Assembly (NCBI GenBank): GCA_048013815.1
Contig: CM106585.1
Coordinates: 4,960,001-5,024,000 of the forward strand
Origin: Setoptus koraiensis
Taxonomy: Eukaryota > Animalia > Arthropoda
DNA: 64,000 nt
Direction of reading: 5' to 3'
Shown: positions 1 through 64,000 of the stretch, in pieces
How positions within the stretch are numbered: position 1 is the stretch's first letter
Layout: every line of letters starts with the position of its first letter
Translations under genes and position numbers: made by a program
Notes under the pieces: generated by a model
Seen by the model: only the letters and a program-made list of their open reading frames with translations
Told to the model about the DNA's origin: nothing
The model's database searches: none

Positions 1-335
1 AAACCCACACATGGTTTCGATGTCTTTGGCTTAAGAGGGCCTCCTGCGCGTTTTAATGTAGCTTGCACTAGGTTATTGTACTTTTCGCTTACAAGTCGAA
101 CAGTTTCAAAACTTCTGATGTCTGGATAGTCTTCAAGAATACTTTTGATGGGATTTTCGAGATCCTCGAATTCGTGGGCAACCCATCGAATAGTTTCAAT
201 AATCTCAGCGCCGCCATCTATTTTATTTCCAGCCGAAGTATAAGTTAGAGGCCATTTATAAATAGCGGGTTCTTTGCCTAGTGGCGAGTTTAAATAAATA
301 TTAGGGTATTCTAATTTTGGCTTTGGAAGCGACAT
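1..335 (-). CDS. DOT1L: DOT1L/grappa histone H3K79 methyltransferase, 5' end (runs off window edge)
   Basis: Manual translation from the ATG at 335 gives MSLPKPKLEYPNIYLNSPLGKEPAIYKWPLTY...AEIIETIRWVAHEFEDL...SFETVRLVSEKYN, open to base 1. This matches the DOT1L N-terminus (LKSPVGAEPAVYPWPL...AHEIIETIRWVCEE...SFESMQRLCDKYN). It is absent from the ORF track because there is no stop in the window. Confidence 0.88.
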   Translation of the reverse strand, partial: MSLPKPKLEYPNIYLNSPLGKEPAIYKWPLTYTSAGNKIDGGAEIIETIRWVAHEFEDLENPIKSILEDYPDIRSFETVRLVSEKYNNLVQATLKRAGGPLKPKTSKPCVG

Positions 336-1807
336 TGTATAGTAATGCGTCGAGAGAGAGAAAGAGATATGTTTCTCGACAGAATTGACTTGGCTAGTTT
401 TGTTTATAGTGGGTCATGACTACGGTAAAAAATACGTTTGCGAATACGTTTCTGTCTGCCCTCGTCGATATGGGCAGATTATTCAGGTGAGTATAGGAAG
501 ATTATAATAGGTAGATATTTGGTATTGTATTTGCCACATTTCATGTACTGCAAGAATTTGAGTGGGAGCTAGCATCTGATTCGCTTGGCCAGTCTTTGTT
601 CGATATTACACATGAGGTAGCAGTTTTTTAAATCTGTGTATGATCTAGGGTAATTTGTTGAACATGAGGTCCATTAGATCGCAAGTCGAACGGGTAAATA
701 GGTGTTTTGAGCATCAGCGTGTCAATCTTGTGTTGGTATAATTACTTCCTTTCTCTTGAATTTATAGCTAATAGCTAGTTGTATTCTAATAAATAATCTA
801 TTCTTCAATTGCTAAATATCTTTTTTGCAACTAAATAATCTACACAAAACAATTGTTCTTGTAATAAATATATTATAATTTATATATAATCCTATATTAT
901 TAAATACGAATAAATGGTCATAATAGTAGAGTTGTTGGAGAAAATATATATAAAATATAATCGCTAGAGTTCATCTTCTGCTAGCCAATGTCTTGCCTCA
1001 TGATGGAATCCACAATTATTGTCCAATACGATGCAACAACAATAATGACGGTAATTATTATTATTCACAATTCCACCGGGCGTCATTGTGTAGAATGTGC
1101 GCCTAATGGGGGCTCCCGTGTGAGAATCGTGTGGATCTGTAATATATATATTATATTATATAGTATACAGAAGGAGAGAACTGAGGAACTAAACGCGAAA
1201 TCCATATCATGTGTGTGTTCTTCTTTTTGGTGAACATTGTACAAAACAGTGCGCTTCTGAGGCAATCGGCAATGTGTGCTTGCACTCCACAGTGAGCAAT
1301 ATAATACTGGGTGAAAGACAAAGAATGATGACTACATCGAACTTGTTCTGTACGAACAGTGGCATATATCTTCCAAATGTGTGAGTGTGTGTGTTCGCTT
1401 GAGCGTGTGCGTGTGTGTGTGCGCATCCTCATTCCACTTTGGTACAGCATAATTCAGGACAGTGAATAGAATCATATTCTACTAGAGTAACTCTAGTTCA
1501 TCTCCTACTCTTGCGCTCCACAAGCGAACGATAACTTTATTTTCAGCTCTGCTCTACCGCTAGCACTATTGCCCGTGTAATGGTCATTTAAACACTGTCA
1601 CCCAGAAGTACAATTGAACGAGGCTAGAGGGAGCCACTCTCCAAATCAAACCAAATGTACACAAATAAATGGTCTAGCGCATTTTAGGTGTTGCGTTCCA
1701 TCAACATATTCTCTCATCGTCGCTAGCGGATATTTTTATTTACCATCTTCACCAAATTCACTCAATCTCAATTTATATACTATCATAGTATATAAACCGA
1801 CACAACT

Positions 1808-3540
1808 ATGGATAGTCGAACTAAACTAGAACTTCAACAGCAACTCAAGCAACACCAAAAGCAAGATGCTGACTCCTGGCCCAATGAGCCCGAAGAATAT
1901 ATACTTGGTGATGTCATAGGTGAGAGCTGATCTAGTTTTATCTATGACCATCTAATTATCAAAAAGTATACCCACATTATGATCTAACTGTGAACATGAT
2001 TGCTCAATTCTTTTCAATGTCTTACCACAATTATCACGCCGACTTCATGATTACATACATATTACATCATCAGGAGTTGGAGCGACCGCCACAGTTCACG
2101 CTGCGTTCTGCAAAAAGCGCCGTGAAAGGTGTGCCATTAAACGAATCAATTTAGAAAAGTGGAACTCATCGATAGATGAACTCCTCAAAGAAATCCATGC
2201 TATGTCTGCCTGCCATCATGAAAATGTGGTAAATTACTATACTTCCTTTGTTGTAAATGAGGAACTATGGCTAGTCATAAAACTTCTATCAGCAGGTTCG
2301 TTTCACATCTTTCATGAAAAAAAACTATCTCTCTTCGAAACTTTTCATTCTGATCCCATTGCATTCGCCACGCATTAACTATTTAACAGGTTCATTGCTA
2401 GATATCATCAAACACAAGATGAAATCAGGTAGTTGCCATAACGGAGTTTTTGACGAATGCACTATAGCTACAGTTCTCAAGGAAGTTCTTAGAGGACTAG
2501 AGTACTTTCACAAAAACGGCAGAATACATCGTGATATTAAGGCGGCCAACATTTTACTTGGTGAAGATGGAACTGTACAAATAGCAGATTTTGGAGCCAG
2601 TTCATGGGTAGAAACAATGGGTGGCTTATCAAGAGAACGTTCCCGCCACACATTCATCGGCACAGGTAATAATACAATTGTGATATATAGTTATCATTAT
2701 TAATAATATTAAGACAATAATTATGATGTAACTTTCTTTGTGTTACTCTAAATAACTGATTCGAGTTTTTTTTCTACTCTCTTTCTCCAGTAAGCTTCAT
2801 GGCTCCAGAAGTGATCGAACAGGTTACCGGATATGATTTCAAGGCCGATATCTGGAGTTTTGGGATAACCGTGCTAGAGTTGATAACCGGCACCGCACCC
2901 TATCACAAATTTCCACCAATGAAGGTAAACAAGACAAACATTGTCCTACTAAAGCTCCACTAGTAACATGAACCAAATCTATACGTACCGGCAAAATATG
3001 AACTCATACCTCTTACCGACCTTCTCTTTACTTTCTTGTATCATCATATTTTAGGTTCTTATGTTAACCCTACAAAATGCACCACCATCGTTGGAAAGTG
3101 TCCAGGAGGATGAGGAGCAGTATAAAAACTACGGAAAATCAATACGAAAATTGATAGTTGATTGTTTACAGAAAGACCCTACTAAAAGACCCACTGCCTC
3201 TGAACTTTTAAAGCACTCTTTTATGAAAAAAGCCAAAGACCGACGTTATCTAGTCCAAACATTACTATCTTGTGCGCCTACATTTGAAGAGCGATCACGC
3301 CGAGCACTAGATGGGAAACGATCGTCGGCAGCTGAAGCAAATCGATTGAGTCAAACAGAATCGGCCGATTGGGTTTGGTCCTCAGAAGATGGTAGCTTTA
3401 GACCAAATGTCCACAATCACAACAATGATCAACAACAACAACCACAACTGCAACAGACAGCCATGCCTTCGTTTCCACAACAACTATGCAATCAGGGAAG
3501 TTTTAGCGATGACGAAAATGATGGTGATATCTTACAGTGA
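1808..3540 (+). CDS. fray: STE20-family kinase frayed/OSR1/SPAK-like (5 exons)
   Basis: GT-AG exons 1808-1919, 2074-2295, 2390-2665, 2791-2924 and 3055-3540 join in frame. Motifs: [48 protein letters not shown] and the OSR1/SPAK S-motif-like [16 protein letters not shown]. No CCT domain is found in frame. Confidence 0.88.
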
Positions 3541-4895
3541 ATCTCATTGAAGTATACAAGATCTCTTATGGGATGAGCCCCGTATCGATGATTCTGCTCT
3601 CTATGGGTCTTGGTCGTTATCTCGGGGTACAAAATCTCGATGGACGTCTAAACTAAGCGTGCAATATCTCGACAACTCTTTTAGCGTCATTGAATGGCTT
3701 TACTTGCTAGAATCTACCATAGTGATAACATCGTTCAAATTTAGATACCGGACTAATCTCAGGTAGATTGATCTGCATCTATCAAGTATAAGAGAACTAA
3801 AATTCCCATGCACGAGGGGACTTTGCTCCAATTGTACCACCCTACCTAGTGAGAGAATAGTCAATAAATTGATCATGCATTTGTAGATATTTTAACTTTT
3901 ATAAATTTTTTATACCTCAGATTTTATCTTGTTGGAGTTTTTCATTATCGGTAGTGATCCAGCAGGCTTATCACTTCTAGATATGTCGAGAGGTCGAGTA
4001 TGCTCTATTAGCGGGCAAGGCGACTAGGAGATCCAAGATGTTGGCTAGAACCATTCTTATTTAATATCGTAGTCGTATGTCTGTAATTTGATTTGAGATT
4101 TGATCTAAACTCCCTAGAATTTCCGACCAATTAAGATACTAACAAATTAAGATACTAAATAAGATTCTTAACAACTCGGCGTGACGATGGAGCGTTCATT
4201 GATCCACCGATCACTGATTACAGTACTGTATCAGTTGTTCGATATGTCGAGTGTGAATCTCCATTCTTCAAAGCCTCATACTAATTTTATTCCAAACTTG
4301 GACACAATCTCTTTACCGGTTTCCATAGTCAAGAGTCGTGATCGATGGAATACATTTAAGTTTATTATGTAACTGAAAATACGATTTATGCTGCAGGTTT
4401 AGATTGGGTTTTTTTAACTTCATTCCGAAAAGAAAAGTTTGATCATGAATGACATTGTTTTTTTCTTCCCAGCTATGGATATCACACAGTGCTATCGGAA
4501 AAACACGGTTAGAATGAACTCATGACAGAGGTGTTACGGCAACTAATTAGCTGAGGCGACAAAAATCAAGACTGAACCATTAATTTTCAGTCCGTAGATA
4601 TGCCAATCTAGAGAGCCTCGATGGATCTAAAACCATCGCATTCAGATTAATTGTAGTGCCCCGGTATATCACCGAAGACTATCAGAATGTCTGTTCAAGT
4701 CAACTGGCAAACTAACGTCAGCTTGATCAGCCCCACTTAGTTGATTTGAAATTAGCCAAAAAAGGGACCCCATCTATGCCACCATTTTCTATAGGACATT
4801 TGTTTTGGACAACGCCCTGATCGGTTATCTCAGAGTGAAATGGTAAAGTGCATGCCAGCAAAGTTAATCTTACTGCCCTCTGAGCCTTGAGCAAA

Positions 4896-5105
4896 ATGAG
4901 TCACGTTTCACATTCAGTACCTAGCTCCTAGTTGTATCTCATAGATTGACAAAGACAATTTTGCCCACTCTACATGCTGAACGCGTACCTCCCATTGGGT
5001 TACGTAATGTGCGTGAATTGGGGCCCTCAAAAATCAATGAGTCATAGCTTCGAAAAGGTGAAACGCATGCGCCAAAACAATTTCGAATTCCTGCTTCATG
5101 AGTCA
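4896..5105 (+). promoter_or_regulatory. cluster of three ATGAGTCA (AP-1/TRE-type) sites upstream of the Kelch gene
   Basis: Exact TGAGTCA at 4897-4903, 5038-5044 and 5099-5105, each preceded by A, 240-450 bp upstream of the ATG at 5344. Confidence 0.3.
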
Positions 5106-5343
5106 TTGCTCTCTGAATAGTGAATTACAATGGGACCGAGAGGGAGAGAGAGAGAGAGAGAAAGAAAGAAAGAGCCAAACAAACAACCGTCGGGACCATT
5201 GTTGTGTATTGGGTGAGAAAAAAAGAAAAAACATAAATAAATCATCATCATGTATCATTGATATTAAACACATATCTAGTATGACATTTATTTATTTATA
5301 TCTTAATTTATAGCAAAAGCAAGTGAGTTCTTCTAGTCACATA

Positions 5344-8300
5344 ATGTGGTCAGTGGTTCAAACGAACAAGGGAGAAAGGGATATACAGACTGCAAACAAT
5401 CATAATCATGAGAGCACCAGCGACGATTCCGAAGACAGTGGACATCCTCTATCACGTTACAAGCATGCAAGTTGTGGCTCTAAGGATGGCTCAATATTTA
5501 TTCATGGTGGCCGATTTGGAAACGTGGCGATGAACGATGAAATTTGGAGGTTTGATTCCAAACAACACTCTTGGTCTAAAATTAAACCCGCCAGTGAATG
5601 CAAGATAAAACCGCCTAGTCTCCAAGAGCATTCCATGCTAGAATGGAACCAACAATTGTATATATTTGGTGGTTTAGTTGGATGCTCTACCGAGGAGATA
5701 TCATTTTGGTGTTTCAACATTGAAAAAAGTGAATGGAAATGCCTCAATGCGAACACCCATATGCACAAAGCATATCTGGGCCCCACAAACAGGAGGGCCC
5801 ATTCAGCTGTTCTATATCATGATTGTATGTATATATTCGGTGGTTATGAAGATTTTCGTGGCTCATCAGGACAACTATGGGAATATAGCCTAATCACTGA
5901 GAGATGGAATTTGATAAGTTTGAATGCAACTTCAACATGTCGACCAATAGCAAGACATAGTCACGCGGCGGTTGTTCACAATGACAGTATGTACATTTAT
6001 GGTGGCTTATCCGATTTGCAACCTCTATCTGATTTGTGGAATTGGAGTTGGAAAGAACGCCGTTGGACAAAGCTAAAGACGAGGGGACAATCACCTGGTC
6101 AGTTGCATGGTCATACAGCCGTTGTCGCTTACAATAGTATGTTCATATTTGGAGGCGAAAGAAAGGGTCGAGTATCGAGAAGCCTGTATCGCTTAAATTT
6201 TTCCACCATGTCCTGGCAAAAAATTAAATCAAAAGGCCTAAGGCCAGGTCCTACTACTTGGCACACTGCCATCGCCAATCCATCTGTCATTGTAGAGGGC
6301 AATGACTTTGTCATTGATGAAGATGCTGATTGTCTTGACATGGAACAATCTGGCGCTCTAACTAACTCTAAATCAGCGAACATGCCGATAACTACTGGAC
6401 CGCGGCAACTGAATTGCTCAATGGAAGAGACACAAACTAAGTCGATATCACGCTCAATGTTTTTCTCGAATACATCATTTAAATCACGTTTCGAATCAGA
6501 GAATCACAAAGTCAACAACAAAGACCAGAATAATAATGGTAATAGAATCAGTATTCATGATTATGATAGATCACCCAAACGTCCATCTAGGCTAAATTTC
6601 TTCTCTCGAAAACGTAGAAGACCTAAAAGCGCCTATCAATTGAAGGAGATTTCGTCACCTCTGGGGCCAAAATTAAACAGATTATCTGTTAATATTGTTC
6701 CAAAAACTCAGACGACAGATCTAGAAAAAAACTGTGACGAAGATATTGCTGTGCTCAATCCCTCAAATGAACGCATCTTAGATGCGCTCGACACAGACAT
6801 CAAAGAAATGTTTGAACGGACACTACCTAATCGGTCTGAAATTAATTCCAGAAGCAACACGGCCTCACCAGAATGCCGATCAGCAATGAGCAATCAAGAA
6901 AAACAGCCAGACACCAGTGAGATAGAATCTCCTAAAAATGAAATCGATTTAGATGACTCTTTTAATATATTGGAAAGCCCTCCGAATGAGCATGTAACAA
7001 AGAGAAATATCGATTCTGTTGTTACAGGTAACAACTCCTTGGGGTTGCACGTAAAGAAAAGAAGCCGACCCCATTCAGAGATCATACACTCATACGTATT
7101 ATCAAACTCTAATCACTATGGCAGAGACAAAGATCTTATACTAGAGAGGGATTTGATTGATTCAAGAAACGAGGAATATGAAATTGAAGCCGATTCAACA
7201 AATAAGAATGACCTAGAATGGCCCAAGGCCACAACTGATGAACTTTTAAACAAAAGGCATACATTCCATCAAAGCATGTCCTATTATAACCTATATTTTG
7301 CTTCACCTATCCTTAAAAATTACAACGCTAAAAGAAGAGATAACATGAATGATCTAACCAAAATAGATTTGGACGGCTCGATTAGTGGCAAAGATACTGG
7401 AGCCGACCCGCGTGATCATTCCCAAAAATCCAATTCTCGATCGATGTCCTCATTAGAATCAATGGATTCTCAACTGCATACTTTGGTGGCAAATGATAAT
7501 GATGAGGTTCAAACCATTGACAGCTTGGATTACGACACACCCGCTCTCATCGGACTCCATTCGGGTGATATGGAGAATGAAACTTATTACAGCAAGACTT
7601 TGAATGGCCGGTCAATTAGAGAAAAAGAAAAAGCATGTAGTCCGCGATCTCTCGCCAGTACCAAAGCCGACAATACTAGTCTGGCGTATTCCGGTATTGC
7701 CGACTTCGAAGAGGACGATATATTGCATCCGATACAACACTCTACTTCGACAAATGAAAACGATCTGAAGCAAACAGAAGAAAAATGCGAGACCAAAACA
7801 AGGACAGATTCTTGTTACACCAAAACTGGGGATCTATCATCCATATATATTAGGGAACAATCAAATCGCAAGGAATTACACAGTACATATCAGCAGGAGC
7901 ATAATCAACAAACAATTTATCATCACGATGAAATGAAAGCGCCACCGAAACCTCCTAGGTCGTGGGCTTTCACTCAAGCCAACCCTCAAACTCCAAAATC
8001 ATTATCAAGCAGCGGATACGAGTCGTCCTCTACACCTGATCATACAAGACAGCCACAGGAAGCTGTTGTAGATCTCAATAGAAATATCGCCACCGATGAT
8101 AGATACGAAGAGAATGGTGCAAGCTTCGAGAAAAGGAATGTAGTTCTGCAGTCTACGGGTATTGAAATGTTACGAGAAAGTTCCCATATAAGTGAAGAGA
8201 TAGATGGCATCAAGTCGGATGATCTGACTCAAAGAGGAAGCCAAGTTAGCGAGAATGGAACAAACCAAAAGCGTGATGTAAATCGCCGATGTGGAGGTAG

Positions 8301-8646
8301 ATTTAGGAATATTATCTATCGTGGTGACATACTGAGCGCATCCAATACAATGGGCCACTCGACAACTTTGAGTGACATTGAATCCGACACCTCAGAGACT
8401 TTGTCACCGGTAAGATCTGTTGAATTGGAGGGGCACAGTGAGCCACAATCGAGCTGTCGTCAGCATCAATCAGTGAACATTGTTGAGAAATCGAACAGTA
8501 GTCAACTTCAAACAGTCAATCCTTTGCGATCATACACGAAAGCGAGAAGAAGATACTGGCAACTATGTATGTTTGTCATAGGTGGAAAATCAAACGGCAG
8601 AACTAGTCTGAAAGAGCCACTTACGATATGGAAACTATACATATAG
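5344..8646 (+). CDS. Kelch-repeat beta-propeller protein with a long disordered insert (intronless)
   Basis: Repeated H-x-A...(F/Y)GG...W kelch units (IFIHGG, LYIFGG, MYIFGG, MYIYGG, MFIFGG), a low-complexity middle, and a C-terminal CMFVIGG...IWKL. The ORF track starts at GTG 5323; the first ATG is at 5344. Confidence 0.85.
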   Translation: MWSVVQTNKGERDIQTANNHNHESTSDDSEDSGHPLSRYKHASCGSKDGSIFIHGGRFGNVAMNDEIWRFDSKQHSWSKIKPASECKIKPPSLQEHSMLEWNQQLYIFGGLVGCSTEEISFWCFNIEKSEWKCLNANTHMHKAYLGPTNRRAHSAVLYHDCMYIFGGYEDFRGSSGQLWEYSLITERWNLISLNATSTCRPIARHSHAAVVHNDSMYIYGGLSDLQPLSDLWNWSWKERRWTKLKTRGQSPGQLHGHTAVVAYNSMFIFGGERKGRVSRSLYRLNFSTMSWQKIKSKGLRPGPTTWHTAIANPSVIVEGNDFVIDEDADCLDMEQSGALTNSKSANMPITTGPRQLNCSMEETQTKSISRSMFFSNTSFKSRFESENHKVNNKDQNNNGNRISIHDYDRSPKRPSRLNFFSRKRRRPKSAYQLKEISSPLGPKLNRLSVNIVPKTQTTDLEKNCDEDIAVLNPSNERILDALDTDIKEMFERTLPNRSEINSRSNTASPECRSAMSNQEKQPDTSEIESPKNEIDLDDSFNILESPPNEHVTKRNIDSVVTGNNSLGLHVKKRSRPHSEIIHSYVLSNSNHYGRDKDLILERDLIDSRNEEYEIEADSTNKNDLEWPKATTDELLNKRHTFHQSMSYYNLYFASPILKNYNAKRRDNMNDLTKIDLDGSISGKDTGADPRDHSQKSNSRSMSSLESMDSQLHTLVANDNDEVQTIDSLDYDTPALIGLHSGDMENETYYSKTLNGRSIREKEKACSPRSLASTKADNTSLAYSGIADFEEDDILHPIQHSTSTNENDLKQTEEKCETKTRTDSCYTKTGDLSSIYIREQSNRKELHSTYQQEHNQQTIYHHDEMKAPPKPPRSWAFTQANPQTPKSLSSSGYESSSTPDHTRQPQEAVVDLNRNIATDDRYEENGASFEKRNVVLQSTGIEMLRESSHISEEIDGIKSDDLTQRGSQVSENGTNQKRDVNRRCGGRFRNIIYRGDILSASNTMGHSTTLSDIESDTSETLSPVRSVELEGHSEPQSSCRQHQSVNIVEKSNSSQLQTVNPLRSYTKARRRYWQLCMFVIGGKSNGRTSLKEPLTIWKLYI

Positions 8647-8989
8647 ACTGTCGAATGATCAATTCTTGACTTCATATGCAAACACAAATAAATGTACTCA
8701 AATATAGCGAGGCTTTGTTTCTGTTCTTTTCGAAGAGAAAATTTTGCGTGTTTCTAACGAAAATATTCATTCATTGACAATAGGAATTCTATCTCAATAT
8801 GATGTCGGACGTTCGCTGATTGAGTTCTTGGAAACTGTTGCAACAGAATGCCATGAAGACATTGCATCTTGATTGTTCAAAGTAAATTCTTATATGTATA
8901 AGAAACTCACGTGTGTGTAACTTGGCAGATAGAGTAAAATTGCAATGCACGTCACGAATTTATCTTTTGCATATCTTATGTACAAAACG

Positions 8990-9193
8990 GTAGAGAGTGT
9001 TGCAGGTCCTTCCAGTTTCTATCCCCAACCAGCACCAGGATGCATAGAACAAAAGCTAGATTCATATCAGGAGTCAACTTCCATGCCTGATGTTGTGATA
9101 CGTGATATCACGCAATGGATGCCTTCTGGTAGCTTCGACAAGCTGGTTAAAGATTTCAAGGAGAAAGTCAAAGCATTTCTGACATATATGCAA
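8990..9193 (+). pseudogene. DOT1L: duplicated fragment of the DOT1L post-catalytic/coiled-coil region
   Basis: About 200 bp nearly identical to the reverse complement of 44225-44422 (VESVAGPSS...SFDKLVKDFKEKVKAFLTYMQ). No flanking DOT1L sequence is present. Confidence 0.85.
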
Positions 9194-9291
9194 CCTACTT
9201 ACTCATCATGGATAAAACTTTGATATGACAGATGAAACAATAAACGCATGGTTTTAGCTATATTGGTTGTAATAATGATTTATTATTGTAA

Positions 9292-10759
9292 TTATTCAGA
9301 CAGTTCTGGATTAAAATTTTTCGCCACTTGAAACAGTCGTTCGAACATGTCCCTGTAGGAATTCAGCCGATCTAGACCCTGTGATAGTTTAATTGTCATG
9401 CCCTCGAAAGAATCGACAATGTTCTTTGCTGCGCCAATCAATTTGTCAACGGTTGTAGTTCCTAAACTTCTAATATCATCACTCAATAGCCTTCCGGAAT
9501 TTAATGTTGCAGTACAATACTCTTTGATAATTGCATCATTATCGGCATTGTCAGTATTGTCGGTATTGTTGGCTTCTGCTGTAGTTCGTTGCGAAAAGTA
9601 AGTGGCGATATCCTCTGAGAACTCTCGCATAATTCGCTGGATGTTCATGGTAAATGTATGCATAAACGAATCATAAATTGATAGTCGCAATATGAGTTCG
9701 GTGGTCAATAGGTCACTGAATTTATTCTGTAATTCAGTAACCTGTGCCTTGATTGATTTAGTGAGCAACTCATCACTGTGACCTCGGGAAAAACTTCTCT
9801 TGTATGTCTTATCTGTGTCAATCATCGTTCTAGACAGATCCAGAATTTGTTTATCGAATCTACTGATCTCGTCCTTAATACTTTGATCGTCATTTGATGT
9901 TGCACTCAGGTAGCACTTTAGAATAGTCAACGACACTTTCAAGTTTATTAGCGAATGCTCGAAAACTGAGCCACCGTCGCATTTGTTTGATCTGATCAGC
10001 GATTCTAACTTCTCGTTCTCTTTCACCACTGTAACCAAAGAAATCTTGGAGCAGGTGCTCAGCTTGCGCTCCTTTATGACTCTTGCTACTGTCATCTTCA
10101 CCGGGCTTAACATCGCCCCACCAAACACATCGAAAGAGGAACTGTGTTTGGTTTTGCGAGCGAGAGAAAATTCATTAATTGAGTAGTTAATTATCTGATA
10201 ATGATATTGTAACTAGATTAGTAAGTTAGAACAGTTCGATCTATCCATCTATTTACCCCAACAAGAGTTTCCCGGCCTTCAAGATGACTTTACTCATCGA
10301 TATAACTTTACTCGTTACCGTGTCCAGCGAACGTTCTGCTATTGGTACGTCGACATCCGTATCTAGTTTCAAATCATTTGCGGATTTGTCGGTGTTTGAC
10401 AAGTGCAATGACTGACCTGGAATAGCCTCCCTCTCTTGCTCTTCCTCATTTTTCTCTTCCTCCTTTTCATCATCCACATCTTCGTCATCCTCATCCTCGG
10501 GCGGTTGCTCCCTTGTACGCTGGACAATGGCACCCGATTGGGCTCGTGGATTGTCGTGGACGGCCAATCGAGAGCTGGCGCTCATTATATCATCTTCTAT
10601 GGTTGCAAATTCAGGTCCACTCAAACGACTAGCCAAGTCGAGAATGTTTGGCTCTTGTCTCACCGACACAACAGACAATTCGCTGTAGTATCGATCTGTG
10701 AGGGTTTTGGCGGCAATACTTAACGAGTTTGTGGGTGATCCATCTGCTTCAGCTATCAA
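9292..10759 (-). CDS. uncharacterised acidic + alpha-helical protein (at least 2 exons, 5' end unresolved)
   Basis: ORFs 10253-10759 and 9292-10128 join in frame through a GT-AG intron at 10256-10142 (KLLLG|SSFDVFGG). It has an acidic tract and predicted helical/coiled-coil composition; I recognise no family. Confidence 0.6.
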
Positions 10760-11899
10760 ATATCAGATTTCGCCGGATTTAGTCTAATTAATTATTCTAA
10801 CAATGGTTGACTCGATCGTTGTCAAAATACTATTTCAATAACTTACCTAGCGCCAAGGGAGCTTTTAGATTTTGACTCTGCAATCTTAAATATTGGCGTT
10901 GTTGACGTTTCCAACGAGGCCAACATTGTGTGAACGAAATAAGGGTTGCAAACAACAGAAATATTATCGCGCTATTTGCGCACTGTAACCCACAAATTGA
11001 TACCATTTTTGCTAATCTCTGTTACATCTATCTCTAATGAATGATTATCTTGAGACTCCTCAGCGATATTCAAAATAGTTCAAATGAAATGCAGAGCTCA
11101 TGCTAGCCTCGTGTTTGATTGTGGTATCTATAAGTAGCAATCATATTTTTAGTCCATTCAACTGCTCCAAATTACTATCACATCGTTGGAAGGAATTTAA
11201 AAATAGATCACTACACTCCAGATTGATGGTTGGTTGGTTGATACCGTTATCGTTTGTTCTGAACGATAGAATGAACGATATACACGGGGAAAATATGGGC
11301 ACCAACAGTTGCCAGCACCAGCTAAATGATTGGGTATGCAATTTTTATCGGTGCATTTGGCCGAAATTCTCACGAAACTGAACGTAGAGCCTGTTCGACG
11401 ATGTATACTTCGGATACTTGTAAACTCGAATTTGTTAGTCTGCTCATCATACGATCGTAATGACCTGATGCTGGAATAAACATCGTTCGTGTCTAAATAA
11501 CTCCATACAAGTGTTTGGGTGGTTGTTTCGATCGATTCTCTTGAACATGACACTGTTCGAGCAAACGAGGCAGACCTAATTACAACGCATCAAGAGAATT
11601 TAGAAAATTTCATCCCTTTCTAGTTTCGTACAACTGATAATAAGGAACAACTTGAATAGTTGTCATCGAATCGCAGTTTTATCAAACCGTATACATCCAG
11701 CACTGTATTTACATTTTTGTTATTGCTGCACGAAACAGCACATGTACGAAATAGCACATGTACTGTACATGTGCAAATACGTTTTTGCAACAACACTATA
11801 TTTCACAAGCATGGCGATAGCAGCCGGCTTAACCTTGGTTTTCCCTAGTAGTGTGACCAACAAATATTATCCATTGTTGTTGATAACCAGTGTCATTAA

Positions 11900-13309
11900 A
11901 TGTCTAAATATTTATTAAGAACAATCAAACTTAGCTTGGCCCGGAGACAAATCTTCTTTCCTGGAGCCCATGACGTCGGTCGAGGCATCAGAGGTTATCA
12001 TGAGGATAACAAATACTCCCAACTGTCAGATGAAACATTGGAGGATTTAAGCGATAAATTCGATGCTCTACTCGAAACAAATCCAGGGGCCGATGTCTCT
12101 CTCAACAATGGCGTACTGACCATAGTTGTTGATGAAAACTCCACATATGTCATAAACAAACAAACACCCAATCGTCAGTTGTGGTTTTCATCACCTCTTA
12201 GTGGACCAAAGAGATTTGATTTAGACAATGCCTCTTGGGTAGAGAGAAAAACTCATACCAACTTGTATGATATTCTATCTGAAGAGTTCAGTTTCCTTTT
12301 GCAGAGGCCTGTCACAAACAAACTTAGATTAGCCATGAAACAAATAGACCCCCAAGATCGAAACATAATTATATTTCCCGGGGCCGATAACGTCCGTAAA
12401 GGCTTAGGTACCGGTTTATTATGTATTAAGGAAGCAGAAGAAACTTACAAGAGGGCCAATGATTTATTGAAATTCGACTTATTGTCTTTGTGTCTGCGCG
12501 GGCCAAACGAACATTTGGTGAATAATTTGCAGAATCGACATCTGGCAGCATTTGTCACGTCCCACGCTAGCCTGGCAAAGTTGGAACATGACTATCCCAA
12601 ATCAACTGATTATGTGTCGGGTGTAACTGGCGAGGATGTCGGCATGTTCAATTCTCTCGTTTTTGCCAATTGCCTGACATTTGAAAAGGCTCTTGAACTA
12701 GTCAAATTAAGGGCACAGGCACTGGTTAAAGCATCTGAGATAATACCTAGTGCTCAAATTCTTATTAAATTGAGACCTGCCACACAGAAACACAAGATAT
12801 GCCTTGCTGCCGAGCGCCATTGTATTGGTTTGGGAATACCTGAAGAGATAGCGGTATGCTCTATAACAAAATATTTAGGACGTGGAAGGATACAATTAGG
12901 TGGCCACCTCGAGGCGATCAAGTATCTGACTGAGGAGGGTGCTAGATTATTTGAGTTTAGAGATTTTAAAATACTACCCGATAGCTCAGGATATAATACT
13001 AAACTTATGAGACCAGTAGAGGAGTTATTAGACAGGCTTCTGAAAACTGACGATCTGAAATATCCCGACAGATGTAGAGTGTATTCAATGAGTGAAGGCA
13101 ACGAATATAAGAACGTAGAAACAATCCGCAGAGATTTAATATCACACGTGTGTAGGCCAATCAAATTCGAGCAGACCATTCAGTGTATCTATAAACGAGA
13201 TAGAGATCTTGCTCAGCCCAACACATATGTCATGTGGGATCGTGACATGCTGAAGTATTTGGATGATATCAATGGTCGCGCCAAAAGAGCAGCAAAATTG
13301 ATCAAATGA
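11900..13309 (+). CDS. FXN-MCAT: frataxin - malonyl-CoA:ACP transacylase (MCAT/FabD)-like fusion protein
   Basis: Single 469-aa ORF. aa ~35-137 carry the frataxin signatures (acidic helix LSDETLEDLSDKF, GVLTI, YVINKQTPNRQLWFSSPLSGPKRFD). aa ~150-469 are colinear with mitochondrial MCAT (IFPG, FDLLSLCLRGP, LVKLRAQAL, HCIGLGI, GHLEAIKYL, RPIKFEQTIQCIY). The N-terminus is basic and presequence-like. Confidence 0.9.
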   Translation: MSKYLLRTIKLSLARRQIFFPGAHDVGRGIRGYHEDNKYSQLSDETLEDLSDKFDALLETNPGADVSLNNGVLTIVVDENSTYVINKQTPNRQLWFSSPLSGPKRFDLDNASWVERKTHTNLYDILSEEFSFLLQRPVTNKLRLAMKQIDPQDRNIIIFPGADNVRKGLGTGLLCIKEAEETYKRANDLLKFDLLSLCLRGPNEHLVNNLQNRHLAAFVTSHASLAKLEHDYPKSTDYVSGVTGEDVGMFNSLVFANCLTFEKALELVKLRAQALVKASEIIPSAQILIKLRPATQKHKICLAAERHCIGLGIPEEIAVCSITKYLGRGRIQLGGHLEAIKYLTEEGARLFEFRDFKILPDSSGYNTKLMRPVEELLDRLLKTDDLKYPDRCRVYSMSEGNEYKNVETIRRDLISHVCRPIKFEQTIQCIYKRDRDLAQPNTYVMWDRDMLKYLDDINGRAKRAAKLIK

Positions 13310-13386
13310 GTTGAGAGATAGCTAGTTCCAATACGAATAAATCTTTTGGAAATAATTACATGAAATCGTCGAGCTAATCTGGACCT

Positions 13387-14195
13387 CTGTCTAATAACCA
13401 ACTCATGGCACCATCAACAAATAGTGTAGCGTTATTAGGCTACATGTCCCATACGTGTCTAAACACTTTAACTGAGATAAAACGTGATATGCTACAGGAC
13501 TGTCTCTACATGATTTTGTACTACCGAATCTTGGGCATTTTATTAGGTCGTTAAGACCAAACAAGGGACTTCAAGCATTCTTAGATCACATAACAATTCA
13601 CACAAAAACGAATGCCCCAGAGTTTCACATTTTGATTCTGTTTTGTGAATGTGCCACCCACCCTATTAGTATTTTGGATGATACAGAAGTTTATGAACAA
13701 AAACCCTTTTGCCCAGAAACTCTTAAAGTTATCTCAGGATTTTTAAACAATTTTGTCTTTCGTGTCATTTATAAAAAATTAATCTTTCAGGAACACAGAT
13801 TCATTCTGTAGCGAAATTGCGTATGCATCGCCAGATACGCGAATAAACGGCCGCCTTCATCAGAGGTTTTCAGACCATCGTTAATCCCGAATGGATCCGT
13901 GTTTTCAACGCCCGCATTGCAACTTCTTATTAGTGGTGACAACAATGCAATTGATATAGCCAATCTCAGGAAATATACTAAATATTTTGGTGGCTTTCAC
14001 AGTTACCATCGTGTCATCAGTTGGCAATGGGCTATACTGGAGAAGAATTTCGGCGCCGAAGAGCTTAAAATGTTCTTAAATTTCATTACGAGCTGTTCAA
14101 AGCCGCCACTACTGGGTTCCGCCAATCTATCGATATCGCAGTGGAAAATGTTACGTTATGCCTTTAGAAGTAATGCTGGCTTTGAACTGTCGTAA
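13387..14195 (+). pseudogene. UBE3B: collapsed UBE3B-like HECT E3 ligase pseudogene
   Basis: Fragments TCLNTLTEIK, LPNLGHFIRSLRPNKGLQAFLDH, LILFCECATHPISILDDTEVYEQ, SGFLNNFVF, and the HECT segment [29 protein letters not shown]...[12 protein letters not shown]...[10 protein letters not shown]...[14 protein letters not shown]. Lesions: frameshifts, an in-frame TAA at 13844-13846, and loss of the catalytic-Cys segment. Confidence 0.85.
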
Positions 14196-14551
14196 TATAA
14201 TCATCGAGAAATTGTTGAAAAGAAAACGAAAATTATCTTCGGAATCTTAGAGTCTATGCAGTGTATCATCGTTAGGTGATTGTATGCAATATCGAGCGCC
14301 GTTCTAGGAATTCATCAGATTACTGGGCAGACCTTTTCCACACGGACATCTAGGTTCGACTGCCAGGAAATTGCCTTCTCGGCACAACTATTCTGACTAC
14401 TGCACAAACAAAAATCAGGAAAAACCTCTCCGCCGTGACTATGATTGAAATGTGTGTCGAAGTTTGTTCATTGCAATGATGACACTAACTTGATAATGTT
14501 TTATATATTCGAGTTGCCTCTAGATAAATAGATGTCCTCAGCAATAATCTA

Positions 14552-15444
14552 TCATTTGCCTAGGCTGGGATCGCGCTTTGAACTAACAAAAGCTTTGAAT
14601 CTGTCGGGAGATAGAGAATATATCGATTAGTGACCAACATAGACGCGACCAAAGTGTTCACGTAGAACAAAACTACTCTCGAGTAATAGCGAGGATCAAC
14701 TTACCTAACTATTGCCTCATCACTGACCGAGTGGTAGGTGGGCAAACTTTTCTTAACTCGATCTATATATGCCACTAATGATTTAAATTCACTCAAATCA
14801 TAGTCGCATACTTCGCTCAAAGTTAGACCGCTGACAATTGAGACATCTGCAACAGTAAGGTTATTACCGGTGGAAAATTGTTTCCCTGTGACAATATCAT
14901 CCAAATGTTTCAGAACATTTTTGAATTCTTTCTCATTCGCCTCATCCAACTCAGGGTTGCCGAAAATAAATGGTTTCAGCAATTCGCTTTGGGCCTTATA
15001 CAATTTAGTTAAATCCCAATTAAGCATCATGTCGACTTTAGCTCTTTGAACCGGATCTTTCGGGTACAGCGAATCATCTTTGCCGTATTTATTAACCAAG
15101 TAGGTGATAATAACACGACTGATTTTGTGCAGCGTAAGAGTGATAAATAAAATTGTTGGTGCAGTTAAAGCATAAAATATAAAAAGAATGAGAAAGATAG
15201 AAATTACATACATGAGAAGACATTAGGTCGCTAGGTAAGCTAACCTTTCGTAGAGAACCAGATCTCCATCCACAATAGTTGGAACAGTGTGTTGCGGATT
15301 TATCTTGAGAAATTCTTCACTCAATTGTTCACCTTTAGCTAAGTCAAGGTATTTCTTGTTTAGCTCTATGCCAAGCTTATCGGCTACCAATTCAACGGTT
15401 CGACATGGTGGGCTCTCCGGCATATAGTAAAAGTCGACAGGCAT
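14552..15444 (-). CDS. GstD: glutathione S-transferase, delta/epsilon class (3 exons)
   Basis: Exons 15444-15245, 15118-14705 and 14600-14552 total 220 aa. Motifs: DFYYMPESPPCR, INPQHTVPTIVD, LYES|RVIITYLVNKY, LYPKDP, LTVADVSI. Confidence 0.92.
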
Positions 15445-16945
15445 GTTTGTTTAGATGTTGATTACTCAAAAATTCAGGTATATTCTTGATTAATTTTGAC
15501 CTTAGTCCAGTTGTTACTAACTTTTCTTACTCTCAAAGCCAAAAAATGACATTCATTGATATCGAGGCTTAGATTTGATTGTTATTTGACGCGTTACGGT
15601 GGCTAGAGTGACGAGTAGTTAGCCAGATATTAGAATTGTTGTCATAGTAACTCGTGATTCAAGGCCACCTGCTTGAAACTATCCCTATCTTGTTGATAAG
15701 AAACAAGTGGTTTGTTGTAAAGTACGCCGCGAGGAGGGCGCTTTCGCTGTATCTCCCGTGCGATCACGCAATTTCTCTCGTAGCATCGTGACTTTTTCGA
15801 AGAAGAAGTTTGTTTTTTCCCCAGCTATTGCATTATCGTTCTACACAATGATAATGGGGAAGGGAGAGAGAGAGTCGGCCGAGACCGATCCCACTTTTGG
15901 AATACGTCGGGAGGGAATGCAGCACTCCCCTGCCTTCCAACGTCAAGGTCATACCGCATGACTCGAGCAATATGACTGTTGAAGATTGCAGCACCATTGG
16001 TGTTGCGGGCGGATTGCAGCCCAGGGCGGGCATGCCCAATCTTGAGCGGCTTCGGGCGGCTTGGGCGATGAATTTAGGGGCCCCAGTTGCATCAAATAGC
16101 CAGAATCATTTACAACTTGTTGGTTTGTACTATCTAAAACGGAAATATTTAGATCGCGCCAGGTTATTGTGAGCAATCCTGCAGATACGCGCCCCGCAAG
16201 ATCAACTGCTGCTTGCTAGAACTGCTTATAAAATTCCGCGTGCACCGCCCTGGCGGAATAAAAATGAACTCCGCAAAAGGACGATAAAAAAAACGCACGT
16301 TCACAAGGCAAGCCGGGTATATCTACGGACTGAGAGGAACCCGAACAAATATTTATCCGTTTTGTTTTGGTTGGTTCCTATTCCGCCAGAATTTGGCCAA
16401 ATGCATCATCTTAAAAGTGGCACGGACAAGATACAAGAGACTAACCCGCTTATTGGCTCTCACAATTGCACTTAGTGGGTCGGCGTGTCTGCCAAATAAC
16501 GATCCCTGGCAGTTAATAACCATGACACATATCTCATCTAGAGGGAAAAATTGTTAAATGCACCGAGCATGGCCCATAGTTCACGACCTGCTTATTTGTC
16601 TAAAATGCAAGTGTTTGTATTGACAAGGATCTTCCAATGACAGTGGTCAGACCTGACTTTAGCCGTATATGACTCTAACCGTTTATGACTAATTGATTGG
16701 AACAGTATAAATATTGATGTTATCGACTAGAAATTCTACGAATTAACACGATCAGACTTGTGCCTACTGTTGGTATTTGGTATGATGTCAGTTGTGTACT
16801 AACTATTGTGACTAGGTTGGCACGCAGCATATGTTGTTATTGTTGAATAAACAAACATGATTGAAATTCTCATTCACTTGGCACCTACATGCATACCTTA
16901 ATTATCCGGTCTTTTATCAACAGTGGTACTATTCCTCGAATATAT

Positions 16946-17614
16946 CTATTTTGAATCTATAAATTTTTGCTTGAATGGATTTTTCAATCTAAATAAAATG
17001 TGCAGATACATATTCTTCAATACATTATCAATTTTGGGCAAAGAACTAAGATATGGAATGACTACATTCCTGAGATGTCTCACGCATTGTCTTTTTCTGC
17101 CAAGTTGACATAATGATAATGACACAAATAAATGACATTTGGCCAACAATCTTTCGTCTCCGAGAAGCAGGGCCAATATAAATTGTTTTTGAGCAGCTAA
17201 TAAGCCTGCTTTAATTGAGAATTCATCGAAGTCCTCTCCGAGCGACGAGAATGCTCCGCCCAATGTTGAGAGCCATGAATAACAATCCTCCAGAATCACC
17301 CTGCCTAATGCAACATTTAGCACTCTCACGGTCCAGTTATAATCGATAGGTAGGACCGTATTGGCTTGGACTAGCATCGTGGCCACCTCAACGTGGTGAT
17401 AATTGTCGCCATTAACGCCTTGTCCAAATTTAAATTGCCTATCGTGGCGCACCTTTCTGGCCAAGCCATCGCGAAACTTTTGCGAACATCTCAGCTCGTG
17501 TATTACCTTGAATAGGGTGTGAGAGTCGATAATGGTGCTCGTTACAACAATATTGTGATTGGCTTTTTGTTGATAATCTGTATGACGGTTTTGTTGTATG
17601 GTTTTTGGATCCAT
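16946..17614 (-). CDS. DUF4807 family protein (C. elegans F58A4.6-like)
   Basis: WLSTLGGAFSSLG motif followed by QFILALLLGDERLLAKCHLFVSLSLCQLG. The first ATG is at 17614; the ORF stays open upstream to 17830. Confidence 0.65.
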   Translation of the reverse strand: MDPKTIQQNRHTDYQQKANHNIVVTSTIIDSHTLFKVIHELRCSQKFRDGLARKVRHDRQFKFGQGVNGDNYHHVEVATMLVQANTVLPIDYNWTVRVLNVALGRVILEDCYSWLSTLGGAFSSLGEDFDEFSIKAGLLAAQKQFILALLLGDERLLAKCHLFVSLSLCQLGRKRQCVRHLRNVVIPYLSSLPKIDNVLKNMYLHILFRLKNPFKQKFIDSK

Positions 17615-18357
17615 TGCGCTAATTTTAATATCACAGATAACATAATCGTCATTGTTCCATTGACAACTGTTGGCCTTGGCAAGAATAATATGAATGGTGT
17701 TTGTGTCCGTTGTTAACAAGCCACCAGCAGTAATTATGATCGAGTAATCAATCAGGTGATTAATGGTGACATTGTTATAATTAAATATGGTGCTAAATAT
17801 GGGGTCTACAGCATGGATGTAATAAATCACGAAGAAATAATAAAAAATAACCTTCCGTTCTAACTAACGGAGAGAGGCCGGGCGAGCTCGCTTCAAATTT
17901 TTATTCTTCTGTTCTGCAAATCAAACACTCCCACACTCCCACAAGTGTTGACATTCACTCATGTCGACGAGACCTGTCTGCGTTTTGGCGCTAAGCTTAT
18001 TGTTTGAATTAGCTTGATACTTCACTGCGCGTGAGCGGAGTCGCCAGCCTTCAAAAAGTTTAGCTCGCATTTTTTTGTGCGCTCTTTATTCTCCATCAGC
18101 TGTACGTTAGAAAATAAAAACATGGAGTAACCCTTCACAGTGTATAATTATAGTTGATCACCTGGTTGATCAACCCGTAATTTTCATTTGTGAATCATGG
18201 TTTCATTCCCATATCGAAATCGATCAAATTATTAGGCTGATTGAATTATTAAAACGACTAGATTACATTTATATATCCATCTATTTATATAACTACATTT
18301 GATACATTACATTTGTACAGATACGCGCACAAAACTGGAGACTACAAGCATTCAAGA

Positions 18358-21300
18358 ATGGCGGACGCATTTTCTGGATTCCAAGCTGATCAACATCAAA
18401 ACGGCAAAAACAGATCAGCGTCCAATACCAGCAGCAATATTGTACCAGGTGATTGGTTGTCGGAAATCTTGGACGAAGTGGGCCTGTCTCAATTTCACAA
18501 CAAACTCACTAATGATCTCCAATTGACAAGACTATCACATTTTGATTTTGTTGGAGAGGACGATCTCATAACCATTGGCATGAGCCGTCCAGCTGCCAAA
18601 CGGTTATTGGCCAGTATAAGAAAAAAGAAATCATTAGTAACAGCAATCAAGAACAAGATTGTCAATAAATTATTGCCAATAACAAACGTAACAAGAAAAA
18701 CTTCGTCGCCCACATTGGGATCAGTCAACATATCATCCTCTTCCTCTCCTCGTTCGTCTTCGCCTCTCTCGTCATTCTCATACAAATCAGCATATCATAA
18801 TAGTCATAATAGTAATAATGATAGCACTAGATCCAGGCAAGTAGGTCTCACGTGTCTGATTAACAATTCAGATGTTGAGATTAAAGAAGAGATTGGCCAT
18901 GGTGTGCATGGAGTCGTCAGGAGAGGATTGTGGACTGTGTCCAATTGCAAAAGGATAGAAGTGGCTTTGAAAATTCTCAAAAATGATTTAATATCATCAC
19001 CATCAAAACCGCACACTTCATTTGATGAGTTCGTCAAAGAAATAAACATCATGCACAAGCTCAATCATCCAAATCTCATCAAGCTTTACGGTGTAGTATT
19101 GTCAAGCCCCATGATGATGGTTACTGAACTCGCACCTTTCGGAAATCTACGAGACAAATTAAGAAAAGAGAATGGTCGCACTGCTGTATCTCTTTTGATC
19201 AATTATGCCGATCAGATAGCCTATGGTATGGGATACCTAGAGACAAAACGACTAGTCCACCGAGATCTCGCAACGAGAAATATATTTATTAGTCATAATG
19301 AGAGGATTAAAATTGGCGATTTCGGCCTGATGAGAGCAATTCCACAGCACATGGAGCATTATGTTATGAATGAAACTACTAGAATCCCCTTTCCATGGTG
19401 CGCACCCGAGTCTTTAAAACTAAAGTTATTTAGCAGTGCATCAGACACCTACATGTATGCTGTAACTATTTGGGAGATGCTCTCTTTTGGAAAAGAGCCT
19501 TGGGCCACACTATCCGGATCGGAGATACTAGGCAAACTAGACAAGGGAGAACGCTTGGTTCAGCCACCAGCATGCTCCCCTTCAATCTATCAAACTTTAC
19601 TTCAATGCTGGGACTCGGAGCCAGCAAATCGGCCAACTTTTTCTGCCCTATCCAGTTTTATGTCAACATCGTATCCACTTGAAGTTAAAGCAACTAAATC
19701 TCTATCCCAGGAAAACAGCGATCAATATTACCCACCTCTTAATTCTATTAAAAAAACGGAAGATCTAGTAACTGTTTCTATGAAAAAGTTTCAAGAAGAT
19801 GAACGTGAGATTCTATGTTGTGAAATAGATGATCGTATTCAAGTTATCGATGGACAGCCTGAAAACTACTGGTGGAAGGGCCAAAATCAAAGAACATTCA
19901 ATATAGGTTGGTTTCCGCTGAATATCACTCAATGGTTGGGCCCAAAGAAGCAAAATTGTATTAGCAAGCCTATAAAAAATAGTTTCATACACACTGGTCA
20001 CCTGGGACCAGATGGCCGCTGGGGCAATCCTAAATCCATCGACCCAATGTATCTCAAGAACCCACTTGCACCAATTCATCACATAACATCAAATGATGAT
20101 TCATTGTCTGGAGTTAAACTAAAGACTCGTTCCAAATTATCTAGACTGTTTGGTATAAATGAACCCAACTCGAATAATTCGAGTCAACAACAGTTATCGG
20201 ATAATCAGAAGTCATATCATAAGTTACTTAATGACGGTGGCATGCGTCACTCATCAAAGAAAAAATTGTTCAACAATATGCTAAGGTCACAATCTCAAGA
20301 TATACATATCAAAGAGAAGAGCAACGAAGCTTATTTACACTCCAAAAAGACCAAAGATGAGCCATCTCTAATAGACTTTAGTGATGAAATCCAGATAAAT
20401 ACCACGAACGAATCCTTCACATCAGGTGGTATTCCGCCAACAATCGGTGGGCTTTCACTAGCCAATCATGTAAGATCATCAAAATCCCATGAGTCTTTAT
20501 ATCGTCCGCTAAGCGATACAAACTTGCAAGTTTTCGGCGACAGATATCATGATATAAGTCAGACTGGTTCATGGAACACAGGTACTTTTGATGATAACTA
20601 CTGTAACTCAAACAACAACTACTCAAAATACTATTGTCCACAAGATGCAGTTGTAAATAACTACACCTCTGAAGCTTATCATTATTACTCGGCCGTGCCG
20701 TATGGTGCCAGTGTATCGAATGTAGATACAAATGATTCATCTGCCGCGGTCTCTGGTCCAGTTCCGACCAATTTGGCACCCAAACTCAATCAAAATTCAG
20801 ATCTCTCTGGAAATAACACTACAAATTGCAACAGCATCCCAAGTCTACCCAATGGTGTTAATACTGAGACTAGTCAAAAGTTTTTCTCATCTTATCATAG
20901 TTTTCCTGTGACTTTTGACGATTCTTCAACTCCTTCGCTCAATACAGACTCCTCAATTGACAGCAGCAAAGCGAATGAAATCATGCACAATAAATTTGAA
21001 TTATCTGATTCTAACATATCCGGTCAATCAAATATCTCCCAAGAGCATCAATTTATAACTAATAGTAACAACAGCGATACTCAACAGCAAACTTCCAATC
21101 CTGCAGCAGCAGACAGTCGCTCGACAATCATGCCAACAAAAACAAATGCTACGAAATGTCCCAACACCGCTAATGCTTTTATGTATCTCGGCACGCAACA
21201 AACAATCGACAATAGCACTGAGAATACTCTCAACTCTGACCATCATTCATCGCCTACCAAATTGTCCAAAGAGTTCATAAAGACCCTAGAGGACGAGTTG

Positions 21301-21810
21301 GGCATCAGCCCAGGCAGTTGTTCTCAGGGGAAACCAGAGAGTAACAAAGAAGCGCGAACGAAAAGGATACAAAACAACTCGTCACTCAACACAAACTCGA
21401 TACCGCTCCCTCTTCCGCCGCCACCCGCATCGTTGTTACATTCACGCCAGAGCTCGGCCAAGACGTCAACCCAAGTGGCCATCGTAGCACCAAATTGCAT
21501 GTTGACTAACAACAAATCTTCCAAGGAGGCAAATAAAGCTTATGTTATAAACGGAATACCTAGCAGTCGGGAACAACGTCTAGTCAATCAAATTCAGAAG
21601 CACTGCTCTGGCGATATAGATGCCGTAAAATGCCTGCAAGCATTGCGACGCAATAATCTGAATTATGAACTAGCCATACACGAAATTCAAGTTGATCGTC
21701 TGATGTCATTGCAAATAACTAAAGACAAAAATCGATGCGAAAGAGCTCTCATAGCAACCAACTGGAAATTGGAGAGTGCCGCCTCAAGACTGTTGGATGA
21801 AACCCTCTAG
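18358..21810 (+). CDS. Ack: Ack/TNK2-family non-receptor tyrosine kinase (SAM-kinase-SH3-CRIB-UBA), intronless
   Basis: SAM (WLSEILDEVGLSQF...LSHFDFV), kinase (IGHGVHGVVRRG, HRDLATRN, KIGDFGLMR, IPFPWCAPES), SH3 (NYWWKGQNQRTFNIGWFP), CRIB (ISKPIKNSFIHTGH), and a C-terminal UBA (ALIATNWKLESAASRLL). Confidence 0.93.
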   Translation: MADAFSGFQADQHQNGKNRSASNTSSNIVPGDWLSEILDEVGLSQFHNKLTNDLQLTRLSHFDFVGEDDLITIGMSRPAAKRLLASIRKKKSLVTAIKNKIVNKLLPITNVTRKTSSPTLGSVNISSSSSPRSSSPLSSFSYKSAYHNSHNSNNDSTRSRQVGLTCLINNSDVEIKEEIGHGVHGVVRRGLWTVSNCKRIEVALKILKNDLISSPSKPHTSFDEFVKEINIMHKLNHPNLIKLYGVVLSSPMMMVTELAPFGNLRDKLRKENGRTAVSLLINYADQIAYGMGYLETKRLVHRDLATRNIFISHNERIKIGDFGLMRAIPQHMEHYVMNETTRIPFPWCAPESLKLKLFSSASDTYMYAVTIWEMLSFGKEPWATLSGSEILGKLDKGERLVQPPACSPSIYQTLLQCWDSEPANRPTFSALSSFMSTSYPLEVKATKSLSQENSDQYYPPLNSIKKTEDLVTVSMKKFQEDEREILCCEIDDRIQVIDGQPENYWWKGQNQRTFNIGWFPLNITQWLGPKKQNCISKPIKNSFIHTGHLGPDGRWGNPKSIDPMYLKNPLAPIHHITSNDDSLSGVKLKTRSKLSRLFGINEPNSNNSSQQQLSDNQKSYHKLLNDGGMRHSSKKKLFNNMLRSQSQDIHIKEKSNEAYLHSKKTKDEPSLIDFSDEIQINTTNESFTSGGIPPTIGGLSLANHVRSSKSHESLYRPLSDTNLQVFGDRYHDISQTGSWNTGTFDDNYCNSNNNYSKYYCPQDAVVNNYTSEAYHYYSAVPYGASVSNVDTNDSSAAVSGPVPTNLAPKLNQNSDLSGNNTTNCNSIPSLPNGVNTETSQKFFSSYHSFPVTFDDSSTPSLNTDSSIDSSKANEIMHNKFELSDSNISGQSNISQEHQFITNSNNSDTQQQTSNPAAADSRSTIMPTKTNATKCPNTANAFMYLGTQQTIDNSTENTLNSDHHSSPTKLSKEFIKTLEDELGISPGSCSQGKPESNKEARTKRIQNNSSLNTNSIPLPLPPPPASLLHSRQSSAKTSTQVAIVAPNCMLTNNKSSKEANKAYVINGIPSSREQRLVNQIQKHCSGDIDAVKCLQALRRNNLNYELAIHEIQVDRLMSLQITKDKNRCERALIATNWKLESAASRLLDETL

Positions 21811-22295
21811 ATTGTTACTATTAATAGATTATTACGCGAAAGTGTTTATTACGTAAATATTATTATTGTTTTACACATACAATTGTATTATATATGTATA
21901 GTTAAACAGTAGGTCAGAATTCTGACATACGATGAGTAAACTAGTAACAATAAGATTATCGCGTTAATTTAAAAGAACAGCTGCGGACAAATGATCGACA
22001 AATTGGCCTATTCTCTCAATTCTGTATCGCATTGTTTGTTGATACAAAGCTTGTGATTTGTAGGTTGAAGACCAGCAGAAACTCAATGTTTTTTGAAGCC
22101 TCAATATTTGAGGCAGATAACATATTGTGCTGCTAGCATGGATTGCTAGCGGTTGGATAAGGTAACTGAGAAGTTTTGATAAAACTGGTTGGTAGAGGTT
22201 ATGACAAAAATCTCGCAAAATTTTCTTGAATTTAATCCTGCAAGTGTAAGCCTTCGTCGGCATCAATTTGAGGAGTTGGAGCTCTCAATAGTAGC

Positions 22296-23795
22296 CTAAC
22301 TCAGTAGAGCAACATAATTCGCCGGAAATAGTCCTGTAGATACTTCACCATCCTTTTTAACAGTACCTTTATACCATCCTGTGATTTCATGGTGGTGGAA
22401 GAAAGAGAAACATTGACAGGTTGAAATTCTGAGTTTACACTTCTAGTGAATGCTGAGGCATCATGTCGATATTTACTTACCCTTGTCGACTTTTTCTATA
22501 TTTGTGATAATATCATCGACATCGAAACTTATTTCGTCGTCCTCAGAAGCAACATAGTCATAAAGTGTCCTGGCTTTCAATCCTTCATCTGTATCATTGA
22601 TCCCAGATGATGAACTTGTTGAATCAACAAACTCTTTCTTTTTGATATCTGGCACTTGTGAGGATGTGGACGTTTCCACATTTCTTTCAGTTGACTCTTG
22701 TACGATTTTGTTGCCTTCTTTGACAATATTTGTTTTTACTACTTCTTTGCGCGTGAAATTATGGCACTTATTGAGTGATGCATCACTGGATCCATCACCA
22801 ATATGGTCAGTTGTCTCTTCAGGTGTATCGAATCCGTCGTAGCCTTTCCTTGTTTCCTTGACTTGGCTCTTAATCTCGTTGAAGAATTCTTTTCGCCTCT
22901 CTTCTGTGAGTTTCTTAAAATTGTCTTGATTCTCTTGGCACATATTCTCGAATCTTTTGCTCATCGATTTGATCGACTCCGAGGTCATCTTGTAAGAATC
23001 GTCCAGCTTTCTCTCGGATCTGACATCAGATTGTGTATTGGCACTAGTAATATTGTTTGTTTTTTCCGATAATTTCTCATCGCATCTCGAGCTCATCGCT
23101 TTGATTCTATCTTTTATAGCTTGGCTAGATTTAGGCTCCAATGTTGGTTTGGGTGGGAGGCCCGATGGACTAGGAGATGTTTCTTTGCGTGTGTTACTTG
23201 TGAAATTTTTGATACTATCACACGATTTCCTTTCAAAGCTTTCTTCTGAAGTATCTGTATTGATGACTTTTCTGGAACAGGTGGAAAAAGATTTATTTAT
23301 CTCTTGTGATGTATGCTTTGACAATTTCTCAATATGGTCGAAAGCGAAGGCTGAACTATCCTGGCGATCTTTCTGTATGCCAAACTTGCCACCAAATCCT
23401 GCGGAATGGTCTTTTTGTGATTCATGACCATATTTATCTTTCAAGAGTTGGTGATCCTCGTGAACCTCCTTGATTAATTGGCTCATACTTCGGGAAATGA
23501 AAATTTTTTGCTTAGTATGGCTACTTGATTATTTGCAGCAGGATAAACAAATTGATACATACTTGATGGATCCTACAGTGCGTTTTGACCCCCATCGCTG
23601 ATCGATTTCTGATATGTTCCTCTAGTTTGAAAATAATGAAATGAAAGGTGTTAATCAAATGTCAATGAATGCGACAGAGACACAGTGGCACCTACAACAT
23701 ACCTCAAAATCAGGATCGGTTTCCCAATCATCGCCAGCATCAATTCGATCCTTGTCAGCTTTTTTAGCACTGCTAGCGATCTTGAATTTTTGCAT
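22296..23795 (-). CDS. Cortactin: cortactin (4 exons)
   Basis: Exons 23795-23703, 23621-23563, 23487-22481 and 22378-22296 join in frame. NTA motif [11 protein letters not shown]1/cortactin repeat [21 protein letters not shown], and a C-terminal SH3 (ARTLYDYVA...GWYKG...GLFPANYV). Confidence 0.92.
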
Positions 23796-26700
23796 ATCTT
23801 TTTCTTGGATGGAAAATAATTCATGCAAGATCGAATCGATGTTGAGAATTGGAATGACTTGAAGTTGGTGACTGTGCTCGTGAATTTCGTTGCTACAGAT
23901 GTCGGATCACTTAGAAATATATTTCATTGTCTTGTTATCTAGTATATCTCTCTTTTCGCTCTCCCTCTTTCTCTCTCTCTCTCTCTGATCTTCCTCTACC
24001 AGCTTGATTAAAACTTGGGTCAATCAACCCTGATATTGAATTAAAATCTATCTGCGAATGGACGGATTCATTCTATAACATTTAATTAATCCAGGTGTGA
24101 AGATAGTTTTCATACTAGGTAAGCCACGATGACCAGTTTGAGGTGTTACCTGTTGAATTAGATCTGCCAGTGTTGTCAGAGCAAGAGCATCCACTTTTAC
24201 AGCGCGATTTTTGAAAGGTAAAAAACTTCATGCGAGAAGTTCTAGAGAAACTCTACATAGAAATTAGTGCCTAAGCATCATCGTTGAGCATGGATCTTAC
24301 AAGGTAAATCGCCTTGGGGAGACAAACGGATCCAAGAGAAAATTAGGCACTATAACGCGATTAATCGTGGAATAGATCGTCGAAATTGTTTCTTTGGATA
24401 ATCCATGTGACGCATATTTCCTTTATTTATAATTGTAGCAAGCGCACTAATTGGGAATTCGACAGAACTTTGAAACTTCTTGCAAAAAAAATTGCGAGCA
24501 TCCGATGACAGACAGCGTATGATTTTATGATAGAAAATTCTCAGAAATCTGTGGTCATTTCAGAAATTAGGAAAGGGATGGATTTCTGGTGGTCCTTTCA
24601 TTCTTTAGTTCATCCAAGGAAATAACTTTCAAACGGGATTGTGAGCTGATGGGTGCATCCCAAAAAGAGGTTTCACTTGTACAATTAATTGATTGAATAG
24701 TTACAGCTTGGCAGAAAAAATCCTAAGTCTGCTACTGGACATGCATTCATTCCGTCTTTAGTTTAATTGATCTCTTTATTATGAGATCACATCTATTGAC
24801 CAATCTGTGGAGAGGATTCACTCTAAGAAATCAATAAAAAAACAAACATTGAAGGTGGGTCAATCCGTAGCTTCATTAACAGAGTGATCATTAATTCGAT
24901 CAAGTAAGAGCGACAATTAGATATGGTATAGCATATGGTCGACCAGTTTTGTGATCGAGTGCAACAACCAGGATAAATATTTATGTGACGGAGCTATATC
25001 GCACCCGAATTAAAAATCCTAAGTACCACGTAGAAGTGGAGTGTTCATAAATACAATTTATCATCCGTGGACATTCAAGAAAGCCCCTTTAACGGATATT
25101 AATTGATGATGTTGCGATTAGAAGTATTCTTAGACCCTTGTGAAATGCACCGTTGCATTGCTATTTCGTTGACTAGTTTTCAACCATCCCGAATTATAGG
25201 CATACCGGTTTAGAAAGTTTAGTTTTCGTGTTGTTCTCTCAGTTTGCCTTCTCTGTGAAATGGCCTGTATAATTAAACTAAAAAGATGCTCATATTGAAA
25301 TAAAAGATGGCGTAACTCACTCTGTGTAAGTATATGCCAAGCAACCTGACTGATGATTTTGTCACATAGAGGTTTCGTGTAAAACTTTTACACTAAAAGT
25401 ACATTCAGAATCAGTGTCTGTGAGCCAAAGGCGGCCCGTGTCCAAGTCAGACGCGTCGGCGTCGATGTTGTCCTATACCAGAGAAAATATCACTGGGAAT
25501 GCATCGTGTCGTCGCATTCATCGCTATTCGCAAATACAGTTGCGTAGAGAACGACATAATACAGCTTAGCTCCGTTGTACGCACGCACACAATGGGCGAG
25601 GTATCAAGGGCGGGGTTGTCTGAAAAAGTGCATGTGCATATTTTGTGTGTTTGTGTGCAAAAAATGTTGGAGGCACCGCACATTGGGAAAGAACACACTA
25701 AATCAACTGCATACATACTGTATAGAGTAATTGAGCTTCTAGCTTGCCGTTTTATGTGTTCATGACAAATTATGATGAGCTACAGTGGTGAATTTACAGG
25801 TGCTCACGGTCTTTGCGAAGAATTAACGGTCCTGTCAGTACTTTTGCAACTTAGCAAGCTTAAATCAATATGCTTGGCTCGGTATAACACGGATCGAACT
25901 CATTACCCACGGACTGAACAATTGTCAAGTGCAAACGACTGATATTAACTGCAGATTGAGTTGACAGCACAGCCTTTGAGCGTTTGTCTCGTCATTGATC
26001 ACACCATCTTGAAGTTGATCTCGGACTTGTTGGCACGACAGAAGCCACACTATCTCAGTTAGATTATCTTCATTTGGCAAGACAAAAGCTCTCTTTTGAT
26101 TTCCAACAATTAACACGGATTTGATATTAGATTGGAAGGTGATTTGTTTCCGGTTGCATTTATTCCCAGATCGGCCTGAAACAATTGCCTTCCGTGATCA
26201 CTCAGATCGTCAATGAGCTCAAAAAGGAACTGCTTAGTCAGAGTAAAGTAGATCCGATTTTGATATGGTCAGATTATCAAGCGCGATTCATGACAAATGG
26301 TTCTGCATATGTAGCATTTACACAATGCTGCATGTTTCAAGATCATTCTGTTGATAAGGTAGCTAACAAACAAATATCACGGCAGGGTGATCCTAATACT
26401 ATGTCTATGTGCACCGTAGATGTTATGTAAAGCATCAAATGTTAATCCAAAAGAGAAAAGTATCACTAACCTCAGCAAGCGCTCCCTTTTTGTTTTCACA
26501 GAGGATAGATGGGTTTTTAGAAACACATAAAACACAAAATTGCAATACAACAATTATCATAGCCCTGCAATAGGCGGTTGGCAATTATAAAGATAAACAT
26601 TAGTTAAATGTGCGATGAATTCTCATATACAACAACAACACTAACTAGATAAAACTAACAACTACACTGCACATGTACATATGACTTTTATATGTATTAA

Positions 26701-27971
26701 AATATCCATCTTTCATTCTTCAACGTTCGCATGTGCGTTGCTTGCTCTCAAGATACAGCAATACGTAGCTTGCCAAGCTAGTTTGTTTATCCGTTTAGCT
26801 ATTGTAAGTTGCAAGTTTAGGGAGCTCGCTTATGGTGATGATCAAGCCGAGAGGAGGGAGTCATCTTGCGAAAATGATTCAATCACCAAAGAGAAAGACA
26901 ACAACTACTTAAACAAAGAGTCTATCTGTTTATAGTACTTTAGCATATTGTGCTGTATAGTTGTTGCTAACTCACGTAACGCATATATTTATTGTGTTGG
27001 TGCTGGTGGTGGTAGTTGTGGTGCAAGCCCTGTTGTTGTTGTTGGTGCTGCTGCTGCAGCACCATCAACTTCGTGCACACAACACACGACGTGAACTTAT
27101 TGCAGATTGTTCGATAGGCACACGCACGCACTCTCAAAACGCACACACATACTCACACACGATGCATTTGCACACAAAAGTGCACACAAAAGCACCCTCC
27201 CAATGAGCGAAGAAGCGAGAGTGAATTCAGCGAACTATTATTATATTCGTCATCCTTGAGAATCAGTGAATTTGTGTTTCCTCTCGACACATTCTACTCT
27301 ATATTATTCTATTTTATATCTACACATACTGTGTCCAGGAGAACGACGATAGAAAATTCTACATTCTATCCAATTAATTGTTATCATTGTATAATTATAT
27401 ATTGCAAGATATAATAATATTAATCAAGAGAAAACGAGCATTATCAATAACGTTGTTGCAATAAACAAGAAAGAGTGTAGAATTTGTTGCAATTGGCTTA
27501 ATCATCATTACTATTATGTAGATATTTCACAATATCCCTTTGCATTCATTGTTACCATTTATCCAGCAATTTAATTACCTTATTATTACCTATATACATT
27601 TACAAATATATATATCTATATATTATTCGCCATAGATATTTATCACCTCAATTTCACCAGTCTAAATGTGTGCAGCTTCACAGCAGCGGCTTTAACCACA
27701 TCTGTTAGCTATTCGACCAGCGCCATAACAACAGTATATTGCTAGTATTATTGCAACGAGTTATCAAACATCACGGTTCCTCAATGCTCCATTTTTTTAG
27801 GACACTACACCAATAACAAGACAAAAGGTAATTAAAAAACAACACAAGTTCTATCGAATCAATATAATGCGGCTCTGTCATATGACTCCGTTTCTGGACA
27901 TTCACAATAGATCTAACTGCATCAGTTAATAATAATAACAACTTATCCAACTGATTTTGCACACCGAACAG

Positions 27972-30900
27972 ATGGAAGAGGAACAACAAAAGGATAGGAC
28001 GCCGCGCGAGGGAAAGAAGAGCCGCCAGTCCAGCAGGCAGTCCTCCATTGGACGGGAACTTGATGATCCCGCTTTAAATGTTCCCACAGAACAACCACAA
28101 GATACAGGAGCACAACAAATGCGCTCGGGCGACAAACCCGCAATTCCACCTAGTTCACTGCTGAATGAAACGAGCTCGGAGTACTCCGACATCGGTATCA
28201 CGTCGCTACCTTCTCCCAAGGAAGTGAAAATATGCGAATCTATACAGGACATTCAAGAATTAAGGACAAGCGTCTTGAGACACTACGATCAATTTCTACA
28301 ACAAACTAATATTAAACGAATTAGACTAGATGAATCACGCAGATTTCAATATTTCAAGCGTGACGCCGATGAATTGGAATCTTGGATCAATGAAAAACTA
28401 CAAACTGCTTGCGATGAATCTTATAGGGAAGCCACAAATCTACAAGTCAAAATACAAAAACACCAGGCATTTGAGGCTGAAATTCAGGCTCATGCCAACA
28501 TTATTGACGAAATACAAAAGAATGGTACGTCTATGATCAATGAGCGACATTTCGCATCAACAGAGATTAGGGTTCGCTTGGAGGAATTGCAACGATTGTG
28601 GGATCTTTTATTGCGAAAATCGGCAGATAAAGGTCTACAACTTAGACAAGCCTTAGTGTTTGTTCAATGGAGCCGTCAATTCGGTGATATCATGTCGTGG
28701 ATTGCTGAAAAGCAGGCTTTCGTTTCTAGTGAAGAAAGAGGACAAGATTTGGAGCATGTTGAATTGTTGCAGCGAAAGTTCGAGGAATTCGAAAAGAATC
28801 TAGCTGCTGAAGAATACAGAGTGCAAACTGTCGCATCCAATGCCGATAAAATAGTCATTGATGGACATCCAAAAAAGGATATCGTATTGAGCAACAAGGA
28901 GGAACTTCTATTGGCATGGGAAAAACTCAAACAGGCTGCCTTGATAAGAAGGGAGAAATTGATCGGAGGGCACGAAGTGCAACTTTTCAATAGAGACGCA
29001 GACGAAGCCAATGCTTGGATCAATGAAAAAGATGCTCTCATGTCATCTGAAGATCTCGGTCGCGATCTGGCATCCGTTCAAGCATTGCAGCGCAAACATG
29101 AAGGCAATGAGCGCGATCTTGCAGCTATTGAAAATAAGATCCACTCCTTAGGAATGGAAGCTGATCGCTTGTGCGCTTGCCATCCCGATTTGGCTGACTC
29201 TATCCGAGCGAAGTACTCAGAGGTCGTTAGCAGTTGGGAAGAGTTGAAGAGGAAAACAGCAGAGCGCCGTCAACGCTTATCCGACTCAAATCTTCTCCTA
29301 AAATTTAATGCCGATTATAGAGACATAATAACTTGGATCATCGACATGAAGTTAATCATATCTGCCGATGAACCAGCAAAAGATGTTGCAAGCGCAGAGG
29401 CACTGTTGGAGCGCCATCAAGGTCACCGAAGCCAAATCGATGCGCGCGAAGACTCAATAAATGCAGTAATAGGAGAGGGCAAGCTGCTACTGGAGCATAA
29501 GATTTCACCCGAAGATATCCAAAAGAAACTTGATAAACTGGAAGAGGAAAGAAAGTCTCTCAACGATCTTTGGGAAGAGAGACGTGTCTTGCACGAGCAA
29601 TGCATGGACCTTCAATTGTTCTATCGCGACATGGAACAAGTTGGAGCATGGATGGGTAAACAGGAGGCATTTCTTGCAAACGAAAACCTGGGTGACTCTT
29701 TAGATTCTGTTGAAGCACTTATTAAGAAGCATCAAGATTTTGAGAAATCTTTGGAGGCACAAGAAGAAAAGATAAACACTTTAGATAACTTTGCTACGAA
29801 ATTCACTTCCAGTCAAATGGTGCAGCCTTTTTTTGCCGCTGACGATGTAGTTCAGAGGAGAACAGCTTTAATTAATCGAAATAATAACTTGATAGAAAAG
29901 TCAAACAAACGTAAAGCACTCTTGGATGATTCATATAAATTGTATTTGTTCGAGAGAGATTGTGATGAGGCCGAGGCTTGGTGTTCGGACAAACTCAAAA
30001 TTGCCAGAGACAATTCACATCTGGACTTGACAAATATATCAGGCAAACTTCAAACTCATCAAAATTTCGAACGTGAGCTATCAGGAAATAAATCAAGAAT
30101 TGACGAAGTTGCAAATCAAGGCCAAGCATTGGTAGATGCTGATCATTTTGCCAAGGAGCGAGTACAAAAACGCATAGATGATCTCGAAAAACTATGGGCT
30201 GCACTTGTTGAGGCTGCCGAGCAAAGAGGTCTCAAACTGAGCGAAGCAGGCTCTCAACAAGCATACAACAGAGGTGTAGAAGATATAGATATTTGGATGG
30301 GTGAAGTTGAGCAACAATTGAGTTCCGAAGATTTTGGCCGTGATTTGATATCTGTGCAGAATCTATTAAAGAAACAGAACTTGTTGGAGGCTGACATGGC
30401 TGCCTGCAGAGAACGGGTACAGAGAAGCGCCCAAAAAGCGAATGAATTCGTGAGCAGCAATCATTTCGATGCGCCTAATATTCAAAACAGGCAGGACAAT
30501 CTTTCAAAACGTTTTGATGAACTTCAGACAGCTCTGGTACGTCGTAAGCATAAGTTGTTGGATTCACTTAAAGTTCAACAACTACTAAGAGATATAGAAG
30601 ATGAGGAAGCTTGGATAAGGGAGAAAGAACCCATAGCTACATCCACTAATCGTGGGCGAGACTATATGGGAGTGCGCAACCTCATCAGCAAACAGGAGGC
30701 AGTTGTTAACGAGATCAACAACCACGAGGCGAGTATTCAGGCCATCAGCCAAAGATGTGACGACATGATTAAATCACAATTGTCGCCAAACATCATCGAA
30801 CAAAGACGTCACGCTCTTTTAGAAAACTGGAACAATCTGAAGCAAAATGCTAATCAGCGCCAAAGAGCATTGGAAGATTCTCTTCAAGCTCATCAATATT

Positions 30901-33900
30901 TCACAGACGTAAATGAAGCTGATTCCTGGATGCGAGAAAAAGAACCAATTGTTGGAAATAGAGATCTAGGACGTGACGAAGACTCCACAGAAGCTCTGTT
31001 GAAAAAACATGAAGCCTTAATGGCTGATTTAGAAGCATTTGGTGGTACAATTAAAGGTTTGAGGGAACAAGCAGCAGCATGTAGACAGCAGGAATTACCA
31101 GTTGCCGATAGTGAGGCTAAGGAGTTGGTAGTTGTACTCAATAACTATGACGAGAAATCACCTCGTGAAGTATCTGTCAAGAAGGGTGACTTGGTAGCTT
31201 TATTGAACTCAAGCAATAATGATTGGTGGAAGGTAGAAGCAAACGATCGTCAGGGTTTTGTTCCATCAGTTTACTTGAAACGAATTGACTCGAAATTGTC
31301 TTCTTCGCAGCAACATCTGGCTGATAAATACAATATATCTAACCGACAGAAGCAGATAGAGGATCAATATAGGCATCTTTTAGATCTCGGGCGTGAGCGA
31401 AATGCTCGTCTTGATGAGGCTGTCAAAGCCTATCAAGTCGTCAGAGAAGCAGCTGAGTTGGCTCAATGGATCAAGGACAAAGAGCAATTTGCTCAAGTTG
31501 AAACTGTTGGTGATGATCTAGAACAGGTAGAAGTCCTGCAGAAAAAGTTTGACGATTTCGAGAAAGACATGAAGAATAATCAGACTCGTCTACAAGAGAT
31601 GAACAATGTCGCAGAACATCTCAAGTCTATTGGCCAAGCTGATGCAGCTAACAAGATAGCCCAACAGATCAATTCTCTGAATCGTAAATGGAATGAATTG
31701 GAGAAAGTAACTCAAAAAAGGAAGGATCAACTTGGATCAGCTCATGAAGTTCAAAGATTTCAAAGAGAGGCCGAAGAAACTCGTGATTGGATTGCAGAGA
31801 AAGATCAAATGTTAAACAATAACGATTTCGGAAATGATCTGCCTTCCGTTTTAGCTTTGCAAAGAAAACACGAAGGTCTAGAAAGTGATCTAGCAGCGCT
31901 TGGTGATCGTATCCGACAATTGAACGAGACTGCTGAGAGATTGGAACAAAGCGATCCTAGGTCATCCGAAATAACATTTGAGAAAAGAAAAGAAATTAAT
32001 CGCGAATGGGACCGCATAGTTGACAAAGCGAATGCTCGCAAGGCCAAATTAGCAGACTCGACCAATCTACAAAGATTCCTATCCGATCAACGTGATATGA
32101 AAGCTTGGTTGGACTCTACTAGAGCTGCTGTCACAACTAACGAAACTGCACCCGATGTATCAGGAGCGGAGGCTCTAATAGATCGTCATGGAGAATATCG
32201 CGCTGAAATTGATGCTCGCACCCCCAAATTGAAAAAACTTGAAACTTTTGGCAAACATTTGATTGATGCCAAACATTATGCTAGCCCAGTTATTAAAGAT
32301 AAACTTGAAGAACTAGACGAAGCCAAAAAAGAACTTAGAGATGCTTGGTTAGCTCGACAAGGCTTGATACAACAAAACTTGGACCTCGCTCATTATTATA
32401 GAGACTGTGAGCAAGCTGAGAATTGGATGGCTAACCGTGAGGCCTTTCTCAACAACAAAGAAGGTGACAGTCCTGGAGATAATGTTGAAAGTTTGATCAA
32501 AAAGCATGAAGATTTCGACAAAGCCATCGCATCACAAGAAAACAAAATAGCCAATCTAACTGGTGTCGCAGACAGTTTGATTGATCACGGTCACTACGCA
32601 ACACCAGAAATAAAAGACAAACGACAGAAGGTCTTAGATAGGTGGGCTCGCTTGAAAGATGCTATGATCGAAGTGCGGTCGAAACTAAACGAATCACAAA
32701 CCTTGCAACAATTCTCGAGAGACGCAGACGAAGTTGAAAGCTGGATACAACAAAAACAGGCTACAGCACTTGGTTCTTCAGTTCGGGACGCTACAAACAT
32801 ACAAGCCAAACATCAAAAGCATCAAGCACTGGAGGCAGAACTCAAAGCCAATGAAGAACGAATTAAGGCAATTCTAGAGTCTGGCCGTAAATTGATCGAT
32901 AGCAAAAAATGCGGCGACACTGAAGATGCTGTACTTAATCGTCTCAAAGCAATCGATGACCAATATAAAACTTTGACCACAGTGACTAGTGAGCAATCTT
33001 TTGTTCTCAAAGAAGCTAGCCAACTCAGATCCTACAATGCAGCCGTCAAAGATATCGACTTTTGGCTCGGTGAAGTTGAGGGATTGTTGAAACCCGAAGA
33101 AACAGGAAATGATTTGTCATCTGTACAGCACTTAACTAAGCAACACCAGTTGATCGAAGCTGATATTCATGCACACCAAGATCGAATTAAGGATATGAAT
33201 GCTCTGGCTGACTCATTGATAGAAGCTGGTCAATTCGATTCAGAGGCCATACAGGGAAAAAGATCTTCAATAAATGAGCGATACGAACGTCTAGCGAATC
33301 TCGCCGCTTACAGACGGTCGAAACTAAACGAAGCAAATACCTTGCATCAATTCTTCCGCGATATTGTTGATGAAGAATCTTGGATCAAAGAGAAAAAATT
33401 ACTTGTTTCCTCAGATGATTTCGGGCGGGATCATGCCGGTGTACAAAATCTGATCAAGAAACACAAGAGATTTGAATCTGACTTGAAGGCTCATAGCCCG
33501 TCAATTATGGCTGTTAGAGATGCCGGTCAAAAACTTATGAAAGAATCTAGTGTAGGAGTACCTGAGATAGAGCAAAGATTGCAGAACCTTGAGCAGAATT
33601 GGCAAGATTTGCAAAATTTAAGCGCGATCAGGAATAAAAAATTAGCCGAGTCACAAGAATATCAAGAATTCTTATCTCACATTGATGAAGAGGAAGCTTG
33701 GATCAACGAGAAGCAGCAGCTACTTTCGGCAAACGATTTTGGAGATACGATGGCCGCGGTTCAAGGCTTACTCAAAAAGCACGTCGTAATGGAAGCTGAG
33801 TTTGCAAACCATCGAGAACGTTGTGCGGAGCTTGATTCAGCTGGACAGAAACTCATAGAAAAAGGCAACCATCATCAAGACGGCATTCGCAATAGACTCC

Positions 33901-35465
33901 AACTTCTAAAATCACGATCGAACGAACTAGAAGATAAAAGTCGCCGCCGAAAAGCAACGCTGACTGAAAATTATGAAACTTTACAGTTTATGTGGCGAGC
34001 TGATGTTGTGGATAGCTGGATAAATGATAAGAGCCTCGAGATGAAATCCGATGACCAAGGTAGAGATCTTTTATCTGTAAAAACATTGATTGTAAAACAA
34101 GCTACGTTTGATGCCTGCTTGGACGCTTTTGAACAAGAGGGTATTGCAAGTATAACTCAACTCAAAGACAAGCTTGCATCTTTGAAATCTGAAGCTATCA
34201 TCAAGCGACATGATGATGTTCTCAAACGTTGGAACGACTTACGCGCTGCTTCGGAGGCCAGAAAAGCTCGTCTGCATCGTTTGCAAGATCAGTTTAAACA
34301 AATAGAAGATTATTTCCTCACATTCGCAAAACGTGCCTCAGCATTCAACAGTTGGTTCGAGAATGCTGAAGAAGATTTGACTGATCCTGTTAGGAGCAAC
34401 TCGATTGAAGAGACTCGTGTCTTGCGAGAAGCGCATGTACATTTCCAAGAAACTTTGGCATCTGCACAGCAAGACTTTGAGTACCTCACCGAACTGGATA
34501 AAAGGATCAGAGCCTTCAATGTTGGAACTAATCCATACACATGGTTTACTATGAGCGCTCTTGAGGACACATGGAAAAACTTGAAACGTATTATCAAGGA
34601 GAGAGACATAGAGTTACTAAAGGAATCGCAACGCCAAGAAGAAAATGATCGCTTACGCAAAGATTTTGCGCGCGCTGCTGATTCTTTACACAACTGGCTA
34701 AATCAGACTAGAATGTGGCTGCTAGCTGGGGCTGCCATCGATGCCGAGTCGAAGGAAATACCTCTTGAGGAACAGTTGGAGGCCAATATGAAGAAAATGG
34801 CCGAAGTAAGATCTCGCAAGGGTGACCTCAAACAGATTGAAGAATTAGGAAAATCTTTAGAGGAGCATCTAATTCTGGATAATAGATATACTGAGCACTC
34901 CACCACTGCCTTAGCGCAGCAATGGGATCAATTGGAACAAGTTGGTCTCCGAATGCAACAAAATCTTGAACAGATGATTCAGGCAAGAAATCAGTCTGGT
35001 GTAGCCGAGGAAGCTTTGCGTGAATTTTCGCTCATGTTCAAATACTTTGACAAAGACAATTCTGGCAAATTGGATCATAATGAATTTAAGAACTGTCTCA
35101 GAGCCCTGGGTAACGATCTGGAGCTTGCCGAAGAGGGTCAACCCGAACTAGAATTCGAAGCAATACTGAACATCGTCGACCCTAATAGGGATGGTGTTGT
35201 GTCGTTGCAAGAATATATGGCATTCTTGATTGCACGCGAAACGGAAAATGTTCAATCTAGTGATGAGATTGAGAAAGCCTTCCGTAATATTACTGCCAAT
35301 GGAGAGCGCCCCTATGTGACTAGCAACGAATTATTCTCCAACTTGAACCGTGACCTGGCTCAATTCTGTATTAATAACATGAAACCTTATGAAGACCCTG
35401 TCACGGGGAAATCAACACCAAACGCATACGACTACAAGGAATTTACTCATAGGCTATTTGTTTAA
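27972..35465 (+). CDS. alpha-Spec: alpha-spectrin, intronless
   Basis: About 20 spectrin repeats ([18 protein letters not shown] etc.), a central SH3 ([31 protein letters not shown]), and C-terminal EF-hands ([28 protein letters not shown]). First ATG at 27972. Confidence 0.97.
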
Positions 35466-35867
35466 GTTTCAGCTTTAATATTCTAGTGCCTTTGACAACT
35501 TAATGTAAAGTAATGTGGTTTGAAAAGTCATCTGAATAAAATAGAATAAAATGAAATCTAATAATCAATTGCACTATACACAACAGTTTTTTATCATGTG
35601 TTTATCGCGGCGCCTAGTGTTGATTAGTGGCATTCGAACATGTAAACTTCTCTACAGAACAGGTTCACCTGTGAAGATGCTTAGGTTAAATTTCGGGGCG
35701 TGGGCACGTACAGCAGTATTGCCTACTCAGTAGATTGGTTTGTGAGCATTGGTTGGTGGCGATCACACCCAGCAGCATAGATCTCGCCTTGCAACTTGTT
35801 ACCTACTACTAAAAGCAATCAACTAAACGTAAATTCCAGCACACTTTTGATGCCAGCTTATACGCTG

Positions 35868-35870
<3 letters not shown>

Positions 35871-35938
<68 letters not shown>
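35871..35938. repeat. (GA)34 microsatellite
   Basis: Perfect dinucleotide run. Confidence 0.98.
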
Positions 35939-35940
<2 letters not shown>

Positions 35941-37675
35941 AGGTACACACATACAAAACTAAGTTACTAAAATTGTTTGCGTGTGCCTTGTTTGTGCTAC
36001 AAGTATAAATCCGTCGGACTGATTGTGTGTGAGTGTGTGTAGTATGTGTGTTCTGATGAGTGTGCCGTTGCCAATGCCAACGCATCACAACCACCACCGC
36101 CACCACCACAACCACTACTACTGCAATGAAGAACAACAAGCCTGGGAGTTCGCTTGAGGTGAGCGAGAACTACTGTATTGCTATCAACTGAATTCGCGGC
36201 ACCTTCATTCGAGCCAAGGTACTACTGCCTCTTCCTTGTGTGTTTGCTTTCAAACATGCGAGACTCATCTATACACCTGAGTTCTATATACCAACACAGT
36301 TCCAACGTTTTTTGTATAATGTGCTTGTGTAATTATTTTGAGCCAGGTAGAGTTACCATGGAGCAACGCAGCGACTGCATAAGCATCGAACTCTGATCAT
36401 GAGAGTCCGACGGTATAAATAGTGTGTGTGTGTGTGTGTGTAAGTGTGTGTTTGTGTGCGAAAACAGTGCAATTTAAAACCGTCTGTATCATGCTTATGT
36501 AACTCCATGGGTGTAGTGGATATATCATTGTTGATGTTGTGAGTTCGAACCTGTGCTTGTGTATTTATGCTCGAGTCGACCGCCTGAACCCTGTACAGAA
36601 ATTGAGCAGCAGCGCCAACAACAACAACAACAACAGGCGTACTACTTCACTTGTTGTCTATACTCGATACACTACAGCCAAATATCCCAAATATTACAAA
36701 CACAATACGACAATCACACACCAGCGATCGTTGCCATGAAAACAACGATTATTACTATTGTTTAGCTGCCACTGACGTTGATTGGGAGCCTCGCCTCATT
36801 GGCTGGACACGAGGAACCGCCGTTGTCGAGCGTCAGCAATATTATTGTCATTGCAACACCAATTGGAGTCCAATAGGAGGTAGGAAGCATTATTGTATTA
36901 TAATTGCATCAGCAACACAAACAATCATCATCGGCAACTAATTGCAATATTTGATGAGGCGCAGGTTAATGGCGAGCACGAGGTTCCCGATTCTTCAGCG
37001 ATATCTATTTGGCGCGCCCATTTGCTGGCTCATCGAATCGACATCGAACACACCAGACACAGCACATAATAATAGCACACCGAATACCACAACAACAACA
37101 GTAGCAAACATGCAACACCATAGGTCACAACAACAATTCCAGCCAGCCAATGAGCCAATCAATAGCCTATCAATCACTATTATATAAGCCAGGCTACGGG
37201 CGACCCTCCGAGACAAATGAGCACACACGTAAACAGGCAGACCAATGTCATTTGCATCAAATCCATGACTGTTAAAACTACTATCCACTATCAGGAGACC
37301 AATTAGTCTAATTAATTAACTATGAGCAGCAGTGGCAATAACCATTGAGTGGCAATACACACACATACACACACACACACGCACGCATCAGCTTAGCACA
37401 ACTAATCTATCAATTGATTTGATAGTCAATATCAGCACACACCGGGCGCAAGTGAGGAAACAAAAGTTATCTACTATTGATACTATTAACATTATTATTG
37501 CATTTTTTATTAGTTTAAATTGTTTTGGCGCAATAGTTAGGCAATATTTTTTCTGATTTGTTAAAATTGTAACACAATCAATATTGGGCCTCACAATAAC
37601 ACACACACACGCACACACTTACATAGGTAAATAGGTAAATAGCAGGAACAGCACACACACACACACACACACAAA

Positions 37676-39198
37676 ATGCCATCCAGTATACATTCCGTCA
37701 GTGGACGATCCATTAATTCTATTGCCTCCACATTGACAACACGATCTCGTAAGTCCGCCGCGCCTAGTCAGGTGCTACAAGTGAAATGGTGGCAGAGGAG
37801 GCCCATTGTCAAGACTGCATACTTTTTGGACTTGCAAAAGGGAAGCTACGCGGCCGCTATCTACACTCTAGTGAGTACTTATATATGGGTCGATACCCGT
37901 CGACACACGTTTTAGGCTTTGCTCACTGAATCTCTAATTCTTTTAATTAACACTCTCCCATTGCCATATGATTGCTGTATGATTGCTGTTTTTTACGCAC
38001 GCAACAGGTTGAAAGCATACTACTACTCTTACTTTCCGCCTTCGACTTATACTGCCTCATCGAAGCCAGGCCCGGCTCAAAGCACTTCCGAAGTTTTGGC
38101 ATAAGCTTTTTATTTGTGTACAGCGGAAACAGACACAGTAAGTGTGAATACAACTAGCTAAACTAATCAGCTCACATAAATCACACACAAGCGAACATGA
38201 CGACTCATTGACGATTCTTTGTTTTTGTTCATCTATAACAACTATGATTGTGCGCGCAGTTCGGCGCGCCCTAATAGCCACCTCAGCCGTTCTGATTGTC
38301 AACGCCATTGTGCTGTTTGTTACCTCGAGCATGATAATACCCGCACTAAAGAAGGAGTATGAAGTCAAGTTCAGGCCCTGGCTCTACACCATGGCCGCGT
38401 TTGTAGTTATTCGCTTCGTTGCGACAATATTCCAATCGATTGTAAATGTAAGTAAACTCATGCGTGCATTATGCATGTTGCGCAATGCTCATTCGCTGTC
38501 ATTTTGCACCATTTTGCATCATAATGCATCATTATGCATAGTTATGCAACCCAAATTTCCCATTCGTTATCTCGCTGTCTGTGCGACTTATCGCCCGCGA
38601 CACACCCCAACTAATGCCCGTCATCTGTTTATGTGTTTCGCCACAATTGCCACGAATGCCACAACAACAATCACAGGATTTGTACTTTACGTATCATCAG
38701 GTGATGCTAATTCTATGGTTCGTCTTGACGATATTCAACGTGTTTGCATTGCTAGTTGTTTATTCTAATTATCAAGAATTGAGTGATATAACTAAAATAG
38801 AGGACATGGCTAAACTCAAAATGAGCACACTGAGCTCCATACAGGGCTCAAGGTCGTTATCGCACATGTCAAATCATTCGTTGGACTCATCCTATAAACA
38901 TTACGGTGCCACAATTAATTCAAATCCGTCGCCCTCTTACATGAGATCGCAGCACGTTGTTAATCAGCAGCCAACTTACAGCAACTACCCTCATCACTCG
39001 CATCACAACAGCGGCATGTATGGGGCCGGATTGGGTTCCACGTCTTCTACGCCCACGCCCAGTGTGTTGGCGCATCATTCGTCGACGCCGTCGTTGCGAG
39101 GCGGCGCCGCCTACACAATACCGCTGCAAATGTTCGACCTCAACAGGCCGCCCAGTGTGACCTCGTCTAATCACCGAATGGACCAAGAGTTTATCTGA
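37676..39198 (+). CDS. pasi2: pasiflora 2-like tetraspan septate-junction protein (4 exons)
   Basis: Exons 37676-37870, 38008-38137, 38260-38447 and 38677-39198 join in frame (344 aa). Motifs WWQRRPIV...LDLQKG, FDLYCL...PGSKH...FLFVYSGNRH, ALKKEYEVKFRPWL, IVNDLYF and ELSDITKIEDMAKLKM match Drosophila Pasi2 as I recall it. Confidence 0.85.
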
Positions 39199-39461
39199 CA
39201 GCGCAACAGCAAGAGAGAAAGTTTTAATTATTGTCAATTAATTTTATATTAAGTTTATACAAACAAACGAGCACAATAAGTATACATACTACAACCAATA
39301 CACTTTATATAAACACTGATTTTGGAGCTCACATTTTCTCGTTTTGGCGTATCGAAATTCTGTCATCTTGACATATCGGCATTTCGACATTTCGGCATTC
39401 CGACGCCCGGCCCCAATCAGTGCAGCAACAGTAAGTGGGGCAGTTGCTCTCATTTGCGCCA

Positions 39462-42400
39462 TCACAGGTCCCTGTCCAGCTGTGTGGGCTGATCGGGCCC
39501 GGCGACATGCAGCGAGACCATATCCAAGTGGGGCACGTCTATGTGATTGGTGGCCGGGTCGCTGGCGCTGCTGGCGGCGGCCTTGAGCGACGCCGAACAA
39601 CACGGCTCCTGACTGTACACGGGATTGCCCTGATTTGAGCCCAAATTGCGCTCCATTACGTAATTGATGGACGGGCCTGATTGGTATTGCAAACAGTATT
39701 TTGCAGAATAGAGGCCAATCACGAGGCCCACACTGACGCTCAAGAACAGCAGCAGCATGGAGACGTAGACGCTGCGCTTAGTCGATGATGTCTCATCTGC
39801 ATTGTCGTCTGACCGGCTCGAGCCCGATCTTGCCCGGAAGTGCTGCCCGAGGTCGCTAGTGTTCAATTTGAGCCGCAACTCATAGTGCCACATTCGCACC
39901 GATTCGTCGTCGTGTTTATTGTACACCAAATATTGATTATAATCGTTGTTGCGAACGTAGGAGCCAATATGCGACCACGATATGTTGTTGAGTTGACATT
40001 CGTAAGAGTTGCGCTTCAATTGTTTGTCGAAACGCATAATGTACTCGAACGATCTACAGGCCAGCTGTTCGTTCGGATTGACGCTGGCCAAAAAGCAAAC
40101 CTCGGCACACGCCTCCGGATCGTTGTGGTGCGGCCTGAAAACGCGCTGAAAATTCATGGGGCCCGTGATCAGGGCACTGTCAGCGCCCGCTTGCGACGCT
40201 TGTTGCATCATCTCTGAGCCACTCTTGAATCTGAATCCGTACTCGTGCGTAAAAAAGGCCTTGAAGTCTATTTTGTAGCCGTCAGCGACCAGATTGACGC
40301 TGTCGGCCTGGCCCAAGGCCGGCGTATAGTCTGTCAGACAGTAATTGTTTTGCGGCTCGAACATGAAAAAAGTGCAAAATTTTCTCTTTGCACTATTAGC
40401 GGAATTTTGGCCACTATTGGAGCCAGCCGTTTTCAAATCATACGCAACAAGCAGCAGCTGTTGCTCGTGCACATAATCCATGTTGGCCTTGTAACAAACT
40501 CTGGCGCATTGCTCCAGCGATCCCACCGACACAAGCGCCTTCTCGTTGACCACGACGGCCACCTGATACATCCTCTTGAAGGATTCCATATAGTTTCTGT
40601 TGTAAATGTTGCAGCGCTGATCCAGTTTCAGACTGACGCTCTTGACGCCCGCCTCGACGCTGTCCCTGAACAGCTCAGACTGTTTGAATTCGTCGCCCAG
40701 TCCCGTTTCTAAATCTATGACTATGACATCGTTCTCCGGCTTGTGTGCCCCTTTCATGTTGTACTGAGTGTCGAGCGCCATTCTATTGAGCAGTTGTTTC
40801 TGTTTCAGTTCGATCTCTTGCAGGAGGCGCTGATTCTTGAAACTCTGACCGGACAGGGTGCACTCGTATTGGCCATCGTTCAGGCACAACGAGAACGACC
40901 TGCAATAAAAATCCATGAGACAGGCACTGTGACATTGGGTCTGGTCCATGGATCGCTCCAACGTGTGCTGATCGCTATCATAACTCTCAATGGGCTCGTC
41001 GTTTTTGGCCATGTAACTGGCCGGATGAACGCGCCGCAATTGTGGCGACGGCCCCACGAAACCCAATCCGGTTAATTCGCGCAGCTCCCAATATTCCGCT
41101 CCGTTGCCACTCGTTGGCTGTTGTTTGCCTGGTTTTGTTGAGCCCCACCCAGCGTCTTCCTCCAAATGTATACGCTCAATGGAGAACTTGTGCACACCAG
41201 CAGCCTCCGTAGCACTGGGGGCACTTTCTTTGACCGGAAGTAGCAATGAAATATTCTGGTAGTAATATTTGGCCAATGAATATTGCAACAGGTCTACCGA
41301 GTACAAGTTGCCGTTGCTTAGTGGCGTGGAAGACAGCGTCATTTCCACTTTCTCCACGGAAAACATTGAGCATTTTCCATTCTCTGACGCAAACTGCTGC
41401 TCGAAATCTGTATCCAGTGATCCGGGCAATTGGGGCCCATCGCCAGCCTTGACAAACACAAGCAAACATTTGCCAGGACAAGACACGGCTTTGACTGCCT
41501 CTAGCGAGTGCACTGCTCGCCACATGCAATCATCCAGAGAGCGAGCCTCGCTTGAATCCAGGCGCACCCTGTTGTTGCCGCTGTACGTCAAAATATCCGC
41601 TTTAATTCTTTGGATAAATTTCACCTTGAAGCTCACTTCGGGCATGTCGCTCACTTTGACCGACACACCAATCATCAGGTTGTCTCTGTCGCTCACTAGC
41701 GTGGACTCCAGATCGGCCATTTGGGGCCAGGGTATGCTCAAAGTGTCGCCAATAGCTCGCACGAGGGCGTTGTTGCGGCTGTTTCGGTTATTCATCAGCA
41801 CCTTGTACACGAAATCCATGCCTGGCTGCCCTACGTCGCTGCTTGTGTAATTGAGCAATAATTTTAGCTTGGCAAATTCGCTGAAGTGGCCAACTGCGCG
41901 CCCTCGCTCCGGAAATTGACACTTTTCGTACACCGAAAACAAATTATCTATTCGGTCGCCATTGGGCAGATCTTGTAACCTCCAAACAAAATCAAAAATA
42001 TCTATCTGACGAACATGGGTGATCTTGGTCTTGGTGGTGCCAGGGGTGGATTTTGTTCGCTGCACAATGTCCATTTGAAGTAGAGGCCCCAAATCGTTGC
42101 TCGATATTATTGGAGTTGTTTGTTTGGCGCTCGATATTGTTGGAGTTGCTTGTTTGACGCTTGTATCGTTACTTAATTTGTTTGAAAAATAATACAATAT
42201 TGTGTAGGTACTCGGCCTAACTTGGGAACTGAATTGAGTCGACAATGGCGGAAAGAGCCAGTGAGGCGGCTCGTCGGTATCTCGCTCAAACACCAGCGCG
42301 TCTATGCCTCGCACAGTTGCACGGCCCATTTCGACCACCTTGCCAAAGCCCAATATTGAGCTTAAATCCGAGTACAATCTCACCTCTTCCGGTGACATTT

Positions 42401-43634
42401 TGACTGCGGCACACTGGCGCACTTGGTTGTCTTGGCTTTGCTGCTTCACCTCCAGTATTGGCACACTGTTTTTGCCATCGGCGCCCTCAATGGTTGTCAG
42501 CTGGCTACTTGACGAATGGTGCCTGTGGACAATGTTGTACTTGTAGGCCGAATTAACATCGTAAATGGTGCTCGACGACATCACCTGATCATATTGACCC
42601 AATTCGTCGAATTGAATTTCGTCGCGTCGCATAGTTCCGCCGGAGTGGCCCGAATAGCTGATAAAATACTCGAATGAGTCCTCTTCCTCGCCCATCTCCT
42701 CGAGCGTATCCACTGACCGAGCAACAAAGCTTATCTCGCTATTGGCCACCGCTAGATCTATCTTGTTCTGTAATACATTGTAGCAATCTGAGGCCACAGG
42801 CAATGTGAATGTATCGTATTCTAACTCTCCGGCCACATTGTCCAAATCATCATTGACGCCATCAATCAGTTTGATTTGGTAATATTCCACCTGTACCTGA
42901 TTTGAGGTCGCTGTATCCATCACTATGATTCGCAGCGGAACTTGATCGCTTGTTTCCAGCAATTCATCGGGTTTTTGGTCCTTTTCAGTGAGTGTTGCCA
43001 CATCATAAAATACCTCAACATCCCATTGTGTTCCGTCATCGTGCGACACAACTCCTCTATAAGTGATGGCTTTGACATTTCTGATTGATTTAAATTTAGT
43101 TGGATCTATTTCGGTTATACGCAATCTGTTTTTGTGATGGTTAACGAAGAATATCAATCTAGCTGGTCCAATTATGTAGTCAGGCGCTATCTGACTCCAG
43201 TCGGTAGTCACCAACGTGTAATGGTAGCCATACATGAAATTGTTGAAGAAGTCAGTGCTTGATTTTGTGCACTCCGATGATACAGACTTTGATTTGTACG
43301 TCCTGGTTTTAATCATTTCATTATTGTGATAATAAAACAAATAATTGTTTTCACCCGAATCTCCCGTATTCTTGCCATCGACAAGAATTTTCGCCTTAGA
43401 TTGTGCATGAGAATATTCTTCGTCCACGGCCACTTCGTTGTAATACATTTCTTCGGGTTTATGAGTTTCATACAAGCTAACCACTCTGCTTGAACACCGG
43501 AAAGATCTCACCTCCAATGAGAAATTACTGCTCTTATCATTTTTCTCTTGGACAGATATTGCAATTTTCAGTGAGCATAATGCAAATATCTTTATTATTA
43601 TGCAGTATAAATAGATAAACTTGCAGGAAGACAT
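39462..43634 (-). CDS. large type-I membrane protein with several PAN/Apple-like modules, intronless
   Basis: 1390 aa with a signal peptide, beta-rich N-terminal domains (ATVRGIDALVFE), Cys-patterned units (CHSACLMDFYCRSFSLC; CARVC...CTFFMF; CAEVC...CRSFEY...CQL), a TM helix VYVSMLLLFLSVSVGLVIGLYSA, and a short tail. Confidence 0.7.
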   Translation of the reverse strand: MSSCKFIYLYCIIIKIFALCSLKIAISVQEKNDKSSNFSLEVRSFRCSSRVVSLYETHKPEEMYYNEVAVDEEYSHAQSKAKILVDGKNTGDSGENNYLFYYHNNEMIKTRTYKSKSVSSECTKSSTDFFNNFMYGYHYTLVTTDWSQIAPDYIIGPARLIFFVNHHKNRLRITEIDPTKFKSIRNVKAITYRGVVSHDDGTQWDVEVFYDVATLTEKDQKPDELLETSDQVPLRIIVMDTATSNQVQVEYYQIKLIDGVNDDLDNVAGELEYDTFTLPVASDCYNVLQNKIDLAVANSEISFVARSVDTLEEMGEEEDSFEYFISYSGHSGGTMRRDEIQFDELGQYDQVMSSSTIYDVNSAYKYNIVHRHHSSSSQLTTIEGADGKNSVPILEVKQQSQDNQVRQCAAVKMSPEEVRLYSDLSSILGFGKVVEMGRATVRGIDALVFERDTDEPPHWLFPPLSTQFSSQVRPSTYTILYYFSNKLSNDTSVKQATPTISSAKQTTPIISSNDLGPLLQMDIVQRTKSTPGTTKTKITHVRQIDIFDFVWRLQDLPNGDRIDNLFSVYEKCQFPERGRAVGHFSEFAKLKLLLNYTSSDVGQPGMDFVYKVLMNNRNSRNNALVRAIGDTLSIPWPQMADLESTLVSDRDNLMIGVSVKVSDMPEVSFKVKFIQRIKADILTYSGNNRVRLDSSEARSLDDCMWRAVHSLEAVKAVSCPGKCLLVFVKAGDGPQLPGSLDTDFEQQFASENGKCSMFSVEKVEMTLSSTPLSNGNLYSVDLLQYSLAKYYYQNISLLLPVKESAPSATEAAGVHKFSIERIHLEEDAGWGSTKPGKQQPTSGNGAEYWELRELTGLGFVGPSPQLRRVHPASYMAKNDEPIESYDSDQHTLERSMDQTQCHSACLMDFYCRSFSLCLNDGQYECTLSGQSFKNQRLLQEIELKQKQLLNRMALDTQYNMKGAHKPENDVIVIDLETGLGDEFKQSELFRDSVEAGVKSVSLKLDQRCNIYNRNYMESFKRMYQVAVVVNEKALVSVGSLEQCARVCYKANMDYVHEQQLLLVAYDLKTAGSNSGQNSANSAKRKFCTFFMFEPQNNYCLTDYTPALGQADSVNLVADGYKIDFKAFFTHEYGFRFKSGSEMMQQASQAGADSALITGPMNFQRVFRPHHNDPEACAEVCFLASVNPNEQLACRSFEYIMRFDKQLKRNSYECQLNNISWSHIGSYVRNNDYNQYLVYNKHDDESVRMWHYELRLKLNTSDLGQHFRARSGSSRSDDNADETSSTKRSVYVSMLLLFLSVSVGLVIGLYSAKYCLQYQSGPSINYVMERNLGSNQGNPVYSQEPCCSASLKAAASSASDPATNHIDVPHLDMVSLHVAGPDQPTQLDRDL

Positions 43635-43966
43635 CTACGAAAAGTTTCTAGTTGAAGGCCTAATGAGAATGGTGGCTTGAGTAGGTTCTCGCTACCGGTT
43701 GAATATTTAAATATTTCTAAATTTCTAAGTTCAATGGTTATACTTCTGTATAACCAACTATGAGAGGCATTGATATAGCAAGAAAATTTTTAAAAACAAA
43801 AAACTGTCGACTCTTATCAAGTAAAATTTTATAAACCGATCATCTTTGTTGGGGGCCGACAACTTTTGACATCAATCTGCTTTTTATTTCTGATATCTGA
43901 AACAATCTGTGTGGCATGCTTTAGTTTACATCAGACACTGATGAACTACACTCGAAATAGCTCAAA

Positions 43967-45470
43967 TTAGTAGTAATTATCAATCTCGTTCGTTAATAAT
44001 TCGGACATCATATTTAGATTAGCGAAATAGTCGAGATACGACTTCAAACCATGATGCTGATCGATTATTTCTGAATCGCTGCAATGCCTTCTCACTGCCA
44101 TGAGCAACCTATCAGCGAGATGGTCCTCTTGCTTGATTAATTCTTGTGTGTGCTTCAGAAGACGTTGATTATTCTCCTGCTCTTCGGATATTTTTTTACA
44201 TATACTTTCTTTGTATTCGTTAGATTGCATATATGTCAGAAATGCTTTGACTTTCTTCTTGAAATCTTTAACCAGCTTGTCGAAGCTACCAGAAGGCATC
44301 CATTGCGTACGATCACAACACCAGGTATGGAAGTTGACTCCTAATATGAATCTAGCTTTTGTTCTAAGCATCCTGGTGCCAGTTGGGGATAATAACTGGA
44401 AGGACCTGCAACACTCTCCACCAATTTGTTGTGCAAAAGATTTGAAACAGCTGCTGCAGCAGCAGGATTTCTTTCCTTTTTATCTCCTTTGGAAGACTTC
44501 TCCTGTTGGCGTTTGAGTTTCTCATAATATCGCTCAATTCTAGAAGTATCTATGCTATGGAGATAATAGGATACAAGTCGATCTGTCCAAGATGAACTGT
44601 CCTTCTTTCGCTCGGGTCGGATTTCCCGAACATTCATTATTGAACCAATGTCGGTGAGATTTCGCTCCGTAATTCTAGTTTTGGGTGGACAAAATTTCTT
44701 GGAGGATATAATCTTGGTACCATCACTCAGTTCTGTAAATCTCCTTCCGAGCTCATGATCAACTTCGGGTCCGAATGCGAAATTGTTAACAAAAATGAAT
44801 GTGGCACGGTTGATCATTGATTTGAAGTCCGAATCGAAGAAATCACCTTTGATAAGTTGGAAATCGTTGTGAACATTGCCATGCCATGCCATCCAGAATT
44901 TAAATTTTGAGGTCATGGTTTCCGCATACTTGGCTGGCACGTCAGCTTTCTCGATACCTATACATTCTTCACATGTTGTAAGTGCAGCGATGTGTAAGAC
45001 AACTTGATCTACTCCACTTCCGAGATCAATGAAGACATCTTGGTCTGTCGATTGTATTTCTTAAATCATTTGTGCTGTGAATTCGGATGAAGTTTCTCCA
45101 TAAGCCCCAGATGGAAGAGGTTGATAGTTATTTAGTTGATCTGGATCGGTAACAGCATTATCTACTTGTTGTATCATGTGTTTAACCAAATCCACACATG
45201 GTTTGGTTGTCTTTGGCTTAAGAGGGCCTCCTGCGCGTTTTAATGTAGCTTGCACTAGCTTGTTGTACTTTTCGCTTACAAGTCGGACAGTTTCAAAACT
45301 TCTGGATATTCTTCAAAAATATTTTTGATGGGATTTTCGAGATCCTCGAATTCTTGGGCAACCCATCGAATAGTTTCAATTGTATCAGCGCCGCCATCTG
45401 TTTTATTTCCAGCCGAAGTATAAATAGCGGCTTCTTTGCCTAATGGCGAGTCTAAATATATATTGGGGTA
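43967..45470 (-). pseudogene. DOT1L: DOT1L paralog pseudogene
   Basis: Recognisable YGETS, FIDLGSGV, GIEKADVP, FVNNFAFGPEVDH, KIISSKKF and coiled-coil regions. Lesions: no start codon, a 7-nt frameshift at ~45303, TAA at 45061-45063, G>D in DLGSGVG (45007-45009), TAG at 44341-44343, and a frameshift at ~44310. 45188-45470 aligns with bases 1-308. Confidence 0.9.
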
Positions 45471-46077
45471 GTATACGGTGTGGAAATCTGCTCATGTCTT
45501 TAGGCCAAGTTCAAGAAAAAGACGCGAGGGGCGCTCGCATCATCCAAAAAATGAATTGAAAAGCCTGAGGTGTCTCGATAAATGTTGCGTTTTTTCTTCT
45601 TTATTTTTCTTTTCGCAAACACTAGACTCCACTGGCGAATTGGGGAAAGGCATTGCATGCTCGGTCCTGGTGTTGCCGATAATCTGTTGCACCGCGCAAG
45701 TTTGGTGCAGCAGCAGCAAGTTGTGAGTCAGGAGTTGCGACTCACAACTTGTGAGTATTGCTGTGCTGTGTGAGCCCGATCGACGCCGCTGCTCAAACGG
45801 TTTGAGCCCAAACCCGATAGTTACAACCGCTAGATACCGCAGGGGGAAATCACCTTGCGCACGAGCTCCATATTAGCAGGTTTATCTGACCCATGTCGCA
45901 CATGATGCGAGTTCTCCCCCCCCCTTTCAAACCCGAACTTTTCATAAACAGTATTATTGTCAGTATGATCGTTCATTGACGACTCGTACTGCATAGTATT
46001 CGAAACAGCACAAGATGTTTTATACATGTAAATAAATTTTCTCAACTGACCAATTATCCCCCCATGATAATATATGT

Positions 46078-47745
46078 ATGCCAATTCTTGCCACTATGTG
46101 TGACTATATCGTTCACTGTATGAAAGAGGGCGACCTCGGCGCTCTGGAGAGAATAATCGACTCGATGAGCAGTATTAATGACGTTGTCCTGGTAGACGAA
46201 GAGAACAGCTTGAATCTGTTACATTTGGCAGCGGGGATCAGTTGCGATCATCGTGATAAAATTTTAGAATTTTATTTGGACCTCGGTGCTGATGCCAACT
46301 ATCCAGGAAAACAGGACAAAGTTTCGGGAGTACGTGCACTACACATAGCCGCCAGCTGGGGTTATGATGTCAGCGTCAAAATATTGTTACTTTATCAGGC
46401 TGACGCCTCTCTCAGGGATTCGGATGGATATTCCGCAATTGACTATGCTAGTGTCTACGACAATTACACATGCATATCAATACTACTCAAGTACGGATGC
46501 CTCAATACATCATCTGACACTAGCGAATGGTCGCAAGTCTTCGAAACTAGTGCTGGCGACAGCAGTACAGCCAGCTTTCAATTTGTACATAGGGGATCTG
46601 GGCAAAGAAATGCAGACAAGTCAGCAAATATCTGTGGTATTGACAAACATAAGGCCAATTTTCAATCTGTACAGAGCGAATCTCGGGATAAAAATGTTGG
46701 CAAGTTTGGAGATATTTGTGCTGATGATAAACATACATCTAGTTTTCAATTTGCACATAGAAAATCCCTGGATAAAAATGATGAAACACTAAAAGATTTC
46801 AGTGATGGTGACAACCACACAGCCACTTTTTATTATTCAATAGATGGAGAGTCTGAGGAAAGAAGTATCGAAAAATCGGATGGTAATTGTAGTGGTGATA
46901 GTAGTGTAGCTAGTTTTCAACTTGTGCATAGGGAATCGGTGGAACGAAACCTTGAAAAATTGGGAGATAATTACGCTCAATTCCTGCGCACAGAATTGAA
47001 GAAGTTTCATTACATCGCCGGACCAATAACCTCTACTACCAAGGGAGTTTACACAAAACTTTTGCTTTCATTCCAACGAACACAAAACCTGACAGAGCCA
47101 CCAACTTTGAGTATATTGAGTCAGAAACTTGGTTACTCTTCAGAATTGAGAAGTTTATTATCGGGTAGATTCCCATTCGACGAAGCCCAAGACTTGGAGA
47201 GGGAATTTATAGCAACAAGCGATAGCGATATGCTTCATGGGCCTAAGCAGTTCTTCAATTATCTACTTTTGGATCCTAGGATCAGTAAAAAGCTGTGTGA
47301 TCAGTTGGCATCCGATGGTGCTCCTCTAAACACGTTGCTATTTGCTCAATTCATCAAAGCTATATTCTACATAGGAAAAGGCCAAAAGAAGAGGGATTTT
47401 GCACATTTGTATGATGCTCTTGCAGATCGTGATGCCATTACCAAAGCCAAGATTGATCAAATCAGAAGCATCTGGTCTGATGGCTATGGAGTGGTGTCAT
47501 TGCATCTTTTTAACAATATTTCCGGGAAGGAAGCTCTCACTCGGGAAGCTTTAATGATTGAAGCCGTAGGGCTTGATAACCTGACTAATGTGCTGAAAGG
47601 TACTGTCAAAATTCGGATGGCGTGGAACGATCACAAGAGAAAGTTATTAGGAACTCTTCTTTTGTGGAAGGCTTTTAGCATATACTTAAACGAAGGCGAA
47701 AGACAACTCAGACGAGAGGATCTTAATGTACGTTTCGTGAGATGA
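46078..47745 (+). CDS. ANKLE1: ANKLE1/LEM-3 ankyrin-LEM-GIY-YIG endonuclease, intronless
   Basis: Ankyrin repeats (LLHLAAG, ALHIAASWG), a LEM-like segment (LRTELKKF..AGPITSTTKGVYTKLL), and a GIY-YIG domain (FNYLLLDPR...FYIGKG..KR...HL...REALMIEAVG). Confidence 0.9.
   Translation: MPILATMCDYIVHCMKEGDLGALERIIDSMSSINDVVLVDEENSLNLLHLAAGISCDHRDKILEFYLDLGADANYPGKQDKVSGVRALHIAASWGYDVSVKILLLYQADASLRDSDGYSAIDYASVYDNYTCISILLKYGCLNTSSDTSEWSQVFETSAGDSSTASFQFVHRGSGQRNADKSANICGIDKHKANFQSVQSESRDKNVGKFGDICADDKHTSSFQFAHRKSLDKNDETLKDFSDGDNHTATFYYSIDGESEERSIEKSDGNCSGDSSVASFQLVHRESVERNLEKLGDNYAQFLRTELKKFHYIAGPITSTTKGVYTKLLLSFQRTQNLTEPPTLSILSQKLGYSSELRSLLSGRFPFDEAQDLEREFIATSDSDMLHGPKQFFNYLLLDPRISKKLCDQLASDGAPLNTLLFAQFIKAIFYIGKGQKKRDFAHLYDALADRDAITKAKIDQIRSIWSDGYGVVSLHLFNNISGKEALTREALMIEAVGLDNLTNVLKGTVKIRMAWNDHKRKLLGTLLLWKAFSIYLNEGERQLRREDLNVRFVR
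46573..46970 (+). repeat. ~84-bp (28-aa) degenerate tandem repeat x~5 inside ANKLE1
   Basis: Units start SFQFVHR / NFQSVQS / SFQFAHR / TFYYSID / SFQLVHR at 28-29 aa spacing. Confidence 0.85.
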
Positions 47746-47874
47746 TGACCAATGCTCGACAGTCTCAAAAAAAAAAAATAATGATCAATGCTTGCGATAG
47801 TAGATCTCAGATCAAAGAGCGTCTTGATTTCATTGTGGAATTTTATTTCATATTTTACCGAATGGCAATTCTAT

Positions 47875-49536
47875 TCAATCAGAAATGTCTATGACTGGAG
47901 GTTCCTGTGATGGTTCTTTGTCGGCTTGACTACTAACCCTAACCTCTTTTAGCTTCGCTTCAACTCTTTTCACGGCAATAGGTTTAACTTCGATGGTCTT
48001 TGTTTCCTCTGACCTAACTTGTATTGGTTTGACCTCAATCCGCCTGGGTTCAATCGGTATGGGCTGTTTACTTGTTTGAATAAATTGAAGGAGGCTAGAT
48101 TGACGAGGTCCGCTTGGCACAGCAGGTTTTACCTCAATGCGAGCAGGGCTTTCCATGCGCGTCTTAGTTGCTGATTTGGGAGTTGCCATTTTGGGAGCTG
48201 TTTGCTTTGGAGTAGGATTCTTTAAAGGCTCAGGAGGAGTTTCCTCTTCTCCTAGTTCCTCATATTCAAAGATGGCGAAAGTACAGTATGCGTCTGTAGA
48301 TGAGATCATTAGAAGACGGGCATCGGATGACCAGGCTAGATCAGTCAAACGTGCCATGTGTATTTGAGAGAGGAGGTAAATAGGAGTTGATTGCTGGGAG
48401 TCATAAATTAACACAGATCTTGAGGTTGCAACTGCAAAAATCATTCTAAAAGGCAATTCTAGGACATTTTCTTCGTGCGCTCGAAGTTTAAAGTATTGTG
48501 GACAGAAGCGTACGCATAACGCACATTCTTTACCAGTTGGGTAGCTCACTAATGGTCTGTCAGGATAGAGGTTGAGAAGTCGAACATTAGAAAAACTTAA
48601 ATGATTTGTTTTTAGTATTCCAAGTCGTTATTGGAGTAAATTGCTTAATGTATCAACTTACTTGTTCAGACAGGTTCTCTTGTAAAGGAAACACGCATTG
48701 AGGGGACTTGCATCGCTGTTGGTTGATTGGATCAATCCAGAAGGTGCTAAAATGTACTGACCACATGGGGAGTATTCTATCCGACGACAAAATGATTTAA
48801 GCGTATCATCATGAAACATCGCCTTGTATTTGGCATTGCCATTATATTCAACTACAGAGCGTCTAGCTTTAAATGCAAGTTTTTTCTCTTTGTAGTCATA
48901 AACTCTGAGAGTTCTATCTGAGCTGATAGCAGCAAAATATTGATCTTGAGGATCGAAAGTTACTCCCTGTACAAATCCTCTACTATCATCACAAGAAAAA
49001 AGTTTGATGGACTTCTCAACGTTCCAAAGTATGACTGAATTATCAACTGAGCCAGAAACTAAATACTGACTGTCTTGGGACCAGCTCAAATCACATATAT
49101 CTTCTATATGGCCCCTAAGCACTTTATGTTGTTTCCAACATTCGAGGGATTGTACCTGATCTTCATTGCCAAAGTCTTGTGTTTGAATTGGTTCGGCGTC
49201 AGGGCATAATTGCCAGATAATAATATAGCCGTCATCGTCACCGGACGCTAGTAGATTAGGTTTACTTTTTGTTGAGAATCGTATTGCGCCGACTGCTTTC
49301 TGATGGCGTACTAGGCTAGCATAGACCTCTATGACATAAGACTGAGAGTTGAAGTTCCATATATAGACAGTGCCGTCATTGCCACCTGTTGCTAATTTAT
49401 ATTTAGAGTTGGGTTGCACATCAATACAAAGCACTGGCCCATGGTTGTGCCAAGAGATCTCAGGTGTATGCAATTTCTGCTGAGAAAATTGTACAGAATT
49501 ATTATTTGGATTTTGTAGTTGTGGTGCCTTGTCCAT
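47875..49536 (-). CDS. CHAF1B: chromatin assembly factor 1 subunit B (p60/Caf1-105), WD40 (2 exons)
   Basis: Exons 49536-48662 and 48556-47875 join in frame (518 aa). Motifs HTPEISWHN, LATGGND, LVRHQKAVGAIRF, LRGHIEDICDLSWS, VQGVTFDP, MFHDDTLKSFCRR, LELPFRMIFAVAT, IHMARLTDLAWSSD, plus IEVKP B-domain-like repeats in the tail. Confidence 0.92.
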
Positions 49537-51046
49537 GTTTTGCCCCAGAAAAAAATATAGGCGATAATGGTATTAATAGTAAAAATATCGATGGGTTGTA
49601 TAAAACGATTAGGTAACGTGGGGTATAATTAACAATTTACCATAAACGACGATAATAGTGATAATTGTTTTGCTTTGTTGTCATGTAATAATAATAAATA
49701 TATATATAGATATATGATGACAACGATGATGACTATGATGATGATGGTGATGACGAACAATGGTGGTGCTGCTGTTGTTGAGTTGTAGTGCTTGTTAGAG
49801 TAGTTGCAGTAGTTGCGGTAGTTGCTGTAGTTGCAGTAGTTGCTGTAGTTGCAGAACACACAATGCTGCGAAGGCACAGCAGCATAAGTGGTGGTGCTAG
49901 TTGTAGTAGAAGTATGGGTGCTTTTGGCGCCACATTCAAAGTGAAAAAAATGCTTATTGAGGGGGAGGCATGTCTCCCCCTCTCACCTCCCTGTTTCAGG
50001 AGGTCGGGGAGCGGGAGGTGGACCTCCCCACCTCCCCCGATCACTAAAAATGCTTCCAGGCCGGGGAAAAAACTCCTGCCATCCTCTCTTCTTCTCTTAT
50101 CGGGCTCCCGCTCGACAACTCTTTCATAAGTTCTGAAATAATCGCACTCTCATGAAAATAATTCATGAATCCAAACGACGTCGTCTGTCATTGAGTGCGC
50201 GCACGTTTTTGCGATAGATCTCAAAATTCTTTCGATTTCTAAATTAGTGCGCTTACTACCATTCAAAACAGTGGGGGCACGCGCAACATGAATTATTCAA
50301 CTATTTCGGAAACGACAAGTTGAATAGAAAAATGTTTATTTTGAGGGTTAAACAATTCTTCGGATCTGGATCAACCAATATTCTCCTGGATATGGGTGTC
50401 CGCCCTAAGAGGTTCAACTTGTGAGCATATGAAATGCTGCATTTTTGCACTTTGAATATGGCGCCAAAAGCTCAGAAGAAATAATCGACCTAACTGTGAT
50501 TGCATTAGACTTCGTACAACAACAACTACCACACAACCACCCATACTTCTACTAGCGCTACTACAGCAACTACTGCCATCACTACTACTACTACAACTAC
50601 CACCACTACTACTACAACTAGCACCACCACTGATGCTGCTGTGCCTTCGCAGCTTTGTGTGTTCTGCAACTACAGCAACTACTGCAACTACTCTAACAAG
50701 CACTACAACACAACAGCAGCAGCACCACCATTGTTCGTCATCGCCATCATCATCGTAATCATCATCATTGTCATCGTATATATATATAAATTTATATATA
50801 TATTTATTATTATTATTATTTATGTTGTCAACAAAGCAAAACCACTATTATCGTAGCTTATGGTAAATTATTAATTACTCCCCACGTTATCTAATCGTTT
50901 GATTCGACCAATCAGACAACACTGTACAGCATCGATATTATTGCTATTAATACCATTACCGCTCATATTTTTTTCTGAGGAAAAACATGGACAAGGCACC
51001 ACAACAACAAAATCCAAATAATAATTCTGTACAATTTTTTCAGCAG
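49477..51046. repeat. inverted segmental duplication (arms 49477-49953 and 50439-51046)
   Basis: The left arm is the reverse complement of the right arm, with internal deletions. Both contain ATG GAC AAG GCA CCA CAA and the upstream CTA/CAG-rich low-complexity region. Confidence 0.93.
49961..50114. mobile_element. G/C-rich multi-hairpin remnant, possibly a non-autonomous DNA transposon end
   Basis: Hairpins GGGGGAG-gcatgt-CTCCCCC (49961-49980), ACCTCC-n8-GGAGGT (49985-50004) and TCGGGG...GGGAGGT-gg-ACCTCCC...CCCCCGA (50004-50040). No TIR pair or TSD identified. Confidence 0.35.
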
Positions 51047-53260
51047 CCTCAACAACACAATTTCCATACAGACATGGCCACCACAACTAATACTAGACCT
51101 AATGTTGCCAATCCAACAGCGGAACAACAACAACAAAATACTAAATCTACAACAAATAATAATCAAACTAATAATGATGGGCGCGGTATTTGCCTAAGAC
51201 GATGCGATCACAATTCAAAATTAAGCACCGCATTATCACACATGCTTCAAAAGGAATTTATGGTGGATGTTACAATTTATTGTGATGATGGACAACTAAA
51301 TGCTCACAAGCTAGTGCTAGCTGCTTCATCATCTTATTTTCGTAGTTTGTTTCTCAAAATGCCAAACACACATCATTATCCTATTATTGTCTTGAGGGAC
51401 ATAGCTATCATGGACCTCAAGACTGTCATAGACTTCATGTACTATGGCGAGGTTACAATCACATCGGAACGATATGATTCAATTATGAGATGCGCAACTT
51501 TCCTACTAGTCGAAGGTATCTCAAATTCACTTAACAATATTGTCGCTACCTCACAACAACACGGCACATCGCAATACAAGATGACTACACCATCGTCAAC
51601 ATTGATGCAAAATATGTCAGCTGGGCAGAACATATTACCTGGTAAACATAGGGCTCCACCAGGCAGACGACAGAAGCGTCGGATGAAATCTAACGAGGAT
51701 GTGGCTGGGGGTGATAAAAACTTAACTGATTATCACAATACATTGGGGGGAGCACATGTAGATTTTCTTCAAGGTTATAACAACTCGGACTATAGTGGCA
51801 ATTTGGACACTTCCCATGACCAGCTCATGAATGGAGAGGTAAGCAACATTTTTATACTTTTGACCGATATTTTCCCTTATTATTCAATCAAAACTGACAA
51901 TGTGCTTATTTGTTCTTTCTGAAGATATTCCAGAATTCAAGACTAGGGCAAAATGGTCACTCCAGTTCATTACCTGGTAAGTTATACAACAACCGTCTCA
52001 AATACGGAGATACGGTTTGTATCGGTGTGTCTGCAAATGAAAAGACGGTTCCCACCCGAAATGACCTGCGTCCACACACATGTGTTATGTATGTATGTTG
52101 AAAATGTTAACAAAACTTTCCCATCCTTGTTATATATGTTTAATTGTTCATCTAGCTCAAGGTGACAGTCTAGTTCTCCACCGACAATTTCACGAACACA
52201 GCGCCTTAAATCATCACGACCACCAGCGAATTGTAAACTCACTGAACTCCAACTGTGTTGATTGCAGTACCAAAGGGGGACAAAAAAGCAATCGAGCTAA
52301 GCACCCTTGTACTATTTGTTTCAAGACATTTACGCATGGATTCACTTTGAAAAGGCATATTATGCAAACTCACACACAAAATAGATTAAGTTTCTATTGT
52401 GAACTATGTTCTAAAAATTACAGCTGCAGGGATAGTTTCCTTCGACACAAAAAATCGTCTTCCCATCGACAGCAATCAGAATTTCGTTGAAGATGGACTT
52501 CTGTCTTACATGTATATATAGCAAATGTATATATGAACAATAACAATTACCCAAACTATGTCCATACTAATGTAATATGTAAATCTCTAATATTATTTTT
52601 TAAGATATGAATCAGTTATTGCTTCAGAGTTTCCTACAGCTTCTGATGAATCAGGCATTCAATCAGTCGCCTCTAGCACTACAGAAGTCGCCACCCTTGA
52701 GCCAGAGCGAATCATCTTTTCCGGCATCCAATGCCGGCTATCCAATCACACCGGCACAAAATGTTTTATTGGATAACAATGTTGCTCATGCATTCAAGTC
52801 ACAGGAGGTTATAACCAACAATGTCCAAGCGGAACCCAAAGCTCGTAAAGTCAATAAGATCGAATCCATCAATAATCTGAACAAAGAGAATCTAGTTCCA
52901 CATGAGTACAAATGTGAAATGCCAAACTGTCCTAGAAGCTACAAGAACGGTGCTTCACTTAAGCGTCATCATACCTTAACTCATAGTATCAAGTTCGGCG
53001 ATATCTCTTGTGACACTTGTAAGAAGAAATTCAAGAATGAGATATTCTTGAAAAGGCATAGCCGCAGTCACCATTCATCTGTTAATACATTAAACTGTCC
53101 TATCAAGATGGAGGACGAAAAAGAGCAATCTTCCAGCGGGACTACTATCAATTACGCGTTGAAAAATTGCAACTCTATGTCTCAAAGGAAGATGACTGAT
53201 TATTTGACGAAGCCGAACAAAAACTTCGCTTCAGCAGATAGTTCACAAAACCCAAGATAA
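50987..53260 (+). CDS. BTB-C2H2 zinc-finger transcription factor (ttk/lola/broad type) with two alternative ZF exons
   Basis: BTB domain (DVTIYCDDGQLNAHKLVLAASSSYFRSLF...IDFMYYGEV). Exons 50987-51838 and 51925-51976, then either 52156-52490 or 52605-53260; both are phase-1 acceptors and each encodes a C2H2 pair. Confidence 0.85.
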
Positions 53261-53847
53261 TCACCACGAAAATGATTGGAAGAATTGAGTAGCGTCAACT
53301 ACTTTATGAAATATTTTTTCCGACGCCCAAAATACTAGACAAAATGAGGCATTCCAAAGACCGGATATTGTTGATGACATTGGCGAACAATGGTTAGACA
53401 CTCCTTCAAAGTCGAAAATGACACATCAGGCTGAATTCATATCTTACTGCAAAATAGTTCATTCATGATTGTAACCACATATATATATCTATACATAGAG
53501 TGCATATTCATATATGCACTATGTATTACTATTATATATAAATATATCCATACTTAGCATTATTATTACATATAACTATATACATAGTTTCATTGATTAT
53601 GTTTTGAAAGTTGACAATTACTAACACGTTACAGCCATGTGTATAATTTGTGTGATCACTACGTGGCTATTATATTAATGATTGTTGTCTTTATTAGATA
53701 ACATTGTTAATGATTGTGGCTCATTATGTAATGGTGTCTCTGTTTTAGTTAGTTAGATAGTTTAGTTATCCCTTGTCCATGTGCTGGTGCATCCATAGGC
53801 ATGACGAGGGGCATTCACTGGGAACTCTCATAGACGAACAAGCAAGC

Positions 53848-55567
53848 CTAGTACGTAGATACCGTTGTTAGCTTAGAGAATTGATAACATCTTTCTTGTT
53901 TGATAGAATCCTCTGAATCATCTTTTGGGAATTTGTGAGTTCCTGCAATAGGCTGACCGTCTTTATTAAAGCCCATGTACCAATCGGAATTTTGTACAGA
54001 TCGATATCTATAATAGGAATGATCTGCTTTTTCTTCTAGAAATAAGCAACTTTTTGGAGGTGCTTTGACCTGAACACAATATGATAATTAATAGTAACAA
54101 GTAGATGAGTTTTTTGTGAGGGGGAGGACAAGATAAAAATAGATTGTTGTTAGTTATAATGATGTTAAATTGTTGAAATAAGAGCATACATGAAGAAACT
54201 GGATTTCTGTATGGTTGTACAGTTGCACAATTTATAGTTATCATGATGTTTGATGATGACCAATCAAGATTAATAATATTTTTTTTTCCAACAGGTAAAA
54301 AGTCTCTCGCAAAAAGTACTTAATTAGCCTAATAGTTTTAATTAGAGAGATTGCTTAACGAGATTAATTCTCCTATTCAGACATTTACTAGTCGCTACTT
54401 AATCAATTACCTAGTCGTTTATGTTACGTGTGGAGCCATTAGCGGCAACAAGTGGCTAGTAGCGAGTTTATTTATTGCTGATTGTTGTTTGGGTTTTCTC
54501 TGTCTGTCTATCTGTCTGTGTCTCTCTTTTTCTGTGTTCATCATAACATCATCGGATTTCTTGTTTATGTAGTTTATAGACGATGAGTCTTTAGTGAGGT
54601 GGACATGGCAAAGAATAACAACAACAGCCACTAGCTAGACACAAGGAAAAAGAAGCTCATATTGCATCGTCATGACTGCACTTTCAAGTATTTATGACGC
54701 TCGTCGTTTTATTACATTTTTAGCCTTGACTAACAACTGTTGCTGGCGGTGGTGGACGTCGAAGAAACGTCATCAACTCGTAAACATATCGATCACTCTA
54801 TTGAAATGTTGAACATGTCGTCAGAACAAATTTGCGCCGACCTACTCACTGAGAGTGGATCGGCTTACTCTCTGTGAGATGTCTTGGACATTAAAAGGCC
54901 GATACGTTTTTATTATTGCCGATACCTATCGCCTAAGCGAGCGCAAGTTGATGGCCGAATCCTAATAAACAAGCATATAAATGAGACAGACAGACAGATA
55001 ACTATGTCACATAGCATGGTGGCATAAAAGCAAATTGAGCAATTGAATGAGCAAAAGTCTTTACCGAAACAATGGCCTCCATCTGACATATATGCAAGTG
55101 CATATTGTTTTAGCTATGACAGGATCATGTCAGGTGAACAAATTTGTTTGTGATGCTCACATGAAGATGTCATGACAATTTTGGCAAGAAGTTGTCGAAG
55201 AAATAAGTCAATCGCCGTGACACAAGAGGAAACGGTTCATCTTCTCCAACACTTGACAGCGAAAACAATTGTTTGAACATTATGGTTAAGTGTCATACGT
55301 TTGTCGTCGACTGATTGAGTCACATTACACACACACACACACAGAGGCATGTTGTTGTTAATTAGGCGGTCTGACACAACAATCAGCCATTAGTATCTGC
55401 TGTAGTGCAGTTGGATAGTTATTGAACTTGAATTGGATTGTCTCTACAACTACTACCGGTTATAAATTGTTGTTGATTGAAATATATGATTTATCTAAAC
55501 CGTTGAGAGCTTTGAGTTGTTGATTGTTGTAAGATAATAACATGACATTGTCAGCAAAAGTTGCTGC

Positions 55568-55598
<31 letters not shown>

Positions 55599-58500
55599 AC
55601 AATAAATGGGAACAACCGCTCTACACATTCAAGTGCGATGACCTGGAAAGCAAGTCAAAAGTCAAGCTAGTTGCCGCAATAATAATTGGCAATATTACCA
55701 ATAGGCAAAATTTGACAGTCAACAACAACAACAACAACAGCACTGTGTTCATTGTTAATATTACCTAATAATAATAATACAGTTACATGAATTGTTATTT
55801 AAGAACTGGGTCACAATACCAACACACAACAGCATTGCACTGTTGGGATCCGTCGATAGTACACACAGGCTACACGTATAGTGAAAAAAGAAAGTAAATT
55901 ATTGTCGGCTACACACTGCGGTGTTTGTGTTAATATCTAATTAGATTAGCCAACACACCCGAATTGTGAGTAGTGGGTATCGACAAGTTAAAGGAGTAGT
56001 CGCATTATACACATGTGTATGTATCCAATGATACCAAAGATATATCACGCTGTATCAGGCTCTGTGTTATGTAATTGTGTTGCTACCTTGTGTGGATGTA
56101 TAATATTTAAAAAACGTATCACGCTATTAATCGTAGTCGTGGTGTTAGTGCTGGTCGCGGAATAATAATTACACTTCATTTAGTAATGTACAATGTTGAC
56201 ACCATGAAGAAGTGCTCGTCGTTGTTGTTGTGGTTGTTGTGGTTGTTGGTTGTGGTGGTCAATAATTGGATCTTTAATTGGCGCAAAGAGCCAGATATCT
56301 CTTTCATTAATTCAATCATCTTAACGCAAGTTTCCAGTCCAGTAAATGTTGCTCTTGAGTAGTCATAATTATATTTCATTATTATCTATCTACGATCCAA
56401 TGGGCAATAAAAGGGCGTCAATGATCATCGAGCACGGTCAGCACTGTCAGCATAAATAGGAAGCCCAATACAAGGCTGAAACTTTTCAAGAATCCGTGCT
56501 TGTGCGGATCGTGACCCTTTGGTTGCAATATCTCGACAAACACAATGTATATAATGGTGCCGGTGGCAAACGCTTGCAACAGAATCATAACGGGATGATT
56601 GACATTGATAGCAAAGGAATTTTGAGCTATCACAACTATCAATATTCCAATTGGCGACATTGAACTGAATGTGGTCATATGTACAATTGTCCATAATTTT
56701 GATTGCAAAGTGGCGTTATATAACTCTAATCCCACCACGGCCGCTATAACTAATTTGTGGCATGCTATTGCTATGAATATCGCCCAAACCTGATCAATGG
56801 TTGTCTGAGACCCAATGGCTACACCGTCAAAAATGGCATGAGCACTGAACGCTGACACAATTATAAGTCCGCGCAAAAATTTAAATAGCTCATTATTGCT
56901 ATTGTTTGTTGACTTGATTGCGTCATTGGATGTCATTGTCCGCTGTGACTCGATCTGACAGTTGGTCAGCTGACTTTGCGACGACGACGACGACTCCAAG
57001 TTGATGTTGTAATGTGCCTTGTCTGGCCGATCGTCTGACTGCGTTTGTATCACTGCGCCCGATTGCACTTGTTTGTCGGGCTCCGCTGGGGGCGCGTGGC
57101 TGTGATTGTCTAGAAATTTAACCATTAGCTGCTCTACGATATAAATAAAAAAGAATCCACAACAAACGGATATCTCAATGAAGGGCAAGTTGAGCCTGTC
57201 GTCCGATTGTGGCGAACTGCTGCTGCCGTTGATGTTTGCGGCCGCCTCAGTGGGCTGTTGTTGTTGCTGGTAGTTGTTGTTGTTGTTGCTGTTGTCGTCG
57301 TGATTGTGGTTGTGGTGGTGGTGGTGCAAATTTGAATATATGCTATTCACCGTTTGTGTCTGATTGTCGCCATATGGCACCGTAGTTTCTGTTGTAAACA
57401 GGCTCGAATCAGCCACTGAGAGATCATTTTGTGTGCTTTCCACCGTCACCAAGCTAGGCGAGGCAAGCTCGTCTAAGAGCGTGCCTGTGGTGTCGTTGTT
57501 TGAAAATATTTGGCTTGTTGTGGTCATGTTTGTGGCGGCATGCGTGGCATGTGGATGATGATGATGATGGTGAGTGTGGCCGCCGGGACCCGGCGACTCG
57601 CCCAACAGGTAAGCCTTGAAACTGTCATGCGTTTCCGGTATCAGGTGACAAAAAGCGGTGGCCATGAGAACGCCCCCGCCGAAGAACATGGAGGCCTGTA
57701 TCCATTTGGAGTTGAGTATGGCGCGTTCGTATTCGCCGTTGTTTGGGGCCAGTTGTTGGTCGTAATGGTTTGACGTTGTTGCATCAGTTGTTAGCTGGTT
57801 GTTTGGTGCTGCTGGTGATGGTGTTGTTGTTGTTGTTGTTGTTGTTGTTGGCGTGCTTGTTGTTGTGTTTGCGGCGCGGTGGTCGCCACCTGTCGCACTG
57901 TTATTAATTAAGTTAGATGATGATATAATAATGGAGGTGGCCGACGAGCTAGATGACGACGATGGCAATAGATTCGATTGTGAGCTAGTGGTTATGTTGG
58001 TGGCCGCTTGCGACGATTGCTGCTGCGACGACAAATTTATTGGCACACTGTCCGATGTTGGCACTAATGATTTCAATGTGACATTGTGATTTTTTGAGCT
58101 ACTAAAAATACCATTGTTATTGCTGGGCCGATATAAGATGTGATTTTGTTTCAACGAGATGGATTGCTCTTGTATGTTGTTGGCGCGCCGTCTTCGTCGG
58201 CCGGCCGCCCATGTCACCGCTAGCACGGGCAAATATCCCGCCAACAGGGTTAGTATAAACAATACGAGACTGGCTATCAATTTGGTGGTTTGCGTTTGGT
58301 CCATTTCTTCTTCTGACAAACGGTTTTTTGTTTGTTGATATCAATATTTCAATAGTTCAGCTATATTGCTAATAATGTTAATAATAATGTAATGTGATGC
58401 AGTGTGAAAAATGGCCAATTGTGACGGATGGCAAATGTGGTGCGCTCGTGCGGTCGCTAAAACTCGACGATGCTCGACTCGATGTGAATGCCTATGCCCG

Positions 58501-61500
58501 CAGATCGATTTGTTGAATATGTTCTTGCTGACAATAATAATAATAATAATAATACTATGTGTGTTAAGTCGCCTATGCAACGACTGCTCTCGAGCCAAGA
58601 CAACAATGGCTCGCTATTGCACGTTTATCTTTGGTTGTGATTTATTCCTCTATCTTTGTTATCATCGTCAACAATGGATAGGAGCTAGGCGGATAGGAGC
58701 TATCGACTATCTTGGGCGAACGCTGTCGCTGATAACAGCGGCGGCGGCAGCGACGGTGTTTGACTGCGACTCAGATTGAGTCGCTAGAATCATTTGTATC
58801 ACTGGGATGGTTGGAATCATTTGAATTGTATGATGCATCTGCTTGTTATGAGAGCGCGATGTTATCCGTCGCGATGAACGCCGCCGACGACAACGACGAC
58901 GACGACATTAATTAATTGATTTATGCCACTTGCTGCTGCTGCTGCTGCCGCCGCCGCTGTTGTTATCATTGCTGTTGCACCTTTGTTTGTATCGTTTTAG
59001 CTTATGTCAGCGGTGATTGCGGCAACAACCACCAGCCACGACAACTACAGCAACAACAGCAACGACAACAGCAACAACAGCAACGACAACAGCGACAGCG
59101 TTACACGCTCGGCAAGCTAGATGAATGAACCAGATAATAGTTATGATAAAATGATTGTTGCATACACAAACACTCTTGTAAGCCGTCACACTGCGGCTTG
59201 CCTACGGAACTATGCGTATATTTTGCTGTAAAACAATGGCTCATCAGCTGACTCTTTTGTTGTTATTATCAAGTCAACTCGACTCGACTGGCAAGCTTGT
59301 CAGCTAATTGTGTTGCGGCATCTGCAACACAATTAATTAAGCGACTAATTATATCGACAATTGATTAGCGAACGCGTACCTGTGATTCGAGTCGATGCTG
59401 CTGCTCTGTTGTTGTTGTTGTTGCTGCTGTTGCTGTTGCTTGTTCATGGCTGGTAATTGATATAACTGGCAGCGAGCCGTTTGCTCGGGTTCGCACAATA
59501 TTGCTGCTGCTGCTGCTGCTCGATACGATAAGATTAACATTACTATCAGTGTTTATTAAATGAACTCTCTGTCGAGCGTAAGGCGCTTGCATGGCCGACT
59601 GGCTCCTTCGGCTGGCACTGCAATAATTAATTTATCTGTTTGCTGCTCGCTCGTCAATCAGTTGGCCCAACGCTTGTTAATCAGACCAAATCAGATGACA
59701 TTTGTGGCTAGATCGACTGTGTCTAATATATACTCGACATGGTGTGTGCATAATTGGCGCTCACAATCACTCTCACAACCACAAACTGTCTATGCGATAT
59801 ATAAATATAAATAAATACATATATCTGCGATAATCAATGGCCCAGCAGCGTTGGTGCGATCCGGTGATTTTGTGATTTCGTGATTTTGTGATTTTGCGAT
59901 GATCGCGCGATAGCCAACACAACACAACAACGATCTGATGAAACGATGCTAATGATGTCGATGTCGGATGGCCCTCAGGCCGCTGCGATGATAGTTGCGA
60001 CGATAGCTGGCATGATGGCTGGCGTGATAGCTGCTTGCGTTGATTGACAATGAATTGCTGGCTGATACTGAATGGCTGATACACAACAAATGTACGACAG
60101 ATGTACGACAGATATGTGACAGATATACGACAGATATACGGCAGATCGGAATCGATCGCTCAGGTGAGTCATGTCTATCAGCAAGGCACTACTGGCACAA
60201 AGAACAACGCTTTTGCATTACGCTCGCTGACGACAAACAACAATCAAACAACTCTAATTACCGATCTGCCGCCAGACGCTGTCGAGTGGCCAATCCAGCC
60301 GGCCTAGAGTTGTTGTCGGTGTCGCTGTTGTCGCTGTTGTCGGCCAGCGACAACAACGACACAGACAACAATGTCTCACCTTTGTACGCAACTCGCTGTT
60401 GCGCTCAACTACCACCAGCGACAGCAGACTCGACAAACAGCAGCAACAGCAAACTCGACAAACAGCAGCAGCAGCAGCAACTGTCTGTCTCGGCTACAAA
60501 TCGGCATTGCTGAAAAACAGCAACAGCAACAAGTGTCCATGATACACAATGGCCCAGACAGCGACAGGATGGGCCTACCGAGCGCATGTAACAATAATAC
60601 AAACAACAGATATAACATAACAGGTTGTCAGCCTGCTGGCGGATTCTTTTTTGCGATCCTGCGACAACTGTGTCGCCTTTCACTTATCGCTTCTCGAATT
60701 CACTTTCGCTCTCACTCTCCTTTGTGATGCCTGGCGTGTCCACGAGAAACAGCCCAGAGAAACGACAGCAGCGACAACAGTTACGCAATGTTTGCATATC
60801 GAGACACATCGCCAGCGGTCGACATGCTCGCTCGCCCGTTTCGCTGGTGCCGTCTAACGGTTTCGCTGGTGCCGTCTGGTTAGACGGCTCTCTCGAGCGA
60901 TATATAAATATCGCTCGATTCATTATCTCATAAATACACACACACACACACACACAAATACATACAAATATATACGAGAAAATGAAATATATTGCAAACA
61001 TGATACGATGCATACGAATTGCATATTACGCAATGTAATACATACGCAAACAAATGAGCGCCAATCGCCCGCCCGAACAAGCGCTTTTTCAGCACACACA
61101 TTGCGTCACATTGTTATTGTTGGCAGTTGTTAAATCATTAGGCGTGCAATTACTCACACCTAGCTCACCTGTGTGTGTTACACTGTGTATGAATCATACA
61201 ATATGATACACAACCAACAACAAACTGACGGTTCGTTGTGCACCACCTGTCCGTTGCGCGGCGCAAACAACAAACAATCGCCCAGTCCGTTAATCAATAT
61301 TTTTTGATAATATCCAAATGTGCACTGTCTATTAAATAGACTCTATTTGTAGTTCGGGTAGGCAGGCGGGCCAACTCTAAATATAGAGCTGTGTGTCAGG
61401 TCGTTGTGTGTATACACAAAGAAAAGATTTTTACAAAGATTTTTCTTGTTCTCTCTTGTACGACAAAAACGACAAAAACGAAATCATTTTCTTGCTGGCG

Positions 61501-63836
61501 GATAATCCAATTCGACGATACGGCACCACAGATGGCGCCCACAACGTTGATGGTGCCAACGGCACGGCCGAACAGCCACGTTGTGCGCCGTTCGCCCACT
61601 GGCCAGACCCACAACAGAGCGTAAAATGGAAATAAATAAAACCATGTTTCGTCGTCGTCGTCGTCGTCTAAAACAATTGCCTCCTGCGACAAACGAGCTC
61701 CATTCACTGGCAATCGGAGCCAATGGGCGACTGCGAAAAACAAACAATCACCACAACCTGTTACCATCGGAAAGTGGCAACTGGCTAGCGACGAGTGAGC
61801 CAGTGAGATTATTGTTATTTGCACGAATGCCATGATGGCAAACATGAGAGAGATTTTAAAATCACTATTGTGAGCAGCGATTTTGAATCATCGCGTATTG
61901 CAATGGCACCGAAATAAAGCCAGAAACAGTGTGAGGCAATCACAAAACGGATGCTTCTTAATTGCCGCTAATTATTAATTGCTGCATTATGAGGTATCGC
62001 TCCATTTAGAGACGCCATGCCAAGTGCGACCAGCAATGGCGATAACACGAGAGTGGCGATAGCATGAGAATACGAGAATGCGCAACTGCGAAACTACGAA
62101 ACTACGAAACTGCGAAACTGGGAAACTACGAAATCACGAAAACGCGAAAATACCAAAATACGAAAACGCGAAAACGCGAAAATACGAAAATACGAAAATG
62201 CCAAAATATGAAAATATGCGAATATGAGAGCGAACACGAACGAGTGCGTTGCCATTGTTTTGATTCTCAATGAAAAAGCGATTAGTTTTGGCGAATTGAA
62301 TCAAATTGCCGCTGCCGCCGCTGTTACGTAATATGTGTTTGCTGGCATGGCGTGCCATAACCATTGCAACGACACCAACACACACGAGGCTCACTCACGA
62401 ATGGGCAAGCCTTTCAATAAAGAAATCATTTTGTCTCTGGCGTGTCTAGAGCGATCGCTCGATTGAGTTGATTCGAGTTGAGTGGCAGCGCAAACGAGCG
62501 CCAGGCAAGCGGAGGCAACTTTCAAGAGCAACAGCTCGCCTGTTATTTATTATGTAAGATGTAAGGATTATTTACGATTATTTGCGCGCATCACGCAACA
62601 GTCGCGACTGTTTGCTCATGTGCGTCGGCCGACTTTCTGGCGGCCACGAGCGGCCGAACTCGGGCGGCCGAAAACGAGAGGCCGAAATCGAGAGGCCCAA
62701 ATCGGGCGGCCCAAACCGAGATGCCGAAACCGAGAGGCCGAAATCGGGCGGCCGAAAACGAGAGGCCGAAATAGAGCGGCCGAAAGGGAGCGGAAATGAT
62801 GAGAAATGGTGCGTTGGGAGCGAGCACTTACTTTGTTGGTGGTGAGGTGGCCCTTTGCGTTGAAACAAATATAATCGTTTGTGTGGATGCTCCTGAGACG
62901 AATAGCGACGCCAATATCATCGAGCACCTCAGTCTCCATTTTTAATTTTGATATTGAGACGTCTGCTGTGAGTGGCGCGGGCCTCTTGGCGCGCACGAGC
63001 GCCCTCCTCTCGACGCTGGCGGGTGTCGGCTCTGAATTGGGGCCGTTGCTGGCTTGCTTGCTAACTTGCTTTTCGGGCACCGTTGGCCCGTCTGACACCG
63101 TTGACCTGTCTGACATTGTGGGCCCAGCCGATATCGTATTATTATTCATATTGTTGTTGTGCTCTGCGGTGGCCGCTCTGTCGAGCACACTGACGTAATC
63201 CGACGAGCACCTATTATATAATACTATTTCGTTTTTCGCTAGCTTTACAGAGGTTCTGTTCAGTGTGGCCAGTGTGACATTGTTTGCCAACAACACGATT
63301 GGTGGCGCTTGCGAGGTGGTTGTTGTCACCGTGACCGTGAGGCTGTGATTCGTGTGCACCGCCGCTTGACTCGACATTGAGCGATGCAACAGGTCGCCCA
63401 GTGTCTGAGCAGGGGCCCCTGTCGCGGGCTCGCTTGCCTCTGGCCCGTGCGGCTTGCATTTGGGTGCGGGCGCCGCTGCCACGCTCACCTGGGCCGGGTC
63501 GGGCGGCCTCACTTCCGGTCCGGGGGCAGCGGCATTTGGCTGCGTTTGGGCGGCAAGCGTGGCGTTGGTCTGTTGTGACGAGACTTGCATTTCATAACTA
63601 TTACTAATATTATTATTAATTTGATTATTGTGATTATTGTGATTGTTGTGATTGTTGTGATTGTTGTGATTATTGTGATTATTGTTGTGATTATGCGATT
63701 GTGGTTGGTGCTGGGCCGAGCTGACGTAATGGGCGCTCTTGTGGCTACAAATATAACGGGACGACACTGCTAGTATTACTAATAGAAATGATGTGATGAT
63801 CACCAGAGCCGCACATTTCACGACCACCGATTGCAT
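53848..63836 (-). CDS. FGF: FGF (FGF8/17/18-like), two coding exons separated by an 8.8-kb intron
   Basis: Exon 63836-62832 (signal peptide; IVLYNRCSSDYV; LKMETE; IRLRSIHTNDYICFNAKGHL; donor AAA|GTAAGT) joins exon 54069-53848 (TTCAG|; SCLFLEE...YYRYRSVQNSDWYMGFNKDGQP...RCYQFSK*). Both junctions are phase 0; the product is 408 aa. Confidence 0.85.
55568..55598. repeat. (TGT)10 microsatellite
   Basis: Perfect trinucleotide run, one of many CAA/TTG and CA/TG runs in 54-64 kb and 36-38 kb. Confidence 0.95.
56418..58304 (-). CDS. ZIP: ZIP (SLC39A1/2/3-type) zinc transporter, intronless CDS nested in the FGF intron
   Basis: TM1 KLIASLVLFILTLLAG, FGGGVLMATAFCHLIPE, CGFFFIYIVEQ, TM4 AHAIFDGVAIG, TM5 CHKLVIA, FATGTIIYIVFVEIL. 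First ATG at 58304; the ORF track starts at TTG 58319. Confidence 0.93.
   Translation of the reverse strand: MDQTQTTKLIASLVLFILTLLAGYLPVLAVTWAAGRRRRRANNIQEQSISLKQNHILYRPSNNNGIFSSSKNHNVTLKSLVPTSDSVPINLSSQQQSSQAATNITTSSQSNLLPSSSSSSSATSIIISSSNLINNSATGGDHRAANTTTSTPTTTTTTTTTPSPAAPNNQLTTDATTSNHYDQQLAPNNGEYERAILNSKWIQASMFFGGGVLMATAFCHLIPETHDSFKAYLLGESPGPGGHTHHHHHHPHATHAATNMTTTSQIFSNNDTTGTLLDELASPSLVTVESTQNDLSVADSSLFTTETTVPYGDNQTQTVNSIYSNLHHHHHNHNHDDNSNNNNNYQQQQQPTEAAANINGSSSSPQSDDRLNLPFIEISVCCGFFFIYIVEQLMVKFLDNHSHAPPAEPDKQVQSGAVIQTQSDDRPDKAHYNINLESSSSSQSQLTNCQIESQRTMTSNDAIKSTNNSNNELFKFLRGLIIVSAFSAHAIFDGVAIGSQTTIDQVWAIFIAIACHKLVIAAVVGLELYNATLQSKLWTIVHMTTFSSMSPIGILIVVIAQNSFAINVNHPVMILLQAFATGTIIYIVFVEILQPKGHDPHKHGFLKSFSLVLGFLFMLTVLTVLDDH
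62075..62222. repeat. degenerate 8-9-bp tandem array (CGAAAATA/CGAAACTA)
   Basis: ...gcgaaactacgaaactacgaaactgcgaaactgggaaactacgaaatcacgaaaacgcgaaaataccaaaatacgaaaacg... Confidence 0.9.
62651..62790. repeat. 14-bp minisatellite x10 (consensus (C/A)GGCCGAAATCGAG)
   Basis: Ten consecutive 14-bp units, 140 bp in total, starting ~40 bp inside the FGF intron. Confidence 0.93.
63627..63695 (-). repeat. 9-bp repeat encoding (HNN)n in the FGF N-terminal extension
   Basis: TTGTGATTA/TTGTGATTG units on +, giving HNHNNNHNNHNNHNNHNN on -. Confidence 0.9.
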
Positions 63837-64000
63837 CGCCTGTTGAATGGGCGCATTTCGGCTTGCAGGGCGCGCTGTAGAATGTAGATTTTGCAGCCAA
63901 CACTTTGCGCTAAATATTCAAAATTATAATTAACTATTCGATATTCGATATTCGAAGCTCGATGTTTGATTTGATCGACGCCTTGTCTTGCTTTGTGATT

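What the first reader, a model, noticed from the sequence alone, without database searches (positions are those of the whole stretch)
11900..13309. Frataxin fused in frame to an MCAT/FabD-like protein: candidate link between Fe-S assembly, mitochondrial ACP and mitoribosome assembly
Seen: one stop-free 469-aa ORF with no intron signals. An apparently intact frataxin core (acidic ridge, N-K-Q, Q-x-W, SPxSGPKR) ends at ~12310 and runs directly into a full-length mitochondrial MCAT homologue. Established: frataxin activates the NFS1-ISD11-acyl-ACP-ISCU complex; MCAT loads malonyl onto that same mitochondrial ACP; MCAT has also been seen as a structural factor in human mitoribosomal small-subunit assembly intermediates, next to the Fe-S protein METTL17. 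Inference: the fusion may physically couple frataxin to ACP or to nascent mtSSU/METTL17, or may be a polyprotein processed by MPP. I know of no description of this architecture, but I have not run a search.
Basis: partly seen in the sequence, partly recalled or inferred. Interest (0 to 1): 0.9.

Follow-up and report, generated by a model that had tools for sequence, protein, structure and literature searches.

The report
Mite frataxin fused to dead MCAT
In a probable gall/rust (eriophyoid) mite, the coding region of the iron-sulfur assembly protein frataxin sits inside the front of a catalytically dead MCAT-like gene, giving one transcribed mitochondrial precursor found in no other organism searched; it probably arose by a local rearrangement, and any working link between the two halves is untested.

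Summary
Window 11900-13309 (+) is one 469-codon ORF with a frataxin domain (Pfam E 2e-32) and then a full-length homologue of human mitochondrial MCAT (E 2e-48; model TM 0.92-0.94 to 2C2N/8CSP).

- **Assembly and transcription:** DNA contigs from three studies carry it unchanged. An RNA contig crosses the frataxin-MCAT joint without splicing.
- **Rarity:** No protein with both halves appeared among 1.84 billion representatives or in the papers searched. About 48 related mites have stand-alone frataxin and about 21 have stand-alone MCAT-like genes.

1. The MCAT half, like its whole mite clade, lacks the catalytic Ser, His and Gln.
2. Frataxin, without its own presequence, lies between two diverged copies of the MCAT N-terminus (51/69 nt identical). 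Copy A is the only possible import signal.
3. In at least two related mites the two genes lie about 9 kb apart. Unchecked scan notes also list many fusions and presequence swaps in this genome.

Proximity and mutational habit therefore explain the pairing. Tethering to ACP or the mitoribosome stays speculative, and cleavage at the presequence-like linker is plausible. Scan notes s1-359736 and s1-359752 cover the same DNA.

The parts
11900..13309 (+). Whole fusion ORF, 469 codons plus stop. There is no internal stop, and no splice joint appears in the RNA contigs.
11900..11995 (+). Copy A, aa 1-32: an N-terminal leader derived from the MCAT N-terminus. It is basic, has no acidic residue before D24, and is predicted disordered. 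It is the likely import presequence, because it holds the only Met upstream of the frataxin domain.
11921..11989 (+). Duplicated core of copy A, aa 8-30. It matches 12314-12343 plus 12368-12406 at 51/69 nt and 13/23 aa. It lacks the 24 nt that encode IDPQDRNI in copy B.
   Evidence: family D1, 81% over 32 nt, spacing 393; 0 of 10000 shuffles reach it
11996..12313 (+). Frataxin module, aa 33-138: the mature domain without its own presequence, complete to within 1-2 residues of the C-terminus.
   Evidence: pLDDT above 90 for aa 40-130; 29/29 invariant columns kept
12314..12361 (+). Linker, aa 139-154, which is the start of copy B (the native MCAT N-terminal segment, orthologous to ALRELKK-VDPRDRY of relatives). 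Model confidence is low here. Together with the frataxin tail (aa 130-149) it forms a stretch with no acidic residue and net charge +4, with the highest hydrophobic moment among the acid-free basic windows found in the protein. It is a candidate internal MPP site.
12362..13306 (+). MCAT-like (FabD-fold) module, aa 155-469. The fold is intact and the catalytic residues are lost.
   Evidence: 8csp_8 and 2c2n: TM by target 0.92-0.94, rmsd 1.7 A
12635..12637 (+). Asp246 at the position of the nucleophile Ser (GFSVGE in human, GEDVGM here, GGxGVG in related mites).
12995..12997 (+). Asn366 at the position of the catalytic His (AFHT in human, GYNT here).
13336..13341 (+). AATAAA, 27 nt after the stop: a candidate poly(A) signal. 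The RNA contig 13161-13633 runs past it, so the 3' end is not settled.

Best explanation
This is a genuine, expressed, lineage-specific chimeric gene that encodes one mitochondrial precursor.

**Origin (inferred).**
- The coding region of mature frataxin was copied into the 5' end of a Ser-less MCAT-like gene between codons about 32 and 33. It lacked its own presequence and its last 1-2 codons and stop.
- About 25 MCAT codons were duplicated on either side of the insert.
- A local template switch or duplication between genes that lay a few kb apart fits this pattern.

**Working (inferred).**
- The MCAT-derived copy A (aa 1-32) serves as the import presequence. After the duplication it lost an acidic 8-residue stretch.
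- The frataxin module keeps the ordinary frataxin job of activating the NFS1-ISCU cysteine desulfurase complex.
- The MCAT module is non-catalytic. It keeps whatever scaffold role preserves it in all these mites, most plausibly the mtSSU assembly role known for human MCAT.
- The two modules are independent and joined by a flexible, presequence-like linker of about 20 residues. I put the odds that MPP cuts there, Arg5,6-style, at about 40:60.

**Why these two partners.** The pairing reflects genomic proximity and this genome's habit of making chimeric mitochondrial genes. It does not show a need for the two proteins to act together.
For: **Shown here.**
- One open frame.
- Identical DNA in three studies and an RNA contig across the joint.
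- Both halves are under purifying selection. Frataxin keeps 29/29 columns invariant in 22 relatives, and MCAT keeps 39/43.
- The duplication is supported at several levels: z = 7.3 at protein level, 51/69 nt identical, 0 of 10000 shuffles reaching it, and independently reported by the repeat finder.
- Aa 1-32 do not resemble relatives' frataxin presequences (median z -0.25).
- There is no Met between M1 and M146, so frataxin can be made only with copy A.
- In the AF2 model aa 1-31 and 147-151 score below 50 while both domains score high. The pTM of 0.70 is what I would expect from the MCAT domain's share of the chain alone, though I saw no PAE.
- The windows with no acidic residue and net charge +4 or more are aa 1-24, the joint aa 130-149 and aa 282-304 inside the MCAT fold. 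The joint has the highest hydrophobic moment.
- Relatives have separate genes: about 48 stand-alone frataxins and about 21 stand-alone MCAT-likes.
- Frataxin and the MCAT-like gene lie 9.1-9.4 kb apart in a conserved block (bMERB-MCAT-Ras-PI3K-FXN-NIF) in at least two related species, once in each relative orientation.

**Context, not tested here.** Scan notes report many fusions and presequence captures in this genome.

**Precedent.** MPP cleaves Arg5,6 at an internal MTS-like site (PMC8734313).
Against: - No protein-level data exist. Translation, import and cleavage are all inferred.
- The RNA contigs do not cover 11135-12100, so the transcript's 5' end and its use of the ATG at 11900 are not shown.
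- None of the genes that surround FXN and MCAT in relatives is in this 64-kb window.
- The linkage is not seen within reach in L009 or in Fragariocoptes L003. Ancestral proximity in this lineage is therefore only plausible.
- Whether a stand-alone frataxin or MCAT copy survives elsewhere in the genome could not be checked.
- A frataxin copy complete exactly to its C-terminus and in frame is a lot to ask of a random template switch. Selection or extra steps may be involved.
- One relative's frataxin presequence (P0182) resembles aa 4-17 at z 3.9. This leaves a small chance that part of the leader comes from frataxin.
Confidence: 0.6

Rival explanations
1. Functional tethering. The stable two-domain protein uses the dead MCAT module as a docking device. 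It would bring frataxin either to the ACP held in the NFS1-ISD11-ACP-ISCU complex or to METTL17-bound mtSSU assembly intermediates. Fe-S supply and mitoribosome assembly would then be physically coupled.
For: - Both partners are matrix proteins.
- Human MCAT sits with the Fe-S protein METTL17 on mtSSU intermediates (PMC9892005; 8CSP).
- Frataxin loss depletes METTL17 (PMC11452305).
- A frataxin-fold protein (mS86) is a built-in mtSSU protein in Tetrahymena (PMC7326499; 6Z1P chain).
- The MCAT fold is conserved without catalysis in about 21 mites, which implies a binding or scaffold role.
- The linker is only about 20 residues.
Against: - About 48 related mites manage with a separate frataxin.
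- Gene proximity in relatives and the many fusions of unrelated partners noted in this genome (not checked here) explain the pairing without any function.
- The model shows no confident contact between the domains.
- The linker looks like a cleavage-prone presequence.
- No interaction was tested.
Confidence: 0.2
2. Only one half is used. In one version the frataxin part is a redundant young copy, or an untranslated leader, and MCAT is made from Met146. In the other version the MCAT part is a passenger.
For: - The RNA contigs start only at 12101.
- Met146 lies at the start of the native MCAT segment.
- A parental frataxin copy may still exist elsewhere. This could not be checked.
Against: - 146 codons are open upstream of Met146.
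- All 29 invariant frataxin columns are kept despite a long branch of 1.29.
- A product starting at Met146 would lack any presequence.
- The MCAT half keeps 39/43 invariant columns.
Confidence: 0.07
3. Artefact: a mis-assembly or a collapsed stop joins two separate genes.
For: None was found. Annotated frataxin fusions elsewhere, such as the PIP5K1B-FXN models, may be gene-model mergers; I did not check them.
Against: - Contigs from three independent studies span both joints with 0-1 differences.
- An RNA contig spans the frataxin-MCAT joint.
- The flanking duplication is in frame, with a spacing of 393 nt.
Confidence: 0.02

Closest known systems
Yeast and fungal Arg5,6 tandem mitochondrial precursor, cut by MPP at an internal MTS-like site (PMC8734313)
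   Same: - One gene and one N-terminal presequence for two matrix proteins in series.
- The joint is an acid-free, basic, amphipathic stretch (aa 130-149).
   Different: - Arg5 and Arg6 act in one pathway, and their fusion mirrors an operon.
- Here the partners come from different pathways and one is a pseudoenzyme.
- The fusion is confined to one lineage.
- Cleavage is not shown.
Human MCAT as an mtSSU assembly factor with METTL17 (PMC9892005; PDB 8CSP-8CSS)
   Same: The C-terminal module is a clear homologue (E 8e-48, TM 0.92).
   Different: - The mite module has lost Ser, His and Gln, so it cannot be the mtFAS enzyme.
- Binding to a mite mtSSU is untested.
- Human MCAT carries no frataxin.
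Stand-alone mitochondrial frataxin (FXN/Yfh1) in the NFS1-ISD11-ACP-ISCU complex (e.g. PDB 6NZU)
   Same: - Complete frataxin domain.
- All clade-invariant residues and the acidic helix 1 are kept.
   Different: - Its own presequence is replaced by an MCAT-derived leader.
- Its C-terminus continues into a 330-residue module.
Tetrahymena mS86, an apo-frataxin protein built into the mtSSU (PMC7326499; PDB 6Z1P)
   Same: A frataxin-fold protein is physically tied to mitoribosome small-subunit biology. It matches the frataxin half at E 9e-15.
   Different: - mS86 is a separate ribosomal protein of a ciliate.
- It is not fused to MCAT.
- It shows a precedent for association, not the same mechanism.
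Other chimeric mitochondrial genes noted in this same genome (COQ3-MRRF, NDUFS8 with the citrate synthase leader, mt-IleRS with the MRPL14 leader, MANF-STIM)
   Same: A leader or module is captured from a nearby gene by local duplication in an intron-poor, compact genome (notes not checked here).
   Different: - Several of those are shared by 30-40 related mites, whereas this one was seen in no relative.
- Here the captured piece is a whole mature protein placed inside the host gene, with a flanking duplication.
Annotated frataxin fusions in databases (PIP5K1B-FXN models in vertebrates; Ribosomal_L13-FXN in Aphelenchoides fujianensis, P0022)
   Same: A frataxin domain sits in a longer predicted protein.
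   Different: - The partners differ.
- Those are gene models without read evidence checked here, and may be merged neighbours.

Membership tests
Frataxin/CyaY (PF01491) | Domain match above Pfam's gathering score | tested here: met
   E 2.2e-32, 111.8 bits against a cut-off of 21.3, aa 35-136 on profile positions 2-105 of 107.
Frataxin/CyaY (PF01491) | Alpha-beta sandwich: N-terminal helix, antiparallel sheet, C-terminal helix | tested here: met
   The AF2 model has H32-60, six strands between 65 and 115, and H122-134, with pLDDT above 90. Foldseek's listed matches were all to the larger MCAT module, so the frataxin fold was not separately searched.
Frataxin/CyaY (PF01491) | Conserved sheet residues (N-K-Q, Q-x-W, SGPxR) and acidic helix 1 used for ISCU/NFS1 contact and iron binding | tested here: met
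   29 of 29 columns invariant in 22 mite frataxins are kept. About ten Asp/Glu lie in aa 35-65. Which residues contact NFS1/ISCU rests on my knowledge of human FXN.
Frataxin/CyaY (PF01491) | Activates Fe-S cluster synthesis in mitochondria | not testable with these tools
   Needs yfh1 complementation or a desulfurase assay.
Malonyl-CoA:ACP transacylase (FabD/MCAT, PF00698) | FabD two-subdomain fold | tested here: met
   Foldseek matches 8csp_8 and 2c2n at TM by target 0.92-0.94, rmsd 1.7 A, about 318 columns. phmmer gives E 1.9e-48.
Malonyl-CoA:ACP transacylase (FabD/MCAT, PF00698) | Nucleophile Ser in G-x-S-x-G | tested here: not met
   The motif reads GEDVG, with Asp246. Related mites have GGxGVG, and canonical sequences have GFSVGE.
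Malonyl-CoA:ACP transacylase (FabD/MCAT, PF00698) | Catalytic His and the GQGSQ oxyanion loop | tested here: not met
   The His position is Asn366, and the loop reads FPGADNV.
Malonyl-CoA:ACP transacylase (FabD/MCAT, PF00698) | Arg that binds the malonyl carboxylate | tested here: met
   Arg271 is kept (VKLRAQAL), but the position varies (Q, R, others) in related mites, so it is not under catalytic constraint.
Malonyl-CoA:ACP transacylase (FabD/MCAT, PF00698) | Pfam Acyl_transf_1 match | tested here: not met
   No match at E up to 1 for this protein, nor at E up to 0.01 for relative P0001. It is a homologue by phmmer and by fold, not a member as an enzyme.
MPP-processed tandem mitochondrial precursors (Arg5,6 type) | N-terminal presequence | tested here: inconclusive
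   Aa 1-24 have no acidic residue, net charge +4 to +5, and are predicted disordered. No dedicated predictor was available.
MPP-processed tandem mitochondrial precursors (Arg5,6 type) | Internal MTS-like stretch at the joint | tested here: met
   Aa 130-149 have no acidic residue, net charge +4, and the highest hydrophobic moment among the acid-free basic windows. Model confidence is low there. This is judged by composition only.
MPP-processed tandem mitochondrial precursors (Arg5,6 type) | Two separate mature proteins after import | not testable with these tools
   Needs an import or MPP assay, or proteomics.
mtSSU assembly factor MCAT | Binds METTL17-containing mtSSU intermediates | not testable with these tools
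   Only homology to the human factor is shown.

The most novel reading that the evidence does not exclude
The protein stays in one piece. The catalytically dead MCAT module acts as a docking device that delivers frataxin to ACP-bearing Fe-S assembly complexes or to METTL17-bound small-subunit intermediates. It would be a natural Rosetta-stone fusion showing that Fe-S supply and mitoribosome assembly are physically coupled through MCAT's non-enzymatic role.
Probability: 0.17. Interest if true: 0.85.

Novelty: new variant of a known kind. Interest (0 to 1): 0.55.

Why it matters
**If it is only a tandem precursor.** It is a clean, datable animal example of how a compact genome builds chimeric mitochondrial genes. 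A whole mature protein was dropped into a neighbour's 5' end, and the host's duplicated N-terminus was re-used as the import signal. It gives a new natural substrate for testing internal MPP processing.

**If the protein stays whole.** It would be independent genetic evidence for a link that is now only biochemical and structural in human cells: frataxin, Fe-S, METTL17 and MCAT on the small mitoribosomal subunit.

**In either case.** The partner is an MCAT that has lost catalysis yet is conserved in about 21 mites. That supports an essential non-enzymatic role for MCAT. It also raises the question of how these mites make malonyl-ACP, lipoate and acyl-ACP for LYR proteins.

Tried and rejected
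- **Synteny.** I tested neighbours of the stand-alone MCAT-like and frataxin genes of relatives (bMERB, Ras/Roc, PI3K, GNAT, NIF, methyltransferase, DOMON monooxygenase) by tblastn against the window. None is present. The window therefore cannot show whether a parental frataxin site was emptied.
- **Second copies in the window.** There are none.
- **The same protein in the gene-position index.** It is not on record.
- **Metagenome scan with the whole protein.** It returned only a 25%-identical FabD.
- **Scan look-up by sequence.** It came back blank.
- **Reading aa 1-32 as frataxin's own presequence.** A multiple alignment suggested this. It was rejected as the main reading. Against 22 relatives' presequences the median z is -0.25, while the match to the gene's own copy B has z 7.3 and 74% DNA identity.
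- **Reading FLLQRPV before copy B as a duplicate of MSKYLLR.** Rejected, because it aligns with the C-terminal tail of stand-alone mite frataxins.
- **First combined alignment (A3).** It misplaced the frataxins, so it was replaced by A5.
  - The first RNA-run search failed as busy and was repeated.
- **Third homologue search.** It was not spent, because searches already covered whole-length, exhaustive and frataxin-only searches.
Full report
**1. The observation**

Window 11900-13309 (+) is a single ORF of 469 codons. It starts at an ATG, and an in-frame TAA lies directly upstream.

- **Frataxin half:** Pfam finds Frataxin_Cyay at aa 35-136 (E 2.2e-32). Sequence search of the PDB matches yeast and human frataxin at aa 24-138 (E 2e-22 to 1e-19).
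- **MCAT half:** The same PDB search matches human mitochondrial MCAT at aa 151-446 (2C2N, 8CSP chain 8; E 1.9e-48).
- **Model:** An AlphaFold2 model built on a 57-row alignment has mean pLDDT 87.3.
  - It shows a confident frataxin sandwich at aa 32-134 and a confident FabD fold at aa 155-469.
  - Aa 1-31 are disordered and the linker at aa 135-154 has low confidence.
- **Fold match:** The MCAT module superposes on 8csp_8 and 2c2n at TM 0.92-0.94 and rmsd 1.7 A.

**2. It is not an artefact**

Logan contigs from three separate studies carry the locus.
- X2 has one 4279-nt contig over 10300-13651 with no difference.
- X3 covers 11522-14224 with one difference at 12754, which is a synonymous third base.
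- X5 covers the locus in overlapping pieces.

Run X7 is RNA. It shows CT..AC joints, which are minus-strand GT..AG introns, at 10752/10847, 14600/14705 and 15118/15245 in neighbouring genes. Its contig 12101-12364 crosses the frataxin-MCAT joint (12313/12314) with no difference, and no joint lies inside the ORF.

One gap remains. No RNA contig covers 11135-12100, so the 5' end of the transcript is not mapped.

**3.

*(a) The MCAT half is a pseudoenzyme.*
- Human GFSVGE reads GEDVGM, with Asp246 at the Ser position.
- FPGQGSQ reads FPGADNV.
- AFHT reads GYNT, with Asn366 at the His position.
- Only the Arg (R271) remains.
- Pfam's Acyl_transf_1 model does not match it.
- The 21 nearest homologues, all stand-alone, also lack the Ser (GGxGVG) and the GQGSQ loop. 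One of them is named Aceria tosichella. More distant animal MCATs keep all four features.

*(b) The first 32 residues are a diverged duplicate of the MCAT N-terminus that follows frataxin.*
- Aa 8-30 match aa 139-148 plus 157-169, at 13/23 residues and 51/69 nt.
- The match has z 7.3, and no shuffle reaches it.
- The repeat finder reports the first block on its own, with an in-frame spacing of 393 nt.
- Copy A lacks the 8 residues IDPQDRNI of copy B, which hold two acidic residues.

*(c) The frataxin piece is the mature protein.*
- It starts about where the mature protein of relatives starts.
- It ends within 1-2 residues of their C-terminus.
- It therefore has no presequence of its own.

*(d) Copy A is the only possible leader.* There is no Met between M1 and M146, so frataxin can be made only behind copy A.

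**4. Relatives**

- **Frataxins:** The frataxin half finds about 48 stand-alone frataxins of 121-156 aa at 52-68% identity. The named one is from Fragariocoptes setiger, an eriophyoid of the family Phytoptidae.
- **Search for other fusions:** An exhaustive phmmer of the whole protein against 1.84 billion representatives gave no protein matching both halves among the best 150. None appeared among the 179 proteins fetched by then. The word-based search at 90% clustering gave none either.
- **Trees:**
  - The MCAT half is sister to all other Ser-less MCAT-likes (SH-aLRT 80, end branch 0.8).
  - The frataxin half pairs with Fragariocoptes (SH-aLRT 80, both branches long).
  - The organism is thus a divergent eriophyoid-type mite with no close relative in the collections. 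By parsimony the fusion arose on its own branch.
- **Selection:** Both halves are constrained. Frataxin keeps 29/29 columns invariant in relatives, and MCAT keeps 39/43.

**5. How it probably arose**

In at least two related species the two genes share one contig, 9.1-9.4 kb apart, in a conserved block: bMERB, MCAT-like, Ras, PI3K, (GNAT), frataxin, NIF.
- The samples are SRR29510489 and SRR29527903 for one species and SRR29525001 for the other.
- Frataxin is convergent with MCAT in one species and co-oriented in the other.

Two random genes of a small genome would rarely lie that close. I therefore infer a local event, for example a replication template switch.
- It copied mature frataxin into the MCAT 5' end and then returned about 25 codons upstream, which produced the flanking duplication.
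- The 74% identity of the two copies says the event is not recent.

Three caveats apply.
- The linkage is not seen within reach in L009 or in Fragariocoptes.
- None of the block's genes is in this window.

Unchecked scan notes report about 41 fusion notes in this genome. They also report repeated capture of mitochondrial leaders from nearby genes: NDUFS8 from citrate synthase, mt-IleRS from MRPL14, and a COQ3-MRRF fusion with an MPP-like joint. I did not test those notes. If they hold, this gene is one more product of a genome-wide habit.

**6. How it most likely works**

*Shown:* there is one ORF. It is transcribed across the joint, and both modules are conserved.

*Inferred:*
- Copy A is the import signal. 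It has no acidic residue in aa 1-23, net charge +5, and is disordered.
- The frataxin module does the usual frataxin job.
- The MCAT module does a non-catalytic job. The only such job known for MCAT is mtSSU head maturation with METTL17 (PMC9892005).
- The joint, aa 130-149, is one of only three stretches with no acidic residue and net charge +4 or more. It has the highest hydrophobic moment of the three, and its model confidence is low.
- The joint also contains the segment orthologous to the conserved ALRELKK-VDP of relatives.
- Cleavage by MPP, as in Arg5,6 (PMC8734313), is therefore plausible. I put it at about 40%.

**7. The coupling hypothesis**

The background is sound.
- MCAT works with METTL17 on the mtSSU.
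- Frataxin loss removes METTL17.
- A frataxin-fold protein, mS86, is part of the Tetrahymena mtSSU.

Nothing here tests binding, however. Proximity explains the choice of partner, and some 48 relatives do without the fusion. I give the coupling hypothesis about 0.17-0.2.

**8. Novelty and score**

- I found no description of this architecture.
- It is a new domain architecture of a known kind of event, a gene fusion or tandem mitochondrial precursor.
- It is of moderate interest now, and of high interest if the protein proves to stay whole and to dock frataxin.

Noticed in passing
window 12362-13306; proteins P0001-P0018, P0031-P0033: All the nearest MCAT homologues, about 21 stand-alone proteins from eriophyoid-type mites, lack the catalytic Ser and the GQGSQ loop but keep the fold. 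This is a clade-wide pseudo-MCAT. Other scattered lineages also lack the Ser, for example P0037 and P0122 (Asp), P0041 (Asn), and P0093 from Meloidogyne enterolobii (Gly).
   Followed up: partly
L008:7650-18459, L010:7156-17958, L006, L007: Related mites have a conserved block: bMERB, MCAT-like, Ras, PI3K, frataxin, NIF. Frataxin lies 9.1-9.4 kb from the MCAT-like gene and is inverted in one species relative to the other.
   Followed up: partly
window 13320-13696: Just downstream of the ORF, read depth about doubles. Extra contigs with 17-36 differences and loose ends at 13320 and 13696 lie here in three runs. This looks like a dispersed repeat with diverged copies elsewhere in the genome. There is no second copy in the window.
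   Followed up: partly
window 13800-14230 and 14280-15300: Several diverged contigs overlap the HECT-like ORF (13899-14195) and the GST-like gene (14701-15213, minus strand, with an intron at 14601-14704 seen in RNA). This suggests paralogous copies elsewhere.
   Followed up: no
window 11727-11782: In the presumed promoter region of the fusion gene there is a tandem 16-nt repeat (TGCACGAAACAGCACA and TGTACGAAATAGCACA). It overlaps an 18-nt near-palindrome centred on 11764.
   Followed up: no
protein P0022 (Aphelenchoides fujianensis, 332 aa): An annotated protein has Ribosomal_L13 at aa 15-132 and Frataxin at aa 217-320. It is either another frataxin fusion, with a ribosomal protein, or a merged gene model.
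   Followed up: partly
window 10752-10847: RNA contigs confirm a 94-nt minus-strand intron that joins the ORFs at 10253-10759 and further upstream. The gene that diverges from the fusion gene therefore ends its 5' part near 11000-11550.
   Followed up: no

What the first reader, a model, noticed from the sequence alone, without database searches (positions are those of the whole stretch)
12335..13309. The MCAT half is a pseudoenzyme: catalytic residues replaced, fold conserved
Seen, against human MCAT recalled from memory: FPGQ>FPGA; nucleophile motif GFSVG>GEDVG (Asp at 12635-12637 in place of Ser); GAFHT>SGYNT (His>Asn). The malonyl-binding Arg (LVKLRAQ) and colinear homology are retained over ~320 aa with no frameshift. 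Inference: selection maintains a non-catalytic role (scaffold, ACP binding or mtSSU assembly), so the organism either has a second active MCAT or has altered mitochondrial fatty-acid/lipoate synthesis.
Basis: partly seen in the sequence, partly recalled or inferred. Interest (0 to 1): 0.75.

Follow-up and report, generated by a model that had tools for sequence, protein, structure and literature searches.

The report
Dead MCAT enzyme fused to frataxin
In a gall/rust-type (eriophyoid) mite, the mitochondrial enzyme MCAT has lost its catalytic residues but evolution still conserves it, here fused to frataxin. Its preserved job is therefore non-enzymatic, most plausibly helping to build the mitochondrial ribosome.

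Summary
ORF 11900-13309(+) encodes frataxin followed by a full-length MCAT/FabD-like domain. That domain matches human MCAT at E 1e-48, and its AlphaFold model matches at TM 0.86-0.90.

Aligned to human MCAT:
- Gln70 is Ala (12383-12385).
- Ser153 is Asp (12635-12637).
- His270 is Asn (12995-12997).
- Arg178 is kept (12710-12712).

New here: the loss is older than the fusion. All 21 full-length relatives are stand-alone proteins of about 356 aa, one named from the eriophyoid mite Aceria tosichella. All lack the Ser (Gly instead) and the Gln. Arg and His vary freely among them. With the window they form one clade (support 100) on a long stem.

The dead family is under strong purifying selection: dN/dS is 0.14 and 0.06 in two close pairs. 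The window keeps 86% of family-conserved sites against 19% of variable ones. It is therefore a maintained pseudoenzyme, not decay.

The likeliest retained job is MCAT's known non-enzymatic role in assembling the small mitoribosomal subunit (mtSSU) with METTL17. This is inferred, not shown.

None of the 21 full-length relatives, and no hit in a 1.84-billion-protein search, carries the frataxin fusion. I could not test whether an active MCAT or mitochondrial fatty-acid synthesis exists elsewhere in the genome. No RNA data exist. The scan had noted the fusion before, on this same stretch.

The parts
11900..13309 (+). Single intron-free ORF of 469 codons plus TGA stop: leader, frataxin domain, short linker, MCAT-like pseudoenzyme domain
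   Evidence: ORF list. Pfam and NCBIfam scans. Identical in contigs of 4 runs from 3 studies. The full-length AlphaFold model has two confident domains, pLDDT 87.6 and pTM 0.73.
11900..11998 (+). N-terminal leader (aa 1-33), predicted disordered; presumed mitochondrial presequence. Residues 8-31 (11921-11992) are a diverged copy of the start of the MCAT-like domain.
   Evidence: pLDDT below 50 for aa 1-33. Local alignment score 45, reached by 0 of 5000 shuffles; DNA identity 24/30 and 28/42.
12002..12307 (+). Frataxin domain (aa 35-136), apparently intact
   Evidence: PF01491 E 2.2e-32. TIGR03422 at 101.9 bits, above its cut-off of 94. PDB frataxins E 1e-20 to 2e-23. All 32 columns invariant across the 15 sequences of alignment A2 (the window, 12 unnamed frataxins of 132-155 aa that are probably from mites, Daphnia pulex and the tick Ixodes hexagonus) are by definition kept by the window.
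12332..12352 (+).
   Evidence: pLDDT below 50 for aa 145-151.
12314..13306 (+). MCAT/FabD-like pseudoenzyme domain (aa 139-469). It starts at the position equivalent to about residue 24 of the stand-alone mite relatives, so its own presequence is missing.
   Evidence: Human MCAT E 1e-48. TM 0.86-0.90. 37-48% identity to 18 stand-alone relatives. N-terminal alignment.
12383..12385 (+). Ala (GCC) at the oxyanion-hole Gln position (human Gln70, FPGQ)
   Evidence: The family has S/A/H/E at this position.
12635..12637 (+). Asp (GAT) at the nucleophile Ser position (human Ser153, GxSxG)
   Evidence: All 21 relatives have Gly here.
12710..12712 (+). Arg (AGG) retained at the malonyl-carboxylate-binding position (human Arg178)
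   Evidence: Not conserved in the family: Q8, R6, L2, Y2 and others.
12995..12997 (+). Asn (AAT) at the catalytic His position (human His270)
   Evidence: The family has H16, N3, Y1, F1.
13336..13341 (+). AATAAA, candidate polyadenylation signal 27 nt after the stop codon
   Evidence: Read directly from the sequence. Function not tested.

Best explanation
The MCAT half is a catalytically dead descendant of mitochondrial malonyl-CoA:ACP transacylase, a pseudo-MCAT.

Shown:
- It belongs to a monophyletic family of mite proteins. One member is named from the eriophyoid mite Aceria tosichella.
- That family lost the Ser nucleophile and the oxyanion-hole Gln before these mites diversified.
- The remaining active-site residues (Arg, His) have since drifted freely.
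- The fold and about 85 other positions stay under strong purifying selection.

Inferred:
- The conserved job is structural, not chemical.
- The best candidate is the only non-enzymatic MCAT function known. In human mitochondria MCAT binds the head of the assembling small ribosomal subunit (mtSSU) together with METTL17. It holds rRNA h31 and blocks h42 docking until it leaves (PMC9892005).
- In these mites that moonlighting role would have become the only role.

In this species alone the pseudo-MCAT lacks its own presequence and is joined in one reading frame behind a complete frataxin domain. The two therefore share one promoter and one import signal.
For: Dead active site:
- Ser to Asp, His to Asn and Gln to Ala in the window.
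- All 21 full-length relatives have Gly for Ser and no Gln. His and Arg vary among them.
- Pfam PF00698 does not match. TIGR00128 fabD scores 69 bits against a cut-off of 260.9.

Fold kept:
- pLDDT 85.
- TM 0.86-0.90 to human MCAT, including the chain bound to the mtSSU intermediate, 8csp_8.

One old loss:
- The window plus the family form a clade with support 100 on a stem of 0.97 substitutions per site.
- The window is one of three basal lineages.

Purifying selection after the loss:
- dN/dS 0.137 at dS 0.44 for P0005/P0004.
- dN/dS 0.063 at dS 1.3 for P0008/P0009.
- The window keeps 86% of columns that are at least 90% conserved in the rest of the family, against 19% at variable columns.
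- The ORF is intact and identical in 4 runs.

A non-enzymatic MCAT role exists:
- Human MCAT is an mtSSU head assembly factor acting with METTL17 (PMC9892005; PMC13294482).
- The same paper describes a dead-enzyme precedent at this site: yeast Rsm22 lost SAM binding but kept its fold.

Ser-less MCAT-like proteins recur in other invertebrates, including Hyalella azteca and Meloidogyne enterolobii. The tree needs at least 5 state changes. This fits a conserved non-catalytic function in animals.
Against: - No direct evidence links the mite protein to the mitoribosome. I could not map conservation onto the human MCAT/rRNA/METTL17 interface because no coordinates were available.
- Two of the three human disease-site residues discussed for that role are not conserved (Arg212 and Glu347 positions; Leu81 is). 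This is read.
- The domain is only slightly more basic than canonical MCATs: median pI 8.65 against 8.11.
- No RNA run holds the gene, so expression is assumed. The assumption rests on conservation and on frataxin being essential.
- dN/dS could not be measured on the window's own branch, because synonymous sites are saturated against every relative.
- The window's unique Glu-Asp at the old nucleophile elbow is unexplained.
Confidence: 0.55

Rival explanations
1. ACP-docking module. The dead MCAT keeps only its ability to bind mitochondrial acyl carrier protein. Because ACP is a subunit of the NFS1-ISD11-ACP-ISCU iron-sulfur assembly complex, the fusion would tether frataxin to that complex. 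In species without the fusion, the pseudo-MCAT would act as an ACP sensor or chaperone.
For: MCAT's natural partner is ACP, and ACP is part of the frataxin-activated cysteine desulfurase complex (both established knowledge; PDB 6nzu appears among the frataxin matches). The fusion joins exactly these two proteins. The linker is short and the two domains fold independently.
Against: None of the 21 full-length relatives, and no hit in 1.84 billion representative proteins, carries the fusion. The fusion therefore cannot explain why the dead family is conserved. In the Fe-S complex ACP's acyl-pantetheine arm is buried in ISD11, and whether MCAT could dock at the same time is unknown. The ACP-binding surface was not analysed here. 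This genome has many chimeric mitochondrial genes according to earlier scan notes, so the fusion may be incidental.
Confidence: 0.2
2. Altered rather than lost chemistry. The domain still transfers or hydrolyses an acyl group using non-canonical residues, for example the window's Asp as nucleophile, as in some alpha/beta-hydrolase-fold enzymes.
For: The window has an acidic residue exactly at the nucleophile elbow and keeps the Arg. Two unrelated MCAT-like proteins, P0052 and P0078, also have Asp there, and P0078 keeps Gln, Arg and His.
Against: All 21 relatives have Gly at that position, which cannot be a nucleophile. The window also lacks the His and the Gln. Active-site positions are the least conserved part of an otherwise constrained protein. 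No family-specific invariant Ser or Cys replaces it: the invariant Cys residues are shared with canonical MCATs.
Confidence: 0.07
3. Passenger or decaying relic. In this species the MCAT half has no function of its own. It is an inert C-terminal appendage of an essential frataxin gene, or is clipped off and degraded after import, and is on its way to being lost.
For: dN/dS on the window's own branch could not be measured. There are no RNA or protein data. The window has extra active-site changes (Asp, Asn) and lost the conserved gene neighbourhood of its relatives.
Against: The reading frame runs 331 codons without a stop. 86% of family-conserved positions are kept against 19% at variable ones, as good as or better than other deep members at 71-91%. 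The end branch of 0.77 is not exceptional. The AlphaFold model is confident. Stand-alone orthologues are clearly selected.
Confidence: 0.06

Closest known systems
Human/animal mitochondrial MCAT (PDB 2C2N; 8CSP-8CSS bound to mtSSU assembly intermediates)
   Same: Same fold: TM 0.86-0.90, 34% identity, colinear over about 295 residues. Presumably the same compartment. The proposed function equals MCAT's second, non-enzymatic role on the mtSSU head with METTL17 (PMC9892005).
   Different: Lacks Ser153, His270 and Gln70, so it cannot work as a Ser-His transacylase. It misses the Pfam and TIGRFAM thresholds. Family-specific conserved residues and the C-terminal tail differ. It is fused behind frataxin.
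[quoted passage not shown]
   Same: Orthologous clade with support 100. All lack the Ser and Gln. They share the same conserved positions and C-terminal tail.
   Different: They are about 356 aa with their own N-terminal leader and no frataxin. They have Gly, not Asp, at the Ser position. They sit in a conserved bMERB/pseudo-MCAT/Ras/PI3K neighbourhood that the window lacks. The databases annotate them as active transacylases.
Yeast Rsm22 (METTL17 homologue), a dead methyltransferase kept as a mitoribosome assembly factor
   Same: An enzyme fold retained after loss of cofactor or catalytic capacity, working as a structural chaperone of the mtSSU head (PMC9892005). It is the same kind of evolutionary outcome at the same assembly site.
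   Different: Unrelated fold and protein. The role is experimentally shown for Rsm22 and only inferred here.
Ser-less MCAT-like proteins of other invertebrates (Hyalella azteca XP_018018043.1, Meloidogyne enterolobii CAK5029845.1, several unnamed)
   Same: Nucleophile Ser replaced by Gly, Asp or Asn in an otherwise MCAT-like protein.
   Different: Most keep Gln, Arg and His. Their relationship to the mite family is unresolved: one clade is not rejected (AU p 0.69), but long-branch attraction is possible. None is fused to frataxin.
Mitochondrial two-protein precursors such as yeast Arg5,6 (established knowledge)
   Same: Two mitochondrial proteins encoded as one precursor with a single presequence.
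   Different: Arg5,6 is cleaved into two active enzymes of one pathway. Here one half is a dead enzyme, and cleavage at the aa 145-151 linker is untested.

Membership tests
FabD/MCAT malonyl-CoA:ACP transacylase (EC 2.3.1.39; Pfam PF00698, TIGR00128) | Two-subdomain acyltransferase fold (alpha/beta-hydrolase-like core plus small ferredoxin-like subdomain) | tested here: met
   AlphaFold2 pLDDT 85.4. Foldseek top hits are human MCAT at TM 0.86-0.90, then bacterial FabD at TM 0.66-0.78.
FabD/MCAT malonyl-CoA:ACP transacylase (EC 2.3.1.39; Pfam PF00698, TIGR00128) | Significant colinear sequence homology to characterised MCATs | tested here: met
   phmmer E 1e-48 to 2c2n, and 24 further FabD/AT structures.
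FabD/MCAT malonyl-CoA:ACP transacylase (EC 2.3.1.39; Pfam PF00698, TIGR00128) | GxSxG nucleophile Ser (human Ser153, E. coli Ser92) | tested here: not met
   GEDVG: Asp at 12635-12637.
FabD/MCAT malonyl-CoA:ACP transacylase (EC 2.3.1.39; Pfam PF00698, TIGR00128) | Catalytic His of the Ser-His dyad (human His270, E. coli His201) | tested here: not met
   SSGYNT: Asn at 12995-12997.
FabD/MCAT malonyl-CoA:ACP transacylase (EC 2.3.1.39; Pfam PF00698, TIGR00128) | Oxyanion-hole Gln in FPGQG (human Gln70, E. coli Gln11) | tested here: not met
   FPGADNV: Ala at 12383-12385.
FabD/MCAT malonyl-CoA:ACP transacylase (EC 2.3.1.39; Pfam PF00698, TIGR00128) | Arg that binds the malonyl carboxylate (human Arg178, E. 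coli Arg117) | tested here: met
   Arg at 12710-12712. The position is variable in the mite family, so its presence is not evidence of substrate binding.
FabD/MCAT malonyl-CoA:ACP transacylase (EC 2.3.1.39; Pfam PF00698, TIGR00128) | Passes the curated family HMM thresholds | tested here: not met
   PF00698 gives no hit even at E up to 1. TIGR00128 scores 69.4 bits against a cut-off of 260.9.
FabD/MCAT malonyl-CoA:ACP transacylase (EC 2.3.1.39; Pfam PF00698, TIGR00128) | Malonyl transfer from CoA to holo-ACP | not testable with these tools
   Needs an enzyme assay.
   Clade support 100. 74 of 86 conserved columns kept. R9, N106, PAT148-150, F208 and W301-D302 are present. The one difference is Asp instead of Gly at the Ser position.
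MCAT as mitoribosomal small-subunit assembly factor (human, PMC9892005) | Binds the pre-mtSSU head with METTL17, sequesters h31 and blocks h42 | not testable with these tools
   No coordinates, no mite mitoribosome data. Only the overall fold match to chain 8csp_8.
Frataxin/CyaY (N-terminal half of the same ORF) | Frataxin domain above curated thresholds with conserved beta-sheet residues | tested here: met
   PF01491 at 111.8 bits against 21.3. TIGR03422 at 101.9 against 94. All 32 invariant columns of alignment A2 are kept.

The most novel reading that the evidence does not exclude
Eriophyoid mites have no active mitochondrial malonyl transacylase at all. Their only MCAT gene survives purely as a mitoribosome small-subunit assembly factor, a natural separation of MCAT's two functions. 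In this species its fusion to frataxin physically couples iron-sulfur cluster supply to the METTL17/MCAT checkpoint on the assembling ribosome (METTL17 carries a frataxin-dependent [4Fe-4S] cluster, PMC11046306).
Probability: 0.12. Interest if true: 0.85.

Novelty: new variant of a known kind. Interest (0 to 1): 0.62.

Why it matters
Human MCAT has two roles that are hard to separate experimentally: loading malonate on mitochondrial ACP, and chaperoning the mitoribosomal small-subunit head. It is debated which role underlies MCAT disease (PMC9892005).

A whole animal lineage that keeps a well-conserved MCAT lacking its nucleophile is a natural separation-of-function allele. Expressed in MCAT-deficient cells, it could show directly which phenotypes depend on catalysis.

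It also raises a concrete metabolic question: how, or whether, these tiny-genome mites run mitochondrial fatty-acid and lipoate synthesis.

On the practical side, databases currently annotate these proteins as active transacylases, which this analysis contradicts.

The frataxin fusion adds a possible, unproven, link between Fe-S biogenesis and mitoribosome assembly.

Tried and rejected
1. Exact look-up of the 469-aa product in public assemblies found nothing on record, so no annotated source record was found.
2. Word-index protein searches with the whole ORF and with the MCAT half found only the 18 mite relatives. Canonical MCATs needed the full HMMER search.
3. Fusion elsewhere: phmmer with the frataxin half against every MCAT-like hit gave no frataxin in any.
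4. dN/dS for the window's own gene: pS is 0.77-0.86 against all relatives, which is saturated and unusable. The four runs laid carry no polymorphism and no diverged sister copy.
5. Synteny: none of the neighbours of the relatives' pseudo-MCAT or frataxin genes occurs in the window.
6. A pseudo-specific Cys/His metal site (C156, C163, C175, H191) was rejected. The same Cys residues are common in canonical MCATs.
7. A strongly basic, RNA-binding surface: only a small shift, pI 8.65 against 8.11 and net charge +4 against +2. Not decisive.
8. I first read the ORF's N-terminus as frataxin's own presequence. The better-supported reading is a diverged copy of the pseudo-MCAT N-terminal segment. The first 7 residues remain ambiguous.
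9. Expression: no RNA run holds the stretch.
10. A literature search pairing MCAT with 'pseudoenzyme' found no paper using both terms.
11. Second MCAT in eriophyoids: the nearest canonical hits are from a fish, crinoid, mayfly, lancelet, slug, millipede, tardigrade, molluscs and unnamed contigs. None could be assigned to an eriophyoid, and that is not evidence of absence.

Full report
WHAT IS THERE

Window 11900-13309(+) is one uninterrupted ORF of 469 codons. Its parts are:
- Residues 35-136 are a frataxin domain: PF01491 E 2e-32, and TIGR03422 at 101.9 bits against a cut-off of 94.
- Residues from about 139 to 469 are homologous to mitochondrial malonyl-CoA:ACP transacylase (MCAT/FabD). phmmer against PDB gives human MCAT 2c2n at E 1e-48 and the full-length chain 8csp_8 at E 6e-48, then about two dozen bacterial FabD and trans-AT structures.
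- Pfam's Acyl_transf_1 model does not match at all. TIGR00128 fabD reaches only 69 bits against a cut-off of 260.9. The domain is clearly MCAT-derived but strongly diverged.

CHECK OF THE OBSERVATION

In the alignment to human MCAT, with human numbering counted from the 8csp_8 coordinates:
- FPGQGSQ becomes FPGADNV: Gln70 to Ala, GCC at 12383-12385.
- GFSVGEF becomes GEDVGMF: Ser153 to Asp, GAT at 12635-12637.
- SGAFHT becomes SSGYNT: His270 to Asn, AAT at 12995-12997.
- VKIRAEA becomes VKLRAQA: Arg178 kept, AGG at 12710-12712.

The codons were read. The same columns are recovered in a MAFFT alignment with 167 homologues.

An AlphaFold2 model of the half is confident (pLDDT 85.4, pTM 0.85). 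Its best PDB matches are human MCAT at TM 0.86-0.90 and rmsd 1.7-2.0 A.

The DNA is not an assembly artefact. Contigs of four public runs from three studies are identical to the window across the gene. One contig spans everything, and two others bridge the frataxin/MCAT junction.

THE LOSS IS OLDER THAN THE FUSION

Protein searches found 18 relatives at 37-48% identity. All are about 356 aa and none has frataxin. One is named from the eriophyoid mite Aceria tosichella. A full HMMER search of 1.84 billion representatives added a few more family members and then canonical animal MCATs.

Every one of the 21 full-length relatives has:
- G[IVFL]G[VI]G, with Gly in place of the nucleophile Ser;
- FP[DSN] followed by S/A/H/E, with no Gln;
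- a His position that reads H16, N3, Y1, F1;
- an Arg position that reads Q8, R6, L2, Y2 and others.

By contrast, the 63 nearest other MCAT hits are almost uniformly FPGQGSQ / GxSxGE / R / H.

In a maximum-likelihood tree the window and these proteins form one clade (SH-aLRT 100) on a long stem of 0.97 substitutions per site. The window is one of three deep lineages.

The three deep lineages (the window, P0016, P0033) share Ala at the Gln position and still carry the Arg. The window alone still has the Gly of FPG. The simplest history is therefore:
1. Ser and Gln were lost once, at the base of the family.
2. The rest of the active site then eroded piecemeal.
3. The window's Asp arose secondarily from Gly (GGN to GAT).

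Earlier notes of this scan identify the genome as an eriophyoid (gall/rust) mite. I did not test that independently beyond the Aceria hit and the intron-poor, compact contigs of the relatives.

IT IS MAINTAINED, NOT DECAYING

I fetched coding DNA of four relatives and computed Nei-Gojobori estimates:
- P0005 against P0004: dS 0.44, dN 0.060, dN/dS 0.14.
- P0008 against P0009: dS 1.3, dN 0.083, dN/dS 0.06.

Both pairs diverged long after the catalytic loss.

For the window itself, synonymous sites are saturated against every relative (pS 0.77-0.86), so dN/dS cannot be given. I used a site-pattern test instead:
- Of 86 columns at least 90% conserved in the other 21 members, the window keeps 74 (86%).
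- At variable columns it matches the commonest residue in only 19%.
- Other deep members score 71-91% on conserved columns.

Its terminal branch (0.77) is in line with its depth in the tree. The catalytic positions are thus the unconstrained part of an otherwise constrained protein, which is the signature of a pseudoenzyme.

The family also has invariant residues with no counterpart in canonical MCATs. These are R9, N106, P148-A149-T150, F208 and a C-terminal W-D tail, in the numbering of the MCAT half. They are candidates for a new or reinforced interaction surface.

WHAT IT PROBABLY DOES

The only non-enzymatic function known for MCAT comes from cryo-EM of human mtSSU assembly intermediates. 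There MCAT, together with METTL17, holds the 3' major (head) domain open. It sequesters h31 and blocks h42 until it leaves (PMC9892005; confirmed in later structures).

The same paper notes a dead-enzyme precedent at the same site: yeast Rsm22 lost SAM binding but kept its fold.

I therefore consider retention of this assembly-factor role the most likely explanation, at roughly 45-50% on its own. The broader statement 'maintained non-catalytic pseudoenzyme' is near 90%.

This step is inference. I could not map conservation onto the human interface, and the domain is only slightly more basic than canonical MCATs.

Rivals:
- ACP docking, which in the fusion would tether frataxin to the NFS1-ISD11-ACP complex.
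- Altered chemistry using the Asp. This is unlikely, because relatives have Gly and the His and Gln are also gone.
- An inert passenger. This is unlikely given.

THE FUSION CONTEXT

Stand-alone frataxins of 132-155 aa occur in unnamed contigs that are probably from related mites. In two of them, frataxin and the pseudo-MCAT lie 9.4 kb apart on opposite strands of the same contig. The window shares neither gene neighbourhood.

Structure of the fusion:
- The junction is clean. The last frataxin residues are followed directly by the pseudo-MCAT from about its residue 24, so the MCAT half has lost its own leader.
- Residues 8-31 of the ORF are a diverged copy of the start of the MCAT half. The alignment score is reached by 0 of 5000 shuffles, and DNA identity is 24/30 and 28/42. 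This supports the scan's earlier 'sandwich' note.
- Both copies read FPGA, so Gln to Ala predates that duplication.
- The full-length AlphaFold model has a disordered leader (aa 1-33), two confident domains and a 7-residue low-confidence linker, with pTM 0.73.

No MCAT-like protein in 1.84 billion representatives carries frataxin.

Frataxin deficiency depletes the [4Fe-4S] protein METTL17, MCAT's partner on the mtSSU head (PMC11046306). A functional coupling is therefore conceivable, but it is speculative. Earlier scan notes list many chimeric mitochondrial genes in this genome, which raises the odds that the fusion is incidental. Cleavage after import, as in yeast Arg5,6, is also possible.

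BEYOND MITES

Ser-less MCAT-like proteins also occur in Hyalella azteca (GYGLGEL), Meloidogyne enterolobii (GFGLGEF) and several unnamed sequences. Two of the unnamed ones have Asp at the position.

On the tree the Ser state changes at least 5 times. However, an AU test does not reject a single clade of the mite family with four of these sequences (p 0.69). A shared old paralog and long-branch attraction therefore cannot be told apart.

I found no paper that describes MCAT pseudoenzymes.

OPEN POINTS

- Whether the genome has an active MCAT or the other mitochondrial fatty-acid-synthesis and lipoate genes could not be tested. An earlier, unverified note says PDH-E2, a normally lipoylated protein, is present.
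- There is no RNA evidence.
- The meaning of the window-specific Glu-Asp pair at the old nucleophile elbow is unknown.

VERDICT

The metabolic corollary is untested.

This is a new, undescribed variant of a known protein family. It offers a useful natural separation-of-function case for MCAT's moonlighting role.

Noticed in passing
window 11921-11992 vs 12314-12409: ORF residues 8-31 are a diverged copy of residues 139-170, the start of the MCAT-like half, with an 8-codon gap. The frataxin core therefore sits between two copies of that segment. Protein score 45 is reached by 0 of 5000 shuffles; DNA identity is 24/30 and 28/42. Both copies read FPGA.
   Followed up: partly
window 13320-13494: A multi-copy repeat lies immediately 3' of the gene. 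Additional contigs 85-90% alike lie on it in runs X2 and X5, with loose ends on both sides.
   Followed up: no
L008:7764-8174 and L008:17566-18174; L009 likewise: In two related mites, stand-alone frataxin (136 aa) and the pseudo-MCAT lie on one contig, 9.4 kb apart on opposite strands, separated by acetyltransferase, PI3K, two small genes and a Ras-like gene. This loose linkage may have preceded the fusion.
   Followed up: partly
proteins P0084 (Hyalella azteca XP_018018043.1), P0094 (Meloidogyne enterolobii CAK5029845.1), P0052, P0078, P0046, P0049, P0058, P0071, P0081, P0155: MCAT-like proteins outside mites whose nucleophile Ser is Gly, Asp or Asn, most with Gln, Arg and His intact. MCAT pseudoenzymes may be recurrent in invertebrates. 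P0078 has Asp with every other catalytic residue kept.
   Followed up: partly
window 13899-14195 (+): A 98-aa ORF matches only the middle of a HECT ubiquitin-ligase domain (Pfam positions 177-257 of 306, E 4e-18). It is either an exon of a split gene or a gene fragment.
   Followed up: no
window 14701-15444 (-): A delta/epsilon-type glutathione S-transferase lies in two adjacent ORFs (15444-15223 and 15213-14701). It apparently has one short intron and looks ordinary.
   Followed up: no
window 12632-12637: The window alone has Glu-Asp at the former nucleophile elbow (GEDVG). All 21 relatives have a hydrophobic residue plus Gly there. The meaning is unknown.
   Followed up: no

Follow-up and report, generated by a model that had tools for sequence, protein, structure and literature searches.

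Chimeric genes have usually been studied as extra, dispensable copies. Arm-to-arm gene conversion within inverted repeats is known from the inverted Hsp70 pairs of Drosophila and from sex-chromosome palindromes, and most accounts of inverted duplications of the FoSTeS/MMBIR type concern pathogenic or somatic structural variants. Chimeras that arose by partial gene duplication include Drosophila jingwei, Sdic, and Hun (reviewed in PMC3449122; for Hun, see PMC1463047). At the mite locus considered here, as in these Drosophila genes, an unrelated gene body has received, in frame, a duplicated fragment with the promoter, 5' UTR, and first codons of another gene, and the donor has stayed intact. 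The Drosophila chimeras, however, are extra genes whose parents both survive, whereas here the sole copy of an essential gene has been rebuilt in place. Its own start codon was destroyed, and the duplication is inverted, local, and situated between head-to-head neighbors. The recipient is CHAF1B, encoding CAF-1 p60, and the donor is the adjacent BTB-ZF gene, both contained in the window (the whole stretch of 64,000 nt that was analyzed). Our preferred reading, to which we assign a probability of roughly 0.78, is that the CHAF1B-side arm of an inverted repeat was overwritten within this lineage and that CHAF1B captured the leader in the process.

A repeat search and affine-gap global alignment placed the arms of the inverted repeat at 49477-49953 (- strand) and 50438-51046 (+ strand). 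With the left arm reverse complemented, the alignment comprises 410 matches, 33 mismatches, and nine indels (92.6% gap-free identity), a similarity far above chance (blastn E = 6e-125; E = 5.8e-121 in a whole-genome search). The left arm lacks segments of 67, 60, 20, 10, and 8 nt and carries 27 and 6 nt of extra sequence, the other two indels being 1-nt gaps. The arms are linked by the colinear repeat pairs I2 (49477-49593/50930-51046; 117 nt, 92%), I4, I1, and I3, and by I15 (49920-49949/50442-50471; 93%). The noncoding part of the left, CHAF1B-side arm (49537-49953, - strand) is the BTB-ZF upstream region copied in inverted orientation, with the five segments deleted and a 27-nt microsatellite gained. 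The noncoding part of the right, BTB-ZF-side arm (50438-50986, + strand) is the donor upstream region, orthologous to arm A of a sister species (contig L045, positions 1-421). An earlier note on this DNA had described the repeat as ending precisely at CAGCAG, and this is indeed where identity stops in both arms (49477-49482/51041-51046). The common start that it reported for the divergent open reading frames (ORFs) is equally clear: both open with MDKAPQ[L/Q]QNPNNNSVQF[S/F]QQ, and 58 of the 60 coding nucleotides of the leader are identical. Beyond CAGCAG, and across a 12-nt gap, AAATTGCATACA resembles AATTTCCATACA, but the stretch is too short to tell from chance. An Rfam scan of 49300-51200 returned nothing but bacterial sRNA noise far below threshold.

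Long-read assemblies are known to go wrong by creating palindromes, and a chimeric or palindromic misjoin could in principle have produced the left arm. We regard this as extremely unlikely. Artefactual palindromes are identical, whereas 33 substitutions and 9 indels separate these arms. Moreover, the junction is in frame within a gene under selection, an inverted repeat also occupies this locus in the independently assembled sister species, and the 48.8-Mb assembly contains no further copy of CHAF1B.

CHAF1B is encoded on the - strand by two exons, with a first ORF at 48658-49536 and a deduced protein of 518 amino acids. The captured leader, MDKAPQLQNPNNNSVQFSQQ, spans 49477-49536 (ATG at 49534-49536 followed by 19 codons) and matches 50987-51046. 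It is followed by the native part of exon 1 (48662-49476), which encodes the beta-propeller from Lys21 onward (KLHTPEISWH), by a 105-nt intron (48557-48661; GTAAGT...ACAG) with an in-frame TAA inside and at the same place as the sister intron, and by exon 2 (47875-48556), which encodes the end of the propeller and a C-terminal tail. The exons were searched separately against profiles and structures. Exon 1 matched the CAF1B/HIR1 propeller profile PF24105 at 3.1e-90 and 303 bits (residues 21-291, profile positions 2-280), and exon 2 matched the same profile at 130 bits (positions 285-383), the cut-off being 80.5. The best PDB matches were human CHAF1B structures (7y5k_B and 8iqf_B; E = 2e-59), with residues 2-272 of 7y5k_B aligned, and the top database matches carry the name chromatin assembly factor 1 subunit B. 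Judged by its domain, the predicted protein belongs to CAF-1 p60 and is not a HIRA paralogue. In whole-genome profile and protein searches CHAF1B was single-copy; the only other match to PF24105 above the cut-off was a HIRA-like open frame of 1,089 amino acids at C2:7.97 Mb, with 32% identity. Comparison with the sister species points to purifying selection, dN/dS being 0.048 in exon 1 and 0.11 in exon 2.

The N terminus of this protein is unusual in carrying 20 extra residues, which does not affect its domain membership. Residue 2 of human CHAF1B and position 2 of the Pfam propeller profile both align with residue 21, and essentially all of approximately 55 complete homologues start with M-[K/R/Q]-x-x-[T/I]-P-E-I-S-W-H and have no extension. 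These comparisons uphold the earlier statement that orthologues begin near MK-x-x-T-x-EI-x-WH. The Met1 of the homologues aligns with Gln20, whose codon (CAG, 49477-49479) occupies the position of their ATG. The next in-frame ATG of the ORF is codon 240, which leaves the borrowed ATG as the only plausible start, and CHAF1B is probably translated from it. A leader that goes unused, because another first exon is spliced to the CAG|AAA junction or because translation starts at a non-AUG codon, would be compatible with the appearance of the junction (TTTTCTCAGCAG), which resembles a splice acceptor in having a polypyrimidine tract followed by AG. In the BTB gene and in two other copies, however, this acceptor-like sequence clearly lies within coding sequence, where indels come in multiples of 3; the Met of the homologues directly precedes Lys, and no intron is present at this point in the sister species. 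Given also that the ORF is unbroken from a well-placed ATG (AAAACATGG) and that its next ATG lies so far downstream, we consider an unused leader highly improbable. In an AlphaFold2 model the leader has a pLDDT of 44 to 50 and no secondary structure, suggesting that this 20-residue Q/N-rich tag is probably disordered. A protein collection queried for the exact product of the chimeric exon 1 contained no record of it.

On the donor side, the leader MDKAPQQQNPNNNSVQFFQQ forms the first 20 codons (50987-51046, + strand) of a 311-amino-acid ORF (50987-51922) with a BTB/POZ domain at residues 84-186 (PF00651, 1.8e-22). It is followed on the same strand by two ORFs with matches to the zf-C2H2 profile, of which that at 52607-53260 has one match barely above the cut-off (25.4 versus 25.2 bits) and that at 52080-52490 has weaker, subthreshold matches. 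Read separately on one strand, these ORFs fit a predicted member of the BTB-C2H2 zinc-finger class. The BTB orthologues of other mites have variable, Q/N-rich N termini; in two older copies of the module the leader runs on into BTB sequence, as far as residue 33 in one and about residue 215 in the other, and across copies the indels in and just past the leader stretch are multiples of 3. This pattern supports a leader that is native to the BTB gene, with copying directed from BTB-ZF to CHAF1B. Donor and recipient are thus both identified, the reading frame continues across the junction, and the BTB-ZF ORF has been left whole; the leader identity and the native BTB leader bear out the earlier proposal of a chimeric gene with a BTB-ZF donor. 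Two distant loci begin with this BTB 5' module as well: a BTB::MAD1 fusion and a third ORF, for which Pfam gave no match and the protein atlas gave weak helical-repeat look-alikes only. The module was also considered as a mobile element, an idea that was rejected on finding just four copies genome-wide, all nested segments of the BTB locus; the remaining genome-wide matches were microsatellite matches only. Likewise, an RNA-mediated origin by retrocopying or template switching, suggested by the similar far boundary of the copies, was rejected in the case of CHAF1B, which keeps its intron and synteny.

For the order of events we compared one close relative, the sister species represented by Logan contig L045, an independent short-read assembly from sample SRR33593474. 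Its CHAF1B protein (P0001, 273 amino acids, 94% amino acid identity) starts with MKLHTPEISWH from a native ATG-AAA-TTG, and the contig retains both the CHAF1B-ANKLE1 synteny and the CHAF1B intron. Positions 1517-4308 of L045 are colinear with 49477-46654 of the window (82.6%), and the alignment ends at the ATG/CAG codon. The prefusion state is therefore present in a related lineage. The check that had been proposed on CHAF1B 5' ends in relatives has thereby been run, with a sister protein starting MKLHTPE and some 55 homologues without the leader. Together, this one relative and the universal MK start, on which the polarity rests, support the leader-bearing CHAF1B as the derived state.

Upstream of the sister CHAF1B, positions 1146-1514 of L045 are colinear with the module (63 to 71% identity; E of 1e-15 to 4e-21) and inverted relative to positions 1-421. 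As read from these alignments, the sister has, ahead of CHAF1B, a decayed inverted repeat of the module that is older and does not include the leader. Homology between the arms thus predates the event, and the capture was a second, postspeciation step. The single inverted duplication envisaged in the earlier note does not survive this comparison, since the repeat is older than the leader. Identity between the sister's arms is approximately 65 to 82%, versus 92.6% in this species; arms so much more alike in one species than in its sister are the usual mark of arm-to-arm conversion, as in Hsp70 pairs and palindromes. Within a shared 170-nt block, the BTB and CHAF1B arms of the window are 94.7% identical and the BTB arm of the window and arm A of the sister are 89.9% identical, the differences unique to each being 2 in the BTB arm of the window, 5 in its CHAF1B arm, and 14 in sister arm A. 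Overall, the arms of the window have diverged by 7.4%, against a between-species dS of 0.58 to 0.93. Dating from such figures is rough, as upstream sequence is partly constrained.

The same comparison bears on whether the leader might be ancestral, an old inverted duplication having fused ATG and 20 codons to CHAF1B and the sister having later deleted 60 nt, with decay of the sister arm and conversion keeping the arms alike in this lineage. The sister's module similarity may extend to the ATG context, and one in-frame deletion could restore ATG-AAA. Yet this history takes three events instead of two, one of them a codon-exact deletion that remakes the universal MK start. In addition, the sister CHAF1B arm is equally far (63 to 69%) from every leader-bearing copy, and the last 50 nt before the sister ATG are AT-rich and weakly aligned. 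An ancestral leader accordingly appears very unlikely. The sister BTB protein was not found by two word-based protein searches, and L045 runs out some 250 nt upstream of where the BTB start is expected; judging from the older paralogous copies only, the sister BTB gene may well carry the leader. In two more distant mites (L046 and L047), CHAF1B has other neighbors upstream and no such repeat.

We propose the following history. Before the species split, CHAF1B (-) and BTB-ZF (+) would have stood head to head, their upstream regions already forming two inverted copies of one module: an E2F-like site plus a conserved block distally, then a microsatellite-rich stretch, and an end near the ATG. CHAF1B would at that stage have used its own ATG (MKLHTPE...). 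After the split, and in this lineage only, sequence of the BTB-side arm would have been copied over the CHAF1B-side arm. The copying would have passed the BTB start codon and continued 60 nt into BTB coding sequence, to be joined in frame to CHAF1B codon 2 with at most 1 nt of microhomology and with loss of the native ATG. Most likely, a break near the CHAF1B start was repaired with the inverted arm as template, by gene conversion between the CHAF1B and BTB-ZF arms, with end joining as the last step; a second fold-back duplication accompanied by deletion has much the same likelihood. CHAF1B is essential and has no second copy, so only a product that was in frame and brought a new ATG could survive. 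That product would be a 518-amino-acid CAF-1 p60 with transcription-proximal DNA, a start codon, and a 20-residue tag derived from BTB-ZF. Of the earlier claim that start and promoter were replaced, the first half stands, as the native ATG seen in the sister is gone; as to the promoter, the sequence replaced was itself an old copy of the module. Gene conversion in Hsp70 pairs and palindromes homogenizes paralogous genes, whereas here it would have acted on the upstream DNA of unrelated genes, in a tract that overran into coding sequence.

The route of repair is where a single new fold-back duplication in this lineage, without help from the older repeat, has to be weighed. It would differ from our preferred reading in this respect only: during replication, synthesis at CHAF1B codon 2 would have switched template to BTB codon 20 on the opposite strand and copied back about 600 nt, and the return step would have removed most of the former spacer together with what had previously lain upstream of CHAF1B. 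Part of the evidence comes from the spacer. It contains a GC-rich, MITE-like insertion of 90 nt (49956-50045) with terminal inverted repeats, flanked by the 10-nt direct repeats AAAAATGCTT (49946-49955 and 50046-50055) and with copies at C2:18.94 Mb (76 to 81%). Most of the spacer is filled by a dispersed repeat (50121-50431), an old transposon remnant that abuts the right arm and has at least eight copies at 68 to 79% on both chromosomes, one of them at 24394-24575 of the window. Once these two elements are discounted, about 70 nt of spacer are left, which is typical of fold-backs. We detected no homology between the spacers of the two species, and the sister spacer was absent when searched for in this genome. 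The spacer has thus not stayed unchanged, and the insertions in the window account for only part of the difference. Since in-place conversion would keep the spacer, this mismatch fits a new fold-back with deletion better. In-place gene conversion would otherwise need additional deletion and insertion events. The microhomology of at most 1 nt at the coding-side junction, the inverted copy beside its source, and the short spacer are all shared with FoSTeS/MMBIR fold-backs, although in contrast to those variants CHAF1B represents a fixed, selected, in-frame product. Against a new fold-back, the far boundary of the repeat in the window (49953/50438) lies about 15 nt from the old boundary in the sister, at the AATATGGCGCC core. 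Such agreement is expected from conversion within preexisting homology but would be a coincidence under a new template switch. Taking both sides together, we rate a single new fold-back as a serious contender, at somewhat less than even odds, and retain overwriting of the older arm as the preferred reading.

Whichever route was taken, an essential, single-copy, replication-coupled histone chaperone probably survives on the start of an unrelated neighbor, and the "before" state in the sister, together with the older repeat, makes this a datable and readable case of promoter and N-terminus movement in compact genomes. A more speculative thought, doubtful on present evidence, is that palindromic promoters of head-to-head genes might be a recurrent engine of N-terminus swapping in this mite lineage. 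If so, where two neighbors share an inverted upstream module, repeated arm-to-arm repair could run past it into coding sequence and give new starts even to single-copy genes that are essential. CHAF1B/BTB would then display two stages, a promoter-only repeat in the sister and a promoter plus 20 codons here, and copies of the same BTB module would also have reached MAD1 and a third gene.

As to the borrowed upstream DNA, the distal end of each arm carries an E2F-consensus-like motif, TTTGGCGCCA (49923-49932, + strand, in the left arm; 50459-50468, - strand, in the right arm). These are its only two matches in 64 kb, against 0.04 expected, and the sister species has kept the motif in each of its arms. 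In this species and in the sister alike, every arm has a single TTTGGCGCC, 390 to 540 nt from the ATGs, which fits the E2F consensus TTTSSCGC cited in PMC3333892, a paper that lists human CHAF1B among E2F7 targets. The arms may thus harbor a putative site for E2F-type control. No E2F-like motif was found near CHAF1B in the more distant mites L046 and L047. Adjoining the motif in the BTB arm is a 67-nt block (50471-50537, + strand) that has been deleted from the CHAF1B arm. The absence of this block, conserved in every other copy, from the CHAF1B arm weakens the case for coregulation of CHAF1B and BTB-ZF. The block itself persists in the BTB arm, in the copy on chromosome 2, and in the two arms of the sister species, between which its 38-nt core is 92% complementary.

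CHAF1B, the gene for the histone chaperone CAF-1 p60, and its head-to-head BTB-ZF neighbor open with nearly the same 20 codons. On the minus strand, ORF, Pfam, and splicing comparisons place CHAF1B exon 1 at 48662-49536, followed by a 105-nt intron (48557-48661, GTAAGT...ACAG) and exon 2 (47875-48556), with a deduced protein of 518 amino acids; each exon was used separately in homology searches. The BTB/POZ plus C2H2 zinc finger gene runs from 50987 on the plus strand, and both reading frames begin with MDKAPQ[L/Q]QNPNNNSVQF[S/F]QQ. A repeat search linked 49477-49949 with 50442-51046 through colinear inverted pairs (E = 6e-125 for the match between the arms), and affine-gap alignment of the CHAF1B-side arm (49477-49953, reverse complement) with the BTB-side arm (50438-51046) gave 410 matches and 33 mismatches (92.6%). 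Nine gaps interrupt this alignment: the CHAF1B arm lacks segments of 67, 60, 20, 10, and 8 nt and has 27 and 6 nt additional, the remaining two gaps being 1 nt each. The repeat search and the alignment bear out the inverted repeat of both upstream regions and the shared ORF start described in the earlier note, and identity between the arms indeed ends at CAGCAG, as it had claimed.

The leader is foreign to CHAF1B. Position 2 of the Pfam CAF1B/HIR1 propeller profile corresponds to residue 21 of the CHAF1B protein, human CHAF1B residue 2 aligns to this same residue, and in a 35-sequence alignment Gln20 occupies the column of the homologues' initiator Met. Of ~55 complete homologues, a set ranging from mites to molluscs, essentially all start with M-[K/R/Q]-x-x-[T/I]-P-E-I-S-W-H without extension, in agreement with the expectation that orthologues begin almost directly at MK-x-x-T-x-EI-x-WH. 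The N termini of BTB orthologues in other mites are Q/N-rich and variable ahead of a conserved MAVIKRPQHN.KL motif, so that a Q/N-rich leader fits the BTB gene. Two additional copies of the duplicated module in the genome have a leader that runs on into further BTB sequence. In every copy, indels in the leader and just downstream have lengths divisible by three, which is not so for indels of the upstream arms. The profile and homologue starts at residue 21 and the BTB-contiguous leader copies uphold the proposed chimeric nature of CHAF1B, with the BTB-ZF gene as its donor.

A sister species, known from a 5.5-kb contig (L045) of the Logan assembly of run SRR33593474, appears to preserve the state before capture. 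Its CHAF1B protein (P0001, 273 amino acids) is 94% identical to residues 21-292 of the window protein in a word-based protein search, and the contig keeps the intron of CHAF1B as well as the ANKLE1-like gene downstream. The sister CHAF1B starts with ATG-AAA-TTG..., i.e., MKLHTPEISWH, and the colinear alignment with the window (2835 nt at 82.6% identity) has its first position at L045:1517, equivalent to window position 49477 and the third base of the ATG/CAG codon, so that the leader is absent from the CHAF1B of this otherwise base-for-base orthologous relative. For close relatives the comparison of 5' ends comprises this one species, and it confirms the earlier view that the leader is derived. 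Were the leader instead ancestral and subsequently lost in the sister, a further event would be required, along with a codon-precise deletion, a scenario that we consider very improbable. The sister is moderately distant (67% identity at four-fold degenerate sites), with a dS of 0.58-0.60 for CHAF1B and 0.93 for ANKLE1. CHAF1B dN/dS values of 0.048 (exon 1) and 0.11 (exon 2) point to strong constraint on this gene. The sister BTB start was not recovered in protein searches. The best named match to the window CHAF1B is that of Aceria tosichella, at ~50% identity.

The sister also carries an older repeat. The 370 nt upstream of its native CHAF1B ATG (L045:1146-1514) form a colinear but decayed copy of the same module (63-71% identity to the window arms and other copies, E 1e-15 to 4e-21), whose inverted partner, L045:1-421, is orthologous to the window BTB arm (84% overall, 89.9% in the best-matching block). 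Conservation is highest in a 38-nt core, over which the sister's arms are 92% complementary (L045:380-417 and 1146-1183; window 50459-50537). This decayed inverted repeat indicates that CHAF1B and BTB-ZF had a common upstream module in inverted copies before the two species separated, when CHAF1B still had its own ATG. It also bears on the possibility that the CHAF1B arm is an assembly artefact, which is unlikely because the arms have diverged from each other and because the independent assembly of another species shows a repeat at the same locus.

The timing of the capture can be judged from a 170-nt block found in three arms. In this block, the window BTB and CHAF1B arms are 94.7% identical, compared with 89.9% for the window and sister BTB arms and 88.2% for the window CHAF1B and sister BTB arms; unique differences number 2 in the window BTB arm, 5 in the window CHAF1B arm, and 14 in the sister BTB arm. 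Therefore, the window CHAF1B arm is, on these identities, a copy of the window BTB arm made after the split and not a descendant of the old CHAF1B arm, which in the sister is equally distant (63-69%) from every leader-bearing copy. The earlier note had proposed a single inverted duplication that replaced the native start. The chimera, its direction, and its derived state stand, but the single step does not: the comparisons point to two steps, a promoter-side repeat first and leader capture after the species split.

In the second step, everything upstream of CHAF1B codon 2 was, as the alignments show it, replaced by BTB-arm sequence, with at most 1 nt of microhomology at the coding-side junction. 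One possible route is break repair close to the start of CHAF1B with the homologous inverted arm as template, synthesis running 60 nt too far into BTB coding sequence before the end was joined in frame. Such a route is favored by the preexisting homology between the arms and by the end of the window repeat, which lies within ~15 nt of the old repeat's end in the sister. Alternatively, and about as probably, a fresh fold-back template switch may have been accompanied by a deletion. This would fit the spacers, since those of window and sister have nothing in common, the sister spacer is absent from the S. koraiensis genome by genome search, and the window spacer measures only ~70 nt after discounting two insertions, a MITE-like element at 49956-50045 (90 nt, GC-rich, having both terminal inverted repeats and direct repeats of 10 nt, AAAAATGCTT) and a dispersed repeat at 50121-50431. 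The former sits in an AT-rich spacer and has related palindromic copies at 18.94 Mb of chromosome 2. Whichever route was taken, CHAF1B is essential and single-copy, and selection would have let through only products that stayed in frame and brought an ATG with them.

Whole-genome searches found exactly four copies of the module, the two window arms and two elsewhere. One heads a BTB::MAD1 fusion 263 kb upstream of the window (G000:C1:4747097-4748404, plus strand; L004:1653-2963), in which ~230 nt of upstream DNA and BTB residues 1 to ~215 precede a MAD1 C-terminal domain in one 436-amino-acid ORF. It carries the MDKAPQ leader, and its BTB portion is a partial copy of the window BTB-ZF gene, the identified donor (71% identity over 256 amino acids, 83% over the first 188). 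The MAD1 part, the sole Pfam MAD match in the genome, corresponds to residues 52-226 of short MAD1-like proteins of related mites. These (P0159-P0173) measure only 240-290 amino acids, and the long N-terminal MAD1 coiled coil seems to be missing throughout this mite group.

The other copy (module at G000:C2:10260190-10260587, minus strand) belongs to a third chimera (G000:C2:10259230-10260587; L003:493-1557), with ~600 nt of BTB upstream DNA and 33 BTB codons (to ...TDMA) heading a 354-amino-acid ORF that matched no Pfam family and gave only weak helical-repeat look-alikes in the protein atlas. In a block where the orthologous arms share 90%, this copy shares 78% with the BTB arm, and so is probably older than the species split. 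That the leader belonged to the BTB gene before its capture by CHAF1B is again supported by this copy. The CHAF1B case contributes an intermediate stage, in the sister species, and one donor common to three chimeras. A paralogue of the third ORF's body, 97% identical, lies 127 kb from it (L039, G000:C2:10131029-10134976), inside a HEAT-repeat gene that by eye we take to be VPS15. There it is flanked by a ~50-nt direct duplication of host coding sequence, the peptide MDKECSHQFCGSSSQS being read on both sides, and part of the host gene also lies nearby in inverted orientation; the arrangement suggests either scrambled sequence or an insertion that splicing would have to remove.

No second CHAF1B came up in six-frame searches covering all 48.8 Mb of the two-contig assembly, the next-best match being a HIRA-like gene (32% identity). 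Since the native ATG is also absent, the following in-frame ATG is codon 240, where a start would cost most of the propeller, and the context of the borrowed ATG is good (AAAACATGG), we strongly infer that CHAF1B uses the borrowed start. In an AlphaFold2 model of exon 1, built on an alignment with 34 homologues, the propeller is confident (mean pLDDT 83.6) and the leader unstructured (pLDDT 44-50).

The 38-nt core holds TTTGGCGCC, which matches the E2F consensus TTTSSCGC quoted in a paper that lists human CHAF1B among E2F7 targets (PMC3333892). In window and sister alike, each arm carries this motif just once, and the motif's two occurrences in the 64-kb window compare with 0.04 expected. The core is probably a core promoter or E2F-type element common to both genes. 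It includes AATATGGCGCCAAA... and, after it, ...AGAAATAATCGACCT, and is ~92% kept between the sister's otherwise decayed arms. The window arms are not equivalent: the 67-nt block adjoining the E2F-like motif is gone from the CHAF1B arm but kept in the BTB arm, both sister arms, and the chromosome 2 copy. This loss weakens the possible co-regulation of CHAF1B with the BTB-ZF gene that the earlier note had suggested.

Downstream of CHAF1B, the ANKLE1-like gene (46078-47745, plus strand; ankyrin repeats, LEM, and GIY-YIG) contains an internal array of degenerate ~45-amino-acid units (...SFQF.HR...), and its protein measures 555 amino acids in the window species and 515 in the sister.
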